Below the pieces are notes generated by a model. The model was not told the DNA's origin. It saw nothing but the letters and a program-made list of their open reading frames with translations, and ran no database searches. Positions 1-64,000 of a stretch of DNA of 64,000 nucleotides are shown here, piece after piece. Within the stretch, counting starts at the first letter, position 1; every line of letters begins with the position of its first letter. Origin of the DNA: Pirellulales bacterium (GTDB lineage Bacteria > Planctomycetota > Planctomycetia > Pirellulales > PALSA-1355); the NCBI GenBank assembly GCA_963733035.1, contig CAVTBU010000005.1:2368001-2432000 (forward strand), written 5' to 3'. A program made the translations under genes and the position numbers.

Positions 1-106
1 TAACGATAGGTTGACCGTGCCATCGGAGCAGTGAGCACGGCCGAGTCCGCTGGGACGATCGAGTTTTCAGGCGACAACTCAAGCGCTATTGCGGAGGGCA
101 AGAGGC

Positions 107-3100
107 ATGGCAATTCCATTTCGTTGGTCGCGGTTGCGCCGCAGGGGTCGCTCAGCGCGCCGATCGTCGGCCGCGGCTAGCAACCGCCTAGGCCTGAGCG
201 GCGAAATGCTCGAAGAGCGCCGTCTGCTGACGATCACCCCGGCGCTGCTGGCGGACATCAACACGGACTCATCGCTCAATATTGAAGGCACGCCGTCCGT
301 GGACGAATCGGGGCTGATCTTCTTTGGGGACAATTTCGGTGATCTCTGGCGCACCGACGGTACTCCGCAGGGCACATTCTTCGTGTCACACCCGAACATC
401 GGATTCTTCTCTGACCCGACAAGCATAGGGAATACAACGTTCTTTTGGTCTGGCTTTAGCGGAAACGAAATTTGGGTCAGCGACGGCACCTATGCCGGAA
501 CAAAGTCGATTGCCACGTTTCAACTTGGCGTCCAACCAAGCACGATTTTCGACGTCGCCGGGACCGCGTACTTCGTTGCGTCCGATGGAACGCATGGCCA
601 GGAACTCTGGAAAAGCGACGGCACCAGTAGCGGCACGGTCATGGTCGCCGACATCAATCCCGGCTCCGCCAGTTCGGGAATCGCGAACCTGACCAACGCC
701 GACGGCACCCTGTTCTTTACGGCCGACGACGGCGTGCACGGACAGGAGCTCTGGAAAGTCGGCGCCGACGGCACGCCGACGATCTTCGACGTCAATCCGG
801 GGTCGGCCACTTCACAAACGGCCAATCTCAAGGACGTCAACGGAACGCTGTTCTTTACGGCTTATAGCGCGCAGGCCGGCTTCGGCCTGTGGAAAGTCGA
901 GCCGGGGGCGCAAGCCGCCCAGCAGGTTAAGGGGTTCATCTCGCAACCCTCCCTCACTGAGTTCGACCTGACCAATGTCGACGGCACGCTGTTTTTTGGC
1001 GCGGTTTCAACCTATGGCGGACCCCAACAACTCTGGAAAAGCGATGGCACTGCGGCGGGGACGCAAGCCATCCCTGGCGGCTATACGCTTCCCAGCGGTT
1101 TTGACCAGTTGAAAATGGCAAGTGTGGGAGGGTGGCTCTACTTTTTCTCGACTGATTCCTCGAGTGGCAACGAGATGGCTTCCCTCTGGAAGACCGATGG
1201 TACGCCAGAAAACACGGTGCAGGTGCGAGGCGGTTTTCAGGGTGGGGTCGACTATATTTATGGCGGGGGCAACGGTCACCTAACCGCCGTTGGCAACCTG
1301 CTGATGTTCGGTGCCAACAACGGCACCGGCGGGGAGGAACTTTGGAAGAGCGATGGTACCACCGCGGGGACAGTGCTGGTGAACAACAATGGGACTCAAT
1401 TCTTCGGCAATTCTGGAACTGTCGTGGGAAGCACGCTGTATTTTGAGGCGGCCGATTCGACGCACCACACCGAGGTCTGGCGGAGCGATGGCACCACCGC
1501 CGGCACCCAGATGCTGACCAGATTTGCGCAGCACACCGACTCAAGCACCAATGGGTATGGAGCGGCCGTCGTCCCAGGAAACGACGTCGCGTACTTTACC
1601 ACTTACGCTCACGACAACAGCCACCCTCAGCTTTGGAAAACCGACGGCACCACGGCCGGAACCGTCCCTGTCAAAGACAACTTCTATCAAATTGAAGGCA
1701 GCGGGTTCGGAATCAATTCTCACATGCTGACGGTCGGTAACTGGCTCTACTTCTCTGCAAGCGATGGCGTCAACGGCGATGAGCTATGGCGCAGCGACGG
1801 CACCCAGACCGGAACTCAACTCGTGGCAGACATCACCCCCGGTAGCGGCGGTTCGTACCCTCGTGGCCTGACTTGGTTTGGTGGCAAACTGTTCTTCGAT
1901 GCTGGACCGTTGGGACAACCTTCTCTCCTGTACACCAGTGATGGAACCGCCGCCGGAACCCACGCGCTTGCTCCGGATAAACTTGGCAGCTCTGCTTTTG
2001 CGATGCTCCCGATGGGCGATTCATTGTACTTCACCGCCAAACCGATCGGCAGCAACACACTTGAACTTTGGAAAACCGACGGGACCTCCGAAGGAACCGT
2101 ACTGGTCAGAGACATCTCGGCGGAAAATCTCATCAATGTAAACGGAACGTTGTACTTTGTGGGCAAAGATCCCAGCAATGACACGGGATCTGAACTCTGG
2201 AAGAGCGATGGGACGACCGCCGGAACGGTGCAGTTAAAGGACATCAATCCCAGCTTCACTTCCCCTGGCGTACCCGCCAGTTCGTTTCCCAGCGCGTTTA
2301 CCAACGTCGACGGCACGCTGTTCTTCTCAGCCGACGACGGAGTGCACGGGCCGGAACTCTGGAAGAGCGACGGTACCGCGGATGGAACGGTACTGGTCAA
2401 AGACATCCGCCCCTCGGCACTGGATGGCACGGCCTCTTTAACCGATCTGACCGCCGTCGGAAATCAGTTGTTTTTCACGATCGACGACGGGGTTCATGGC
2501 CGCGAACTCTGGAAGAGCGACGGCACCGGCGCCGGAACCACGCTCGTCAAGGACCTCATGCCAGGCAGCGCCACGTCGTCCATCAGCAATCTGATCAACG
2601 TGAACGGGCGGTTGTTTTTCACGGGCACCGATGGCGTACACTACGGCCTGTGGATGAGCGACGGCTACCCGCAGGGAACCGTCTTTGTCAGTGACATCCC
2701 AATCGACATCATTCGGGGCGGAGGGGCCGCAAACTTTACCGTCGCCCTCAATCGGTTGTTCTTTACGATGGACGACAGCGTTCATGGTATGGAAAACTGG
2801 ACCATCGCGCCGCCACCCGTGCCGCAACTTTTCTACAACAACTCGCACTTTGACGGTAACAACCCAGCCGCCACGGCCGACGACGATGCGGCCCTTGCTT
2901 CGGACAAAACGGCCTACCTGCCCGGCGGCGGCCTGGCCGGCTTCAACAACATCAGCAGCAGCCCCCAGGGCATCAACGGCCTGGCCCTCGACTTTGCCGG
3001 CTCGCACCCCGACATCACGGCCGCCGACTTCACGTTCAAGGTCGGCACCAGCAATGCACCCGACAGCTGGTCGGATGCGCCGCCCCCAAGCGTGGTTTCG

Positions 3101-3805
3101 GTGCGGGCGGGCGCCGGCGACGGCGGCGGAGACCGCGTGGAGCTGGTCTGGCCCGACGGAGCCATCAAAAACACCTGGCTGCAAGTGACCGTGGCCGCCA
3201 ACAGCCGCACGGGTCTGACCGATCCGTTTGTCTTCTACTTCGGCAATCGCGTCGGCGATACCGGCACGGCCGATCCGTCGACGTTCGCGCTATCCAGCGC
3301 CGCCGATCAAATCGAAATTCGCACGCACTCCGGTAGCGACCAGCCGATCACGAGTCCTTACGACATCAACCGCGATGGAGCCGTCGACGGCACTGATGAA
3401 TCCATCGCCCGGCAAAACCCCGGCTTCCTGCCGATGCTCAACCTGCCCGTCGCGGCCCAAACGCCGCTGGCCGCGCCATCGGCGGCAACGGCAGTGGCGG
3501 TCGACTTTTCGGCCGCAACTTTGGGCGGGTCCAACGTAGTCGGCGAGGCCAGCGATCTAGCCGCGGGGCAAGCAGTCGCTTCGGCATTGGCGCAGGCGTT
3601 TACCGACGATGAGCTACTGGAGCCGGTCGATGTTTCCGCCGTAGCACCGCCGGTCGCGGCACTGGCGAAGCCGCCGCAGGAGCAAGCCGTTGCGCAAGTC
3701 TTGGACGCCTCGGCTGCCGCACTGGCGGAACTCGACATCACGCTGGGAGACAGCGATACCAATTCCCAGGGCGACGATTCGTTCGACTCGCCATCGTTGT
3801 CCTGA
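107..3805 (+). CDS. Large extracellular ELWxxDGT-repeat protein with planctomycete LEPR-XLL-type N-terminus and C-terminal dockerin/EF-hand-like segment
   Basis: About 17 (E/Q/S)LW(K/R)(S/T)DGT repeats; N-terminal EMLEERRLL motif after an Arg-rich leader; YDINRDGAVD near the C-terminus; ATG at 107 follows GGAGGG/AGAGG. Confidence 0.9.
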   Translation: MAIPFRWSRLRRRGRSARRSSAAASNRLGLSGEMLEERRLLTITPALLADINTDSSLNIEGTPSVDESGLIFFGDNFGDLWRTDGTPQGTFFVSHPNIGFFSDPTSIGNTTFFWSGFSGNEIWVSDGTYAGTKSIATFQLGVQPSTIFDVAGTAYFVASDGTHGQELWKSDGTSSGTVMVADINPGSASSGIANLTNADGTLFFTADDGVHGQELWKVGADGTPTIFDVNPGSATSQTANLKDVNGTLFFTAYSAQAGFGLWKVEPGAQAAQQVKGFISQPSLTEFDLTNVDGTLFFGAVSTYGGPQQLWKSDGTAAGTQAIPGGYTLPSGFDQLKMASVGGWLYFFSTDSSSGNEMASLWKTDGTPENTVQVRGGFQGGVDYIYGGGNGHLTAVGNLLMFGANNGTGGEELWKSDGTTAGTVLVNNNGTQFFGNSGTVVGSTLYFEAADSTHHTEVWRSDGTTAGTQMLTRFAQHTDSSTNGYGAAVVPGNDVAYFTTYAHDNSHPQLWKTDGTTAGTVPVKDNFYQIEGSGFGINSHMLTVGNWLYFSASDGVNGDELWRSDGTQTGTQLVADITPGSGGSYPRGLTWFGGKLFFDAGPLGQPSLLYTSDGTAAGTHALAPDKLGSSAFAMLPMGDSLYFTAKPIGSNTLELWKTDGTSEGTVLVRDISAENLINVNGTLYFVGKDPSNDTGSELWKSDGTTAGTVQLKDINPSFTSPGVPASSFPSAFTNVDGTLFFSADDGVHGPELWKSDGTADGTVLVKDIRPSALDGTASLTDLTAVGNQLFFTIDDGVHGRELWKSDGTGAGTTLVKDLMPGSATSSISNLINVNGRLFFTGTDGVHYGLWMSDGYPQGTVFVSDIPIDIIRGGGAANFTVALNRLFFTMDDSVHGMENWTIAPPPVPQLFYNNSHFDGNNPAATADDDAALASDKTAYLPGGGLAGFNNISSSPQGINGLALDFAGSHPDITAADFTFKVGTSNAPDSWSDAPPPSVVSVRAGAGDGGGDRVELVWPDGAIKNTWLQVTVAANSRTGLTDPFVFYFGNRVGDTGTADPSTFALSSAADQIEIRTHSGSDQPITSPYDINRDGAVDGTDESIARQNPGFLPMLNLPVAAQTPLAAPSAATAVAVDFSAATLGGSNVVGEASDLAAGQAVASALAQAFTDDELLEPVDVSAVAPPVAALAKPPQEQAVAQVLDASAAALAELDITLGDSDTNSQGDDSFDSPSLS

Positions 3806-3816
3806 CCGCCCGCCCG

Positions 3817-4932
3817 TTACGACTCGTCGGGCGAAGACATGCCGGGCGTGGGATCGCGGCGCCACCAATGGTGGCCGGGCGCGGTGTAGCAGAAGTGGAT
3901 TTCCGAACTCTGGCCGTTGAGCATCGCTCCTTGCCGCACGCCGGGCAGGAAATCGATTTCGAAGATCTCCTCGCAACCGCTCGTGAAGCGAAACATCGCC
4001 GCCGGCTGACCCGTGCGCAGGTCGACGACCGCCAAACCGCACATCAATTCGTCGAACTTCGCGGCGATCGGCAAGCCGCCAAAGATGTGCTGCTCGCGAA
4101 TCAGGCACATGCCCACCACGGCATACGGCCCCAAAAAACAGAGCCCCCGCACGTAGCCCGGCAGCGTGCACACCACTTCCAACGTTCCCTTGGCCGGATT
4201 GACGTAACCGAGTTGTCCGTGCCCCGAGTTGAGCACCCACAATCGGTTGTCGTACCACCGCGGCGTATGCGGCATCGCCAGCCCGCGGGCCACGACCTGC
4301 CCGTCGGGCACACCCAGCACGACGCCGCCGGTGACTTTATCGGCGCGCCAACCGCCGGCCGTATTGGTGGTGCCGAGGCACGTGACAAACCGCGGCTCGC
4401 CGTCGACCATCGCCATGCCGTTCATGTGGCAGCGGTCCTCGGGCGCCAGGTCGGTAATGAACGGCGGCTGCCATTGCGGAACGAAGTGATAGTCTTCCGA
4501 GAGCGAAGCCAGGCAACTGAACCGGGTGTTAACGACCCACAAGCCAGACTTGCCGAAGGCCAATCCATGCACGGCCACCTCGCCGATGCGATAGGCCACG
4601 CGCGGCAAATAGAGCGCATCGTAGTGGAGGTTGTCTCCCAATTGCAGATCGGGCGCCAGGGCCGGGGCATTGTGCAACAGCACCACTTCCTCGAGCGTCC
4701 CGACGGCCATCCGCTGCCCCTGCACGGCCATGCCCATTGGCCGCGGGAAATCGCGCCAGTGCAGCCGAATGCCGCTGCCATCCCATCCCAGCAGCGCGAT
4801 CTTGCCGGCCTGATAACAGGTGACCACCAACGAACCACCCAGCTCCGCCAGCCAAGGCCCGAAAGTGTCGGTGTAGGCGCAGGTGATCCCGACCGATTCG
4901 GGCGGAGGAGACGAGGAATCGTTGGAGGCCAT
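3817..4932 (-). CDS. TIGR03032 (DUF4915) family protein
   Basis: Motifs YQAGK, FPRPMG, VNTRFSCL, WQPPFI, PEDRCHMNG, GLAMPHTPRW, LPGYVRGL; start uncertain (4932 or upstream). Confidence 0.85.
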   Translation of the reverse strand: MASNDSSSPPPESVGITCAYTDTFGPWLAELGGSLVVTCYQAGKIALLGWDGSGIRLHWRDFPRPMGMAVQGQRMAVGTLEEVVLLHNAPALAPDLQLGDNLHYDALYLPRVAYRIGEVAVHGLAFGKSGLWVVNTRFSCLASLSEDYHFVPQWQPPFITDLAPEDRCHMNGMAMVDGEPRFVTCLGTTNTAGGWRADKVTGGVVLGVPDGQVVARGLAMPHTPRWYDNRLWVLNSGHGQLGYVNPAKGTLEVVCTLPGYVRGLCFLGPYAVVGMCLIREQHIFGGLPIAAKFDELMCGLAVVDLRTGQPAAMFRFTSGCEEIFEIDFLPGVRQGAMLNGQSSEIHFCYTAPGHHWWRRDPTPGMSSPDES

Positions 4933-5156
4933 CGCGTCACGAACCAAAACAAACAACGAAAAACAATCTCACGACAACACGGCGCGTCCCCGTCCAGAGA
5001 ATCGCACCAGCCGGCCGTGCACCGCCGCTACGAGCTAGTAAAGCATAGGCCCCCCCAAGCGATCGGGACGCCCCTTGCCGATCGATCTTAATCGGCCATG
5101 CGACTGTCGGGCAACCGCGCCAGCGCACCGGGGACAACGCGAACCCGTCAAGGCGA

Positions 5157-6737
5157 CTAGCGAATCGCTTTCTCCGATTTCATGAACTTCCGCCAGTCCA
5201 CCGGCACGTCATTCTCCAACTCGGATCCCGGCGTGCTGCGGCCGCGGGCGATAAGCTGCTCGAGCAGTGCCGTCATTTCGCTGGCGATCTCCGGTTGCCG
5301 TGCGTACTGGTTCCGTGTTTCGGCCAGATCGTCGTCCAGATTGTAGAGCTGTGCCGGCTGCCCATCGGGCTTGCTCGCCGAAAGCCGACTCCACGCGCCG
5401 CCTCCGCTGGGTCCGAACAGCATCTTCCACGCGCCGCGCCGCAGCGCGAACTGTCCCTGGGATCCTTGGCTCACGGCATGCTCGCGCACCGGCGCGCGGC
5501 TTCCTTTCAACAGCGGCAGCAGGCTGTAGCTGTCCGGCCCGGCATGCTCCGGCAGCTCGGCGCCGACGACGTCGGCCACCGTTGCCATCACGTCCGCCTG
5601 ATGCACGAGCTGGTCGCACACCGTGCCCGGCTCGACGATTCCCGGCCAACGCACGATGAATGCCACTCGATGCCCGCCCTCCCAGGCATCCCCCTTGTAG
5701 CCGCGCAGCGGACCACTCGGAAAATGTCCCTGGGCTTCCAAATGCTCGACGCCGACGTAGGGAGCGAAGCCGTTGTCGCTGGTAAAGACAACCAGCGTGT
5801 TGTCGGCCACGCCGCTCTCGCGCAGCGCCTCGAGCACACGGCCCACGACGTCGTCGGTCTCCAAAATTAAATCGGCCACCGCGCTGTCCAGCCCGCTCTT
5901 GCCGCGCCACGGCTCGGTGACGGCCAGCGGCGTGTGTGGCGAAGTGAGCGGCAGATAGAGAAAAAACGGCTGGCCGGTCGCAGCCCGCTCCTTGATATAG
6001 GCGCGGGCACGATCGGCCAACGTCGGCAGCACCTGCTCGAGCTGCCAACCCGCAAGCGCCGGTCCCGGCAAGCTTGCCAGATGATTCTCAAACAGTTCCT
6101 CCGGCAAGAACTCCGTCGGGATGCCGACGGTGCGGTCGTTCTCGATGAAACAATACGGCGGCCAGTTCGGCACGTCGGTGCCAAAGTACTCGTCGAACCC
6201 GCGCGTCGTGGGCCCTCCGGCGATCGGCCGCGAATAAACTTCGCGCCAGGCGTTCCGATGTCGATCGCTCACCGGCGGCACCTGGCCGCGCTCGGGCGCA
6301 AACAGCGCGCGCTGTTCATCCGGAATGTTCCAATCCCAGCCCAAATGCCACTTGCCGATGCAGGTGGTGTGATATCCCTCTCGTTTGAGCAGCCCAGCGA
6401 TCGTGAGTTGCTCCGGCGCGATCAGCGGGTGTTCCAGATACCGGACAATGCCGGCTTGCAACCGCGACCGCCAGTGATACCGGCCAGTGAGCAGCGTGTA
6501 TCGCGATGGCGAACAAACCCCCGAACTCGAGTGCGCGTCGGTAAACCGCATCCCCTCGGCCGCCAGTTGGTCGAAGTGCGGCGTGGGAAGCTTGCTGCGC
6601 GTCGGGTTGTAGCAGTGCACGTCGCCATAGCCCAGGTCGTCGGCCAAAATGACGACGACGTTTGGTCTCTTCGTGTCCTCGTTGGCCAATGCAAGAGGCG
6701 TCAGGAAACAGCTGGCGATCGCAAGAACGAAACGCAT
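5157..6737 (-). CDS. Arylsulfatase (formylglycine-dependent sulfatase), secreted
   Basis: Signal peptide; PNVVVILADDLGYGD, CSPSR (CxPxR), GKWHLG, SDNG, WEGGHRV. Confidence 0.95.
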   Translation of the reverse strand: MRFVLAIASCFLTPLALANEDTKRPNVVVILADDLGYGDVHCYNPTRSKLPTPHFDQLAAEGMRFTDAHSSSGVCSPSRYTLLTGRYHWRSRLQAGIVRYLEHPLIAPEQLTIAGLLKREGYHTTCIGKWHLGWDWNIPDEQRALFAPERGQVPPVSDRHRNAWREVYSRPIAGGPTTRGFDEYFGTDVPNWPPYCFIENDRTVGIPTEFLPEELFENHLASLPGPALAGWQLEQVLPTLADRARAYIKERAATGQPFFLYLPLTSPHTPLAVTEPWRGKSGLDSAVADLILETDDVVGRVLEALRESGVADNTLVVFTSDNGFAPYVGVEHLEAQGHFPSGPLRGYKGDAWEGGHRVAFIVRWPGIVEPGTVCDQLVHQADVMATVADVVGAELPEHAGPDSYSLLPLLKGSRAPVREHAVSQGSQGQFALRRGAWKMLFGPSGGGAWSRLSASKPDGQPAQLYNLDDDLAETRNQYARQPEIASEMTALLEQLIARGRSTPGSELENDVPVDWRKFMKSEKAIR

Positions 6738-7078
6738 TAAGCTACCTCGATGAATGGGCGTGAATCCGAAGAATCGCCGCGGCCATCGATTCTAAATGCA
6801 CGCGCGGCAGTCCGCCATGCGCGAACAACTGGCAAAAACTTCTTGACACCGGCGTACCCAGCCACTAGGGTACCCACACGGTTCCACCTCTACGAGTACG
6901 GGCTCGCTACTGCCACGATCTCTTTTGACCGTTGAGTTGCCATCGCGGCTGCAAATCGGTGTCTCAATTGCCGATTCCGATTTGCCGCGTTTCTGAGGCG
7001 ACTTACCTGCAGGTCGAATTGCTTCGTTGACCTCGCGTCTTGCCGCGCGGGTTTCTTTGCAACAGGAGTTCCCAACCC

Positions 7079-7783
7079 ATGCACCGGCAACACTGGACCG
7101 TATTCGTTTTGATTGCGTGCGGATCGCTGGCATTGGCTTCGCCTGAGTCCACGTTTGCGACGACGATCGACGTCGAGTTTTCGAATTTCACCGTGGGCGA
7201 TATGTTTCCCAACGCCAGCTTGCCCACCACGATTGTCGCCGATGGCGTCGACGTCGCCCTGTCAAAATACAACGGCTCTTCGGGCGCAAACGGCACGATT
7301 GTCGACATGCCGCTGTTTGGTTCGTCGAACAACGCATTGTTTCTGGCCGCCGATCTGCGCGCGGAGATTCTCTTGCCTGCGAATTCCAGCGGCGGGTTCT
7401 TTTACTTTCGTGACGACGGCGGATCGAACTTTCTCGAGATCAACGGTCAACTGCTCGCCTTTACCGATTCCGCGCTGGCCGGCGCGGGGAGCACCACATT
7501 GGGCGGAGTCACGGTTTACTCCAATGTACTCGACGACCCAATTCGTAGCGTTAAACTCGACGGCCTGATCCAATCGATTGCTTTTATCGGCCAGGAACTG
7601 ACGATCGACCGCGTGGAGCTCACGCTGGTTCCCGAACCGGCCACCAACTTGCTCGCCCTGGCTGGTACGTTCGTTTTGGCCATCACCTACGTCTCACGGA
7701 TGCGTCCGACGTGTGCGGCCGCGCACCACATCGACTGCGTTCTAAATTTGCCGGCGAACCGTGCGAACGGGCCGGGTCGCTAG
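7079..7783 (+). CDS. PEP-CTERM sorting-domain surface protein
   Basis: AGGAG RBS; signal peptide; C-terminal VPEP + hydrophobic helix + basic residues, followed by a ~25-aa tail. Confidence 0.8.
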   Translation: MHRQHWTVFVLIACGSLALASPESTFATTIDVEFSNFTVGDMFPNASLPTTIVADGVDVALSKYNGSSGANGTIVDMPLFGSSNNALFLAADLRAEILLPANSSGGFFYFRDDGGSNFLEINGQLLAFTDSALAGAGSTTLGGVTVYSNVLDDPIRSVKLDGLIQSIAFIGQELTIDRVELTLVPEPATNLLALAGTFVLAITYVSRMRPTCAAAHHIDCVLNLPANRANGPGR

Positions 7784-7889
7784 ACACGCGCGTGTGCCAT
7801 GCTACCATTTCTGGTAGACGGGGCCGGGGCCAGCGTCGCGCTTGAACCCCACGGAAAGGCCAAGCATCGTTCAAACCAGGAGTCGTTCC

Positions 7890-8078
7890 ATGTCTGAAAT
7901 TCAAATCACGCTTTCCGAGGCCGAACGTGACCTGTTGTCGCGGATGCTGGAAACCGCCCTGTCCGACAAGCGCGTCGAAGTCCGCCGCACCGAATTCTCT
8001 TCGAAAATGCACGACGAACTGCGCGGCGAGGAAGAGCTGATTCGCCAGCTGCGGGAAAAGCTGGGAGGTTCAGCATAG
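7890..8078 (+). CDS. Small helical hypothetical protein (62 aa)
   Basis: AGGAG RBS before ATG; charged amphipathic sequence; host-like codon use. Confidence 0.7.
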   Translation: MSEIQITLSEAERDLLSRMLETALSDKRVEVRRTEFSSKMHDELRGEEELIRQLREKLGGSA

Positions 8079-8279
8079 AGAGGACGCGGATTGGAATGTC
8101 GGACTGGGGCTCTCGATAAGCCGACGGCTCGCACGCCAAATGGCCGGTGAACTGTCGCTCGACAACCACCTTCCCGATGGCGCGTGCTTCGTGCTGACAC
8201 TGCCGATCGCAGCCGTCTCCGGCGACTCCGCCGCGTAAAGCGGCGTGTGAGCGTTTTCGATCATTCCCCCGTCGCTCGC

Positions 8280-8963
8280 TCAATCGCGCCGCCCGCTCAG
8301 CAGCGTTAGGTAGTACAGCAGGATCATGATCGACTGCAGCGTGGCGGCCACGTAGGTCCATGCCGCGGCATTCAGCACGGCGTTCACGTGGCCCATCTCC
8401 TCCTGCGGTACGATGCCGAGCTCGACCAGTTGGGCTTTGGCGCGGCTGCTGGCGTTGAACTCCACTGGCAGGTTCACCAGTTGGAAGAACACCACACAGG
8501 CAAACAGGCCCATCCCGATCCAGGCCAGGATGCCGAAATGCAAGAAGTAGCCAGCGATGATCATCAACACGCCGATGCCGCTGCCGAAACTGGCGGCCGG
8601 TACCGCGGCATTGCGGATCGTCAGCGGCGCATAGGAGTGGGCATGCTGCAAGGCGTGCCCGGCCTCGTGCGCCGCAATGCCGACCGACGCCAGCGTCCGC
8701 CCCTGGTAAACCTCGGGGCTCAACCGCAAAACGTGATCGCGGGGGTCGTAGTGGTCGGAAAGCTCGCCGGGAATTTGCTCGATTGCAACGTCCTGCAAAC
8801 CGGCCGAATCCAATATGTGCCGCGCGGCCGCGGCGCCACTCAAAGGCGCCGGCTGTTGACGGGCGGCGGCATAGGTCGCCTTGACGCGATACTGCGCCCA
8901 GAGGGCCAGCAGCAGCGCCGGGGCAATGTAGAGCAAATACCTGGGGTCAAAAAACCCAATCAT
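8280..8963 (-). CDS. Membrane zinc metallopeptidase (YugP / Zn_peptidase_2-like)
   Basis: GELSDHYDP, AAHEAGHALQ (HExxH), LPVEFNASSRA, AAAWTYVAA. Confidence 0.92.
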   Translation of the reverse strand: MIGFFDPRYLLYIAPALLLALWAQYRVKATYAAARQQPAPLSGAAAARHILDSAGLQDVAIEQIPGELSDHYDPRDHVLRLSPEVYQGRTLASVGIAAHEAGHALQHAHSYAPLTIRNAAVPAASFGSGIGVLMIIAGYFLHFGILAWIGMGLFACVVFFQLVNLPVEFNASSRAKAQLVELGIVPQEEMGHVNAVLNAAAWTYVAATLQSIMILLYYLTLLSGRRD

Positions 8964-9342
8964 CGTTCGATACCTTTCATGGCGCCAATTGCGCGCCTCT
9001 GGTTGCTCCCCAAACGGGAAGCACACGGGTTCTCTGTTAACATCAAAGTGTGCGGGCCTCGGCCGACTGTCTATTTCGTATTCGCCGCAAGGCCTGCGCG
9101 CTTGTTGTCATTCATTAATACGGACAGCGGCAAGGGCGGTTCTGGACCGATCCCCCGCCGACAGGTGGATCGCCCAGCAGAATCAGCACAAGCGATCTAT
9201 CTACCGTATTCTTCGTTTTTTATCCAAAACATTGCCAACGAATGCCGAAGAGCTTAAAACACAACGTTTGCGGCGAGTTTGCTTCCGACTTCGCCGCAGT
9301 GCCCGCCCCGCTCGGAATCGCCCGAACGAACTTCCCAGACGC

Positions 9343-10494
9343 ATGAGGCTGACGCAAGTGCAGACGTGTTCCCCTCGGTCGCAGACCGCCGCTGGTTTCC
9401 TGGCTTTGCTAATCGCGCTCGGCCCCGTCCTGACCAGCGGCTGCAGCAAGCCGCAACCGCAGGTCACCAAGGTTGAGATTCCCGACGAAGATGCCCTCCG
9501 CGAGCGGCTCGATAAGGCGATCACCTTCACCTACAAAAACCGCCACCTGAGCACCAAGGATCAGGCCGCCTGGCAAATCGTGCACGGGGCATTGGCCTAT
9601 GGACCTGACTTTGAAATCTACGCCGATGGCCAACTGAAGCCGGCCATCGCCTACCTGCTCGGCGGCGGCAAATTGCGTGGCTGGGACCTTCGCAAAGGGG
9701 ATCACGGCGTGATGGCCGTGCTCGACGCCGGCTCGAAGATGGGGCAGGGACATCCCGATCAGTGGCTTGGATACCTTTCGCAGTGCGGCCTGACGCTCGA
9801 CGACAAGGTGCAAGTCGGCGACGAAACGTTCACGGTGCGCGACATGCTCACGCAGGCCGAGTGGGATTTGTATGACGGCATGGAAGCAACCTGGACATTG
9901 ATGGCCTTCAGCACCTACTTGCCAATGGACGCCGAGTGGACGTCGAAGGACGGTCAGAAGTGGACCATCGACCGTCTGGCCCGGATGGAAGCCTCGCAAG
10001 ATCTGGCCGACAGCGCCTGCGGCGGCACTCACCGCATGTACGCCCTGACGACCGCCCTCAATCAATACCTGGCCGCAGGCGGCAAGATCGGCGACGACCC
10101 CAACGGCACCTGGGCGCTAGTCGATAAGAAAATCAAAGACACGGTGGCCGCGGCCCGCGAATTTCAGCAGCCCGATGGCAGCTTCTCGACGAACTACTTT
10201 TCGCGCGCCGCCCGCAGCGCCGAGATCAACGACCGCATCGCCACCAGCGGCCACGTGTTCGAGTTCTTGATGGTGGCGCTCGACGACGAGCAACTCAAGC
10301 AGCCCTGGGTCACCCGCGGAATGCTGCATCTGGTCGACTGCTTGGAAAAGACCCAGAAATTCGACCTTGAATGCAGCTCGCTCTACCACGCCGTGCACGG
10401 GCTGAAGCTCTACCGCGAGCGCATGTTCGGCCCGATGAAATCGCTCACGCCGGCGCCCGAACCAGCCGTTACGCAAGCCGCAGCGGCGAACTAG
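9343..10494 (+). CDS. Planctomycete-type lipoprotein of unknown function
   Basis: Lipobox LTSGC; motifs AWQIVHG, GQGHPDQWLGYL, ACGGTH, QQPDGSFS; the ORF extension to 8989 looks non-coding. Confidence 0.75.
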   Translation: MRLTQVQTCSPRSQTAAGFLALLIALGPVLTSGCSKPQPQVTKVEIPDEDALRERLDKAITFTYKNRHLSTKDQAAWQIVHGALAYGPDFEIYADGQLKPAIAYLLGGGKLRGWDLRKGDHGVMAVLDAGSKMGQGHPDQWLGYLSQCGLTLDDKVQVGDETFTVRDMLTQAEWDLYDGMEATWTLMAFSTYLPMDAEWTSKDGQKWTIDRLARMEASQDLADSACGGTHRMYALTTALNQYLAAGGKIGDDPNGTWALVDKKIKDTVAAAREFQQPDGSFSTNYFSRAARSAEINDRIATSGHVFEFLMVALDDEQLKQPWVTRGMLHLVDCLEKTQKFDLECSSLYHAVHGLKLYRERMFGPMKSLTPAPEPAVTQAAAAN

Positions 10495-10664
10495 GCATAT
10501 CCGACGAAGCCGTCGCACGTTTTTAGCCCGCGTCTGTCGATCACGACCCGCCAGTCGTCGCCCGATAGCGCCCCGGTACGGCGCGATATGGAACGCCGTG
10601 CGGTTCCATGCATTGATTGCCGCTTACCTCTCCGCAAAACCTCGCCCCGTGGTAGACTAAGCCC

Positions 10665-10883
10665 ATGCTCGACCACAAGCCAACTCCCAATCGCCAGCGC
10701 TATCTCGAGGTGTTACGCCGCATGTCGCCGGTCGACCGGCTGCGCAAAGCCTGCGAGCTCTCCGACGAAACCCGACGGCTATTCAAGATCGGGCTTGCGC
10801 ACCGCTTCCCCGAGCTTTCCGACTCTGAACTGCACGAACTTTACTTGGAAAAGATGTTCGGATGGCGCAAACCGAACTCCTGA
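10665..10883 (+). CDS. Rv0078B/MenA1-like small antitoxin
   Basis: 72 aa; LRRMSPVDRLRKACELS...GLAHRFPELS pattern; overlaps the downstream nucleotidyltransferase gene. Confidence 0.7.
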   Translation: MLDHKPTPNRQRYLEVLRRMSPVDRLRKACELSDETRRLFKIGLAHRFPELSDSELHELYLEKMFGWRKPNS

Positions 10884-11431
10884 AGCACGCGATTGATGCT
10901 CTTGATCACCTCGGGGTCGCGAGCATGCTCACCGGTTCGCTAGCGTCGAGCCTGCAAGGCCAACCCCGGGCGACTCACGATATTGACCTGGTGATCGATT
11001 TGCCGCCCGAGCGCATCGACGCCTTGCTTGAGGAGTTTCCTCCCCCCGACTATTACCTAAGTCGCGCGGCGATTGAAGAGGCCCTGCGCGACCGCAGCCT
11101 GTTCAACGTTCTCGATCTTCGGGAAGGCGACAAGATCGACTTCTGGATGCTCACGGACGAGCCCTTTGATCGCAGTCGATTCGCTCGTCGACAGCGATAC
11201 AACATTGATGGCGTCGACGTCGCCGTAAGTTCGCCGGAGGACACCATCTTGATGAAGCTCAAATGGTCGCAAGCCGCGGAAGGGAGCCGACTGCAATTCG
11301 GTGACGCGCAACATATCTACGAACTGCACCGCGGCGTGCTGGATACCCAATACCTCGAAACTTGGATCCAAGCTCTAGGCCTCACCGAAATCTGGAATCG
11401 CCTCCAAGCGGCCGACTCAGCCCAGCAATAG
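10862..11431 (+). CDS. Nucleotidyltransferase (MenT1/AbiEii-like putative toxin)
   Basis: GSLASSLQGQPRATHDIDL (GS...DxD NTase motif), SPEDTILMKL, C-terminal LDxxYLxxW. Confidence 0.78.
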   Translation: MAQTELLKHAIDALDHLGVASMLTGSLASSLQGQPRATHDIDLVIDLPPERIDALLEEFPPPDYYLSRAAIEEALRDRSLFNVLDLREGDKIDFWMLTDEPFDRSRFARRQRYNIDGVDVAVSSPEDTILMKLKWSQAAEGSRLQFGDAQHIYELHRGVLDTQYLETWIQALGLTEIWNRLQAADSAQQ

Positions 11432-11458
11432 GCCACCCCTCGGCGTTCGTCCTTCCGC

Positions 11459-12561
11459 TCAGTACCGGCACCGCTCACTCGTCACCCGGTACCGCTTGTG
11501 GCCTTTTACCGGATCGCTCGCCGTGTGGCAATGTTGACAATACTGCGTCACGGGCAGCTGGCGATGTTTTTCGCTCGACGACTTGTGCACGTCGTGGCAG
11601 CTCAGGCAGGTCACCGACTCCTGGCCCCCAATCACCACGTCGCGAACGTTCTCCATCACGTGCGCGTCGGCCGGATTGAGCTGCTTGGCAGGGTCTTCGG
11701 TGTCCAGCACGCTCCAGTCAACCTCGAAATCCTTGAAGAGGTTGTCGCCCGCCACGAAGTTCGTGGGGTAGGGCAGTCCGGTGGCCTTTGACTTGCCAAA
11801 GCGAATGTGGCAGCTTCCGCAGATCGAAGTGATCGCGGCCGGCGAATCTTTCCGCGCCTTGGCCAGCGGCATCAGCGTCGTGTCGTTGGCGTGCTCGACC
11901 GTGGCGTCGCCGTGACAGGCGTAACAATCGAGCGACACGGTGGCAAACGCGTGCGTCTCCGGATCGACCGCCGTCGCATGGCAACCGGCGCACGCGGTGG
12001 CAAACGTTTCGGTGTCCCAGTGCGCATCCTCGGCGCCCTCAAGCCTCGCGCGCGTCCGCGCCCGAAGGTCGCCATGGTCGTAAGCATATCGGCGTGGCCA
12101 TAGGCCTCGGCGCGTTTCAAGAAACGCTGCGCGCGCGTGTCGCCCATCAGCAGCGTCACTTCCTCGGCGATGGCCTTGGTGTTGTCGTCCGCCCGCAGCG
12201 ATTCAACGGCCGGCTCGGTAGGCTCGGCATCGCGGATGGTGCGATTGTGTTTGTTGGTGTCCCAAGTCACGCCCACCTGATGTCGATGGCAAAACAAGCA
12301 CTCGCCACCTTCGGTATACATCGGCACCAGGTCGTCCACATGGTCGCTGCCCCAAGCCGCCGGATCGAGCTGCTTCTGCTCGGGCGCGCCGGCCGTGATC
12401 CGCCGCGGCGTCCAGAGCGAAAACAAAATCGCCGCCGTCAACAGCACGGTTACGGCGGCCACGCCCACGCTGGCAGTCCGTTGCAGCACTCGACGGACTG
12501 CTAGAGCCGTGCGCAGGCTTCGTCGCGCACTTGGCTGGGTTGAAACATGCCACGACCGCAT
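11459..12561 (-). CDS. Membrane-anchored multiheme cytochrome c (6 CxxCH), split by one frameshift near 12050
   Basis: CLFCH in the 5' frame; CAGCH, CYACH, CGSCH, CLSCH, CQHCH in the 3' frame; N-terminal TM segment; start uncertain. Confidence 0.8.
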
Positions 12562-13000
12562 ATCTCAACCGCCTGCTCGGTCCCCGCGCCCATCGTCGAG
12601 CCCATCTATCTTTCACGTGCCGGTCTCCCACGCATCAACTTTCGCGGTCGCCTTCCGACTGGGTACAAACTCCTTCCAGCCAGCTTCTTCACCACTCTAT
12701 CTAGTCAAGCCCGTAAAAGGCAAACGCGGCGCGGGCCCTGTAGGCAACCCGCGCCGCGCTCCACTTTCATGTTTCCCTGCGGCCGGCCACAGCCAACCGC
12801 CAGCCGCTCGTTTGCCTGCAGTCGAGATTCCCCGAGGGAACCTCGAATCTCCCAGACCCAACCTCCCGCTCGCTCTCAAAGTGCCCCGCCTTGAGGGCAC
12901 TCAATCGCTAACGATCGGCCGGCTACAGCACACGGCCTGTTTTCTCCCTGGGGTGAAAAACTCGCGAGTCGTTGCGAGATGCCCCCTCGCTGCAATCTGC

Positions 13001-14524
13001 TTACGAAACCTGCGTATCGTCGCGCACCCAACCGTAAGCTGCGTTCTGACGCGAGGCCCCGATCTCCTTGTATGCCGTCTTCAGTTCCGAAAGCTTGTCC
13101 TTCGGAATGTTCTTGCGCGCTTCATTGGCGTCGATCTCGTAGATCTTGGCCGCGTTCAAGCCAAAGATCTTGGCCTTGTCCTCATCGGTCACCTTGGCGT
13201 AGCCGAACTTCTCGCACAGCTCGTCGGAGATCTGGAACCGCTTGAAGGCGTCAATCGCCCACTGCGGAGATCCCCACCACAAACAGTCGGTGCCCCAAAT
13301 CGTGTGGTCGGCGCCATAGTACTTGATGTTCTTGCCAATCAGGTGCTGGCACATCTCGGGGTTGTAGATCGCCAGCGTGCCAAAGCTCGAACCGATTTCC
13401 GGATACACGTTGTTGATCTGCGGATTGCGCTGCTTGATCTTCATCAGCACGTCGTGCCAGGCAAAGTCGCCCGTCTCCGGATCGTACTTCTCCTTGAACT
13501 CTTCGACCTCCGCGCCATACGGGGCGTGCTGCAGGGCCGAGTGATAAATCACAAACGTCAGGTCCGGGTGATCGAGCGCGGCCTTCTCCACGTCTTTCGG
13601 ATTGGCCAGGTGCCCCAGCGTGCGGCTCTGGGCCGAAAAGCCCTTGTGCACGCTAAACCGCTTGAGTCCCAGCTCCTTGCTCTTTTCATAGAACGGATAG
13701 GTCAGCTTCTCGTCGTCGAGCTGAAAACCGTTGCCGCTGCGGCCCGGGTCGGTATGGCAATACCACTTCCAACTGTCGATGCCATACTGCTGCACCTCCC
13801 GCTCCATCTGGTCGAACAGCGCCTTCTGGTCTTGGCTGTTCGTTTTCATGTCCCAGTAGTGGTTCGGGGCGCAGTTCCCCTGGCAGAGCGCTCGCACGCT
13901 GCCAGCCATCTCGTTGATGTCGGCCTTGCGGGCGCTCATCAGCCAGCTGGGCAACACGCCGCCGCCGCGCTTGGGGCCTTCCAGCGGATTGCCTGCGCGG
14001 TCAAATTGCCGCTCCTTGCCCGGCACGCCCGAAATCACCAGCACCGCCGTCTCGCTGTCAAAGAACATCTCTTTGACGAAATTCGGATACGAGTACGACT
14101 CGGGCGAGTTGTCGAGCTTGAAGCCCATGTTCTTCACGAATTCCATGTTGCGGAATCCGATCGGTACGCCGTTGGTAAAGTGGGCCTGCACGTCGATGAC
14201 GAAAAACTTTCCCTTGGGATACTTGTCTTCGTAGGCGCCGGGCTCCAGTGTTTCTTCTTCTTCCACGGCCCAGCACTTCTTGCCCCACACCATGTTGGCG
14301 GCCAAAAAGCAGGTGGCCAGCCCCATCGAGCTCGACACGAACTCGCGGCGGTCCATGCCCAGCTTCTTCGCCTTCTCGTCGCTCATCCGCGTGATCAGGT
14401 CTTCGATCTGCCGCTGCTTGGTCGTGATCGGGCGCGGGATGAATTCTTCATTCGAAACGACCTGCGTGGGCATGCCCGTCTCGATTCCCTTTTTCCGATC
14501 GCGCACCCATTTTGGAATCCACAT
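13001..14524 (-). CDS. Amidohydrolase superfamily protein (Amidohydro_2-like)
   Basis: IDVQAH, VHKG, IYHS, WGTD metal-site motifs; KIFGLNAA C-terminal motif; GAGGAG RBS. Confidence 0.88.
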
Positions 14525-15074
14525 GAAACATCACTCCTCGAAGAGCTGTAGAGCGTTGATTGATAACTGCTTGCTGTGCAAACCCGGAAAACGATTCCGC
14601 CACCGCTTGCGATAGGCCCACACGGTTGATTGCTGGTGCTCGAAAGTGCCCGGTTCCGTTTGTGTCGAACCGCCGCACGCCCCAAGCGTCGATATTCCTA
14701 GCGAGCAAAAATCGAAAGGTCGACCAATTCAGATACGTCAGCGTGCCCATCCGCTGTTCGCGCCGCCGCACGGGCCGTGGGGGTCAACCGCGCACGCTCG
14801 GCCAGACAGGGCCTCCAAAGCGATCGACCGGGTCGATCCCCCGAGGCAGTTCTGCATTATAGCCACCCCGAAAAACCGCTGTAAACGATTTTCCCAGGCC
14901 CTAATTGAGCCGTGCGGGCAAGGGGTTCGGCCGATCGGACCGACCCGGATAACGCCCGCCCAGCCTCAGATTCCCTTGCCGGGCGTCGCCAGGGGCCGGG
15001 GGTGGGAATCTCGAAGTTGGACAAGGGCCTGCTAGCCTGGCGGACTTTTTTTGCACCGACCCCGTCATCCCGCC

Positions 15075-15296
15075 TCATTCGTCCAGCCAAAACACACGCT
15101 CGGTCGGCTTGTTGAACACTTTGGCAATCCGCAGCGCGAGCGTCAGCGAGGGCGTATAAGCTCCGCCCTCCAGCGCCACGATCGTTTGCCGCGTCACGCC
15201 CACCAGGTCGGCCAGGTCCTGCTGCGTCATCCCCGACCGCGCCGCCCGCAAGTCGCGGATGCAGTTGTTGAGAGCGGGTTCCTTTTTACGCGGCAC
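15075..15296 (-). CDS. XRE/Cro family HTH transcriptional regulator
   Basis: [29 protein letters not shown]. Confidence 0.93.
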
Positions 15297-15693
15297 GCTG
15301 TCTCCGATACAGTACGACCGCGACCAACCCCTTCACGCCCCACAAGATCGCCGCCTGAACCGAGATCAGCCAGGTCAGGAAAACCGTCCCCACGACGTCG
15401 GCATGCGTGAAGTTGGCCCATAGCGTCGCGGCCAACAGGGCACCGAACAAGACGCTCCAGGCGGCGGCGATGCCCAGGCTGGTTGCCCTCTTGTCAATCT
15501 CGCGATCGCGCTCGTCGACGACGACGCGCCCGCCATCGCGCCGCAAAAAGATAAGCCCTACCGGAATCAGTGCCAAAAGCGAGAAAAAGCCGATCGACGC
15601 CGACCCCATCCAAGGCAGCGCCACCGTGACGGCAACAATCGTCAGCGCCGCGACCACCAGCTGCGTCCCGGCAAGCTTTTCCATGGCACTCAT
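15286..15693 (-). CDS. DUF2178-like membrane protein, translationally coupled to the XRE gene
   Basis: Four TM segments with DERDREI motif; GAGGTGG RBS; stop overlaps XRE start. Confidence 0.75.
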
Positions 15694-15742
15694 CGCAACC
15701 ACCTCGCAATAGAAGGATCGGTCGAGCCGTGAATCGCGATGT

Positions 15743-15783
15743 ATGATAAACTTGACACGACTTGATGTCAAGTCTATTTGACA
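15743..15783 (-). promoter_or_regulatory. Sigma70 promoter overlapped by palindromic operator(s), probably for the XRE regulator
   Basis: Minus strand TTGACA-N17-TATCAT; palindromes TGTCAA-N6-TTGACA (15766-15783) and ACTTGACA-N8-TGTCAAGT (15750-15773). Confidence 0.75.
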
Positions 15784-15810
15784 TGGCGGTAAACATCGCG
15801 AAGGATGCTC

Positions 15811-15864
15811 GGTTGCCACGGGTAGGCGAAAGCGGGGTGCCATGCTTGCGCCTCGCAAGCATGC
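15811..15864. repeat. REP-like palindromic element (copy 1)
   Basis: GGGTGCCATGCTTGCG-CCT-CGCAAGCATGC hairpin; 29/30 identical to 17666-17695. Confidence 0.75.
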
Positions 15865-15913
15865 TCGCTCCGCCCTCCCGGCAGCCTGCCGCCTATAGCA
15901 TACGGCCTCCCCC

Positions 15914-17017
15914 TCACTTCCCCGTCACTCGCCGAATATACTCCACCTCCTCCTGGCGATATGGCGTTCCATCGGCGCGAAAGATGTCGTGAAACCACTG
16001 CTCCGGCTCGGCCGTGTAGGTTCGTTGCCAGCTGTCCCAGGGGTAGATCGTCTGCGACTTGCCCGACACGAAACCCCACGAGTACGCCCCGATCCCTTCC
16101 GCTTTGAAGTACCCCAAGATCGGATCGAAATGGCTGCCGTTCCCTCGGGCCATGAACTCGGTGCAAATGAGCGGCCGCTCGAACCGCTCGAGGCTCGCCA
16201 CGCGACGCTTCACTTGCGGCAGCGGGTCGTAGGTGTGAAACGAAATCACGTCCGACTCGTCGGTCATCAGCTTGTCGATCGGGCTCATCTTGCCTGCCCG
16301 CCAATCGCCCCGCCACACGCCGGCTGAGAGCGGCGCCGCCGGATCGACCGACCGCGCCCACACGAACGTCTTTTCCAACAGCGCCTGGGCCACCTCGGCC
16401 TTGTTCGCCAGTTCCACCTTGCCATAGGCGTTGGAGTTTGGATTGTCGGGCTCGTTGAACAGGTCCCACACCTGCACGCGCGGATTGTTCTTGAATCGCC
16501 CCACGATCCCCACCACGTACGTCCGCAGCGAGTCGCGCTTCGCCGCATCGGCCAGCACCTCCGCCCCCGGACTTTGCACCCAGCCCGAGTTGTGCACGTG
16601 CGGCCGCGGCTGGCGCTGCGTGCCGAGCTGGGGATGCGGATCCCACACGCCATCGAACAACACCAGCATCACGCCGATCTTATGCCGCGCCGCAATCTCC
16701 AGAAACCGATCGATCCGCCCGCAAAACCCCTCGGCATCCTGCTCCCACAAGAGGTGATGCAGAAACACCCGCACCGAGTTGAACCCCAATTCCTCCGCCC
16801 AGCCGAGCTCCTCGTCAATCGCCTTGGCGTCAAACGTCTCCGCCTGCCACATCTCCAGCTGATTAATCGCCGACCGCGGAGCATAGTTGCAGCCCACAAG
16901 CCAGCCCGTCTTCGCCTGCCAGGCGCGCGCCTGCTCGGCACTCCACCGCTCGCGAGCCGTAGCCGCGCCCGCAGACACCACAACCAGAAACCCCACGAAA
17001 ACCACCCGCCGAATCAT
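15914..17017 (-). CDS. Secreted clan GH-A glycoside hydrolase (GH5-like)
   Basis: Signal peptide; WDLFNEP (acid/base) and ICTEFMAR (nucleophile); ISFHTY. Confidence 0.88.
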   Translation of the reverse strand: MIRRVVFVGFLVVVSAGAATARERWSAEQARAWQAKTGWLVGCNYAPRSAINQLEMWQAETFDAKAIDEELGWAEELGFNSVRVFLHHLLWEQDAEGFCGRIDRFLEIAARHKIGVMLVLFDGVWDPHPQLGTQRQPRPHVHNSGWVQSPGAEVLADAAKRDSLRTYVVGIVGRFKNNPRVQVWDLFNEPDNPNSNAYGKVELANKAEVAQALLEKTFVWARSVDPAAPLSAGVWRGDWRAGKMSPIDKLMTDESDVISFHTYDPLPQVKRRVASLERFERPLICTEFMARGNGSHFDPILGYFKAEGIGAYSWGFVSGKSQTIYPWDSWQRTYTAEPEQWFHDIFRADGTPYRQEEVEYIRRVTGK

Positions 17018-17605
17018 CGAAGCCGCTCCTAAAGAAGTTGAGGCTGGAAGGAAGGGTTGAATTGTAGCCGAAGGGATTCGTGTGGTGTGCCACAGCGCCC
17101 AGGTGCCATGGATCAGGCGCCATGGGGTAGGTGCCACGCGCTGGCCGCGCAGCGGATGCTTCAGCTTTTACGTCGTCGCTTGCGGTCATTGACCGAATTC
17201 CGCCATTTCAGCACGGCAATGCGACTTCCACGTTGACATTGGCCATTTTCCAGCCGATACTTGTATGAGGCCCTGTTGCTCTCGAAGCCCCAAGTTCCAC
17301 TTGGGGCACGCCGTAAGGCATAGTGAGCACGGGGCTTTTTTCTTTAGGGCTTGGTTCGATTCCAGTCGCGCTGGTGGTTGCTGGGAATCAGTTTCCAGTG
17401 CCGATAGGGGTCCTCCAGCGATTAGCTCGATCGCCCTGCATCCCAGTCGATTCTCCAATGTTGAAGTTCGGGTAGAGTTGTCGAATGCGCCCCAAGATGT
17501 GCTTGTAAAGTTTCTCCTTGGCAATCGTTCGCTTGCCCCGTCGGACTTGCCCTGGCGGCTTCACCAAGTGCTTGTCATTCAATCGAAAAGCCATCGCCCC
17601 AAGCC

Positions 17606-17695
17606 GGGTGCCACGGGTGGCCGCAAAGCGGCTCACCCGTGCCGTGCGTCGTTCCGCCACTGCCTGGGTGCCATGCTTGCGCTTCGCAAGCATGC
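17606..17695. repeat. Composite REP-like element (copy 2): two GGGTGCCA-tagged hairpins
   Basis: CACGGGTGGCCGC-AAA-GCGGCTCACCCGTG and CATGCTTGCG-CTT-CGCAAGCATG; a degenerate copy of the first unit lies at 17130-17155. Confidence 0.75.
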
Positions 17696-17699
17696 CTCC

Positions 17700-17784
17700 T
17701 GACTATCCACTACCCACTAGCCACTACATCGTGCCGTGTGTCGTTCCGCCCACTGATCACCAACCACTGACCACTCGCCACTGT
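17700..17784 (+). repeat. Short tandem heptamer array (CCACTnn)
   Basis: ccactac ccactag ccactac ... ccactga tcaccaa ccactga ccactcg ccactgt. Confidence 0.7.
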
Positions 17785-17785
17785 C

Positions 17786-18679
17786 CTAGAGATTCCCCAC
17801 CGTCGGTCCCCAAAAGAAAACCTTGGCGTAATACAGCGGCGTGAGATTAAGAAACGCCGCTATCGCAATCAGCCAGCTCCAGCGTTTCCACAGAAGTACG
17901 AGAGAAACAGCTTCACATGCCGTCATCGCCAGCCCAGACACGGCAAAGAAACGTGCGACAAGTATGAACTTTGAATCGCCGGTCAACTCAGACTGCCTTG
18001 GCAACAACCAAGTGAAATACAGTATCCAAACAATCAAAGGCACTAACACAACAAACAGGGCGACCATACGAGGACCAGTGAAGAGCTTCCTAAGCAGTGG
18101 GAGTGGTGAATCGGAACGGAATTCGGGTAGACTCTCGCAACGGAAATCGGAAAAGGCATTGCCGCGCCGAATATCGCCGATAAACGCACTCAGGCCCAGA
18201 ATCGCACACGCGAAAAACAACATCCGATCAAAGCGAACCATATCGAATCCCGACCTACATGCCCCGCATATCGAGCCGGCGACAATACATATCAACGACG
18301 CATACTGCAGGTGAATATAGTCATTCCAAGCTGTGAAATGACGGCTCAGCGCCGCATTCACTTCGGCTGTCGTGCCTGCACCAAATCGCCACTCCTTCTT
18401 TAGACGCTCCGTCGTCTCCTCTTGAATCCAGCGTATCCACCTTAGATTCCAATCCAGCGCTGCTTCTATGAAAGGATAAACCAGCGAACGGTGAACGGTG
18501 TAAATGACGACGCCGGAAAATGCCGCGACGGCAAGCGTGGCGGACCAATCCACGTTACGTTTCTCTAAACTGCTCCAGCCTTCCGTTGCGACTACGTAGG
18601 CAAACACAAAAAAGCCGCCGGGAAGCGTGCCCCGGAAAAGGAGTTGAAATGGAACAGACTTCAGAATTGAATCAAACAT
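17786..18679 (-). CDS. Hypothetical multi-pass membrane protein, atypical (A/T-richer) composition
   Basis: 297-aa ORF with ~7 hydrophobic segments; no family recognised. Confidence 0.6.
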   Translation of the reverse strand: MFDSILKSVPFQLLFRGTLPGGFFVFAYVVATEGWSSLEKRNVDWSATLAVAAFSGVVIYTVHRSLVYPFIEAALDWNLRWIRWIQEETTERLKKEWRFGAGTTAEVNAALSRHFTAWNDYIHLQYASLICIVAGSICGACRSGFDMVRFDRMLFFACAILGLSAFIGDIRRGNAFSDFRCESLPEFRSDSPLPLLRKLFTGPRMVALFVVLVPLIVWILYFTWLLPRQSELTGDSKFILVARFFAVSGLAMTACEAVSLVLLWKRWSWLIAIAAFLNLTPLYYAKVFFWGPTVGNL

Positions 18680-18757
18680 GTTGTGCTACCGGCTGTCAGT
18701 TCATTGTGGATCTAAAGGTCTTCGGATAGTCGGATTCTAGGTGCTGGGCAGCGCTGA

Positions 18758-19066
18758 TCACGACCTCTTACCCTTCTTATGCGCCCCGGTCTTCGACTCA
18801 TCGATGGTGATTCGCCCGATCTTGTTCTTGTAGTTGTAGAGCCGCAAACTCATCCCAGCTGCCTTGCCTTCTCGGGTCGAGCGGTTGTAGCCATTGAGTT
18901 TCGCCAGACACTGGCCAATCCCCAGATGCAGTTTCAAGGCCTCCTCAAACGTCAGATTGACCGTGAACACCTTCGGCGCGGCCTCCGAATTGAGGAAATC
19001 CTCGGGCGCGAATTTGTCCATCGCGACTGTGCCGAATGTGCCTTGCTTCAGTTTTGGTTCGCTCAT
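18758..19066 (-). CDS. Small basic hypothetical protein (102 aa)
   Basis: CAGGAG RBS; VNLTFEEALKLHLGIGQCLAKLNGYNRST core. Confidence 0.7.
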   Translation of the reverse strand: MSEPKLKQGTFGTVAMDKFAPEDFLNSEAAPKVFTVNLTFEEALKLHLGIGQCLAKLNGYNRSTREGKAAGMSLRLYNYKNKIGRITIDESKTGAHKKGKRS

Positions 19067-19230
19067 CAGTAGCTCCTGACAGGTTGATTCGTTCGTTGGC
19101 TGCGGGAACCCTACCCACACCGCCTGCGCCGCAGTACACTACGGTCCCCCCAATGGTGTAGCGACAGAATACCGCAAGTGATGGCGACAAGCGATATTTG
19201 CGAGTCCCAATGGCCTAACGGGAGTCTGAC

Positions 19231-19398
19231 ATGGCAAAAAAGCGTGCATTTTCGAAGGCGGACATTGAGCTGAAATCCGAGGACTACCACGGAAGCTGCT
19301 ATTACGCGAGAACTCGTCCCGACCTCGCCGAGAAGAACGTCAACTCAGTCAACGTCGAATTGACGTTTGACCGCAAGTGCTTGGTGGATGGTGGTTAG
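19231..19398 (+). pseudogene. Short ORF (55 aa, below ORF-track cutoff), probable 3'-truncated paralogue of 18758-19066
   Basis: GGGAG RBS + ATG; MAKKRAFSKADIELKSEDYHG...NSVNVELTF aligns loosely with KLKQGTFG...VFTVNLTF, then runs into a heptamer array. Confidence 0.5.
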
Positions 19399-19407
19399 TG
19401 AGTCGTG
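19376..19407 (-). repeat. Heptamer array in opposite orientation to 17700-17784
   Basis: Reverse complement reads cacgact cactaac caccatc caccaag cact. Confidence 0.55.
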
Positions 19408-19572
19408 CCAGAAATGGCCACCCGCGGCGCTGCCAGCCGCCGGCGACCGATCGCCTGCCGCTAGCAACGCGCTCGCGTTGACGCCCGTGGGCGGGGGCCC
19501 TAGAATTGGCAGGCTCATCTCTCAATGTCTTGTGCCCCAAGCGGTTGGGTTCTGTCTGGAGTTAGCGCTGCC

Positions 19573-20601
19573 ATGTCCTCCGCGTCGGCCGATCCGGCCC
19601 CCACGCACGCCGGTGGTCTGGGCGCAGCCGCGCTGCCGTGGCTGTTGTCGTCCACGCTCCACATGCTCGCCATCCTGCTGCTGGCACTCAGTTGGCAGTG
19701 GGCCACCGACAACGCCCCGCCCGCCGCGGGCATCACGCTCGATGCCTCGTTCCTTTCGGCCAGCGGCCACGAAGACGTGGCCCCCACGATCCAACTCGAC
19801 ACACCGCCAGCCGACGGCTACTTCGACGACCAGGAGCCGGTGCTCTATGCCGACGAGCGCGAGCAATCGCCCACCGGCGGCAGCTCGCTCAAGTCGCTGT
19901 TGGCCGAAGAGCCCGCGGTCGATCTGGCCGGCGTGCTCCCCAGCACCACCGCCGAGCTGGGTATTGGCGGCGAGCACGCGGGCATTGCCTCGGCGACGTC
20001 GCTGGCCAATGAACCGCCGCCCCCCAATCGCATGCGCGGCGGTCAGGCCCGCACCGGCGTGTTCGGCCTGGTGGGCGAGGGCTACAAGTTCGTCTACGTG
20101 TTCGATCGCTCGGGCAGCATGGACGGTCACGGCGGCGCGCCCTTGGTGGCCGCCAAACGCGAGCTCATCAACAGCCTCAAAGACCTGGGCACCACGCATC
20201 AGTTTCAGATCATCTTCTACAACGAAAAGTCGCGGATCTTCAATCCGGCCGGTCGCGACGGGCGATTGGTGTTTGGCAACGATCAGAACAAGAACCTGGC
20301 CCGGCGCTTCGTCGGCAGCATCACCGCCAGCGGCGCCACGCGTCACATGGAAGCCCTGGAAATGGCACTGCGAATGGGCCCGGACGTGATCTTCTTTTTG
20401 ACCGACGCCGATGAACCACAAATGACGCCGCAGGAACTGGCCCACATCGCCCAGATGAATCGAGGCACCGCGATCAACACCATCGAGTTCGGCACCGACG
20501 GGCATCCCGAGCCAGACAACTTCATTGCCCGGCTGGCCCGTCAAAACGGCGGCCAACACGTCTATATCGACGTGTCGCGGCTCGGGAGAGATCGGCCCTA
20601 G
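19573..20601 (+). CDS. Membrane-anchored vWA-domain protein
   Basis: N-terminal TM (WLLSSTLH), acidic linker, MIDAS motif VFDRSGSM, GAT, FLTD. Confidence 0.88.
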   Translation: MSSASADPAPTHAGGLGAAALPWLLSSTLHMLAILLLALSWQWATDNAPPAAGITLDASFLSASGHEDVAPTIQLDTPPADGYFDDQEPVLYADEREQSPTGGSSLKSLLAEEPAVDLAGVLPSTTAELGIGGEHAGIASATSLANEPPPPNRMRGGQARTGVFGLVGEGYKFVYVFDRSGSMDGHGGAPLVAAKRELINSLKDLGTTHQFQIIFYNEKSRIFNPAGRDGRLVFGNDQNKNLARRFVGSITASGATRHMEALEMALRMGPDVIFFLTDADEPQMTPQELAHIAQMNRGTAINTIEFGTDGHPEPDNFIARLARQNGGQHVYIDVSRLGRDRP

Positions 20602-20621
20602 CTAGGAACCGGAACGAGCAG

Positions 20622-21686
20622 ATGTCAGATGGCACAACGGGTTGCCGACGCGTTGCCGCGTGGGGCGTCTTATCGATCGCGGCATGGCTGGGCTGCCTTT
20701 CGGCAGCGCGGGCCGAAGACGTCGTCTATTTGAAGGCGCCCGACGGTGCCCGCGGCGGACAGCTGCGCGGCAAGGTGGTCGACTACACCGGCCGCGAACT
20801 GCGGTTGCAGAGCGCCGCTGGCCGCGAGCGCCGCATTCCGGCGGCCCAGGTCGAGCGCGTCGAGACCGAGCACAGTCTGGAGGAGTCGGCCGGCGATCGG
20901 CTGATGGAGCGGGGCGACTTTCGCGGCGCGATCGACCGCTATCGCCAGGCCCTGGAAACGGCGCGCGAGCCGCGCGATTGGGTGCGCCGCCAGATCCTGG
21001 CGCGGACAATCTGGTGTCAGCGCAATCTGGGCGACTGGGATCAGGCCGGCGAGTACTTCCTGATCTTGCTGGGGAGCGATCCGAGCACGCCGGACTTCGA
21101 TTGCCTGCCGCTAGTGTGGATCGATGAACCGTTGCGCCCGGAATTGCAACGCAAGGCCGAGGCCTGGCTCAACGACGAGCAGCAGCCCGCGGCCGTGTTG
21201 ATGGGTGCCAGCCATTTGCTCTCCACGGCTAAGCGACCCGCGGCGCTCGAGAAGCTGCGCGGCTTGCTCGGCAGTTCCGATCCGCAGATTGCCTGGCTCG
21301 CCTACGTGCAGCTCTGGCGGGCCGGCGCGAACAACGCCACGCCCGAGCAACAGCGAAGCTTCGCGCGCCGCATCGACGCCAACGACGAGCGCCTGCGCGC
21401 CGGGGCCTATTTCGTGCTGGGGCAGTCGCTGGCCGAGCAGCAGCCCGAAGAGGCAGCACTCGCCCTGATGCGGCTACCGGTGCAGTACGACCGGGAGTAT
21501 CGGCTGGCGGCCGCGGCCCTGGTGGCCGCGGGAAGCTGCTTGGAGCGGCTCAGACGGCCGGCACAAGCCGCGGGGCTCTATCGCGAGGTGGACGAGCGGT
21601 TCTCGCAGTCTGGCGAAGCCGCCCAGGCGCGGCAACGGCTCGAGCGACTGGCCTCGCCGAGCGCGGTGCACGACAATGAACCGTAG
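20622..21686 (+). CDS. Secreted TPR-like protein
   Basis: Signal peptide; small beta domain then helical repeats, ending AAGLYREVDERFSQS. Confidence 0.75.
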   Translation: MSDGTTGCRRVAAWGVLSIAAWLGCLSAARAEDVVYLKAPDGARGGQLRGKVVDYTGRELRLQSAAGRERRIPAAQVERVETEHSLEESAGDRLMERGDFRGAIDRYRQALETAREPRDWVRRQILARTIWCQRNLGDWDQAGEYFLILLGSDPSTPDFDCLPLVWIDEPLRPELQRKAEAWLNDEQQPAAVLMGASHLLSTAKRPAALEKLRGLLGSSDPQIAWLAYVQLWRAGANNATPEQQRSFARRIDANDERLRAGAYFVLGQSLAEQQPEEAALALMRLPVQYDREYRLAAAALVAAGSCLERLRRPAQAAGLYREVDERFSQSGEAAQARQRLERLASPSAVHDNEP

Positions 21687-21734
21687 GGCGCGGCGAGCTG
21701 TCATCCCTTGTCTGTCCACTCGAGCCATGACATT

Positions 21735-24228
21735 GTGAATCGCAAGCACCGCCTTTTCGGGCGAAAGATGTCCATCGTTGGGCTGGTCGTCGCCCTGGTG
21801 GCGCTGGCGGCGCGTGGTCGGGCCGAATCGTACGACGCGCAGTATCTCGACGGCCTGCGGCAGCGGCGGCTGTACGAGTTGGCCGAGAAGTACTGCGCCG
21901 ACCGTCTCGACGACGAAGCGCTCGGCGATGCGCGGCAAGCGGGGCTCACGATCGAGCTGTCGCGCACGCTGGCCGAGCACGCCTTGAATGCCTCGGCAGC
22001 CGATGCCCCGGCGCTGTGGCAACGAGCTCGACAGGTGCCCGATCGGTTTGCCGACCGCCATGCCCGCTCGCCGCAATTGCTGCTCGTCCGCTTACAAGGC
22101 CAGCTCGCGTTGGCGGCACAGGGTGAAGCCGCCCGCCAGGTTGCCAGCGATCAGGATGATGTCCAGGCGACGGGTGACGCCCGCGCCGTGTTGCGCGAAG
22201 CCATCGCGGGTTTGGAGGCGCTCGACGGCCAAATTGCGGATCAACTGCGGCAAAGCCGTGCGCCAGCCAGCCGCGACGGGCTGTCGACCGCCGAGTTGCA
22301 GTCGCTGCAAATGAACGTGCAGCTTGAACTTGCTCGCACCTTGCGCAATCAGGCGCTTTGTTATCCAGAAGGGAGTCCCGATCGGATCAACGCGTTGGTG
22401 CGCGCCGGCGAAGCGCTTTCGGCGGTGATGCGGCCTAACGAGCGGAGCATGCTTACCTGGTCGGCCGAACTGGAAGAGGTCGCCCGCCAGCGACTGCTTG
22501 GCGAGTATTCGACGGCCGCCCGCAAGTTAGACGAACTCGATAAGACACAGCCGCCGCCGTCGATCGCCCAGCAAATTCGCGCCGAACGGATGCGGTTGGC
22601 GCTGGCTCGCGATCGCGTGGACGACGCGCTGGCCGAAGCCGGCACGGCCGCCAACATGCCACACGGTCCGGAGGTCGACTTTGCGCGGCTAGAAACGCTG
22701 CTGGCCGCGGCGCATCGCGCTCGCGAGCGGCGGCAGGCCGAACGTTCCGCCGAGTGGCAAAGTCGAGCCGTGCAGCAGGCCCAGGCGATTGGCCGCACAT
22801 ACGGGGCTCACTGGATGCGCCGGGCGGAGTCCTTGTTGGCACGCTCGGTGGCAAGTGCCGACGGACCGCAGACCGCCGACACGCTGAGCTTCGCCGCCGC
22901 CGGTTACTACCGCGGAGGACAATTCGACAAAGCCATCGCGGCCTTCGACGAAGCTGCGCGAAAGGCTCGCGAGGCCAAGCACTCGAAGCCGGCGTTTGAT
23001 GCGGCCTATTCCGCCGCCACGATCGAAAAAGAGCGAGGCAACTTTCGTGAGGCGCTCGAACGCTATCGCCGGCTGGCGCTCGACGCGAAAGACGAAGATC
23101 GGGCCGCGGCGGCACACTTGCTCGCGATCTACTGCGCGGCACAGCTCGCGCAAGCTTCGCGCCCTCCGAATCTCGACCAATACGAAACACTGCTGCGCGA
23201 GCACGTCGACACCTGGCCGAGTGCTGCCACGAGCGCGCAAGCTTATAGTTGGTTGGGGCGGCTCGACGAGCATCGGGGAGCGTGGCAAGCGGCCATCGAC
23301 TGGCTGGTACGCGTGCGGCCGGGCAATCCGCAATACGCCGAAGCCGTGGCGGCCATCGGCCGTTGCTACGAAGGCTGGCTGGGCGAACTGCACGCGCGCG
23401 ACCAAGATGGTCAGCGGCTGGCGAACGACGCACTGGCCGCGTTGGAAGGCATCACCGGCAATGCACGTCCCAATGATGCCACGCGCGCCGCCACGCTGTC
23501 TGCCGCGCGGATCTGGTTGCTCGAATTGCCCAATGGCGCGGTGCCGGCCGAACGGCTGCTGCGCGGTGGGCTCGAAACCGACGCGTCGGCGCCCCCCGGC
23601 TGGCAGACCGAGGCGCGACGCTGGCTCGTGCCGGCGCTGGCAATGCAAGGCAAAGGCGGACAAGTCGATCAGGTGCTCGACGCAATTCGCTCCTCGCCGG
23701 CCGAAACGCTCGCGGTGCTCGCCGCGCTGGCCGCGGTGCGCGAGCGGCATGCCGGTGACGAAGCCCGCAAACTGGCCCAAATGGAACTCGACATCGAAAA
23801 CCGCCAGCTCAATCGGGCCAGCCGCACTCGACGGCGATACGCTTCGTGCGGTGCGCCGCCGTCGGGCGATCACGCTGGCGGAAACCGGCCAGCGCAAACA
23901 GGGGCTCACCGACTTGCAGAACCTGGCCCACGAATTCCCTCGCGATGGACAGACTCACGAAGACATGGCCCGACTGCTGGCCGCCGGCAACGACGCCGAC
24001 GTGCGCGCGGCATTGACCGCCTGGACCGAAGTGGCCCGCAAGAGCCGCCCCGGCACGGCCCGTTGGTTCCGCGCGTACTGCGGGCTGGCCGGCACGCAAC
24101 TGAAGTTGGGCCAGCGGAACGAGGCGCGGGCCACGCTGCAAGCCGTGGCCCAGCGTTTCCCCGAGCTCGGAGGCCCGCAAATGCGGCCGCGTTTCGAGAA
24201 GCTGTTGGACGAAGCCGGTGGCGGCTAG
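21735..24228 (+). CDS. Large secreted TPR-like protein, one frameshift near 23815
   Basis: YLDGLRQRRLYELAE N-terminus; Ala-rich helical repeats; coding sense continues in the frame of ORF 22996-24228 (…FPELGGPQMRPRFEKLL); start uncertain. Confidence 0.72.
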
Positions 24229-24321
24229 TAGCTGCTTCCGACCGGGGTCGGGTACTTGGTGATCGGTGGTCGTTGCGCTCGCGAAGTAGATGGTTTGCCT
24301 CTCTTTGACCCCAAGACTCGG

Positions 24322-25455
24322 TCACGGCGCGTAGATTTCGCAGCTCGACAGATACCTGCCGACGTAGTGGCCGCCGGCAATCAGCACCCGGCCGTTTTTC
24401 AACATGATCGCGCGGTGTCCGTTGCGGGCTTGTTTGAGCTTACCGGCGTTGCTCCACGTGCCTCGTTGTGGGTCGAACAGCTCCGCGGAGCTTCGCGCCC
24501 CAATCGGAGCAAAGGCGCCTCCGGTCGCCAACACTTGTCCGTTGGAGAGCAGCGTAGCCGTGGGGCCCCAGCGGGCCTCGTGCAGCGGGGCGACTGCCGT
24601 CCACTTTTCAGTCCGAGGATCAAACACTTCGACCGCGCTGAGCTGCTTGTTGCTTTTGGCCATGCGTGCCATGCCGCCAACGACCAGTACCCTCCCGTCC
24701 GACAGTCCTATCGCTGCTAGAGAGCGACGGGCAACGAGCATTGGCGCGGTTTCGCGCCAGCGGCCCGTGCGCGGTTCGTAAATCTCGGCGCTGTTGAGCA
24801 CGCGCCCTTCATCGCTGTCGAAGTTTCCGCCGACGACCAGCACGCGCCCGTCGTCTAGTCGTACGGCACCATGATTGAAACGGGGTATGGCCATCGCGCC
24901 GGTTTCGGTCCAGGTACCCGAGACCTCGTCATACAATTCGGCGGAGGCGTGCACCTGTCCGGTGAGCCAGTCGATCCCTCCGGCGACCAGCACCTTGCCA
25001 GGCGCAAATTGCGTTGCCGAGTGAACGCAACGGGGCACGTGCATTTCACCGGTGATGGTCCACTTGCCAGTTGTGTAATCGTAGAGCTCGGCTTCATGGA
25101 CCGAACGGTTCGCGGTGCCGCCGCCGGCCAGAAGATACTTGCCACCGGCCAGCGCGATCAGTCCACCGGGCTGCACGCCGTTGCGCGGCACGGAAAGCGA
25201 GCCGGTTGGAGTCCAGGCGTTCTTTTGTGGATCGTACAACTCGGCGCTGGCCAGACTCTTGCCCGACAACGGATGGCCGCTGACCGCCAGCACTTTTCCG
25301 TCGGGCATCACGGCCAGTCCCGGGTACTCGCGCGTCACTTGCATCGGCGCGGCCGCCTGCCACTGGCCCGCCAGCACGGCGGATGAGAAAGCCCAAAGTG
25401 CAACGAAGCAAAGCACATTGACTCTCGCAAAAATCGGGCATGTCGGCCTGATCAT
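24322..25455 (-). CDS. Secreted Kelch-repeat beta-propeller protein
   Basis: About 7 repeats of R..H.A..L.DGRVLV.GG...SAELYDP...W; signal peptide. Confidence 0.9.
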   Translation of the reverse strand: MIRPTCPIFARVNVLCFVALWAFSSAVLAGQWQAAAPMQVTREYPGLAVMPDGKVLAVSGHPLSGKSLASAELYDPQKNAWTPTGSLSVPRNGVQPGGLIALAGGKYLLAGGGTANRSVHEAELYDYTTGKWTITGEMHVPRCVHSATQFAPGKVLVAGGIDWLTGQVHASAELYDEVSGTWTETGAMAIPRFNHGAVRLDDGRVLVVGGNFDSDEGRVLNSAEIYEPRTGRWRETAPMLVARRSLAAIGLSDGRVLVVGGMARMAKSNKQLSAVEVFDPRTEKWTAVAPLHEARWGPTATLLSNGQVLATGGAFAPIGARSSAELFDPQRGTWSNAGKLKQARNGHRAIMLKNGRVLIAGGHYVGRYLSSCEIYAP

Positions 25456-25627
25456 GGTCGCACCTTGCAGTAGTAGTGACGATTCACGTGCAGCCGTAGG
25501 CGGCTGCATTGTCTGTCAGGCACGCGTGCGAGACAAGCAATCGCGGCGACGAGTGCGTGTCCGAATTGCAAGCAGAACGCCTGATTTTAGACGGCTCACG
25601 GCGTGAGCCTGCTCGATTTTGGCGATC

Positions 25628-25795
25628 CTACTCTTCGGCCTTTGACTCTTCCACGGCTTCCAACACGGTAACCGCGGCCTTGGCCATCAGATGTCTGATG
25701 CCGTGGGGCAGCGCGTGGGGGTAATGCTTGCGAAGCACTTCGGCGATGGCCCGCTCGCAGGCTTCCTCGAGTTCGCGGACTTCATTGTGGTCCAT
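25628..25795 (-). CDS. Small hypothetical protein (55 aa)
   Basis: GAGGAG RBS; helical MDHNEVRELEEACERAI...HLMAKAAVTVLEA. Confidence 0.7.
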   Translation of the reverse strand: MDHNEVRELEEACERAIAEVLRKHYPHALPHGIRHLMAKAAVTVLEAVEESKAEE

Positions 25796-25997
25796 GCTGC
25801 TTATTTCTCCTCGCTGCGCAGTCGGTTCGGTTCGCAAAAAGTTGCGTGCGTCGAACAGGTTTCCCGGCGGTTTGCGATCCGGCTGAACCGTGAAAACGGT
25901 TGACTTATAATACGCCATTGTGCTCGCGTCGTCCCTTGCGTTTCGTCTCCGCACGGTTCTCGCCCTTTCCGAAACCTACCAGCAGGTCACGACCAAG

Positions 25998-26466
25998 ATG
26001 CTTCGTTTTTCTCGCCGTGCGACGGCAATCGCTGCTGGGTGTTGGCCGCTCGCGTGCGCTTGCTGCGCCCGGGCAAAAAAAAAGTGGATTCCCCAGCTGA
26101 ATCAACACTTCAACGATCCGGCGCAAGGTATCGCGCCGTGGACGCGGCAGCACTCAAGTTGAATTCGACGAGATGATCCCCCAGACGATCTTGGCGCATT
26201 AGCCGCTGTCCATGCTGATCCAATGCGTGGATGACAAGCATGTGCGGCTCGGTTTCAGGGCCCGCGATGACGAAGCCTGGTTGCTGTCGCGCCCCGATGA
26301 TGTCTCGCCACTGCTGCACGGACCGATTGGAGCGTTCGGCATGCACTGCTGGAGCACCACGATCGGCAAGATGTATGGCGCGCCGGCTGGTAGTCCGATG
26401 TCCCAGAAGTTCCTGATCGATTACGTCCACTACCGATACGGACTGTCCGCGGGGCGGAACGATTGA
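25998..26466 (+). pseudogene. Probable remnant of a secreted protein gene (internal deletion/frameshift)
   Basis: Signal-peptide-like start plus KWIPQLNQHFNDP in one frame; protein-like C-terminus (MLIQCVDD...FLIDYVHYRYGLS) in another. Confidence 0.4.
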
Positions 26467-26472
26467 TCCCTC

Positions 26473-26733
26473 TTATTCGACTTCGACCACTTTTCCCGAG
26501 ACCGAAACTTCGACTTCGCGAATTTTGCCGTTGGGCATCTTGCCCCGGATTTCAAACACGTCCTCGCCGTTGACCTGAATCTTGCGGGCGCTTTCGAATT
26601 TGACGTCGGGCAACGTCTCCTCGGCAACTTTGACCAGCTGCGGTTCAATTTCGGCGATGGGCACGAACTGATTCGGCGCACTCTGTTTAGCACCACAACC
26701 TGCCAGCAGAATTAAAAGCAACGCGTATCGCAT
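26473..26733 (-). CDS. Small PepSY-like lipoprotein
   Basis: Lipobox LLAGC; FEIRGK...REVEVSVSGKVVEVE; directly downstream of a DUF1559 gene. Confidence 0.8.
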   Translation of the reverse strand: MRYALLLILLAGCGAKQSAPNQFVPIAEIEPQLVKVAEETLPDVKFESARKIQVNGEDVFEIRGKMPNGKIREVEVSVSGKVVEVE

Positions 26734-26741
26734 GGTCGTAC

Positions 26742-27665
26742 CTAAAACTGTTCTTCGATTGATTCATCGCCGGCACGGGTGGAAAGGGCTTCGAACACCT
26801 TGGGATCCATCTCGGGGGTCAGGAACGCGACGTGCGCGTCGGCAAAAACGAAATTAACGCCGCCCGAATGCCGGCTATAGAACATATCCGTTTCGCCAGT
26901 CGGATCACCCGGGCTTTTGTGCTCGCCCGACTGGCCGAGCACCATCGTGGAGCCGTGTTCCACTTCGAAGGTGCCGATGCCGTCATTGTCTCCTGGCCCC
27001 GGTGCCAAGAGGGCATCCGTCAAAGATCCCAACCAGGTGGCTTCTCCCAGCAAATGCGAACGTTCGCCGACGGCAATCGTGTGTGAAGTGCCGTCGGTGA
27101 TTTCGCGGAAGCGAACATGGCTGTTTCGAAAGAAGAGTCCCGAACCGTCAATGCCGGGTTCGGCATTCCCGAACATACCGACGTAATTGGCCGAAGCCAC
27201 ATCGCAAATTTTGTTTGCCGGATCAATCGTGCCAACCTCGTTGTAAGCGGGCCAGGTTGGTACGATGTTGTCGGATGGGCACAGGTAGGTCGAGACAAGC
27301 GTGGTTCGAATCGCCGCGTTGGCCGGGTCTTCAATCGGACGAGTAAAGTCGATGCGCCCGCGGATTGCCGTCTCTTCCAATTGACTCAGAAGCAGGGCGG
27401 CCCACCCCCAACCTGGACCGGTGTCCGTCCCGTCTGCCGTGAAGTTCGAGATATAACCGGACGGAAGCGAACGACTGGCGCTTTCATAGTTTTGCAGTGC
27501 GACGCCAATCTGGCGAAGGTTGTTAACGCAGGAAGTACGGCGGGCCGACTCACGGGCGGCTTGGATAGCGGGTAGCAGAAGCCCAACCAGCAGGCCAATG
27601 ATGGCGATCACGACCAGCAATTCGATGAGGGTGAATCCCCCACGACGATCTGATTTCCGCTTCAT
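26742..27665 (-). CDS. DUF1559 prepilin-type N-terminal cleavage/methylation protein
   Basis: [14 protein letters not shown]...[31 protein letters not shown]9-DA variant of H-X9-DG. Confidence 0.95.
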
Positions 27666-27893
27666 TTTGACTTCCTTGGGGACCCGCTGAGTTTACCGCA
27701 GGGCGTGTACTCGCGTAAGTTTAAATGACCGTCGCAGCGTCTTGCCACAGGGAAACGACAAAGTCTTTGAAATGCGATAATCGCGATCATGCTTTGGGCA
27801 GCTCCAAAATGTGAGCATCTGATTAGCCATTTGTTCAAGTAGCAGTTCGGTAGCCCCATCATTCAATCGGCAAGTCGACCGAGGGAGGAAACC

Positions 27894-28391
27894 ATGACAG
27901 CCAAGTTGAACTTCGTCCGGCAGCAGGGGTTCCAAGATGCGTCGGCTGAAAGTTGCAGCTATCAATATCCGGCCTTGATGTGGCAACCCCGTGCGATGGC
28001 GGTGCTGGTTTTGATCGGCTTATGGTTTCAGGCCTGGCCGTACTTCCTGGTTTTGTCGGCGATTCTCTGGTGGAACGTAGTCTTCCCATCCCTCAATCCG
28101 TTCGATGCTCTCTACAATCTTGTGGTGGCCAGGCCCCAGGGCTCGCCGCGGTTGACTCCGGCGCCCAGCCCGCGCCGGTTCGCTCAGGCGATTGCCGGCA
28201 CCTTCATGCTCGCGATCGGTCTGTCGCTGCGGTTCAACATCATCTACCTGGCGTGGGCGTTTGAGGCACTGTTGCTCGCCGCGCTGAGCGCATTGATTTT
28301 TGGCGGCTTCTGCCTGGGCTCCTACCTGTTTTGGATTTTCGCGAGGCAGTCCGGCTTCGCCAACCGAACGCTCCCGTGGTCTCGCAACTAG
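27894..28391 (+). CDS. DUF4395-like membrane protein
   Basis: GGAGG RBS; PRRFAQAI and FGGFCLGS motifs; 4 TM segments. Confidence 0.8.
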   Translation: MTAKLNFVRQQGFQDASAESCSYQYPALMWQPRAMAVLVLIGLWFQAWPYFLVLSAILWWNVVFPSLNPFDALYNLVVARPQGSPRLTPAPSPRRFAQAIAGTFMLAIGLSLRFNIIYLAWAFEALLLAALSALIFGGFCLGSYLFWIFARQSGFANRTLPWSRN

Positions 28392-28589
28392 AAAATCGTG
28401 TCGGCCTCTACCGAGTCGAAGCCACCGGTTGTCTCGACGCTTGACCGTCCATGTCTAGTCCTGCGCGTCGAGCGGCGAGAAAATCGCCATGTGCGACCAA
28501 AATATGGCCGCCTTGTTTTGGCACAGTAAATTTGGGTTTTGTGTGACAAAAACCCAGTCACCTCCGCAATCTTTAGCGCGAGCCCGAGC

Positions 28590-29552
28590 ATGCAAAGCGT
28601 TCGTCCCTCAAATGGTTTCACCCTCGTCGAATTGCTAGTGGTGATTGCGATCATCGGCGTGCTGGTGGCGCTGCTATTGCCGGCCATTCAGGCGGCGCGT
28701 GAATCGGCGCGGCGGACGCAGTGCCAGAACCACATGCGACAGTTCGTGCTGGCGTTTCAAAACTTCGAGAGCGTCAAGCGACGGTTCCCCCTGGCGTATA
28801 CGAACCCCAGCACCGCCAAGAACAATTGGGCGCCGTTTGTGATGCCCTTCCTCGAGGAAGAGAATCTGATTCTCGGCTACGACGTCAACAAGGATTGGTG
28901 GCTCGATCCGAACAAGGATATTGTCGCCACGCAAATGTCCATCGTGCAATGCCCGTCGACGGCCGAACCCAACCGCATTCAGGATAAGCCCCAGGCAACG
29001 CCGCCCAACAAGGTCGGAGCGTGCGGCGATTATTTTACGCCAGCCGGCGTGCACCCCGACATCAATCTGACGCTATCGCCCGACGCACAGATCGACATCA
29101 GTGGCGATTTACGAGGGGCGATCTGCGGGTACAGCACCAAGAATCAGCGCAACCGCCTGGCCGACATTACCGACGGCACCGCGCAGACCATTCTGCTCGG
29201 CGAATGCGCTGGACGCGAGGACGTGTGGCGGCGCGGGGCCAAATCGGCCGTTCAATACACCGGTTCGCCTCGCGTCCGGGCGCGGGGCGGCGCGTGGGCC
29301 ACCACCGACAATCCCTACGAGATTGGTCAGACCAAAGCCTGGGACACCGCATTCGGCCCCATTCCGGGCACCATGGGCATCAACAATTCGAACGAATGGG
29401 GCCACTGCTTCTATAGTTTCCACCCGGACGGCGCGAACTTTGGTTTTGCCGACGGCTCGGTCCGTTTCTTAGGCGAACAAACAGGCCTACGACTGCTCGC
29501 CCGATTGGTCACCCGAAATGAAGGCGAGACGGTCGACGCAAGCGGGCTCTAG
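28590..29552 (+). CDS. DUF1559 prepilin-type protein
   Basis: [55 protein letters not shown]. Confidence 0.95.
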   Translation: MQSVRPSNGFTLVELLVVIAIIGVLVALLLPAIQAARESARRTQCQNHMRQFVLAFQNFESVKRRFPLAYTNPSTAKNNWAPFVMPFLEEENLILGYDVNKDWWLDPNKDIVATQMSIVQCPSTAEPNRIQDKPQATPPNKVGACGDYFTPAGVHPDINLTLSPDAQIDISGDLRGAICGYSTKNQRNRLADITDGTAQTILLGECAGREDVWRRGAKSAVQYTGSPRVRARGGAWATTDNPYEIGQTKAWDTAFGPIPGTMGINNSNEWGHCFYSFHPDGANFGFADGSVRFLGEQTGLRLLARLVTRNEGETVDASGL

Positions 29553-29732
29553 AGTAACCGCTTCGTTTCATTCTCTTAAGCCGTCGCGATAAACATTGAC
29601 ATGTGCGATTACGCACTATAGGCTGCGGGTGTTGACCGGGCGGGGATTCTCAACTTCTCGCAAAAGGTGGTCGAAGCGACCTGTCCGGGCAAGGAATCGA
29701 ACCGCGTAATCCAACTTTTCCAGACGGCGATC

Positions 29733-29933
29733 ATGGGCGAAACATCGGACCAAGATTCCCCCAGCGAACAAAGCCTGCGCACGGACTGGTCGCGGCGGCT
29801 CGACGGCAAGCGCCCGGTGTACGACTGCCCGAAGTGTGGCCAGAAGGCAATGCAGTACTTCACGCAGTCGCTGGAAGGTTATCGCGAAGATTATTTTCGC
29901 TGCCACGCCTGCGGATCGAACTGGGAAATGTGA
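29733..29933 (+). CDS. Small zinc-ribbon protein (66 aa)
   Basis: CPKC-X21-CHAC followed by GSNW. Confidence 0.65.
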   Translation: MGETSDQDSPSEQSLRTDWSRRLDGKRPVYDCPKCGQKAMQYFTQSLEGYREDYFRCHACGSNWEM

Positions 29934-29976
29934 ACGTCCGAGTGCAGGCCGGCTGATTTGCCGGCGCACGAGACGC

Positions 29977-30936
29977 TTATTCGAGGGGCGCCGCGGCCGG
30001 CAGACCCGGCGGCTTGACCGCGACCAGCGAACAGGGCACCTGACGGAGCAGACGCTCGGCGGTGCTTCCTAAAACAAGTCCTGGTTCGCGATCGCCGGCG
30101 ACGGTTCCGATCACCAGCAAGTCGATCTGCTGGTCTTCGATGTATTGCAGGATGACGGGTTCCGGGATGATCGAGCCGTCTTTAACATGCACCTCGATGT
30201 CGCCTGGAATCGTTTCGCCTAGTTGGCGGTGCAACTCGTCGGACAGAAACGTCTCGGCCCGATCGCTGATCTGCTTGTGGTAGCGATCAGAATCCGCCGT
30301 GGGGACGCCGGTAGTCCACAGCCGGTCCAACGGAAAGTCGACGACGTGCAAGAAATGCAGTCGCTGCACGCCCAACGACCGGAGCGCAAGCCCCATCTCG
30401 ATGACCCTCGGACACATCGTACCGACATCGACAGCGACCAGGACGTTACGCACATCGACTTCGGGTTTTGGCTTCACGACCCAAACCGGTCCGGGGCACT
30501 GACGAAGCAGATTCATGGCCGTGGTTCCGAACAGGAGGCGATTCATGGTGCCCACGTCGCGCGTGCCCACGATCACCAGGTCGTGCTCGCCGCGCATCGC
30601 CTCGTGCGTGATCTCGAGCCAGCCCTTGCCGTGGACAAGCAGCGGTTCGGCCTGCACTCCCGCTATTCGGGCGCGGTCGACCAACTTGTCCAACGCGGCG
30701 CGCGTCGTGTCGTCTGCCTGTTTTTGCAGCCGCTCGCTTTCACTCGAACTGAGCAGTGTGCGGAAGCCACCGGCCAACTCGATCGCGGCAAGAAACGTCA
30801 CCTTGGCCGAGCAATGCTGTGCCAGCCAAATCGAGCGCTCGATGGCGTGCTCGACGGGAGGTTTAAACGTTGGCTTTTCCGGATCGACAACCTGCGAAAA
30901 ATCGATGCCGACTAGAAGATTGTTGAATCGCTGCAT
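29977..30936 (-). CDS. Tandem-domain universal stress protein (UspE-like)
   Basis: Two USP domains: LLVGIDFS...DLVIVG...LLFGTTA..LLRQCPGPVWVVK and DLLVIG...LGSTAERLL. Confidence 0.9.
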   Translation of the reverse strand: MQRFNNLLVGIDFSQVVDPEKPTFKPPVEHAIERSIWLAQHCSAKVTFLAAIELAGGFRTLLSSSESERLQKQADDTTRAALDKLVDRARIAGVQAEPLLVHGKGWLEITHEAMRGEHDLVIVGTRDVGTMNRLLFGTTAMNLLRQCPGPVWVVKPKPEVDVRNVLVAVDVGTMCPRVIEMGLALRSLGVQRLHFLHVVDFPLDRLWTTGVPTADSDRYHKQISDRAETFLSDELHRQLGETIPGDIEVHVKDGSIIPEPVILQYIEDQQIDLLVIGTVAGDREPGLVLGSTAERLLRQVPCSLVAVKPPGLPAAAPLE

Positions 30937-31121
30937 AACTGGAGTTCCCGCCCGCGCGTTGAGCCGAGTCGCCTCCTCCATTGTACCACTACCGAGCACA
31001 GCGACATCAAATCGTTCAATCGACACTGCGCTTGACGAACACGGAAGAAAGGAAAGTTGAGACGTCTATGCCACGTCGCACAACACGCACCTGGCACGGG
31101 GAGTCAAAATTTTGGATTAAC

Positions 31122-31160
31122 CAAAAGAGAAATGCCCGGGCAGACTCGCCACCCGGGCAC
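31122..31160 (-). terminator. Intrinsic terminator downstream of 31197-31565
   Basis: TGCCCGGG/CCCGGGCA stem followed by TTTCTCTTTT on the minus strand. Confidence 0.6.
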
Positions 31161-31196
31161 TCCTGGCAACCATCTTTTCTCTCCCCGAGTGGCCGC

Positions 31197-31565
31197 TTAC
31201 CACGGGCCGCGGATGTAATAGTAGCCGAATTGTCGGGTGTCGCTGGGGATTTGCGGCGTGGGGAGGAAGCCGTACGGGGTCCATTTGCCGTTGGGCCAGG
31301 GACGCTGGAACTGGTGGTCGTTGCGGGTCATGCGCGACGAGACCGAACCCCAGCCGTAGTCGGTCGTCAGTTCGGCGGTCGGCGGCACGACGATGGCCAC
31401 GGCCTGCCCGTACTGCACGTTGTAGTAGCGGCCGTGCCAGGGGCGAAGGCTGGCGCGGTATCGCGCGTTGTGGCCGTGATGCGTTTCATCATACGCCTCG
31501 ACGCGCGCCGCCGAAGCGAGCGCCGCGGCGACCATTGCCACGAAGAACACTTTGCGAAGGAACAT
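31197..31565 (-). CDS. Small secreted aromatic/Pro-rich protein
   Basis: Signal peptide; PWHGRYY, VVPPTA, YGWG, PSDTRQFGYYYIRGPW. Confidence 0.8.
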   Translation of the reverse strand: MFLRKVFFVAMVAAALASAARVEAYDETHHGHNARYRASLRPWHGRYYNVQYGQAVAIVVPPTAELTTDYGWGSVSSRMTRNDHQFQRPWPNGKWTPYGFLPTPQIPSDTRQFGYYYIRGPW

Positions 31566-31778
31566 GGATGGGATCCTTGTGTCGGGTGTGCTTTCAAAGC
31601 GCCCGGCCGCTCCTGGAGGTCTGCGAGCGGCCGAGCGCCGGAGGAGGAATGCGGAGGTATTTCGCTGCGCTGTGCGCGGTGATTTGGTTTGAGTGGGCGA
31701 GTCGCCGCGGGGGGCGATCGGTATGCGGCGATCTCAAAACAAGCGGCCTAATGGCCCCGGGCATTCGTTTCCTGGGTA

Positions 31779-32102
31779 CTACCAGAAGCAGAAACCATAC
31801 TTGACGCACGACGTCGTGTAGCCGCCGTTGCGGTAGTACTTGTAGTACTTGCGGTGGTGGTGATACATGAACTCGTGTGGGTTGAGTGGCGGATAGGTGA
31901 TCCAGGTGTGACCGACACGGGGCGGCGTCGGGCGCGGCGAGATGTAAAGCTGCGCCGGATCGCCCTGGCCGAACACGGTCGGGCCGTTGTAGTAGTTGTA
32001 GAAAATGTCGGGATGGTCGGCCGACGCCTGCGAGGCGCCAATGCAGAGCAGCGAGCCCAGCACAAAGGCGGCCAGCGCAGCGCGCATCAGGGTACGTACC
32101 AT
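31779..32102 (-). CDS. Small secreted Tyr/His/Pro-rich protein
   Basis: AAGGAG RBS; signal peptide; DIFYNYY, AQLYISPRPTP, VGHTWITYPPLNPHEFMYHHHR. Confidence 0.8.
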   Translation of the reverse strand: MVRTLMRAALAAFVLGSLLCIGASQASADHPDIFYNYYNGPTVFGQGDPAQLYISPRPTPPRVGHTWITYPPLNPHEFMYHHHRKYYKYYRNGGYTTSCVKYGFCFW

Positions 32103-32530
32103 TGCCGTATTCCTCCTTGAACGGAATGATGGGGACGGGGTTCTATCGCCCGCCGCACGTCAGCCAGACCGGCCGCTGCCGGTGGCCGCCAGGGGGGCAC
32201 GCTTGGGATGTGATTCGTAGGTGCCGGGGGCGGGTGGCGGCCAGGAATCTGGCCGCCGAATCCCCCACAAAGAATCTCGGCCGGGGCGGCTTCTGCGAGT
32301 GAGCCTTTGTGTGTCGATTGTGGCAATTACGCCTGTTCTGCGGCAGTTTTCGCCCGACTGCGGCTGACTGAACGGGGTATAATCGGTATATTCGGCACAG
32401 GCGGAATTCCCTTCCGCGCCGTCGACACGGATGGTCGAGTCCCCTCGCCTGCCTATGGAGTGCGCCGCGGGCTCTCCCCTCCGTTTTATGCCTCCCGCAA
32501 GCTATACCACCTTTGACTACTTATATATAG

Positions 32531-34663
32531 ATGGCCAAGCAACCCAGCAAAGCCGGCAAGCGCCCCCGCAAAGCTCCCCCCAAAAGCAAGCGCCAGGTGG
32601 CCGAGACCGCTAGCGACGTCGTCGAGCACGAAACGGCCGAGGCCAGCGAGAATATCGCCGCGACAAACGGCCACAAGTCGCGTCGCCGGGCCACCGCCCA
32701 GAGCATGGCTGCCAGTCAGCGCGATATCTCGGTCAGCGAGTTCTTCGCCAAGAATCGCCACCTGCTCGGCTTCGATAACCTGCGAAAGGCCCTGCTCACG
32801 ACGATCAAGGAAGCGGTCGACAATTCGCTCGACGCATGTGAAGAGGCCGGCATCTTGCCAGAAATCTGGGTGCACGTCGAACAAACTGGCACGAACCGCT
32901 ACAAGGTGGGCGTGCAGGACAACGGCCCGGGAATTCTCAAGAAACAGATTCCGCTGATCTTTGGCAAGCTGCTCTACGGCTCGAAGTTTCATCGCCTGCG
33001 AATGAGCCGCGGGCAGCAGGGCATCGGCATCAGCGCGGCCGGCATGTACGGCGTGCTAACCACCGGAAAACCGGTGAAAATCGTCTCGAAGACGTCGCCC
33101 CGCAAACCGGCGCACTACTACGAAATCAAAATCGACACCAAGCGCAACCTGCCGGAAATCCTCAACGGCCGCGGTGAAGGCGAAGACATTCCGCCGGGGG
33201 CCGCCGGCACCACCTACATCGAAAAGCACGGCATCGAGTGGATCGAGGTCGATCACGGCACGCGCGTAACGATCGAGCTCGAGGGCAAGTACGTGCGCGG
33301 AAAGGGAAGCGTCGACGAATACCTCGAACAGACGGCGATCGCCAACCCGCATGTCACGATCCATTATCTCGACCCCGAAGTCGGGGCGGGGCAGGGGGAA
33401 GAAAAACTCTACGAGCGCTCGACCGATTTGCTGCCGCGCGAACCGAAGGAAATCAAGCCGCACCCCTACGGCATCGAACTGGGCATGCTGGTCACCATGC
33501 TTTCCGACGCCCGCGGGCAGACGCTCTCGCAGTTTCTCACCTCGAGCTTCAGCAAAGTCAGCTCGGCGGTAGCTTCGCGCGTGTGCCAGACCGCCGGTGT
33601 TGGCACGCGCACCAGCACATCAAAAGTCGGCCGCAACGAAGCCGACAAACTGTTTCAGGCCTTGCGCGAGACGAGAATCGCCTCGCCCTCGACGGACTGC
33701 ATTTCGCCGATCGGCGAGGAGCTCTTGCTCAAGGGTTTGCATCACGTCGTGCCGGGGGAGTTTTACGTCGCCGCCACGCGGCCGCCGGCCGTTTATCGCG
33801 GTAATCCGTTTCAGATCGAAGTGGCCCTGGCCTATGGCGGCATGTCGAGTGCCAACCGCGTGCCATTCGACGTGTTGGAGCAACTGCTCAGCGAAACCGA
33901 CGCCCGCACGCTACGGCAGTTTTTAACGACCACGTTCTATGGCCTGGGGAGCGACGCGGCCGATCAGATCATCAAGGAGGCCGAGCTCAGCCCGCGTACT
34001 TCGGCTGGCAAGATGAAGCCCAAGGAGATCAAACGGCTGCACGAGGCCATGCGAAACGTCAATCTCGAAGCGGGCCAGACGATGAACGTGCTGCGGTATG
34101 CCAACCGCGTGCCGCTGCAGTTTCAGCCGGCCGCCTGTGCGATCACGCAAACCGTGATCGGCACCAACTGGCGAAGCTACGGGCTGAGCCAAACCCGGGG
34201 CGGCCTGCCAACCGGTCCGGTGACGATCATGGTGCACATGGCCAGCGTGTGGGTGCCGTTCACCAGCGAGTCAAAAGAGGCGATCGCCGGCTATCCGGAA
34301 ATTCAAAAGGAATTGCGGCTGGCGCTTCAATCGGCCGGACGGAAGCTGGGCATGTATCTGCGTCGCCGCCTGAAGGTCAAGCAGGAAGGAGAGCGCCGCA
34401 ACATCTTCCTCCGCTACCTGGGCGAAGTGGCCAACGCCGTGAGCGATATCAACAACGCCGACGCCAAAAAACTCTATGACCAACTATTGCTGGTCGCCAA
34501 GAAGAAGACCGCCACGGCCGACGCGAAGCTGGACGAGCGCGGCCGCATTATCGAAGAAACCGAAGAAGCCCTGGAAGCCGACCCCAGCGTGCTCATCGTC
34601 GAGAAACCGAGCGAAGTCGGCATCCGAGGAGCAGAGCAAACCAATGGCCAAACGAACTCGTAA
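32531..34663 (+). CDS. top6B: DNA topoisomerase VI subunit B
   Basis: ISVSEFF.KNRHLLGF; GHKL motifs KEAVDNSLDA, DNGPG, SRGQQGIGIS, GTRV; KPHPYG; RYANRVPL; VPFTSESKEAI. Confidence 0.96.
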   Translation: MAKQPSKAGKRPRKAPPKSKRQVAETASDVVEHETAEASENIAATNGHKSRRRATAQSMAASQRDISVSEFFAKNRHLLGFDNLRKALLTTIKEAVDNSLDACEEAGILPEIWVHVEQTGTNRYKVGVQDNGPGILKKQIPLIFGKLLYGSKFHRLRMSRGQQGIGISAAGMYGVLTTGKPVKIVSKTSPRKPAHYYEIKIDTKRNLPEILNGRGEGEDIPPGAAGTTYIEKHGIEWIEVDHGTRVTIELEGKYVRGKGSVDEYLEQTAIANPHVTIHYLDPEVGAGQGEEKLYERSTDLLPREPKEIKPHPYGIELGMLVTMLSDARGQTLSQFLTSSFSKVSSAVASRVCQTAGVGTRTSTSKVGRNEADKLFQALRETRIASPSTDCISPIGEELLLKGLHHVVPGEFYVAATRPPAVYRGNPFQIEVALAYGGMSSANRVPFDVLEQLLSETDARTLRQFLTTTFYGLGSDAADQIIKEAELSPRTSAGKMKPKEIKRLHEAMRNVNLEAGQTMNVLRYANRVPLQFQPAACAITQTVIGTNWRSYGLSQTRGGLPTGPVTIMVHMASVWVPFTSESKEAIAGYPEIQKELRLALQSAGRKLGMYLRRRLKVKQEGERRNIFLRYLGEVANAVSDINNADAKKLYDQLLLVAKKKTATADAKLDERGRIIEETEEALEADPSVLIVEKPSEVGIRGAEQTNGQTNS

Positions 34664-35815
34664 AGCCGCCGCTCAGAACGGCAAGTCCGCCCCGGACAAG
34701 GAAAAGGTCGTCCTCAGCGATCGCGACAAGAAGACGCTCAAGGACCTGGTCGGGCTGGCGGATCGAATTGTCGTCGATGCCGAGAAGCGGCGCGATCCGT
34801 ACCTCGAGATTCCCACCCGCGCCTGTCGAACGTGCGCTACAACAAAGCCAAGCGGCGGATCGAAATGGGTTCGAACAAGAACCGCCGCCAACTATTCAAC
34901 CTCTCGCAAGCCAAGAGCTACATGCAGACGGTGCTGGTCGCCAGCGGCTGTAAACAACTGATCGAACAGGGCAAGACGCTCAGCTTGCGAGGTCTGTACT
35001 ACAAGCTCAAACACTCGGTCGAAGGTACCCGCGAGGAAACGTTCGAAGACCAGGACGAATGCGATCCGGTGATCGAGGACGTCGAAGTCGGCCTCAATAG
35101 CCTGCGCGAGGAGTTGCACCTGTATGCTTCGAACCGCGGTAATCTGGCCGGGCCGCTTACGCTATTCGATCACGCCACGGGCGACGAAATTGACTGCGCC
35201 CGGATGGGTTCGGCCGGGTACAGTATTCCGTCGATCGTCGAGAACGACGTGATCGAATTCAAGAAGTGCACGGCCAAGTTCATCCTGCACGTCGAAAAAG
35301 ACACCGTTTGGCGGCGGTTCTCGGAAGACAAGTTCTGGCAGAAGTACAACTGCATTCTCACGCACGGCAATGGCCAGCCTCCCCGCGGCGTGCGGCGAAT
35401 GCTCAGCAGACTGCACAACGAATACAAGCTGCCGGTCTACTGCCTGTTGGATAATGATCCGTGGGGATACTACATCTACAGCGTGATCAAACAGGGCTCC
35501 ATCAATCTGGCATTCGAATCCGCGCGGATGGCGATTCCCGAGGCCAAATTCCTGGGCCTGCGGTCCCGCGACTTCGAGCGCTGCGAACTCTCGCCCAGCG
35601 TGAAGATCAATCTCAGCGACACCGACATCAAGCGGGCCAGACAAATCGCCAACTATCCGTGGTTCGAGCACAAGAAGCCCTGGCAAAAGGAAATCGAGCA
35701 GATGCTCAAGAACGGCTTCAAGCTGGAAGTCGAATCGCTCATCTCCAAAGACATCAGCTACGTCACCGAGGTCTACACCCCCGAGCGGCTGGCGGAAGGC
35801 GATTGGCTGGATTGA
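34644..35815 (+). CDS. top6A: DNA topoisomerase VI subunit A (Spo11-like), one frameshift near 34822
   Basis: GAGGAG RBS, MAKRTRK...YLEIPTR joins LSNVRYNK in the next frame; SLRGLYY (catalytic Tyr), VEKD, GQP, DNDPWG (Toprim), KLEVE. Confidence 0.93.
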
Positions 35816-35884
35816 TTCATGCGGTGGCGCCGAGAACACGCGTCACCCAATTCCTCGAAATTCGGATGTGTCAGGGAAATCGCG

Positions 35885-37456
35885 ATGCCTGTTGACGGCC
35901 CGCCGCTGACGCACGCCAATCCCATCGCCGGCCTGCTGGATCGGGGTCTGGAAACCCGGCCCGATGAGCCCGCGCTCGTGTCCACCACGTCGCAACTGAG
36001 CTGGCGACAACTGGCCGATCTGAGCACTCGGCTCGCGGCAAGCTACCTGGCCCTGGGCCTTAAACCCGGCGATCGCGTGGCGTCGTTGATGCCTAATCGC
36101 CCGGCGCTCGTGGTACACTATTTGGCTTGCCTGAAGGCGGGCCTGGTGGCAACTCCGCTCAACTATCGCTACATGGCGCCGGAAATTGATCATGCTCTGG
36201 CGGTTAGCGGTGCCTCGTTGCTGCTGCACCACGCGGAGCGCGACGAGGACGTGGCCGCCACCCGGCTCGCGCGCCAACTGGCGCGCGGCGTCGTTCGCTA
36301 CGGGGCCGAAGACGGACACGGACGGCACTACGAAGATCTGATCACCCAACCGACGCCGAAGGTCGCGCTGCCAGCTCCCCATCTTGATGCGCCGGCGTTC
36401 ATCTACTTCACCTCCGGCAGCACCGGCAAGCCCAAGGGGGTCACGCATTCCCAGCGAACCTACGGCTGGATGATGGCCTCCACCATTCAAGGCATGGAGA
36501 TTTCGAGCGCCGACACGTTTTTGCCCGGCGCATCGTTTTCGCATATCGGCGGATCGCTGTTTGGGCTGTGCACGCTGGCCGCGGGCGCGCAATTGGTCAT
36601 TCCGCGCACAAGCGACAGCTCCGAAATCTTTCCGCTACTACGGGAACATCGGCCCACGGTGCTGTGGATGCTGCCGGCGGCGTTGATCAGCCTGGTTCGC
36701 GACCACGATGCCAATGCGGCCGACTTTTCGTCGATTCGGCTTTGCATGTCGGGCGGCGACAAGGTGGCCACGGAATTGGAGCTGGAGTTTACGTCCCTGG
36801 CCGGCTTTTCAATCGACGAAAGCTACGGGATGACCGAGATCGGACTGGCGACCATCAATCCGCCGTCGGGCGAAAACCGCGTGGGTTCGGTCGGCAAGCT
36901 CTGCCCCGGATACCAAATGTCGCTCCAGAACGACTCGGGCGGCGAAGTGCCGGTGGACAGTCCGGGGCGGTTGTGGATCCGCTCAATCACGAACATGACC
37001 GGTTATTGGAATAACGAACGCGCTACCGCCGAGACAATCAACGACGGCTGGCTCGACACGGGCGACGTGATGCGCGTCGACGCCGACGACTATCTCTGGT
37101 TCTGCGGCCGCAAGAAGCAGATCATCATTCACGACGGTTCGAACATCTGTCCGCAAGAGGTGGAAGAAGCCGTGGAGGAACATCCTGCAATCGCTGCGGC
37201 CGGCGTCGTCGGAGTCCACGACCTGGTTCACGGCGAAAACGTGCGCGCCTATGTCACACTCAAGCGCGGCGCGGCCCAACTCAACGCCGCCGAGGTCATC
37301 CGATTTGTGCGCCAGCGCATCGGATACAAAGCGCCGGAAGAAATCCTGGTCCTGCCCGAAATGCCGCTGACCGCCACGGGCAAACTCGATCGCGTGGCGC
37401 TCAAGCAACTGGCGGAAGAGCGTGTTGCCGGCAGCGCTGCGGGCAGGCAAATGTAG
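35885..37456 (+). CDS. Class I adenylate-forming enzyme (acyl-CoA synthetase-like)
   Basis: FTSGSTGKPKG, SYGMTE, WLDTGD, GRKK, TATGKLDR. Confidence 0.93.
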   Translation: MPVDGPPLTHANPIAGLLDRGLETRPDEPALVSTTSQLSWRQLADLSTRLAASYLALGLKPGDRVASLMPNRPALVVHYLACLKAGLVATPLNYRYMAPEIDHALAVSGASLLLHHAERDEDVAATRLARQLARGVVRYGAEDGHGRHYEDLITQPTPKVALPAPHLDAPAFIYFTSGSTGKPKGVTHSQRTYGWMMASTIQGMEISSADTFLPGASFSHIGGSLFGLCTLAAGAQLVIPRTSDSSEIFPLLREHRPTVLWMLPAALISLVRDHDANAADFSSIRLCMSGGDKVATELELEFTSLAGFSIDESYGMTEIGLATINPPSGENRVGSVGKLCPGYQMSLQNDSGGEVPVDSPGRLWIRSITNMTGYWNNERATAETINDGWLDTGDVMRVDADDYLWFCGRKKQIIIHDGSNICPQEVEEAVEEHPAIAAAGVVGVHDLVHGENVRAYVTLKRGAAQLNAAEVIRFVRQRIGYKAPEEILVLPEMPLTATGKLDRVALKQLAEERVAGSAAGRQM

Positions 37457-37477
37457 CCGACGCCGGATCGACAAAGA

Positions 37478-37601
37478 GCCGCAATGCGGCGAACGTTCGT
37501 AGCCCGCGGGCGTAAGCCCCTGGCGACGCGCGCCCGCATCGCGATCCCTCGCAATTCTCCCAGCGCCCGGGAGGGGCGACAGCGCTACCCCGTCGCCCCT
37601 C
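37478..37601. repeat. REP-like multi-hairpin element between convergent genes
   Basis: GCCGC-AAT-GCGGC; GTAG-tagged CCCGCGGGCGTAAGCCCCTGG; GAGGGGCGAC...GTCGCCCCTC; single copy in this window. Confidence 0.5.
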
Positions 37602-37663
37602 TTTGTGTGACGAACCTGCGAACGTAAGCGAACCGCGAAGTCCTCTCGTGCCGCCAAAAGTTT

Positions 37664-38617
37664 TCACCCCCTCTCCAAATATCCCTCCAGCTTGTCGAAC
37701 GACCCAGTCCAGCCTTGGGCCATGCCGGCGCGGGCTTGGATAAAGGTGGCGAGCTCCTCGGGCGTGGTTTCGCCGTGGGGCTGCCAGGTGACGGTGACGC
37801 GGGTTTGCTCCGAGCCCTCGGGCGTTAGCTTGACCACGGTCAACATCGTGGCGGGCCAGGTGGGCGCCATCGGATGACGCGCGAGATTCTCTTGCTCGTC
37901 GCAAAACTGTTGCGTGTAGACAATGCAGTCAGGCTTGTCGATGCGCAGATAATCGACTCGCCCGTACATGCTGACGCCGGCGTCGTTGAACATCCGATAG
38001 TGGGCGCTGCCGCCGGGCTGGACGTCGCCCCGCAGGAACTCCATTTCGAATCCAGTGGGCGGCATCCATTTGGAAAGGTGCTCCGGATTCGTCCACATCT
38101 CGAACATCACGTCGAGGGGGGCGTCGAACGTGCGGTTGATCACGAACTCCTCTTTGCCGGATGACTCCTTTTCGAGGTATTCGGCCAGACGATCCCAGGT
38201 CGAATCGCCGCCGGCCCGCTTGATGAACTTGCGCGCTTCCGCGGCGGCCTCGGGCGTGGGCCACGCCATGGTCATGTCCATCTGAGTCTGGCCATCGACC
38301 TCGTTGAATTGCACCGTCACGTGGAACATCGCTGGACGATCGTCGTTGCCGCCGTGGTCGTAGACGAGCTTCGCACACTCTTCAACTTCGTGATAGACGT
38401 GCTTGTTCGGGTAATCCGTGCCGTCAGGGCCGTGCATCGTGTAGACCCAGGTGCCGCCGGGGCGTAGGTCCTTGCTGTGCGTGGTGAGGGTGAAACCGCG
38501 CGGGCCCCACCATTTGGCAACCTGCTCGGGATCGGTCCAGGCATCCCAGACGGCTGCGACGGGTGCATCGTAGACCCGCGTGATCGTGAGCTCATTGGAC
38601 TTATTTTTTGCGGGCAT
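37664..38617 (-). CDS. Tandem SRPBCC (AHSA1-like) domain protein
   Basis: Two repeats of ITR.(Y/F)DAP...V(W/F)..WT.PE....W. Confidence 0.92.
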   Translation of the reverse strand: MPAKNKSNELTITRVYDAPVAAVWDAWTDPEQVAKWWGPRGFTLTTHSKDLRPGGTWVYTMHGPDGTDYPNKHVYHEVEECAKLVYDHGGNDDRPAMFHVTVQFNEVDGQTQMDMTMAWPTPEAAAEARKFIKRAGGDSTWDRLAEYLEKESSGKEEFVINRTFDAPLDVMFEMWTNPEHLSKWMPPTGFEMEFLRGDVQPGGSAHYRMFNDAGVSMYGRVDYLRIDKPDCIVYTQQFCDEQENLARHPMAPTWPATMLTVVKLTPEGSEQTRVTVTWQPHGETTPEELATFIQARAGMAQGWTGSFDKLEGYLERG

Positions 38618-38966
38618 GTTTCTTTCCTTGCGAGGACTTTTTGGCGGTAACCGTTTTCAAATACGCTTCGAGGCGGTCGAAGCTCTCTTCCCAGAATTGG
38701 CGATACTGCTCCATCCAATCGGCCGCGTCCTTGAGTCCGTGGCCGTTGAGCTTGCAGGGGCGCCACTGTGCCTGCCGCGACTTGGTGATCAGCCCGGCCT
38801 TTTCCAAGACCTTCAGATGCTTGGTGACGGCCGGCAGGCTCATCTCCTTGCGAAACGGCCGAGCCAGGTCGGAAACACTGGCCTCCCCCTTGGACAGCCG
38901 CGCGAGCATGGCCCGGCGCGTCGGATCGGCGAGGGCGGCAAACGTTTGGCTGAGCGTGTCTGGCAT
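38601..38966 (-). CDS. ArsR/SmtB family transcriptional regulator
   Basis: FAALADPTRRAML...AVTKHLKVLEKAGLI...AQWRPC; overlaps SRPBCC start. Confidence 0.93.
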   Translation of the reverse strand: MPDTLSQTFAALADPTRRAMLARLSKGEASVSDLARPFRKEMSLPAVTKHLKVLEKAGLITKSRQAQWRPCKLNGHGLKDAADWMEQYRQFWEESFDRLEAYLKTVTAKKSSQGKKHARKK

Positions 38967-38970
38967 CGAA

Positions 38971-39031
38971 TTACACCGTGTGGTTAATTAACTTAATGGT
39001 TAAATATAGAGCCTCGACGCCGGGCTGTCAA
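38971..39031 (-). promoter_or_regulatory. Sigma70 promoter and probable ArsR operator
   Basis: TTGACA-N17-TATATT on the minus strand; TTAAC-N6-GTTAA palindrome at 38988-39003 plus a half-site downstream. Confidence 0.7.
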
Positions 39032-39148
39032 CTGGAACCTCGCCTCGACAAGAAATCGACGCGCCGCGATTGCCCTGGGAAGCTGTGCGCGGTTCGAAGT
39101 AGACTGATTGCAACTCGAGATCGCGGGCCCTGGGGAAAGTGACGGCCG

Positions 39149-40375
39149 GTGAATTCACCCATTTTGAATAGTTGCCTGGTAATCGGCACCACGGTCGCTG
39201 CGCTGATCGGCGTGTTTCACCCGCGGATGGTGAATTCCGTTACCTGGCGGGCCACGGTGACGCCGCTGGCCTCGATCATTGGCAGCGGCTTTTTGGTGCT
39301 GGCGCCGATTCTCAAGCACAGCTTCGGGCCCTGGGGCATTGCCGTGATGCTGGCGCTGTGCGTCGGCGCCTATTGGATTGGGGGAGCGATCCGCTTCAAT
39401 ATTGCCCGCTACAGCTATTATGGGCGGCAGGGGCTGGCGGTGCCGCGTCTCGTGTCGCGGCTGGAAGTAGTCGCGTCGTACCTGTTGGTGGCGGCCTACG
39501 GGATTTCTATCACTTACTACCTGAATCTTTTCGGGGCATTCTCGGTCAGTTTGACGACCGCCAACGATCAACTGCACGCGCGGCTCGTGACGACAGGAGC
39601 CATCGTGTTAATTGCGATGATCGGTTGGGTGCGAGGTTTCGCCGGCCTGGAGCGGGCCGAAGAAGGCACCGTCGGGCTGAAGCTGGGAATCATCGCCGGA
39701 CTGTTGGTCGGCCTGTTGGCTTTTTCCGTCGAGCAATGGGGTGCAATCGATGGCTCGTATTTCGCAAGCTCACAGCCGCTCAACTGGCAATCCATCACGG
39801 TGGCAATGGGGCTGATGGTCACCGTGCAGGGCTTCGAAACATCGCGCTATCTGGGCGACGAATTCGACGTGGCCACGCGCATTCGCACGATGCGTATCGC
39901 GCAGTGGATCTCATCGGCGATCTATTTGCTGTACATCGCCATCACGACATTCTGCTTTACCGAGCTGCAAGTGGGCAAAAGCGAGACGGCGATCGTCGGC
40001 ATGACCGAGTTGGTCGCACCCGTACTGCCAGTGATGTTGGTGGCGGCGGCCCTTGCCGCGCAGTTTAGCGCGGCCGTGGCCGATACGGCCGGCTGCGGAG
40101 GGCTGGCCTCCGAGACAACACATCACAAACTAAACGCACGGGTCACTTACGTGCTGGTTGGCGTGTTTGGAATCGGTCTCACCTGGTGGGCCAATATTTA
40201 TGCGATCATCGCGATTGCTTCGCGGGCCTTTGCCGCCTACTACGCGATTCAATGCGCCATTGCCGCGGTCTTCGAAGCACGGTCGGAAGCGAGCAATCGA
40301 CTTCGGGTGGCCGGCTACCTCGTACTGGCCACCGTGGCGGCCCTGATCGTTGTGTTTGGCCGCGCGGTGGAATAG
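39149..40375 (+). CDS. Multi-pass membrane protein, APC-superfamily-like permease
   Basis: About 12 TM segments; TPLASIIGSGFL and VQGFETSRYLG broken-helix motifs. Confidence 0.75.
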   Translation: MNSPILNSCLVIGTTVAALIGVFHPRMVNSVTWRATVTPLASIIGSGFLVLAPILKHSFGPWGIAVMLALCVGAYWIGGAIRFNIARYSYYGRQGLAVPRLVSRLEVVASYLLVAAYGISITYYLNLFGAFSVSLTTANDQLHARLVTTGAIVLIAMIGWVRGFAGLERAEEGTVGLKLGIIAGLLVGLLAFSVEQWGAIDGSYFASSQPLNWQSITVAMGLMVTVQGFETSRYLGDEFDVATRIRTMRIAQWISSAIYLLYIAITTFCFTELQVGKSETAIVGMTELVAPVLPVMLVAAALAAQFSAAVADTAGCGGLASETTHHKLNARVTYVLVGVFGIGLTWWANIYAIIAIASRAFAAYYAIQCAIAAVFEARSEASNRLRVAGYLVLATVAALIVVFGRAVE

Positions 40376-40587
40376 GTTCCGGCAGTTTGATCGAGTCGGC
40401 TTGCGAATTCCTGTCGAACTGGCGGCATGGGTGGTGCTTCCGCGATGAGCGTCGCGAAAGTCGCTGCTTTGCGCGAAGGATCTGTGATCTGCCACGCGGG
40501 TTTGCTAGGATCAATCCCCTGAATCACCGTTAGTAACCGCAGCAAGCGGCGGCGGTGCGTTCAGTTCGGCAAGCAGCATAACGAGCG

Positions 40588-41174
40588 ATGACGCCAAAGC
40601 TCCTTCTTGAAATCGCGCTTCGAGTTATGGGGCTCTGGTTCTTCTTTAATTCGATTATCACTCTCGTGTCGACCGTCGCGGCCCTTTTCTCGCTCCCCGG
40701 TCAGCACAGCTATCTTTTGGGAGCCGTCGCGATAGGGATCGCGCAGTTCTTTCTTGGCGGACTGCTCGCATTCGGGCGCCTGCCGTAGCGACTTGGTTCT
40801 ACCCTCAGGTCGCCGAGCGCGAAGGGGATCGCGTTAGCGTCGGTCCGGGCGACGTCTATCGCACGGCCTGTTTCGTGCTCGGTGTCTGGTTGCTGATAGC
40901 CATAGTCGAGCCAGCTGAACGTTTGGTGACTGCCGGACTGAGCAGAAACCAATCCGGTCGATTCGCCGCCGATTCAGTGACGCTCATTGTTTATGCTGCC
41001 AGCGGTCTACTCCTCGTCTTTGGGTCGCGCCGCATCGCCGAATTGCTTTCAAACCTCCGCTACGATCCGGATACGATTCCCAAACAGCAGGTCAGTCTCG
41101 CAATGCTGCTGACCTTGATCGTGGTAGTCGCTATTGTCCTGGCAGCATTCCGGATGATCTCCCTCGCTTCTTAA
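40588..41174 (+). CDS. Membrane protein, one frameshift near 40775
   Basis: ORF 40588 (…LLAFG) continues as APAVATWFYP...CFVLGVWLL in the frame of ORF 40875. Confidence 0.6.
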
Positions 41175-41367
41175 AGTTGGCTCGCAACCAGCGCCACACG
41201 ACATCCCGCGCCTTCGCCAGCAGAACCTGCGGAATTTGCGCGGTTGGAATGAACTATAGTTGTGAAGGCGCGGCGCATTTCACCATGGTTTGCCGCAATT
41301 GCTTGCGTCGCCCCAGCCAGGATGACACCAATCGCTCACTCACACCGTAACTAGTTTGCAGGTCCCC

Positions 41368-42924
41368 ATGATGCATTCCGCGTTAAGAACCGCTCTGTGC
41401 ACGCTGTTGTCGTGCTTGTTGATCGGGATGGCCAACGCCCCCCAGGCGAAGGGCGACGGCAACGTTGCGCCCGAGCAAGTTCGATCGGCGGTTGCAGAAT
41501 TAGAGAAGCTGATCGAGCAGACGCTCAAGAGCACCAGCGTGCCTGGCATCGCGGTGGCGGTGGTCCATCGCGACCAGGTGGTGTACAAGCGCGGCTTTGG
41601 TGTCCGCGAGGCGGGCAAGGCGGACCCCATCGACCCGGATACGGTGTTTCAGGTGGCCTCGATGTCCAAGCCGATCGCGTCGACCGTGTTGGCGGCGCTG
41701 GTGGGCGAGGGTCTGATCGGCTGGGATGATCGCGTGATCGATCACGACCCGGACTTCCGCATGTATCATCCGTTCGTCACGCGCGAGCTGCGGCTGCGGG
41801 ACTTGCTCTGCCATCGCAGCGGCCTGCCCGATCACTCCGGCGATCTGCTGGAAGACATCGGCTACGACGCACCGGAGATTCTGCGGCGGTTGCGATTTCA
41901 GCCGCCGGATAGTAGCTTTCGCACGCAGTTTGCCTACAACAACTTTGGCTATAGCGAGGCGGGCTACGCGGCGGCCAAGGCCATCGGCACGACGTGGAAT
42001 GAATTGGCGGCGAAGAAACTATTTGTGCCGCTGGGGATGACTTCGTCGAGCTATCGCTTTGCCGACTACGAGCAGGCGCAGAACCGGGCGATGCTTCATG
42101 TGCGCGTCGACGGAAAGTGGGCCGCGGCGAACATTCGCCAGCCCGATGCCCAGGCTCCGGCCGGCGGCGCCAGCTCGACGCTGAACGACTTGGTGCGCTG
42201 GATGCAACTGCAATTGAACGAAGGCAAGTGGAACGGCCAGCAACTTGTTGCGGCCGAGGCCTTGGCCGAAACGCATACGCCGCAGATCGTGACGAACTTT
42301 AGTGCCGAACAAGGGCGCGTCGGTTCCTATGGGCTGGGATGGAACGTGAGCGTGGAGCGCGGCGGCCGGGCGTTCTTCCGGCACTCAGGCGCCTTCTCGC
42401 TGGGCATGCGCACGGAGATTTCCATGCTGCCGTCGGAAGAGCTGGCCATCACGGTGCTGTCGAACGCCGCGCCCACCGGCGTGCCCGAAGGCCTGACCGA
42501 GAGCTTCTTCGACCTGGTGCTCGACGGCAAGCTCCAGCGCGACTGGGTGGAGTTCGCCAACCGCATGTTCGACGAAGAACTCAAACGCGAGCTGGGAAGC
42601 GAACGAGACTACAGCCACGCGCCCGCAAAGCCCACGCCGGCGCTCGCACTCTCGGCTTACACAGGCACGTATAAGAATGATTTCTTCGGCCCGATTGAGC
42701 TGGCCGAGCAGCAGGGAACGCTCGTGCTACGGATGGGACCCAGGCTGCGAGAGTTTCCGCTCCGGCACTGGGATCGCGACACGTTCATCTACCAACCCAC
42801 CGGCGAATCGGCCGGCGGCCCCAGCGGCGTCGTGTTCACCGTCGCCCCCGACGGCAAGGCCGACCGCATCCTCATCGAAAACCTGAACATCCACGGGCAG
42901 GGGGCGTTTTCGCGTGTGGAGTAG
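41368..42924 (+). CDS. Serine hydrolase, beta-lactamase/class C-like, with DUF3471-like C-terminal domain
   Basis: Signal peptide; ASMSK (SxxK), LLCHRSGL, YNN, HSG; LSAYTGTYKNDFFG. Confidence 0.92.
   Translation: MMHSALRTALCTLLSCLLIGMANAPQAKGDGNVAPEQVRSAVAELEKLIEQTLKSTSVPGIAVAVVHRDQVVYKRGFGVREAGKADPIDPDTVFQVASMSKPIASTVLAALVGEGLIGWDDRVIDHDPDFRMYHPFVTRELRLRDLLCHRSGLPDHSGDLLEDIGYDAPEILRRLRFQPPDSSFRTQFAYNNFGYSEAGYAAAKAIGTTWNELAAKKLFVPLGMTSSSYRFADYEQAQNRAMLHVRVDGKWAAANIRQPDAQAPAGGASSTLNDLVRWMQLQLNEGKWNGQQLVAAEALAETHTPQIVTNFSAEQGRVGSYGLGWNVSVERGGRAFFRHSGAFSLGMRTEISMLPSEELAITVLSNAAPTGVPEGLTESFFDLVLDGKLQRDWVEFANRMFDEELKRELGSERDYSHAPAKPTPALALSAYTGTYKNDFFGPIELAEQQGTLVLRMGPRLREFPLRHWDRDTFIYQPTGESAGGPSGVVFTVAPDGKADRILIENLNIHGQGAFSRVE
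42820..42914 (+). repeat. 95-bp direct repeat, left copy (inside the 3' end of the serine hydrolase gene)
   Basis: Identical to 47674-47768 by direct comparison. Confidence 0.95.
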
Positions 42925-43049
42925 GTGGTGGGAATCGCAGTCGGCAAGTGGGTCGCTTCGACGCATGCGATTCGGCCTCGCAATGTCGCTGCGCGACCAG
43001 ACATTTGCGCCGAATGCATGCATCATTTCGTCGGATGAAGGTCCAGACC

Positions 43050-46000
43050 CTATCGAAGCTTGGCGCTAAGGAGCTGTTCAATCTCCTGCCACGCGTTCGC
43101 CGAACCGACTAGCTTGCCGTCAGGACCAATCAGATAGTACGCCGGAACCGAGCTGATCCCCAATTGATGCATCATGTCGGAGTCGTCACCGAGATAGTTC
43201 TGGGCCCAATTCCAGCCGCCGTCTCGCGCGAGCGACTTGGCCGCGGCAGGGTCTTTATCGACGTTTAAGCCGACGACCGTCAGTGGGCTATTGGAACGTT
43301 GTAGCACGGTCGACATCACTTGGGGCATGGCTGCCAGGCACGGTTTACACCAGCTGGCCCACACGTGAAAGAGTACATAGCGGTCCGTCATTTCGTTGAC
43401 TAACCGCACGCGCCCCTCGGAATCGGTAAATTTGTATGCGCGCATATCGGAGCCGACTCGTGGACCGCGCCGGCAGGGGACATCGATTTCGCCGAGCGAC
43501 ACTTCGCCTGACTGCTGATTTTCCGCGATTGTGATTGGAATGACCTTCGCACCAATGCTCTCGACAAGACAGCCGGCGGGTTGTTCGTAGAGCTGAATGA
43601 CCAGATCATATGAGCCTGGACGAACTCCCTGGATCCGCATGCGACCATCCTCAGTAAGCTTCACGAAGTGGTTCTCCCGCGTCGCCACCCAGGCCGAAAA
43701 ACCAGGCTCCCGCAGCCAGGCTGTATCCAAGGGGCCATTGGGATCAAAACTCAAGGGTTCCGCGTCGCGTGGATACGCAACTCCGGGGCTACGGCTGACC
43801 AGATAGTTGAGCGACCAGCGCTTACTGAGCGAGTCGTTGTCGCCGCCGGTCGCCACGACGCGGCCGGTCACCGTCGCCCCGTCGCCGCCGAGCAATAGCT
43901 CAACCTGGTCCCCCGCCTTCAAATCAAGCGGCACCGACTCGCCCGAGGTCAGCACCGAGTCCTCCCAGGGGCCCAGCGCGGGTCGCACCGATGCGCGCAT
44001 CGGCGGCAGCCGTTCGAACCGAAAGTTGCCGTCGAGATCGGTCTTGGTCGAGAATCCATCCTGAAACCGCGCTTCCGTCAGCGCGCGTTGGGCCAGCGGC
44101 AAAAGGTAAATCCCCGTGTTGGCAACCGGCTTGTCGTCTTGCACAAGGCGTCCAGATACGGAAGCCCACGGCCGAAGCGTAATGGTTTCAATCGGTTCAT
44201 CCCGTTCGCGATACACTTCGGCAAACCCCGTCTTGTTGAACGCCCGAATCCGCTGCGGCTCGAACGTCGCCGGCAGGTCAAAGGTGTTCTTGCCGACGAC
44301 CGGGAAGGTGATTCCAAATTCCGCCTCATGCCGATCGACGCTAAAGTGCGGCGAGGTGGTCGGCGTTCCGACCGCAACGGTGAACTTGTTGACCGGCGCA
44401 CCGCTGACGTCGACAACCGTGCTCCGCAGCGCGGGCACCTTTTCGAGCGCGAAGTTCTCCTCGAGCGGCGGATCCCCGTCCCCAAGCGACTTCTCGCCGA
44501 GCGCCGTGCGATATCCGTCGGCTTCAATCCGCACACGATACCGATTGCCCGTCGGTCCATAGGTATCGAATTCGATCTTGTAGTCGCCGTCTTTTCCCTC
44601 GGCCACACTCCCGTCTTGAAAATCGGTCGAGTAAAAGTCGGGGCGGAACGCTTTGACCGGAATCACGCGAAACTGCTCAATCAGCTTGCCACTCTCGGCA
44701 TCGGTGACGCGTCCAAAGATCGTGACCGGCGATGATAGCACTACGGTGTGCGGCTCGGCTTTGGCGACGAGCGTCAACTCTTTCATCGCATACCCAACCG
44801 CGCCGATGCGGTAGCCCACCCCGTCCGTGGGAGCCCAGGCCCAGCGATAAATCCCGTCCTTGTCTGCCTTGCGCGGGATTCTGGAATCCGGAACGTTCGG
44901 ATGGTCCTGGTTGAAGATCGCTTCGGTTCCTCGCCACTCGCCAATCTGCACACTGGCTTCCGGAATCGGCTGGCCCTGCTGGTTGACAATCTTGATTGTG
45001 ATCGAATGGCCCGGCTGGAGCTTGAAATCCACCGCCTTGAGCGCCGCGTTCACCCGAATCTTTCGCTGCTCCGGCGCGAAACCAGGCGCCAGCACCGTGA
45101 TCGGATACTCGCCCGGCGCGAGCCGCAAGGTCTCGTATTTGCCCGAGGCGTCGATCTGAGTTTCATTCACTGCTTGTCCCCAGTACGGTCGATCGTTCCA
45201 GACAACGAGCCCTTCGGTCACCGGATGACCGTCCGGCCCGGTGATCGATCCGGTTACCGCGACTCCGCGATCCAGCGTCAACCGGGCCGTACCCGCCCGT
45301 AGCTCTTCGGTCGTGATCCCCTGCTGCGTCTGCAACTCGCCGTACTTCGTGTCGCCCGCAAAGTCTCGATGCGTAACCATCAACTGGAAACGGTAGTCGG
45401 ACTTTTCGCGCGGCGCCGGCGCGTTAACGATCTCCCATCGGCCGTCCTTGTCGGTAACCGCTGCCCCCTCATCTTCGGCAAGCCAGGTGCTCACGATCGG
45501 CTGGGGATTCGCACCCCAGTATTCGTAGTCGGATACTACCTTCACTTGAACCCGAGCGTCGGACACCGGCGTCCCCTCCTCATCTACAATCACCCCGCTC
45601 AGACGCGTGCCCGGTTGCAGCCGAAACTCATACGTCTCGGGCAGCAAGCGGCCATCCTCGTGCGTTCCCTCGGCAAAATTCACAAACTGCGGCACATAGC
45701 CGGCCTTCGAAGGCCACAGTCGAAGGATCCGCAGCCGCTGTGAAATCTCGACCTGCACCTCCCCCCGCTCGTTTGCCGTGTAGTTGCGGTTCGGCGGTCG
45801 CTTCGACCCCGGATCAACCGCCCAGATGCTCGCATAGACGTTCGCCTCGGGTATTGGCTTTCCCGCCTCGTCGAGCACGCGGATCACCATCGTCCGCGAC
45901 GCGCTGGGATCTTCCGCCCCGGGCGTTTCTTCTGTATGCGGTTTCTCTGTTTGCGTCTTTTCTGCGTTCGACTTCGCCGTGGCCGGCTGCTTTACCGCGG

Positions 46001-47132
46001 CACTTTCCTGCTCCTCCGCACGCGAGGTCAATTGCAACGAACCAACGACGATCGAGATCGCAATCGCCGCAATTCCAACCACGCGGGCCACGGGCTTCGA
46101 CATCGATGCCCGGCGTCGCGTCGCGTCCAGGATCGCGCGGATCCGGCTTTCGACCTGCGCCGTGCGCGCCATCGCCACCGTGCCAACCCGCTGCCGACAG
46201 CGATACTCCTTCGCCACGTTCAACAGCGTCTCCGCATAACTACTGGGCCGGCTCGTGTGCGCGACCACCACGTCGTCGCAGGCAATCTCTCGCAACCGTT
46301 TCATCTCGGCCGCGCCCCACCAGGCCAGCGGATTGAACCAGTACACCGCACAGCACAGCCCCGCGATCGATTGCGTCAGCACGTCGCGGCGCTGCACGTG
46401 GGCCAGTTCATGTAGCAAGACCTGCCGCCGGCGGTCGATCGTCCATTTGTCGGCATCGCTCGGCAAAAGCACCACTGGGCGCCAGCAGCCAACTACCATC
46501 GGCGAAACGGCTCCGGAATGCGACCGCAGCGGAACAACCCGCCGCACGCCCAGTTGCCGTGCAACCGTGTCTCGCGATTGGCACCAGCTTTCGCTTTCGA
46601 CCTTCGCACAGTGGCGCACAGCGCGCGCCACGGCAACACCTTGCTGAAGGAATCTCGCAACCCCAATGGCCATTCCGGCGCACCATGCGACCAGCAACCA
46701 TGTCGCCGGCGAGGGCCATTCGATCGCCCTGCGGGCAGCCGTGGACAGTGCTTGAGCTCGCCGTTCCCGATTCTTCCGCGCCAACTCGATCGCAGGCGGA
46801 ATCTCCGCGAATGCAGGGGTTTGCGGCATGCGGCCCGCCTGAGAGGCGAAAGCGTCCGCGCGAGCAGTCTCTCGAATCGGAACGCTGGCAGTGGCCGTGG
46901 CTGCCGGTTGCGAATCCTGAGACGGCAGCAACGGCAACGCCACGTTGGGCAGCAGCAGCGTCACCATTGGGATCAGGAGACAACTGGCGAAACCAAGCGC
47001 CCAAATGTGGTGATTCACGGCGGCCGAGCGCCGTCGGCAGGCGCTCGCAACGCCGAGCGTAATGGCCAGCAGCAGAAACGAACGGACCGCGATATTCACC
47101 AGCGGAAGATGCTCGAAGAGTTGCGTGGCCAT
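43050..47132 (-). CDS. BlaR1-like M56 peptidase fused to carboxypeptidase-regulatory-like beta repeats and a C-terminal TlpA/thioredoxin domain
   Basis: N-terminal TMs; LLHELAHVQRRD, YWFNPL, REIACDD; repeated G.V.D..G.PV..A.V units; WASWCKPC. Confidence 0.9.
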   Translation of the reverse strand: MATQLFEHLPLVNIAVRSFLLLAITLGVASACRRRSAAVNHHIWALGFASCLLIPMVTLLLPNVALPLLPSQDSQPAATATASVPIRETARADAFASQAGRMPQTPAFAEIPPAIELARKNRERRAQALSTAARRAIEWPSPATWLLVAWCAGMAIGVARFLQQGVAVARAVRHCAKVESESWCQSRDTVARQLGVRRVVPLRSHSGAVSPMVVGCWRPVVLLPSDADKWTIDRRRQVLLHELAHVQRRDVLTQSIAGLCCAVYWFNPLAWWGAAEMKRLREIACDDVVVAHTSRPSSYAETLLNVAKEYRCRQRVGTVAMARTAQVESRIRAILDATRRRASMSKPVARVVGIAAIAISIVVGSLQLTSRAEEQESAAVKQPATAKSNAEKTQTEKPHTEETPGAEDPSASRTMVIRVLDEAGKPIPEANVYASIWAVDPGSKRPPNRNYTANERGEVQVEISQRLRILRLWPSKAGYVPQFVNFAEGTHEDGRLLPETYEFRLQPGTRLSGVIVDEEGTPVSDARVQVKVVSDYEYWGANPQPIVSTWLAEDEGAAVTDKDGRWEIVNAPAPREKSDYRFQLMVTHRDFAGDTKYGELQTQQGITTEELRAGTARLTLDRGVAVTGSITGPDGHPVTEGLVVWNDRPYWGQAVNETQIDASGKYETLRLAPGEYPITVLAPGFAPEQRKIRVNAALKAVDFKLQPGHSITIKIVNQQGQPIPEASVQIGEWRGTEAIFNQDHPNVPDSRIPRKADKDGIYRWAWAPTDGVGYRIGAVGYAMKELTLVAKAEPHTVVLSSPVTIFGRVTDAESGKLIEQFRVIPVKAFRPDFYSTDFQDGSVAEGKDGDYKIEFDTYGPTGNRYRVRIEADGYRTALGEKSLGDGDPPLEENFALEKVPALRSTVVDVSGAPVNKFTVAVGTPTTSPHFSVDRHEAEFGITFPVVGKNTFDLPATFEPQRIRAFNKTGFAEVYRERDEPIETITLRPWASVSGRLVQDDKPVANTGIYLLPLAQRALTEARFQDGFSTKTDLDGNFRFERLPPMRASVRPALGPWEDSVLTSGESVPLDLKAGDQVELLLGGDGATVTGRVVATGGDNDSLSKRWSLNYLVSRSPGVAYPRDAEPLSFDPNGPLDTAWLREPGFSAWVATRENHFVKLTEDGRMRIQGVRPGSYDLVIQLYEQPAGCLVESIGAKVIPITIAENQQSGEVSLGEIDVPCRRGPRVGSDMRAYKFTDSEGRVRLVNEMTDRYVLFHVWASWCKPCLAAMPQVMSTVLQRSNSPLTVVGLNVDKDPAAAKSLARDGGWNWAQNYLGDDSDMMHQLGISSVPAYYLIGPDGKLVGSANAWQEIEQLLSAKLR

Positions 47133-47136
47133 TTCG

Positions 47137-47529
47137 TCATTCCTTCGTGCGTGCGCGTCGGATTGCTCGTTCAAGCCGCTCGATATCGTCGTCGGAAAGC
47201 TTCTTGGCAGAGTCGTCGATCAACGCTGCCAAAGCATCGCCCGGTGAATTGGGAAAGAACGTCTCAATCAGCCGATGAAAGGCGGACAGGCCGGCAACCT
47301 TCTGCGGCTTCACCGCTTGATAGAAATGCGTCACGTCAGTACGGTCACGTCGCAGATAGCCCTTCCGCTCAAGCTGTCCCAGCATGGTGCGGACCGCGGA
47401 ATAGCTAGGCGCGTCGGCGAGATGATCGCGGACCTCGGCCACCGAGGCTTTGCCCAGGCGATAAACAACACTCATGATCTGCTCCTCGCGAGGAGCTAGC
47501 TTCCGCGAAATCTTCTTTTTGGGAACCAT
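47137..47529 (-). CDS. BlaI/MecI/CopY family repressor
   Basis: REEQIMSVVY..G.ASVAEV...PSYSAVRTML..LERKG. Confidence 0.92.
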   Translation of the reverse strand: MVPKKKISRKLAPREEQIMSVVYRLGKASVAEVRDHLADAPSYSAVRTMLGQLERKGYLRRDRTDVTHFYQAVKPQKVAGLSAFHRLIETFFPNSPGDALAALIDDSAKKLSDDDIERLERAIRRARTKE

Positions 47530-47561
47530 TCGAACGACTTCCACAAATCTGAGTCGCTGAT

Positions 47562-47617
47562 ACATGTCAATTTATTAGCACATGTCATTGTATTGACACA
47601 TAACGTGGTGTCAATAC
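47562..47617 (-). promoter_or_regulatory. Promoter/operator of the blaI-M56 operon
   Basis: Perfect inverted repeat GTATTGACAC-N8-GTGTCAATAC (47590-47617); minus-strand TTGACA-N16-TACAAT; tandem ACATGTCA boxes. Confidence 0.75.
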
Positions 47618-47673
47618 GGAGTCGACAGACTTGGAAAAACCAAGAACGCCTGGATTGCGCAGTAGACGATTTG

Positions 47674-47768
47674 CCCAGCGGCGTCGTGTTCACCGTCGCC
47701 CCCGACGGCAAGGCCGACCGCATCCTCATCGAAAACCTGAACATCCACGGGCAGGGGGCGTTTTCGCG
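47674..47768 (+). repeat. 95-bp direct repeat, right copy (orphan 3' end of the serine hydrolase gene, with its own TAG at the same offset)
   Basis: Identical to 42820-42914; encodes PSGVVFTVAPDGKADRILIENLNIHGQGAFSR then IR* instead of VE*. Confidence 0.95.
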
Positions 47769-47845
47769 GATCCGGTAGGGCAGTGACCGGATGAAGTTCC
47801 TGGACAAATCGCGACGAGCGCAAGGCAAACCGATTCGCGGTGCAT

Positions 47846-49408
47846 TCATTCATGCCGCAAGGCAGCAACAGGGTCGATTTGCGCTGCGCGCCTGGCCGGA
47901 TAAACGGCGGCCAGCGTCGTAACCACGATGGCAAACGCGAGCACGGCAGTCACGAGCCACACCGGAAACACGAACAGCGAATCTTCAAGCTCGTAGGGAT
48001 ATTTTCCGGCGACCATTCCGCGGATCCAGGCCTCGCCAGGATAAGATGCTCCCCAAGCGGCAATGAGTCCCAGAGTTCCCCCAACCAGGCCGATCAGCGC
48101 GCCTTCGATCAAGAACACGCAGATAAGTTGCCCCGGAGCGGCACCGACGGCCTTCATAATGCCGATTTCCCTGGTTCGTTCCAACACACCCATCAGCATA
48201 GTGTTGGCGATTCCCAGGGCCGACACCAGCAGGGCCACGGCCGCGACGCAAGTCATGCCGCCGAAGATCAGCAGGTACGTCAACCGCTGGCGATCGATCT
48301 CGTCCAAAGGCGCGAATACAGATAGCCCCGTTTCCTTGATGCGGTCGTAAACGGCGCGCGTGTGCTCCTCATCATCGACGATCACGATCACCTGACCGAT
48401 ATCCCATTTCTCTGGTCCGAATGCATCGTCGGCCAAATTCATCGCCGTTTCGTACGGGACGATGCAATCGTTCCTGACCGCCAAGGGCTCCCACAGCCCA
48501 CGTTGGTCGTCGTCGGTCGGCATCCGCACCACGCCGACGATGGGCAATTCCGCCGCGTAAACAAATGGGGGTGCGGCCTCCTGACTGATTGCTTTGTTCA
48601 GGAGCTCGATCTCCGCCGCAGTCAAATCGAGCTGGTCGAGCACGCCGGGAAGATTCTTCGTCACCTTGTCCAGCGCCGTTTGTTCCGCGCGCGTCGCGAA
48701 ACTGTCGTCGGATTTGACCAGGTGCACGACCAACCCTGGATGGGGCGCTTGGATGCGAAACTCGATTCGAAGATACCGCCCCACGGCCCGGGCCACGTCG
48801 TCGTCGTCCGCAATGCCGAGTTGATACAACAGAAACTCGCTCACTACGACCGCCGATTCGTCCGCGGCATGGAACATTCGGCCGGCGACCAATCGCCGCG
48901 TGCAGGCCTCGTCGTCGGGGCGAGCCGTAGCGAGACCGGTCCGCTCGTCTCTACCGTCGAGGATCGCTTGACCGCCGAGTTGAAGCAGCGGCACCGCCAC
49001 GGCCACGTGAGCGAATGCCTGCAGCTCGGCCAAACGGCTTCGAGTGAGCGGCTCGACCGTATTCTGATAATTGTATCGCCGCTCGTGTTCTGCGAGGGCT
49101 TGTCGAATGCGCTGCCGTTTGGCCTCGCTCATGTCGCCCGACACAGGCATGCTGTTGACTTTCGACTCGGCCGGCCGCCACTCTGGCGAAACGACGATCG
49201 TTCGCAGCATGTCGCTACGGCGTGAGATGGCGTCAATCGTGTCCTGCACTCCCTGGCCAATCGACAAGCTGGCAGCCAGCACGAAGCTGCCGAATACGAC
49301 TCCGAGCGTAGTCAGCAACGTTCGCGACTTCTGCTGCCATAAGGCAATCAAAGGCAACGAGAGCTGGTCGCCGAGGCGGATGGACTGCCGTGGGGTCGTT
49401 GCGTTCAT
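47846..49408 (-). CDS. ABC transporter permease (MacB/FtsX family)
   Basis: RTLLTTLGV..G; large periplasmic domain; GIANTMLMGVLERTREIGIMKAVGA; PARRAAQIDPVAALRHE; ATGA overlap with the ATPase. Confidence 0.93.
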   Translation of the reverse strand: MNATTPRQSIRLGDQLSLPLIALWQQKSRTLLTTLGVVFGSFVLAASLSIGQGVQDTIDAISRRSDMLRTIVVSPEWRPAESKVNSMPVSGDMSEAKRQRIRQALAEHERRYNYQNTVEPLTRSRLAELQAFAHVAVAVPLLQLGGQAILDGRDERTGLATARPDDEACTRRLVAGRMFHAADESAVVVSEFLLYQLGIADDDDVARAVGRYLRIEFRIQAPHPGLVVHLVKSDDSFATRAEQTALDKVTKNLPGVLDQLDLTAAEIELLNKAISQEAAPPFVYAAELPIVGVVRMPTDDDQRGLWEPLAVRNDCIVPYETAMNLADDAFGPEKWDIGQVIVIVDDEEHTRAVYDRIKETGLSVFAPLDEIDRQRLTYLLIFGGMTCVAAVALLVSALGIANTMLMGVLERTREIGIMKAVGAAPGQLICVFLIEGALIGLVGGTLGLIAAWGASYPGEAWIRGMVAGKYPYELEDSLFVFPVWLVTAVLAFAIVVTTLAAVYPARRAAQIDPVAALRHE

Positions 49409-50118
49409 GCGTTCAATCGCCCGTCTTGAATCTGCAAAATGCGATCCGTGCATTGGCCGGCCAGCTCCGCGTCATGCGTAATCAGAATCAACGTGGCGTC
49501 GCGACGGCGGACATATTCGAGCACTAACCCGATCACATCAGCGGCCGTCTGACTATCGAGATTTCCCGTGGGTTCGTCGGCCAACACCACGGTTGGCCGA
49601 TTGACCAGGGCCCTGGCGATCGCTACTCGCTGACACTCGCCGCCGCTCAATTGCGAGGGGAGATGCCGCATCCGATCGGCAAGCCCGACAGCCGCCAACG
49701 ATTCGCCCGCGATCGCGCGCCGCTCAGCGGGTGGCAGGCCTGCGAAGATCATCGGCAGCTCGACATTCTCCAGCGCGGTGCGTGATGGAATGAGATTGAA
49801 CGATTGAAAGATCATGCCGACGCTGGAAGTGCGAAAGCGGGCCATCTCGCGGGCAGTCAGGCGACCGAGATCGTGGCCTGCCACCTCCAATTGCCCCGAA
49901 GTCGGATGATCGAGCCCGCCGAGCAGGTTCAACAGCGTCGATTTTCCAGAACCGGACTTACCCAGAATCGCCACCCGCTGGCCGCACTCCAGCGTTAGCG
50001 AAACTCCGCGCAACGCATGCACCGGCGCGTCGTCCGCGCCATAGACCTTCGTCACCTTGACCGCGCGAACTGCCGGAATGTCAGCTGACAACGCGGGCGA
50101 TACAGTAATCGAATGCAC
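49405..50118 (-). CDS. ABC transporter ATP-binding protein (LolD/MacB-like)
   Basis: GKSGSGKS, LSGGECQR, LADEPTGNLD, ITHD; start uncertain. Confidence 0.93.
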   Translation of the reverse strand: MHSITVSPALSADIPAVRAVKVTKVYGADDAPVHALRGVSLTLECGQRVAILGKSGSGKSTLLNLLGGLDHPTSGQLEVAGHDLGRLTAREMARFRTSSVGMIFQSFNLIPSRTALENVELPMIFAGLPPAERRAIAGESLAAVGLADRMRHLPSQLSGGECQRVAIARALVNRPTVVLADEPTGNLDSQTAADVIGLVLEYVRRRDATLILITHDAELAGQCTDRILQIQDGRLNA

Positions 50119-50219
50119 GGGCTCTATTCCGGAAAGTGAGACTGACCTGTCGCCGCGCACAGAGGCCAACTATCAATCTACCAGCCGCGTCGCGCGGCCG
50201 AAAGATAAATCGGTGTTGG

Positions 50220-51401
50220 TCAGAAACCCTGAACCAATTGCACGATCGTTTCATGGCCACGCGCGACGGCAATTTCCAGGGGCGTCTTTCCGTCGCCATC
50301 GCGGACATCTGGATTTGCACCATTCTCTAACAACAGTCGCACCACCTGCGAATGGCCACCGCGCCCCGCCTCGTGAAGCGGGCTGGTGTGACTGTCGACG
50401 GCGTTGGCCAGCTGCGGATCGTCGGCGAGCAGCCGCCGCACGATGAAGTCAAAACCCCAGCTCGCGGCAACGGCAACACCAAACGCTCGCGGCGTGCAAT
50501 GCAGCGTTGCATCGCGCGCCGTGGGATCGGCGCCGGCCTCGAGCAGTTGTCCGATCACCTCTCGCGAGCCGCCGAAATACGCCCAGTGCAACGCGGTGGC
50601 TCCCAGGTACGACCTGAATGACAAGTCCGGCTGCTTTTCGAGCAGATAGCGCACCACTTGAGCGTGGCCGTTGCGGCAGGCCATCGAGAGCGCGTCGGCC
50701 ACCTGCTCCCCCGCGGTCGCCGGTGGAGACGGGAGCCGCGATCCGTCGGCTGCAAATCGGCTGCTGCCGCTGCGCGATTCGCGAATCAACCTGCCTGCCG
50801 AATCGAAGCAAGCGTCCACTTCCTCAAGTGCGCCGAGTCCCGCGGCGCAAAACAAATCGGGCTCGGCTCCGAGCTTGACCAGCGCGCAGGCGCAATCCAG
50901 CGCGCTACAGGTGACCGCCCACGAGAGGGCCGTATGACTTGACTGTCCGAACCTGGCTTCGACGTCGGCTCCATAGGCGACGAGCACCGCGGCAATGTTC
51001 TCGTCGTTGTATCGGGCCGCCAAATGCAGCGGCGTTTGGCCATCCGCCGCCCGCGCAACTGCGAGCGCGGGTCTCTGTGCCACGAGGTTCGCGACCGTCT
51101 GCGCCTGGCCGGCGGCGATCGCAACGAGCAAGGCCGCGAAATCAGGATCGTCAGGAGCGACGACCTCGCCAGCGGCCCGGCTGCGCACGTCGAGCGGTAC
51201 CAGCGCGTCGAGTTTTTCGCGCTGTTTGTCGACGTGTACTTTGAGTTTCTGCCAGCTGGGAAACCCGAACTCGCGTGCTACCGCCAATTGCGCAGCGCTG
51301 AGACGTGCGGTGGGACGTTCGATTCGCAGCTCGTCGAGTCGCTGTTTGCAGAGCTTCTTGAGCCACTCGAGACTGACGCGTAGCGGAAGCGGGCGAGGCA
51401 T
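50220..51401 (-). CDS. Ankyrin-repeat protein with a small N-terminal helical domain
   Basis: GQTPLHLAA, TALSWAV, TALHWAY, SPLHEA, GKTPLEIA repeats; N-terminal LP...SLEWLKK...LSAAQLAVAREFGFPSW.KLK. Confidence 0.9.
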   Translation of the reverse strand: MPRPLPLRVSLEWLKKLCKQRLDELRIERPTARLSAAQLAVAREFGFPSWQKLKVHVDKQREKLDALVPLDVRSRAAGEVVAPDDPDFAALLVAIAAGQAQTVANLVAQRPALAVARAADGQTPLHLAARYNDENIAAVLVAYGADVEARFGQSSHTALSWAVTCSALDCACALVKLGAEPDLFCAAGLGALEEVDACFDSAGRLIRESRSGSSRFAADGSRLPSPPATAGEQVADALSMACRNGHAQVVRYLLEKQPDLSFRSYLGATALHWAYFGGSREVIGQLLEAGADPTARDATLHCTPRAFGVAVAASWGFDFIVRRLLADDPQLANAVDSHTSPLHEAGRGGHSQVVRLLLENGANPDVRDGDGKTPLEIAVARGHETIVQLVQGF

Positions 51402-51527
51402 CAATACACCTTCTTTCAACAGGCCCGGCGTCCGCATCTCACGGGCAGAAAGAAGGTCATCAAAACAGGAGACGTTGACGAGTGGGTTCAACCCTCCACG
51501 CGGACCGTCGGCCGCCCGTCACGGCCA
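51402..51527 (-). ncRNA. Candidate structured cis-regulatory leader RNA (pseudoknot + hairpin + anti-SD)
   Basis: Four helices identified by eye (see findings); lies between a TTGCTC-N17-TAGATT promoter-like sequence (51562-51534) and the ankyrin ATG. Confidence 0.6.
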
Positions 51528-51637
51528 CGCGATAATCTATAGCACGCGCGCAAGGCGAGCAAGGTGCAGGCGATCGGGTCTGTCGGCTTGGGATGGCTGG
51601 GTCGATTTCACGCGTGACGGCCAACAAAGTCGCCCCG

Positions 51638-52993
51638 CTAGAACGGCGCCGACGCTGGCTGCGGAACCTCGCGGGTGCTGGCGTATTGATCGCGATTGGC
51701 GTCCCACCACTTGCGCCATTTTTCGTAGGCGCTCTCGCAACTTGCCCACGGCTGAGATTGCCAGGCCACGGGTTGAATCCCCTGATTGCGACCGGTGAGC
51801 CGCTCGAGTCCCCGCGCGGCATGGAACCGCACGTCGGCGCCAGCGTCGGTCAATAGCGCGATCAGGTCGGCAATCCAGCGCGGTTGCGCCACGTCGGCCA
51901 CGATCCGCGCCGCGGTGGCTCGTTGGGGAGTGTTCGGCGTGGCGCGGGTCGACTCCAAATAAGCCAATAGCGGCGGCACGGCGCTATCGCCCAGCCGGCG
52001 GAGTTCGTCTTCGTAAAGCAGCGACAACTTCGCCGCGCCGACATTGGCCAACAACCGATCGACGCGCTCGACCAGCTCCGGATTCTTCGAGCCGCGCAGC
52101 GCCAGCACACCGTTGACCCAAGCCGTTTCCAAGAGTGCGTCGCGCGGCTGCGGATCGGCTTCAACTTTTCCACGGACAATGCGCACCTGTTTGCCGGCGC
52201 CGACCTCCACCGACTCACTGCCGGCCTCGACATTCACCGCGCCGCCGATGACGATCAGGCGTACCGCTGGCGGCTGACATTCGAGAGCCACTTCGGCTGC
52301 CTGTTTCGCCACGATCGTGCAGCCGGCCGTCGGAAATTCGAGACCGCTCGGGCCAGGTTGAATGCGAGACCAGAGACGTCCTTGTTTGACTTCGACCACT
52401 TTAGGCCTGCGGAGCGTGACTTCGGTATTGCGGTCGAGCCGCAGCGCGTTGCCGCCTGCCAGCGCGATTTCGCATTGTGCGGTCGGACCGGTGCGGATCA
52501 CCGAATCGCGCTGGATCGGTGTGGCCGGCTGACAGGTAAACGCGGGAATTTGACTGGCCGCCCGCACCTCGACCGGCGCCGACGCGACGGCCAGACGCGC
52601 AATCGGTTCGAATGCGGCTGACCGTGCCGGGACAAGGGTCTTGGATTGCCAGGGGCGAAGCAAAGCGACCGCCAGCAAAAACCCCGCGGCCGTGGCCAAC
52701 AATATCTGCCCCCAGGCCGGGCGCGCGGCCGGAGGTGCGGGCAGAGCACGCGACACGGGAATGTCACTCGAGGCGCGCACCATGGCCACGGCACGCTTGG
52801 CCATCCGCTCGGCCGCCTCGCGCCGCGGGACAAACGCGCACCGCAGTTCGACGTCGATGGTTCGCAGGCCCTCGGCCGCCTCGCGGCACTGCCAGCATGC
52901 GGCCAGATGCGCATTGAGCCCGGCTTCGGCCTCGGCGGAAAGTTCACCGTCGTTGCGGGCGTTGAGTTGGTTCAGAAATTCTTCGCAGTGCAT
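51638..52993 (-). CDS. Anti-sigma factor: zf-HC2 + TM + FecR-like + HEAT-repeat domains
   Basis: C...HLAACWQC; TM helix; LRLDRNTEV, VKQGRLW; C-terminal LIALLTD...VRFHAARGLERLTG. Confidence 0.85.
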   Translation of the reverse strand: MHCEEFLNQLNARNDGELSAEAEAGLNAHLAACWQCREAAEGLRTIDVELRCAFVPRREAAERMAKRAVAMVRASSDIPVSRALPAPPAARPAWGQILLATAAGFLLAVALLRPWQSKTLVPARSAAFEPIARLAVASAPVEVRAASQIPAFTCQPATPIQRDSVIRTGPTAQCEIALAGGNALRLDRNTEVTLRRPKVVEVKQGRLWSRIQPGPSGLEFPTAGCTIVAKQAAEVALECQPPAVRLIVIGGAVNVEAGSESVEVGAGKQVRIVRGKVEADPQPRDALLETAWVNGVLALRGSKNPELVERVDRLLANVGAAKLSLLYEDELRRLGDSAVPPLLAYLESTRATPNTPQRATAARIVADVAQPRWIADLIALLTDAGADVRFHAARGLERLTGRNQGIQPVAWQSQPWASCESAYEKWRKWWDANRDQYASTREVPQPASAPF

Positions 52994-52999
52994 GGGGTT

Positions 53000-53556
53000 T
53001 TACCTCTGCATCCCGCTAAGCCGCTCTCGGAGCATGGCCCGGGCTTTGGTCAGGCGCGCGTTGATCGTCGCGGCCGAAACGCCCAGCGCGGTTGCCAGGT
53101 CCTGGTAGGTAACGTCATCGTAATAGTACATGAGGATCACTTCGCGAAATGGTTCCGGCAGCGTGGCGACTTCCGCCAGCAGCCGTCGCTCGTCGTCGGC
53201 CTGCGCCGCCGCCTCATCGGGCGTTGGGCCGTGGCGCGCAACCCACTGGTCGGCACGTCCATCGGTGAGTGCATCGAGCGATACTTGCTGGGCCTGGCCG
53301 CATTTCAGTCGGTCGAGGCAGACGCGCGAGGCAATGCCGCACAGCCAGGGACCGAACTTGGCGGGATCTTCCAGCGTGGCAATCGAGCGCAATCCGCGCA
53401 GCAGGGCCTCTTCGCGCATTCTTCGGCGGTGTGCGACGAGCGAGCGCGGGCATGGCAGATCGCCAGCACGCGCGCCGACCAGCGGCGCACCAGTGTCTCG
53501 TACGCAGCCAGTTGGCCCCCCTGCACCAGGCAGACCAGGTCGCTGTCTGACGACAT
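53000..53556 (-). CDS. ECF RNA polymerase sigma factor, one frameshift near 53415
   Basis: MSSDSDLV...AYETLVRRW...HTAEE joins EALLRGLRSI..L.DP.KFGPWL.GIA; region 4 LPEPFREVI...TYQDLA..LGVS..TINARL.KAR. Confidence 0.88.
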
Positions 53557-53754
53557 CCGCTTTGCTCCAGGTTGTCGCGGCCCGGTTCCGTGCCGCGCTC
53601 TCTTGATTGTAATGACGAGCGACCGGCGCACGTTATTAGTCGCGCCCGAAAAAAACTCGCGGGCCGCCATATTAACTCGTGCCGCCAACGCTACGAAATG
53701 GTGGGCGACACTCGTTGCATGGCACTCGATGAATTTGACACGGAGTTAATAACC

Positions 53755-55053
53755 ATGAACCGGAAAACGCGGACGATTTGGGCCAGTGCACTTGCCGCCG
53801 GATGCCTGGTGGTCTCCGTCAGCTTGCTACCTGGTTTGCTACAGGGGGGCGACTCGCGAAATGCTCTGCCGACACAAAAGACATTGCCCTCGGATAAGCT
53901 GGTCGTACACGAATGGGGCACCTTTACCAGCTTCTCCGGCAGCGACGGCGTCAACCTCGACTTCCGCCCGCTGGTGACGAGCGATCTGCCGCCGTTCGTC
54001 GAAAGACCGTCTTCGTGGCTGGCGAAGGATCGGGTTGTTGCCCAGCAGCGGATGGAGACGCCGGTCACGTACTTCTACACGGACGTACCGCGGACGGTAA
54101 ACGTGCGCGTCGATTTTCCCCAGGGGCTGCTGACCGAATGGTATCCCAGGGCAAAGCGGTTCGACGCCAGCGGTCAGAACCCCTTGAGCCTAGGGGGGCG
54201 TGCGTTCGTGGATTGGGGTCCCGTGCGCCTGACGCCGCCCGGGCAATTTGCAGACGTGCGTGTCCGCCTTCCCAAAGGGCAGATCGCGCCGGCTTCGCTG
54301 CCGCCAGTCGACGCTGGACACCACTACGGGCGGGCCCGCGAAACGGACTCGGCGATCGTCGAGACGGTCGACTGGAATCACATCAGCCACTTCGAAAAGT
54401 TCCTGTTCTACCGGGGCGTGGGGAATTTTGAGCTGCCGATCAAGCTGGTCGCGCTGGGGGGCGATCGCTTTGAAGTGACAAACTCGGGGGCAGAGGCCAG
54501 CGGCTCGCTGTTTCTGATGCGCGTCGACGGGCGGCGCGTTCGCTTCGCAAGCATCGAGTCGGTTGGCCCGCGGTCCACCCTCGAAGTCGAGCTGCCAAGC
54601 GTCAATTCAACGGTGTATCAGCTCGCCGACGCGGTGACCGACGCACTGGTGGCCACGGGTCTTTTTGATAAGGAAGCCTTGGCAATGGTGAACACGTGGC
54701 GCGGCAGTTGGTTTGGAGAAAACGGCACGCGGCTGCTGTACCTCATATCGAGCAAGGAAACCGACAAGCTGCTGCCGCTTTCGATCGAACCTGTACCCGA
54801 CGAATGCCTGCGCGTGCTCGTGGGCCGCCTGGAAACGCTCACGCCGGACGATTGCCAGAGGCTGACGAACCAGCTGGTGGGCGTGGTCGGCAACCGACCT
54901 TCGGCCGAGGAAGTTCAAAAGCACCTGACATCGCTCGGCCGATTTGCCGAACCGGCGGTTGCGTTTATCGCCAGCCAAACTGGCGACACCGAGACGCGCA
55001 CCTCGCTGGATTCCATCCTGGCGAAGGTTCGCGGAAAAACCAATGCAAGGTAG
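53755..55053 (+). CDS. Secreted hypothetical protein with HEWGTFT motif
   Basis: GGAG RBS; signal peptide; VVHEWGTFTS, RMETPVTYFY, GLLTEWYP, EKFLFYRG.G, GLF.KEA.AMV.TW. Confidence 0.8.
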   Translation: MNRKTRTIWASALAAGCLVVSVSLLPGLLQGGDSRNALPTQKTLPSDKLVVHEWGTFTSFSGSDGVNLDFRPLVTSDLPPFVERPSSWLAKDRVVAQQRMETPVTYFYTDVPRTVNVRVDFPQGLLTEWYPRAKRFDASGQNPLSLGGRAFVDWGPVRLTPPGQFADVRVRLPKGQIAPASLPPVDAGHHYGRARETDSAIVETVDWNHISHFEKFLFYRGVGNFELPIKLVALGGDRFEVTNSGAEASGSLFLMRVDGRRVRFASIESVGPRSTLEVELPSVNSTVYQLADAVTDALVATGLFDKEALAMVNTWRGSWFGENGTRLLYLISSKETDKLLPLSIEPVPDECLRVLVGRLETLTPDDCQRLTNQLVGVVGNRPSAEEVQKHLTSLGRFAEPAVAFIASQTGDTETRTSLDSILAKVRGKTNAR

Positions 55054-55231
55054 TCGGAGAGCAGACGGCCTACCAGTCGGCCGTTGTGCTGCGCCGCAAT
55101 AGAACGGGCCGCGGCAACCGACGACCTGCCTGAGGGCGCTGGCCTGCGCACGACTTGCTTGCCAAGTCGACGCAGGCGGCGCCTGGGCACGCCAAGCCAT
55201 GCAAACGTACCCGAAGTTCGCGCAGCGTGCC

Positions 55232-56014
55232 CTACGAATGCGCGCCCAGGACTTGCTGGTCGAAGTCGATGATCGCGCCGGTCATCAGTCCCGAGCGGTC
55301 GGACAACAGGAACGCGACGACTCGGGCGACTTCGGCTGGTTTGACCAGGCGACCCAACGGCTGGGCGCGTTCAGCTTCTTTTAGCCAGCCGGGCTCGGCT
55401 TGATGAAAGCGCTGCTGCACCGCATCTTCACCCGGCGTATCCATCCAGCCGAGGTTCAGGCCGTTGACGCGGATGTGATTGTCCAGCACCGAGTTGGCAA
55501 CGTTCTTCGTCAGCGTGACCAGCGCGCCCTTCGACATCGAATACGGCGTGAGGAACGGCTGGCCGCCGTGGCTTGACATGCTGAGGATATTGACGATCGA
55601 GCCGCAAATCTTTCGCTCGAGCATCAGCTTCAAGGCGCCTTGCATCAGAAAGAAAGGAGCCCGCACGTTCAGCGCCACGATGCGATCGAACAGTTCTGGC
55701 GAACTGTCCAGGATCGTCCCCCGTTCGCTGGTGGCCGCGCTGTTGACGAGGTAGTCGATGCGATCGAACGTCCGCCACGTGTGCTCAATCACGCGGCGGC
55801 AATCCTCGACTCGCATCAAATCGGCCGGCACGAACTCGGTGCGGCACCCCGGCGTCGTCAACTCTTCCGCCAGGCGACGCCCCCTGTCCTTGTTTCGGCC
55901 GCAAATCACCAGGCCGCTGACCATCTTCTCGGCGATCAGCTCTCGCGCAATGGCTTCACCAAGTCCCTGGGTGCTGCCGGTCACCACTGCGACTTTCTGG
56001 GGAAGTTCTGACAT
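55232..56014 (-). CDS. Short-chain dehydrogenase/reductase
   Basis: TGSTQGLG, LVNSAA, YSMSK (YxxxK). Confidence 0.93.
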   Translation of the reverse strand: MSELPQKVAVVTGSTQGLGEAIARELIAEKMVSGLVICGRNKDRGRRLAEELTTPGCRTEFVPADLMRVEDCRRVIEHTWRTFDRIDYLVNSAATSERGTILDSSPELFDRIVALNVRAPFFLMQGALKLMLERKICGSIVNILSMSSHGGQPFLTPYSMSKGALVTLTKNVANSVLDNHIRVNGLNLGWMDTPGEDAVQQRFHQAEPGWLKEAERAQPLGRLVKPAEVARVVAFLLSDRSGLMTGAIIDFDQQVLGAHS

Positions 56015-56127
56015 CGAATCGAAACCTCAGACAAAAACTGGATCACCCAGGGAGTCATTCTAGCCGATTCCCTTCGCGAAGGCCCAACATGCCGTAGCGA
56101 TCCGGATGAATCGGTGTCGCTTCGGCG

Positions 56128-56757
56128 TCACCCCTGAAATGACTTGCCGAGATACACCGTTCCCGAAGTTGACGTGCCTGTGCGGGCAAGTTCGTGGAAT
56201 CCCAGTCGCTCGTAGAAGCCCAGGGCCGGGGTGTTGAGAACGCTGACCGCTAGGTGCGCGCCCGGGGAGTCTCGCTCACGGAGCCTGTCCATGAGTTGTT
56301 CCATCATCCGGCGGCCGATACCCTGGCCGCGGGCTCGTTCGAGCAAGTCGATGTGCATGTGCGACGGGTAAGACGCATACGGTTCGGGGCAGAAATACTC
56401 GGGATGATGATACTGATGATGGACGGCCTGCGCTCGCGTCCAAGTGGTCGGCTCGCCGGTCGGCCGTGGAAACTGCTCGCAAAGTTTTGGCCGCCACTCG
56501 TGTTCGTAGCGCGCATAGAACGCATGCGAGTCGAGCGCCGCCAGGGCATAGCCGCACACGCCTTGGTTGTCTTCCACCACCAGACTCAAGTCGGGCTCGA
56601 AGGCTAGATATGGGCCGACATAGATTCGACCCAACGCCTCGGGGTCGTCGCGATAAAAAGGTTCGCCATCGCGGCCATGGTCGCCGGTCTTGAGGCAGAC
56701 ATAGTAGGCCGCGGATTGATCCTCGGTCCGAGCGCGGCGAATGGTGAAGTCGGACAT
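56128..56757 (-). CDS. GNAT family acetyltransferase
   Basis: VCLKTGD.G, HMHIDLLERARGQGIG (acetyl-CoA motif A), N..ALGFYERLGF. Confidence 0.9.
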   Translation of the reverse strand: MSDFTIRRARTEDQSAAYYVCLKTGDHGRDGEPFYRDDPEALGRIYVGPYLAFEPDLSLVVEDNQGVCGYALAALDSHAFYARYEHEWRPKLCEQFPRPTGEPTTWTRAQAVHHQYHHPEYFCPEPYASYPSHMHIDLLERARGQGIGRRMMEQLMDRLRERDSPGAHLAVSVLNTPALGFYERLGFHELARTGTSTSGTVYLGKSFQG

Positions 56758-56773
56758 GAAGTCGGTCGGTTCG

Positions 56774-58109
56774 CTACAACAATTCCAGAAGCGGCTCGCG
56801 GTCGTCAAGCACGAATTGCGGGCGGCCGTTGTAGTCGAGGATCGTTGTGGCCGGATCGATGCCCAACTGATGGTAGACCGTGGCCAGCACGCTCTTCATG
56901 CCAATCGGTTTGCCGATCACTTTTTCGCCCCGCGAATCGGTGGCGCCGACGATCTGTCCGGTACGCAGTCCGCCGCCGGCCAACCACAGGAAACCGGCCT
57001 CGGGCCAGTGGCCGCGGCCGTCGGGTGTCTGATCGCCAATGCGCGGCGTGCGACCGAATTCGCCTCCCATCACAATCAGCACGTCGTCGAGCAGGCCGCG
57101 CTCGTCCAAGTCCGTTATCAAGGCGTAAAGCGCCTGGTCCAGCGGCGGCAACATGGCGCGCAACGCGGAAAAATTGGAGGCGTGCGTGTCCCAGCCGTGC
57201 ACGCCGACGGTCACCACGGATACTCCCGCCTCGATCAGCCGCCGCGCAAGTAGCAGCGAGGGTCCCGGGTGCGGGCCGTGATGGTACTTGCCCTCGCCAT
57301 AGCGCGCGGACCTGCGGCGACTCCTTGGCGCTGTCGAACGCGTCGCGCACTTGCGTCGAGGCAATGATCTCAATCGCCCGGGCCCGGAAGCGGTCGACCT
57401 CGCGGGCCGCGCCAATTTCCAGCCGGCGGCGTACGTCGTCGAGCGCGGCCAACAGGGCGCGACGATCGGATAGACGTTCGATGGAAACGTTCTGGTTGCG
57501 GCCCATGTCGTCGACGGCCTCGGGCGGGCTCGCAGATCCGACGCGAAACGGCTCGTGTTCAACGCCAGCGTAATAGGCACGCTCCCAATCGTGGTGATTC
57601 TCGATGCTCACGTAGCGGGGCAAATCGTTGGTGCCGGGCCGCAACAAACTGACAACCGAACCAACGGCCGGCCGCTGGGCCTCGCCCGGCACCGAAGCGC
57701 GCGGCGACTCCTGCCACGGAAATCCACTGTAGAACATGTTGCCCGTGTGCAGGTTGGCCACTTGCACTCCGCGGAGAATGGCGAACTTGTCGGCCACCTT
57801 GGCTTGCAGCGGCATGAGCTCGCAGATCTCAATCCCCGGAACCATCGTTCGGATGGGGCGGAACTCGCCGCGATATTCGGCCGGCGCCAGCGGCTTCATG
57901 TCATACATGTCCAGGTGCGACGGCCCGCCGCTCAAATGGATCATGATGACCGACGTCGGTCGGCGCTGACTGGACGCCGCGGCAGCTCGCTGACGCAATA
58001 GCTCGGGCAGCGCGAGTCCGCCCAGCGCGAGCGTGCCAACGCGGAGAAAACAGCGACGGCTGACACCGTCGCGCGAGTCGTTGGCAACAGGATGCGTTAT
58101 CGTGAGCAT
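56774..58109 (-). CDS. DUF1501 family protein (Tat-like signal), one frameshift near 57303
   Basis: SRRCFL; LSGGPSHLDMYDMKP; ARRLIEAGV, WDTH, GEFGRTP, GRGHW in the second frame. Confidence 0.9.
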
Positions 58110-58338
58110 GGCTTCGCCTCGACAACATTTGTTCCGATGCAAACCAACCCGGACGGTGATTCTAAAGCCTGCGAATCGAAACCGTCAATCTTCGCGCCAT
58201 TCGGCGACACAGTGATCAGGCGTACTTGAAGTGACGTCGGTGCTGACCATTTCCTGTCCAGGCGAGAAAGCGTCTCACTGGCCTGAACTTGAGGCTGATT
58301 GCGCCGCAAAAACCATCTCGCGGCGACGCGCGAATTCC

Positions 58339-59331
58339 TTACGGCTTCAACACGATCTTGCCCGCTAGCGTGCCGGCTTTGTGGATGGTGTTTTCTTCTT
58401 GCAGGCGGTGGGCGGCGGCGGCTTCTTCGAGCGGCATCACGCGGTCAACGTTCGCCTTCAGCTTGCCGGCGGCGTGCCAGCGGTTAATGTCGTCGGCGGC
58501 GGCCTGCTGTTCCTGCGGCATCGCGTTGAACATCGCAAAGCCGTGCAGCGAGCAGCCCTTCACGTAAAAAGGTCCCACCGGAAACGGCGGCCGCGCATCA
58601 CGTCCGGCCATCAGCACCATCCGGCCCCGCTGCGCGAGCAATCCGATCGTGCGGTCGAACTCTGGCTCGCGCAAGGTTTCCCACCACAGGTTGATGCCTT
58701 GCGGGGCAAACTCCTTGATCCGCGCGTCGACGTCCTCTTCCTTGTAGTTAATCGCCAGATCGGCCCCCAATTCGCGGCAAAGGTTCACCTTCTCGGGCGT
58801 GCCGGCCGTGGTGACCACGCGGGCGCCGATGGCCTTTGCCATCTGCAACACGGCCGAACCAACGCCGCCGGACCCGCCGTTGACAAACACCGTTTCGCCG
58901 GCGGCAAGCCTGGCGTCGCGCACCAGGCCCAGGTGGGCCGTGATGCCGACCAGCGCCAGCGCCACGGCGGTTTCGCTGTTGACTTCCGGCGGCGTGGCAT
59001 AGAGCCATTGTTCCTCGACCAGCGCGTAGTCGGCGAACGTGCCTTGCCGGCCCAGCAGCCCCTGGTTCGAACCCCACACGCGGTCGCCCCGTTTGAACCG
59101 CGTGACCGCCGGGCCGGCGGCCTCGACCGTGCCGGCCACGTCGCAGCCGATGATGTACGGGATCGGCAGCGGCATTGTGACCATGCCGCTCCGCACGTAG
59201 GTATCGATGGGATTGACGTCGACCGCCTCGACGCGCACAAGCACTTGCGAATCCGTCGGTTTTGGCTGCGGCAATTCTTCGATGCGAATAACTTCCGGCG
59301 GACCGGTGTGTCTGATCACGGCGGCTCGCAT
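58339..59331 (-). CDS. NADPH:quinone reductase (zeta-crystallin/MDR family)
   Basis: VNPIDTYVRSG, GGSGGVG, GKIVL; AAGGAG RBS. Confidence 0.92.
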   Translation of the reverse strand: MRAAVIRHTGPPEVIRIEELPQPKPTDSQVLVRVEAVDVNPIDTYVRSGMVTMPLPIPYIIGCDVAGTVEAAGPAVTRFKRGDRVWGSNQGLLGRQGTFADYALVEEQWLYATPPEVNSETAVALALVGITAHLGLVRDARLAAGETVFVNGGSGGVGSAVLQMAKAIGARVVTTAGTPEKVNLCRELGADLAINYKEEDVDARIKEFAPQGINLWWETLREPEFDRTIGLLAQRGRMVLMAGRDARPPFPVGPFYVKGCSLHGFAMFNAMPQEQQAAADDINRWHAAGKLKANVDRVMPLEEAAAAHRLQEENTIHKAGTLAGKIVLKP

Positions 59332-59361
59332 GCATGAATCTCCTTTTGCTGAAGCGAAGCG

Positions 59362-59874
59362 TTAGCGCCGAGCCCGAGGACGGTTGAACAGCACGATGCC
59401 GGCGCAGCCCAGGGCGGCCACGCCAAGCGCGAGCACGATGCCCATGCCCCACAGCATCATTTGCCGGATTTTGAGGACGGCATGCAAGTCATTTCGATTG
59501 CCCAGGCGACCGGTAGCCGCCTCTTTGTGGATCAACATTAGCTCGCCGGGGGCCGCGGCATCGACGGCCACATTGAACTCCTCATTGGTCGGCTGCACGA
59601 TCTGGGCCGGTAGCGAAGCCCACAAATAGATCGCCACGCCCACGCAAGTCAGCGCGCCGAGCACGAGCAGAAATGCGACCCGGTGTCGATCGTCCCAACT
59701 CTCGGCTTTGGCATCGCCGGCAGTGGCCCGCTCAAGCGGCTCCAATTCTTGCAGCCCGCGCATCGTCGGCACTTGCAGTTCGTTGCCGCAAACGCAACGA
59801 ACCGTTTCGCCCGCCTGCGCGGTCGATACGATCGTATGTTCTCCGCACTCGCACGGCAGCAAATACTCAGGCAT
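59362..59874 (-). CDS. Zinc-ribbon membrane protein
   Basis: YLLPCECG...QAGETVRCVCG..LQVPTMR plus two TM segments. Confidence 0.78.
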   Translation of the reverse strand: MPEYLLPCECGEHTIVSTAQAGETVRCVCGNELQVPTMRGLQELEPLERATAGDAKAESWDDRHRVAFLLVLGALTCVGVAIYLWASLPAQIVQPTNEEFNVAVDAAAPGELMLIHKEAATGRLGNRNDLHAVLKIRQMMLWGMGIVLALGVAALGCAGIVLFNRPRARR

Positions 59875-59923
59875 TCGTTCGCTCAACTGATAATGTCTTG
59901 GGCCGCCGCCAGCGGGATCAGCG

Positions 59924-60730
59924 TCACTCGGGAACACCCGATCCGCGGCTGGCCCACCAAGGGAGCGTGATGCCGCCGTCGACCAACAGCGCGCTGCCGG
60001 TAATATAGTCGCTGGCCGGATCACAAAGGAACACGACGGCACGACCGATCTCAGCGGGGCGCGCCAGCCGCTTCCAAGGTAACTTGGCGGCGGCCCGGGC
60101 AATCGTTTCGTCGTCGGCAAATTTTCGTTCGCCCGGCGTGTCCGTCCAGCCGGGTGTCACGATGTTGACGCGAATCCGGTGCTCCACCAGTTCGATGGCC
60201 GCGGTGCGGGCCATCTGATCGACGGCCGCCTTCGACATGTTGTAGGCCATCGAGCGGGGGATCGCCGTGTAGGCGTGGGGCGAACCGATCACCACGATCG
60301 AGCCCCCAGGGGGAGCCCCCGACTCGGCCTGGCGGATCATCTGCCGGGCGGCGGCGCGGGCCAGGTAGAACGGTCCCCACATCGTCACATCCACCGTCCG
60401 GCGGAAAGCGTCCAGGTCGGCCTCATAAAATGGTTCGCGGTGGCTGAACGCCGCCGACGCAACGGCGATGTCCAGGCGGCCAAACGCCGAGACCGTTTCG
60501 GCGACCATCCGTTCGACGTCGTCCACCTCGGCAACGTCTCCCTGGATCAGCATGGCCTGGTGGCCAGCGGCTTGCAGGCGTTCGATCGCGCCCGAGGCCT
60601 CGTGGGGCTGGTCGTAGTAGTTAAAGGCAACCCTGGCACCGGCTTCGGCCAAAGCAATGCCAGCCGCCAGGCCAATCCCCCGACTGGCTCCGGTGACGAG
60701 TGCAACCTGGTTGCCAAGGGGTTTGGACAC
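59924..60730 (-). CDS. Short-chain dehydrogenase/reductase (glucose 1-dehydrogenase-like)
   Basis: GTG start after GAGAGG; TGASRGIG, YNMSK, PGWTDT, VDGG. Confidence 0.92.
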   Translation of the reverse strand: MSKPLGNQVALVTGASRGIGLAAGIALAEAGARVAFNYYDQPHEASGAIERLQAAGHQAMLIQGDVAEVDDVERMVAETVSAFGRLDIAVASAAFSHREPFYEADLDAFRRTVDVTMWGPFYLARAAARQMIRQAESGAPPGGSIVVIGSPHAYTAIPRSMAYNMSKAAVDQMARTAAIELVEHRIRVNIVTPGWTDTPGERKFADDETIARAAAKLPWKRLARPAEIGRAVVFLCDPASDYITGSALLVDGGITLPWWASRGSGVPE

Positions 60731-61297
60731 CGTTTTCCTCTCCGCGCACTGTGCCAGCAAATCGCCAATTGGCTGTATGCTACCGGGCCCTCGCCGGGGT
60801 GACAACGCACGGCAGCGGATCGAACACACACGCCACGGATGCATTCTTGGTTGCGCATCGCGGCAAGACTGGACCGGCATTTTGGAGTGACTAGAATTCA
60901 ACGCTTCGGTTACCGCGCGAGCGTGGCAACTGCGTGCAGAAAAAGGTGCGAATAAGGTCGTATAGGTAATTTACGGTAAATGGGAAGGATGATTGAGCAA
61001 TCACCAGTCGTAATCTTTTGCCAAATGAATGCCGCGACCGGCGACTCAACAATCGGGTGATAGAATTTGTTGGATTTTCGCCACCTTTGAAGTGATAATG
61101 TTGGGGCTAGACCGGTGCTGAAACAATCAACGCCCGTGTTCGTTACACGCAGGAGCGCAGGGTGGGCCGGAGGTTTTGTGACCTCACCGTGCCTAAGCGC
61201 ACACCAAATGATTGAAGCATGTCCAGCCGGTCATTTCCGCCGACGTATTTAACGCTCGCGATACGCATTCACCAGTTACACCGTAGGGAGTGACGAC

Positions 61298-62866
61298 TTG
61301 TACGACGCAATTTTGGACGAATTGGAAGACGATCCGTCGCAGAATCCGGACGAAGCAAACGATTTGGCGGACAAATCGTCCGACGACCTGGATCTGGATG
61401 GCGAGATCGATGGTGCCGACGTCAATTCCGACGCGGACCTGGAGCTGGATCCGAAGTCCGAGGATCTACTGGCTGTTGCGGAAGAAGAGGCCGAGTCGTG
61501 GTCCGATGATCCCGTGCGGATGTATCTCACGCAGATGGGTGAGATTCCACTACTCACGCGCCAGGAGGAGATCTCTCTGGCCAAGCGGATTGAACTGACG
61601 CGCGCTCGCTTCCGTCATTCACTTCTCGAGTGCGATTACGTCATCCAGGTGGCCGTGAAGGTGCTCCGCCGGGTGCACAACGGGGAACTTCCGTTCGATC
61701 GGACGGTGCAGGTTTCGGTGACTGATCGGCTGGAGAAAGACCAGATTCTCGGCCGCTTCCCGCACAACCTGCGGACGATCGACACGCTGCTCAAGCAAAA
61801 CCGCGACGACTATCGAATGGCGACCAGCAAGTCGCAGAAAATGTCGCAACGCCGCGCTGCCTGGCAACGCCTGGGCCGCCGCCGCCGCCGCGCCGTCAAG
61901 CTCGTCGAAGAGCTCGGTCTGCGGACCCAGCGAATCGAACCGATGATTCGCGTGTTGGAAGACTTCAGCCGCCGCGTCGATATGCTCAAGGCGCAAATCG
62001 ACGCTCACAAGAAAGCACGTGGACCGCTCGCCGAGCGCAAGGCCTGGATCGTCGAGTACCGCAACATCCTGCGGGCCACGCAGGAGTCGCCCAAGAGCTT
62101 GCGGAATCGGGTGCAGAACCTGAAGGTTGTTTATTCGCTGTATCAACAGGCCAAGCGAGGGCTGTCCGAGGGCAATCTGCGATTGGTTGTCTCGATCGCC
62201 AAGAAGTACCGCAATCGCGGCCTGAGCTTCCTCGATTTGATTCAGGAAGGGAACGCCGGCCTGATGCGGGCGGTCGATAAGTTCGAGTATCGCCGCGGCT
62301 TCAAGTTCTGCACGTACGCCACATGGTGGATTCGTCAGGCGATTACCCGCGCGGTGGCCGATCAGAGTCGCACGATTCGGATTCCGGTGCACATGGTCGA
62401 AACCATGTCGCGCGTGCGCAACGTCTCGCGGCAACTGCTGCAAGAACTCGGCCGCGAGCCGACGATCGAGGAAACGGCCAAGCGGGCCGGCACGGCCGTC
62501 GACGAAGCCCGCCGGGTGCTGGCGATGAGCCGCTATCCGATCAGCCTCGACCGTCCGGTGGGCAACAGTGAGGATAGCCACTTTGGCGACTTGCTTCCCG
62601 ACTCGGGCGCCGAGAATCCCGCCATCGGCGCCGCCCAGGAAATGCTCCGCGGCCGGATTGCCAAGGTGCTCAAGACGCTCAGCTATCGCGAGCGCGAGAT
62701 CATCAAACTGCGTTACGGCCTGGGCGACGGCTACAGCTACACGCTGGAAGAAGTCGGCCACATTTTCAAAGTGACCCGTGAACGTATCCGCCAGATCGAA
62801 GCCAAAGCCGTCCGCAAGCTGCAGCAGCCAAGCCGCAGCCAGGAGCTGGCCGGGTTTTTGGACTAG
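61298..62866 (+). CDS. RpoD/SigA-like sigma70 factor
   Basis: DDPVRMYL (1.2), [61 protein letters not shown] start after GGGAG; no clear region 1.1. Confidence 0.95.
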
Positions 62867-62894
62867 CGGCGAGATGCAATTTTGCTGAGATACC

Positions 62895-62930
62895 AAGCGA
62901 GCCGGGCCGAGTGCCTGGCTCGCTTTTTTT
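62895..62930 (+). terminator. Intrinsic terminator after the sigma factor gene
   Basis: GCGAGCCGGGC-cgagt-GCCTGGCTCGC followed by T7. Confidence 0.88.
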
Positions 62931-63032
62931 GCGATATGTCCCGTCGCGAAGCGAATACAATTGCGACGGTCGACGGGCAATCGACGAGGACAAACCAGCG
63001 CTGAACGTTCGACGGCAAAGGAGACCGGATCG

Positions 63033-63533
63033 ATGCAGACTCGCCACACCGTCATGAATCGAAAGAATACGGCAGCCGGAATGGCGATGCTGGCAACGCT
63101 GATGACCTGCTCTGCTATCTCGTCGGAGGCCAAAGCCGCTGATCCGCCGATGGTAAAGATCGAATTTGTCGGCGCCGATCCGGAACCGGCGCCAGGGTTG
63201 ACGAAGGTCACTCCTCCGGGCTCTCTGAAGCCGATCTATCTGCACCCGAAGCCCGAGCTCACCGGAGATGATGTCGCCAGCGCGAAAGTCACCCAAACCG
63301 AACGGGGCGATGCGGCGATTCACCTCGTCTTTTCCGGCGAGGGAAGCAAGAAGATGCAACAATTCACCCAGGCATTCCTGCTAAAACACATGGCGATCCT
63401 CGTCGACGGCAAGCTGCTGTGTGCCCCACGAATTGTTTCGACGATCAGTCATGAGGCACAGATCACCGGGAATTTCGACAGGGCCGAAGCGGAACGCATC
63501 GTGGCAGGTATTCGCGGGCAGAAGTCGCCATGA
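63033..63533 (+). CDS. Secreted stand-alone SecD/SecDF P1-head-like domain protein
   Basis: AAGGAG RBS; signal peptide; LTGDDVASA, F..EG.KKM..FT, MAILVDGKL..AP.I...I...AQITGNF...EAE. Confidence 0.8.
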   Translation: MQTRHTVMNRKNTAAGMAMLATLMTCSAISSEAKAADPPMVKIEFVGADPEPAPGLTKVTPPGSLKPIYLHPKPELTGDDVASAKVTQTERGDAAIHLVFSGEGSKKMQQFTQAFLLKHMAILVDGKLLCAPRIVSTISHEAQITGNFDRAEAERIVAGIRGQKSP

Positions 63534-63739
63534 CCCAAACGCCCGCAGCCTTTCGATTCAGTCTGTGGCGGATGCTGCTGCTAATGACCGCCGTGGGTGC
63601 GTGCCTGGCCGGGCTGCGCGTGCTGCCGCTCCCATGGGCGTTGTGGCTCATCACGGCCGCATTCTATTTCAGCGTGGTGCTTTGCTTTTCGAGCGTCGAC
63701 CGGCAGGAGCAACCAGCGAGGGAGCAGGGGCCGCGCTAA
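63530..63739 (+). CDS. Small membrane protein with RFSL-type N-terminus
   Basis: ATGA overlap with the upstream gene; FRFSLWRMLLLMT + two hydrophobic segments. Confidence 0.65.
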   Translation: MTQTPAAFRFSLWRMLLLMTAVGACLAGLRVLPLPWALWLITAAFYFSVVLCFSSVDRQEQPAREQGPR

Positions 63740-63757
63740 TTCTGTAACGAATTTCCG

Positions 63758-63806
63758 TTGACGCGTCCTGGGGAGCGCGGTACGATGTTGTTAATTCATT
63801 AACGAC
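63758..63806 (+). promoter_or_regulatory. Sigma70 promoter and palindromic operator of a second BlaI-family gene
   Basis: TTGACG-N17-TACGAT; GTTGTTAAT-TC-ATTAACGAC near-palindrome immediately after the -10 box. Confidence 0.75.
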
Positions 63807-63831
63807 TTGCCGCCTGCTGGATATCCCTCAC

Positions 63832-64000
63832 ATGGCCCGACCGACCTCCGATCTGCTGACCGAACGCGAAACCCAATTGATGGACGTCCTCTGGGACCAG
63901 GGGCCGGCCACCGCCGAAGACGTCCGACAAGCACTACCGGATCAGCCGCACGATTCCACGGTGCGCACGCTGCTGCGCGTACTCAAACAAAAGGGCTACG
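63832..64000 (+). CDS. BlaI/MecI/CopY family repressor (partial, runs off the window)
   Basis: MARPTSDLLTERETQLMDVLWDQGPATAEDVRQALPDQPHDSTVRTLLRVLKQKGY. Confidence 0.9.
   Translation, partial: MARPTSDLLTERETQLMDVLWDQGPATAEDVRQALPDQPHDSTVRTLLRVLKQKGY

Follow-up and report, generated by a model that had tools for sequence, protein, structure and literature searches.

The 64-kb stretch of DNA analysed here (the window) carries on its minus strand a leader RNA that, judged by sequence, is a member of a widespread, apparently uncatalogued RNA family present in several phyla. Delimited by its match to covariance models of the family, the leader runs from its first hairpin (P1) to the end of the Shine-Dalgarno (SD) region (51409..51528) and precedes a gene for an ankyrin-repeat protein. 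Our reading is that it is a riboswitch-type cis-acting gate on translation whose input is most likely a small ligand, a statement to which, taken whole, we assign a probability of about 0.55. The parts of this reading differ in strength: the leader is very probably a functional cis-regulatory element, masking of the SD is likely to be its output, and the identification of the input as a small molecule falls somewhat short of an even chance. Sequence comparison shows membership of the family, conservation, covariation of every helix, a site that adjoins a promoter-like region and covers the SD, and a strict tie to a single gene family; regulation, translational control and ligand sensing we infer.

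The leader belongs to an RNA family found in several phyla

Weak blastn matches of the leader (E 0.0014 and 0.008) were the entry point to the family. Covariance model R2, which was built from 25 copies of other genomes with the window left out, matched the window over its full length (model positions 1-121 of 121) with 81.7 bits and an E-value of 1.2e-17, the sole match within the 64 kb. A further model, R1, gave 84.7 bits, its sole match in the whole genome. Among 401 genomes of the order, 6 carried an exact pattern (reversed control, 0), which also occurred in at least 121 stretches of a species-genome collection; among the matches listed, 80 loci were fetched, of which 72 were confirmed by the model and 8 were chance matches. 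Model searches of sampled genomes from two phyla recovered copies in 9/151 and 11/151. Within the family of the host, 5 of 33 genomes carry the leader, compared with none of the three of its genus. The labels of the records include Acidobacteriota, Planctomycetota, Alphaproteobacteria, Gemmatimonadaceae, Eremiobacteraceae and Steroidobacter, with Inquilinus strains and Acidobacteria bacterium AB60 among the carriers sequenced as isolates, and a near-invariant sequence of about 70 nt in the upstream domain is kept across phyla.

The initial annotation had been unable to place the leader in a named riboswitch class, and our searches bear this out. Rfam 15 (4227 models) gave no match at the leader when the whole window was searched at gathering scores. 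A search of 51300-51700 with E up to 10 returned MIR531 alone (15.2 bits, threshold 70), while 20 loci, 16 of them true copies, searched with E up to 1 returned only BSR0441 (22.1 versus 291 bits). A full-text literature search found no paper describing the motif. Ankyrin, Acidobacteria and Planctomycetes are unmentioned in the main text of PMC5737381, and the motif does not occur in a supplement of PMC8632094. Elsewhere in the 64 kb, the sole Rfam match at gathering score is DUF3800-VIII at 17267-17338.

The leader lies between a promoter-like region and the SD

The promoter-like region ahead of the leader (51534..51562, minus strand) consists of TTGCTC (51562-51557), a 17-nt spacer and TAGATT (51539-51534), as had been noted initially together with a start near 51527. 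It can alternatively be read as an extended -10 element, TGcTATAGA, at 51544-36 on the same strand. Under either reading, transcription is predicted to start near 51530-51526. The start near 51527 fits a -10 box that is found family-wide: a TAnnnT hexamer lies within -2 to 12 nt of model position 1 in 96 of 102 copies, in most of them ending 3-6 nt ahead of that position, and 44 of the 96 copies having a -10-like hexamer also have TTGnnn at a spacing of 16-19 nt. A consensus promoter scan of 50000-54000 listed no sigma-70-like site, the candidate upstream of the leader included. At the other end, in all copies that were read, the last model positions coincide with the SD of the gene that follows.

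Covariation supports a fold with two pseudoknots

On the single sequence, the complementarities in the window are no more than expected by chance. The 136-nt leader folds with z = -1.58 (15 of 200 shuffles are equally stable) and a 261-nt fold of the leader region has z = +0.14, values that are uninformative in single-sequence folding, where pseudoknots are not predictable.

Comparison of 100 aligned copies revealed seven helices (P1, PK1, a lone pair, B, P2, C and the anti-SD/SD helix), all of which can form in the window, on the minus strand. In the P1 hairpin (51510..51526), GGCCG (51526-22) pairs with CGGCC (51514-10) around a 7-nt loop, UGACGGG (51521-15). P1 is paired in 97.8% of alignment cells, three of four pairs are changed on both sides, and one pair occurs as U-A (49 copies), C-G (25), G-C (13) or U-G (7). 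The whole P1 loop pairs with an acceptor, CUCGUCA (51476..51482), to give PK1, which in the window has seven pairs, one of them G-U, and a duplex energy of -8.1 kcal/mol. The three core pairs of PK1, kept in 98, 100 and 93 of the copies, are the pairs of highest mutual information, with pair types G-C/A-U/G-U and A-U/G-C/G-U/C-G. The P2 hairpin (51484..51494; GGGU at 51494-91, loop UGA, ACCC at 51487-84) is paired in 100% of cells; its closing pair is C-G in 45 copies, U-G in 26, U-A in 17 and A-U in 12, and its inner pairs change from G-C to A-U in 3 and 8 copies.

Helix B had been proposed in the initial annotation as eight pairs, one of them G-U, between GUCCGCGU (51505-498) and AUGCGGAC (51437-30), and covariation supports it. 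Its 5′ strand, GUCCGCG (51499..51505), pairs with UGCGGAC (51430..51436; B′), which lies within the apical loop of the SD-masking hairpin. The helix has a duplex energy of -11.1 kcal/mol and is paired in 96.8% of cells; four of seven pairs are changed on both sides, with the compensatory variants GUCCAC/GUGGAC, GUCUGC/GCAGAC, AUCCGC/GCGGAU and GGUCUCG/CGAGACC. Bracketing its 5′ strand is a lone pair, A51508-U51498 (51498..51508), which forms in 100/100 copies (C-G 84, A-U 13, U-A 2, G-C 1) and is the top covarying column pair.

The exact complementarity of ACCUUCUUUC (anti-SD, 51448..51457) to GAAAGAAGGU (SD region, 51408..51417), which ends 6 nt before the ATG at 51401, had also been recognized at the outset, and the helix proved to be conserved and covarying. 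With the anti-SD taken as CCUUCUUUC and the extended SD as GAAAGAAGG, it comprises 9-10 bp. It is paired in 98.8% of cells, with both partners changed in seven of nine pairs; among its variants are CCUCCUUUC/GAAAGGAGG and a one-base deletion matched on both strands. Helix C (51423..51446), formed by GCCCG (51446-42) and CGGGC (51427-23), is stacked upon the SD helix and forms the closing stem of the loop containing B′. It is likewise paired in 98.8% of cells, with four of five pairs changed on both sides (GCCUG/CAGGC, GGCCG/CGGCC, UCCCG/CGGGA and ACCCG/CGGGU). The hairpin 51457-51408 alone has a predicted energy of -19.6 kcal/mol.

In the alignments, the spacer between B′ and helix C is almost always 2 bases and that after P2 is 1 nt; such fixed linker lengths fit a single compact fold. 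The junctions of the leader comprise CCGGUCCGCGG.AA, the base following P2 and the loop with B′, and junction bases are near-invariant. The consensus nested fold (-33.4 kcal/mol), PK1 (-8.1) and helix B (-11.1) together reach an energy similar to that of the best unconstrained fold (-48.2 kcal/mol).

Over all pairs, 96.2% of cells are paired in the 100 copies compared to 89.1% in shuffles, and both partners have changed in 27 of 35 pairs compared to 10.6 ± 1.7 in shuffles (0/500 shuffles reach 27), a test that is inflated by kinship among the sequences and was made on alignments that, being fitted to the nested helices of the model, are biased toward those helices. A control with slid partners gave 8-12 pairs changed on both sides. 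Restricting the analysis to the 25 copies that were retrieved solely by model gave double-sided changes in 21 of 33 pairs, versus 8.9. The remaining 75 sequences of the alignment came from a pattern search in which the 5′ strand of helix B, the anti-SD and GCCC were prescribed, so the variation in these elements rests mainly on the 25. Helix B and PK1 are absent from the covariance models, yet they covary. In addition, one SD pair is U-G in 68 of the 100 copies; G-U pairs are valid on the minus strand only, and this strand specificity argues for RNA rather than DNA.

These comparisons changed the fold originally drawn, an A-B-A′-B′ pseudoknot with a nested hairpin. Its helix A, ACGGGCGG (51519-12) with CUGCCCGU (51448-41), is present in the window with eight pairs, one of them G-U, and is not conserved: all eight pairs can form in 4 of 89 copies, the window included, and at most 3-5 of them in 74 of 89. 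With helix A failing and helix B holding, the pseudoknot as drawn is not the conserved fold. The nested 10-bp hairpin (51497-51468) is similarly present in the window and is the predicted fold of its segment in only 6/89 copies, while the 4-bp hairpin P2 is predicted in its place in 73/89. The outer stem suggested for the GGCC ends is not conserved in the family. Since helix A is not conserved, the suggested competition between arm A′ and the anti-SD lacks family support; the 3′ half of arm A′ (GCCCG) is the strand that pairs in helix C, extending the SD-masking hairpin. Covariation thus came out positive for helix B and the anti-SD/SD helix and put P1, P2, PK1, the lone pair and helix C in place of helix A and its hairpin. 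The broader proposal of a structured, pseudoknotted leader that masks the ribosome-binding site (RBS) is upheld by conservation across phyla and by covariation.

Other pairings and frames were also considered. A leader peptide was dismissed by eye, as the bases before GCGGAC vary freely (UGU, CAU, AAC, CGA and others); some copies do have a small frame starting from an AUG near B′, and the AUG of the window, at 51436, is in frame with the gene. As an anti-anti-SD, GGAAAGGG (the junction plus the 5′ strand of P2) can pair in 85-99% of cells with two compensated, which leaves it unsupported, and the pairing fails in copies with a changed anti-SD (L199, L202 and L204). For the 3-bp hairpin closing CGGUCCGCG (P1a in the models), covariation is confined to the outer pair, which we retain as a lone pair, and the inner G-C is disrupted in 4 of 12 divergent copies. 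A search for a helix that frees the SD and shows covariation found none, the best unlisted stack having four compensated cells. Helix A and the 10-bp hairpin are clade-specific alternative pairings available in the window.

The leader-linked genes share an N-terminal domain

The gene behind the leader (50220..51401, minus strand) encodes a 393-amino-acid protein with a basic, helical N-terminal domain of about 75 residues followed by ankyrin repeats (Pfam Ank_2, 136.2 bits against a cut-off of 27.3, E 5.8e-40; Ank, 123.1 against 21.1). NCBIfam models of Legionella Ank effectors all scored far below their cut-offs (84.5 versus 600 and lower), so the protein is not a member of these families. 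A PADLOC match to PDC-M72A (E 4.6e-27) is confined to the ankyrin repeats. Among 60 relatives, we found no full-length orthologue of the ankyrin protein, only generic ankyrin-repeat matches.

The gene behind every leader copy that could be read has the N-terminal domain in common, with the pattern LP.RP.L..LK.QAK...AQ..AREYGF.SW; the motif in the window protein is LP..SLEWLKK...AQLAVAREFGFPSW. The C-terminal parts vary: of 24 genes, 21 encode ankyrin repeats, one leucine-rich repeats (LRR), one a T2SSF/T2SSE ATPase and one nothing recognized, and a further leader-linked gene encodes a WD40 protein. Conversely, in five genomes each of the 10 strong matches to the domain has a leader directly upstream, 4/4 of them in one genome; no leader was detected for three copies of the domain that match less well and are more distant. 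The first 75 residues have a median pI of 9.8 and a median net charge of +4, with pI above 9 in 48 of 61. The domains are 26-70% identical to that of the window. Core stretches of the leader are 79-85% identical where the protein match is limited to a short N-terminal part (59% identity in the one case listed).

The N-terminal domain itself matched none of the Pfam or NCBIfam families above cut-off; a sub-threshold likeness to the first part of Glyoxalase_8 (PF20066) reached a best E of 0.00042. A PDB sequence search returned nothing at E ≤ 0.001 (best E 0.036). AlphaFold models the domain as a helical bundle (pLDDT 75.7), for which a Foldseek comparison with the PDB gave no fold match (best E 0.55). 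A protein atlas search yielded unnamed clusters only, with scores up to 0.85.

The surroundings of the leader loci gave no sign of a conserved operon partner: at 7 of the 9 loci for which a longest-ORF heuristic picked up the leader-linked gene, the next predicted ORF is on the other strand. No shared neighbor gene emerged, and synteny is not kept. Being tied to one gene family is uncommon among metabolite riboswitches and offers no hint of a ligand.

Comparison with known regulatory leaders

SAM-II (RF00521), preQ1-II (RF01054) and preQ1-III are pseudoknot riboswitches that sequester the SD. Like them, the leader lies in cis in the 5′ region, pairs a hairpin loop with a distant strand, and encloses its RBS in a helix belonging to, or stacking on, the putative sensor fold, with a predicted translational output. 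Unlike them, it is about twice as long, contains two separate pseudoknots and a covarying lone pair, and matches no Rfam 15 model in sequence or structure; its SD helix (9-10 bp plus 5 bp) is computed to be stable without ligand, and the genes linked to it encode repeat proteins rather than enzymes or transporters.

The E. coli rpsO/S15 and rplT/L20 leaders and the phage T4 gene 32 operator are pseudoknotted autogenous operators, which are known only from narrow lineages and mimic the normal RNA target of the protein. The leader shares with them a pseudoknot overlapping the RBS, an occurrence only before a gene family that potentially encodes the binder, and a one-to-one link between RNA and protein domain. 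It differs from them in having a core that is near-identical in several phyla and a partner domain without a known RNA-binding fold.

In ROSE and fourU thermometers, as in the leader, the SD is paired with a pyrimidine-rich anti-SD that includes a wobble pair, with a bulge nearby. In contrast to these elements, the leader has a large conserved pseudoknotted domain upstream and a hairpin (-19.6 kcal/mol) far above physiological melting. With this stability, and with 70 nt upstream that are conserved and covarying, it does not have the makeup of an RNA thermometer.

The pnuC motif, an orphan riboswitch candidate named for its downstream gene and later assigned to NAD+, offers a parallel: it is a conserved structured leader, found by comparative analysis, that is associated almost exclusively with one gene family, from which a ligand has to be guessed (PMC7749635). 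The leader resembles it in these respects, and differs in that its repeat-protein genes yield no ligand hypothesis.

Discussion

We propose a model in which the transcript would start a few bases past its own -10 box and fold as one compact unit. The P1 loop would pair with the bases just after P2 to form PK1, and helix B would form a second pseudoknot that reaches the apical loop of the long 3′ hairpin, the stem of which would consist of helix C stacked on the 9-10 bp anti-SD/SD helix. The folded leader may act as a cis gate on translation initiation, with the RBS base-paired whenever the fold is formed, and sensing may reside in the 5′ domain with the two pseudoknots, the junction bases of which are near-invariant. 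The most likely input would be a small molecule or ion, making the leader a riboswitch. In line with the general features of riboswitches, it is a structured 5′ UTR element supported by covariation, with a putative expression platform overlapping the SD.

Several other accounts have to be weighed against this model. The encoded basic, helical N-terminal domain could bind its own leader and repress or trap initiation with no small ligand involved, which we think rather unlikely. Such autogenous control would be akin to that at the operators of ribosomal proteins and of threonyl-tRNA synthetase. It would explain why the domain is the sole feature shared by downstream genes whose C-terminal parts differ, why strong matches to the domain are coupled to the leader in all five genomes while the weaker, distant ones lack it, and why the first 75 residues are basic, and a very stable SD hairpin suits a repressor or entrapment better than an OFF switch stabilized by ligand. 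However, the domain matches no nucleic-acid binder in Pfam, PDB sequences or folds, and near-identical RNA cores beside domains of 26-70% identity are more typical of small-ligand aptamers. That the leader is a structural element without sensing, which keeps translation constantly low, stabilizes the 5′ end or forms a temperature- or helicase-dependent gate, is less likely again. The SD hairpin is stable alone, no conserved competing helix was found, and P1 is placed at the likely first bases of the transcript, a 5′-terminal position in which hairpins are known to protect mRNAs; moreover, the frequent U-G wobble makes the anti-SD helix a little less stable than full Watson-Crick pairing would, a feature shared with RNA thermometers. 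A plain SD mask or a 5′ cap hairpin, however, needs neither some 70 nt of near-invariant sequence nor two pseudoknots and a covarying lone pair, and -19.6 kcal/mol is far beyond the stabilities of known thermometers.

The remaining accounts are far less probable. The exact A-B-A′-B′ model, with its 10-bp hairpin and with arm A′ and the anti-SD competing over one base, draws on pairings that all exist in the window: helix A has a duplex energy of -13.5 kcal/mol, the hairpin alone has -9.3 kcal/mol and appears in folds of both the full leader and the segment, and the few copies with a complete helix A could represent a lineage-specific alternative conformer. Yet most copies can form only part of helix A, few are predicted to form the hairpin, and neither element is compatible with the covarying P1, PK1, P2 and C. 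This model is therefore very improbable. Slightly more remote still is conservation at the level of DNA, as an operator or promoter, or recent horizontal spread of a cassette without selection on the leader. The patchy distribution (5/33 genomes of the family and 0/3 of the genus) and the loss of synteny would fit transfer, and the leader abuts the promoter. Set against these points, compensatory double changes occur in all seven helices, unlike the result of selection on DNA sequence, the G-U pairs are strand-specific, and the leader is better conserved than the adjoining coding sequence (79-85% versus 59%, with domains at 26-70%). We favor the riboswitch-type gate.

In its most specific form, which we put forward tentatively and hold to be somewhat less probable than the reverse, the leader would represent a novel riboswitch class that senses a ligand through a double-pseudoknot aptamer, present in at least five or six phyla and controlling ankyrin, LRR and WD40 proteins that share an N-terminal domain; in an equally unusual alternative, the three-helix domain would be a new RNA-binding module for the leader. 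Common, strongly conserved leaders of the riboswitch type that are uncatalogued are now rare. The leader bears the hallmarks by which validated classes have stood out: its core of some 120 nt is close to invariant, its two pseudoknots are rich in compensatory changes, its position between promoter and RBS is fixed, and it is found in many species from several phyla. The genes linked to it, one-to-one with the RNA, are non-metabolic and encode repeat proteins of the ankyrin, LRR and WD40 types. With the covariance models and the 100-sequence alignment, the question of ligand or protein can be taken directly to the bench, and identifying the input could add a novel aptamer fold or RNA-binding domain. 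If the leader is a new riboswitch class, it would point to a new small-molecule signal and a new pathway in Acidobacteriota and Planctomycetota of soils. Both groups are abundant in soil and water but have been little studied genetically, and the identity of the input would give a function to a large family of their "hypothetical" repeat proteins.

The leader belongs to an RNA family found in several phyla

The leader lies in the intergenic space between the stop of an anti-sigma gene and ATG 51401 on the minus strand, the start of a 393-aa ankyrin-repeat protein (50220-51401, minus; Pfam Ank_2, E 5.8e-40). The anti-sigma gene is directly upstream on the same strand (51638-52993, minus; 451 aa; zf-HC2, FecR and HEAT_2 domains), with an ECF sigma gene further upstream (53000-53419, minus; 139 aa at the listed start, where region 2 is truncated). 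The strings from which the initial annotation drew a riboswitch-like leader are all present where it placed them: TTGCTC-N17-TAGATT, two complementarities of 8 bp that each include a single G-U pair, a 10-bp hairpin (with a bulged G), and an anti-Shine-Dalgarno (anti-SD) segment whose complementarity to the SD is perfect over 10 nt. In the single window sequence, these complementarities are not beyond chance. For a 136-nt fold, z was -1.58, a level that 15 of 200 shuffles also attained, and a 261-nt fold had z = +0.14. A promoter scan reported no site at the locus. An Rfam 15 scan gave no family match at the leader (with relaxed thresholds, only MIR531, 15 bits, E 6), in agreement with the initial annotation, which could assign it to no named riboswitch class. 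The sole Rfam family in the window is RF03075 (DUF3800-VIII RNA) at 17267-17338, plus strand (E 6.5e-07; 52.5 bits, above its gathering score of 40.2).

We searched for relatives of the leader and its gene. Across 60 related genomes, the ankyrin protein gave only ankyrin-repeat matches (best E 1.4e-15) and lacked a full-length orthologue. Using blastn, the leader gave two weak matches, one at E 0.0014 (79% identical across 49 nt) and the other at E 0.008, both directly 5′ of genes sharing the N-terminal motif of the ankyrin protein. Of 401 genomes of the order, six contained the shared-core pattern and none its reversed control. Scanning a second pattern over one genome per species revealed at least 121 stretches, 80 of which were examined; 72 were true leader copies, while the other eight were chance matches in which the rest of the motif and any model match were absent. 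By hand count of record labels, 48 copies came from Acidobacteriota lineages, 11 from Planctomycetota, eight from Alphaproteobacteria (Inquilinus, Caulobacteraceae, Rhizomicrobium, Parvularculaceae), two from Gemmatimonadaceae, and one each from Eremiobacteraceae, Steroidobacter and an unclassified source. Rfam at E up to 1 on 20 scan loci, including 16 true copies, gave no match, the sole row reaching 22 bits against a threshold of 291.

A covariance model seeded with 75 sequences, the window among them (R1), detected a single copy in the window's own genome, and copies in 9 of 151 sampled genomes of its phylum (one with four copies), 11 of 151 in the sampled phylum of an acidobacterial carrier, 5 of 33 in the window's family and 0 of 3 in its genus (97-100% completeness). 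The distribution is patchy. Anti-sigma orthologues in two relatives (61% and 54% identity) have unrelated downstream genes. A second model (R2), for which we used only the 25 copies detected by R1 in other genomes, matched the window at 51528-51409 (81.7 bits, E 1.2e-17) and nowhere else. Since R2 was built without the window, family membership of the window is independent of its own presence in the seed.

A double pseudoknot is joined to a hairpin that pairs the SD

The leader forms a conserved RNA fold placed at the predicted 5′ terminus of its mRNA, and the extended SD is paired over its whole length in the 3′ helix of this fold. On the minus strand, hairpin P1 pairs GGCCG (51526-22) with CGGCC (51514-10), and its 7-nt loop, UGACGGG (51521-15), pairs with CUCGUCA (51482-76) to form pseudoknot PK1. 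There follow a lone pair (A51508-U51498), hairpin P2 (GGGU 51494-91 with ACCC 51487-84) and a second pseudoknot helix, B (GUCCGCG 51505-499 with UGCGGAC 51436-30). The 3′ strand of B, B′, sits in the apical loop of a hairpin in which helix C (GCCCG 51446-42 with CGGGC 51427-23) stacks on the anti-SD/SD helix (51457-48 with 51417-08). The linkers have fixed lengths (1 nt after P2, about 2 nt from B′ to C), which argues for one compact body and not two exclusive states. For the window, the nested part has an energy of -33.4 kcal/mol, PK1 -8.1 and B -11.1, compared to an unconstrained optimum of -48.2; the SD hairpin alone has -19.6 kcal/mol. TAnnnT, often after TG, ends 3-6 nt before the model start in most copies (within range in 96 of 102), which indirectly backs the proposed transcription start near 51527.

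Mutual information in the first alignment highlighted the lone pair flanking CGGUCCGCG, pairs joining the 3′ part of the loop of the first hairpin to the bases immediately past the second, and the closing pair of the second hairpin. Divergent model-found copies carried compensatory changes in the helices that the search patterns had fixed. Variants of helix B included GUCCAC/GUGGAC, GUCUGC/GCAGAC, AUCCGC/GCGGAU and GGUCUCG/CGAGACC; those of helix C, GCCUG/CAGGC, GGCCG/CGGCC, UCCCG/CGGGA and ACCCG/CGGGU; and those of the anti-SD/SD helix, CCUCCUUUC/GAAAGGAGG, UCUUCUUUG/CAAAGGAGA and ACUCUUUUC/GAAAGGAGU, plus a matched deletion. Helix B and the anti-SD helix, both part of the initial annotation, are upheld by these changes.

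For a formal count, 100 distinct copies were aligned with R2 and the pseudoknots written in. In these alignments, which are fitted to the model's nested helices, standard pairs filled 96.2% of 3488 cells versus 89.1% in shuffles. Changes on both sides affected 27 of 35 pairs versus 10.6 +/- 1.7 in shuffles of these mutually related sequences, with 0 of 500 shuffles reaching 27; sliding partners by 1-3 columns left 8-12 such pairs. Of the 100 copies, 75 had been collected by patterns in which part of B, the anti-SD and GCCC were fixed; the 25 pattern-independent copies alone were 94.0% paired versus 85.4%, with 21 of 33 pairs changed on both sides versus 8.9. Helix B and PK1 are absent from the models, and the lone pair is represented there solely by the outer pair of a 3-bp stem.

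Two other proposed elements are not what selection keeps. All eight pairs of helix A (51519-12 with 51448-41), the partner of B in the pseudoknot first proposed, can be made in just 4 of 89 copies, while 74 allow 3-5; one half of helix A is part of P1/PK1 and the other of helix C. For the segment holding the 10-bp hairpin, folding predicted that hairpin in 6 of 89 copies and P2 in 73. Both may be local alternative conformers in the window's lineage.

The anti-SD, CCUUCUUUC (51456-51448, family-wide), resembles the 3′ tail of 16S rRNA, CCUCCUUUC, making the SD a 9-nt perfect ribosome partner. The anti-SD of one copy (L183) is exactly CCUCCUUUC. By contrast, 68 of 100 copies retain a U-G wobble within the internal SD mask. 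Two other starts on the minus strand, an in-frame AUG at 51436 inside B′, 12 codons upstream (MRTPGLLKEGVL-M...), and a TTG at 51491 opening a 423-aa frame, were without family conservation, and ATG 51401 was preferred because of its SD spacing.

Leaders precede genes that share an N-terminal domain

Every readable copy ends at the SD of a gene starting M...LP.RP.L..LK.QAK.LL...L.DAQ..(I/L)AREYGF.SW.KLK.HV. Among 24 full or long products behind model-found copies, 21 had ankyrin repeats, one had LRRs, one had T2SSF/T2SSE secretion-ATPase domains, and one had nothing recognised; a WD40 product occurred once among pattern matches. In five genomes, each of the ten strong matches to the N-terminal domain directly followed a leader (one genome had 4 of 4), while three weaker matches were without one. 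The domain is basic (median pI 9.8) and helical by prediction (pLDDT 75.7), with no relative in Pfam above cut-off, PDB sequences or PDB folds.

Individual loci vary. The secretion-ATPase case (L185, G415:C19) is a low-GC (0.48) leader before a gene fusing the N-terminal domain to T2SSF and T2SSE (E 9.7e-102), type II/IV secretion ATPase domains. An Inquilinus locus (L061/L196, G552:C60) encodes two tandem N-terminal domains, two matches in one 518-aa frame. In two genomes of the window's taxonomic family (L056, G007:C29; L058, G024:C29), the leader is intact, the frame closes after 35 and 103 codons, and conserved protein motifs carry on in other frames; these are either decayed genes or draft-assembly errors. 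The ankyrin part of the window protein matches PADLOC PDC-M72A (a candidate defence model, E 4.6e-27) and 'Ankyrin' (E 6.1e-13), which is probably generic repeat similarity.

Most genomes probably carry the gene behind the leader as a monocistronic unit; by heuristic ORF calls, the next ORF appeared convergent in 7 of 9 readable loci. In the window (47846-50169, minus), an ABC ATPase (ABC_tran E 2.5e-35) starts 51 nt past the ankyrin gene stop. Its end is overlapped over 49 nt by a membrane-protein frame of 535 aa, all on the same strand. Co-transcription with the gene behind the leader is possible there; this arrangement is not a family feature.

Discussion

We infer that the leader fold would gate translation initiation; nearly invariant junctions mark the double-pseudoknot domain, the putative sensor. 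Its size, invariance across phyla and pseudoknotted architecture make a small-ligand riboswitch our first-ranked reading (probability roughly 0.4-0.45). The one-to-one coupling of leader and basic domain, whatever the C-terminal part, together with an SD hairpin too stable to need a ligand for closing, places autoregulation by the N-terminal domain second, as a rather unlikely reading. A structural or thermal element that senses nothing is more doubtful still. In the leader alignment, we found no covarying alternative helix able to open the SD.

Judged by general features, the leader would act in the manner of SD-sequestering pseudoknot riboswitches and of pseudoknotted autogenous operators; it belongs to neither group, and no Rfam 15 model matches it. 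We found no description of it in the literature searched; it may be listed solely in the supplements of two motif-discovery papers. We regard the leader as representing a new family of a type of system already known. Two of its traits are unusual: the SD hairpin, which is very stable, is fused to a double pseudoknot, and the leader is strictly coupled to a protein domain, not to a pathway.
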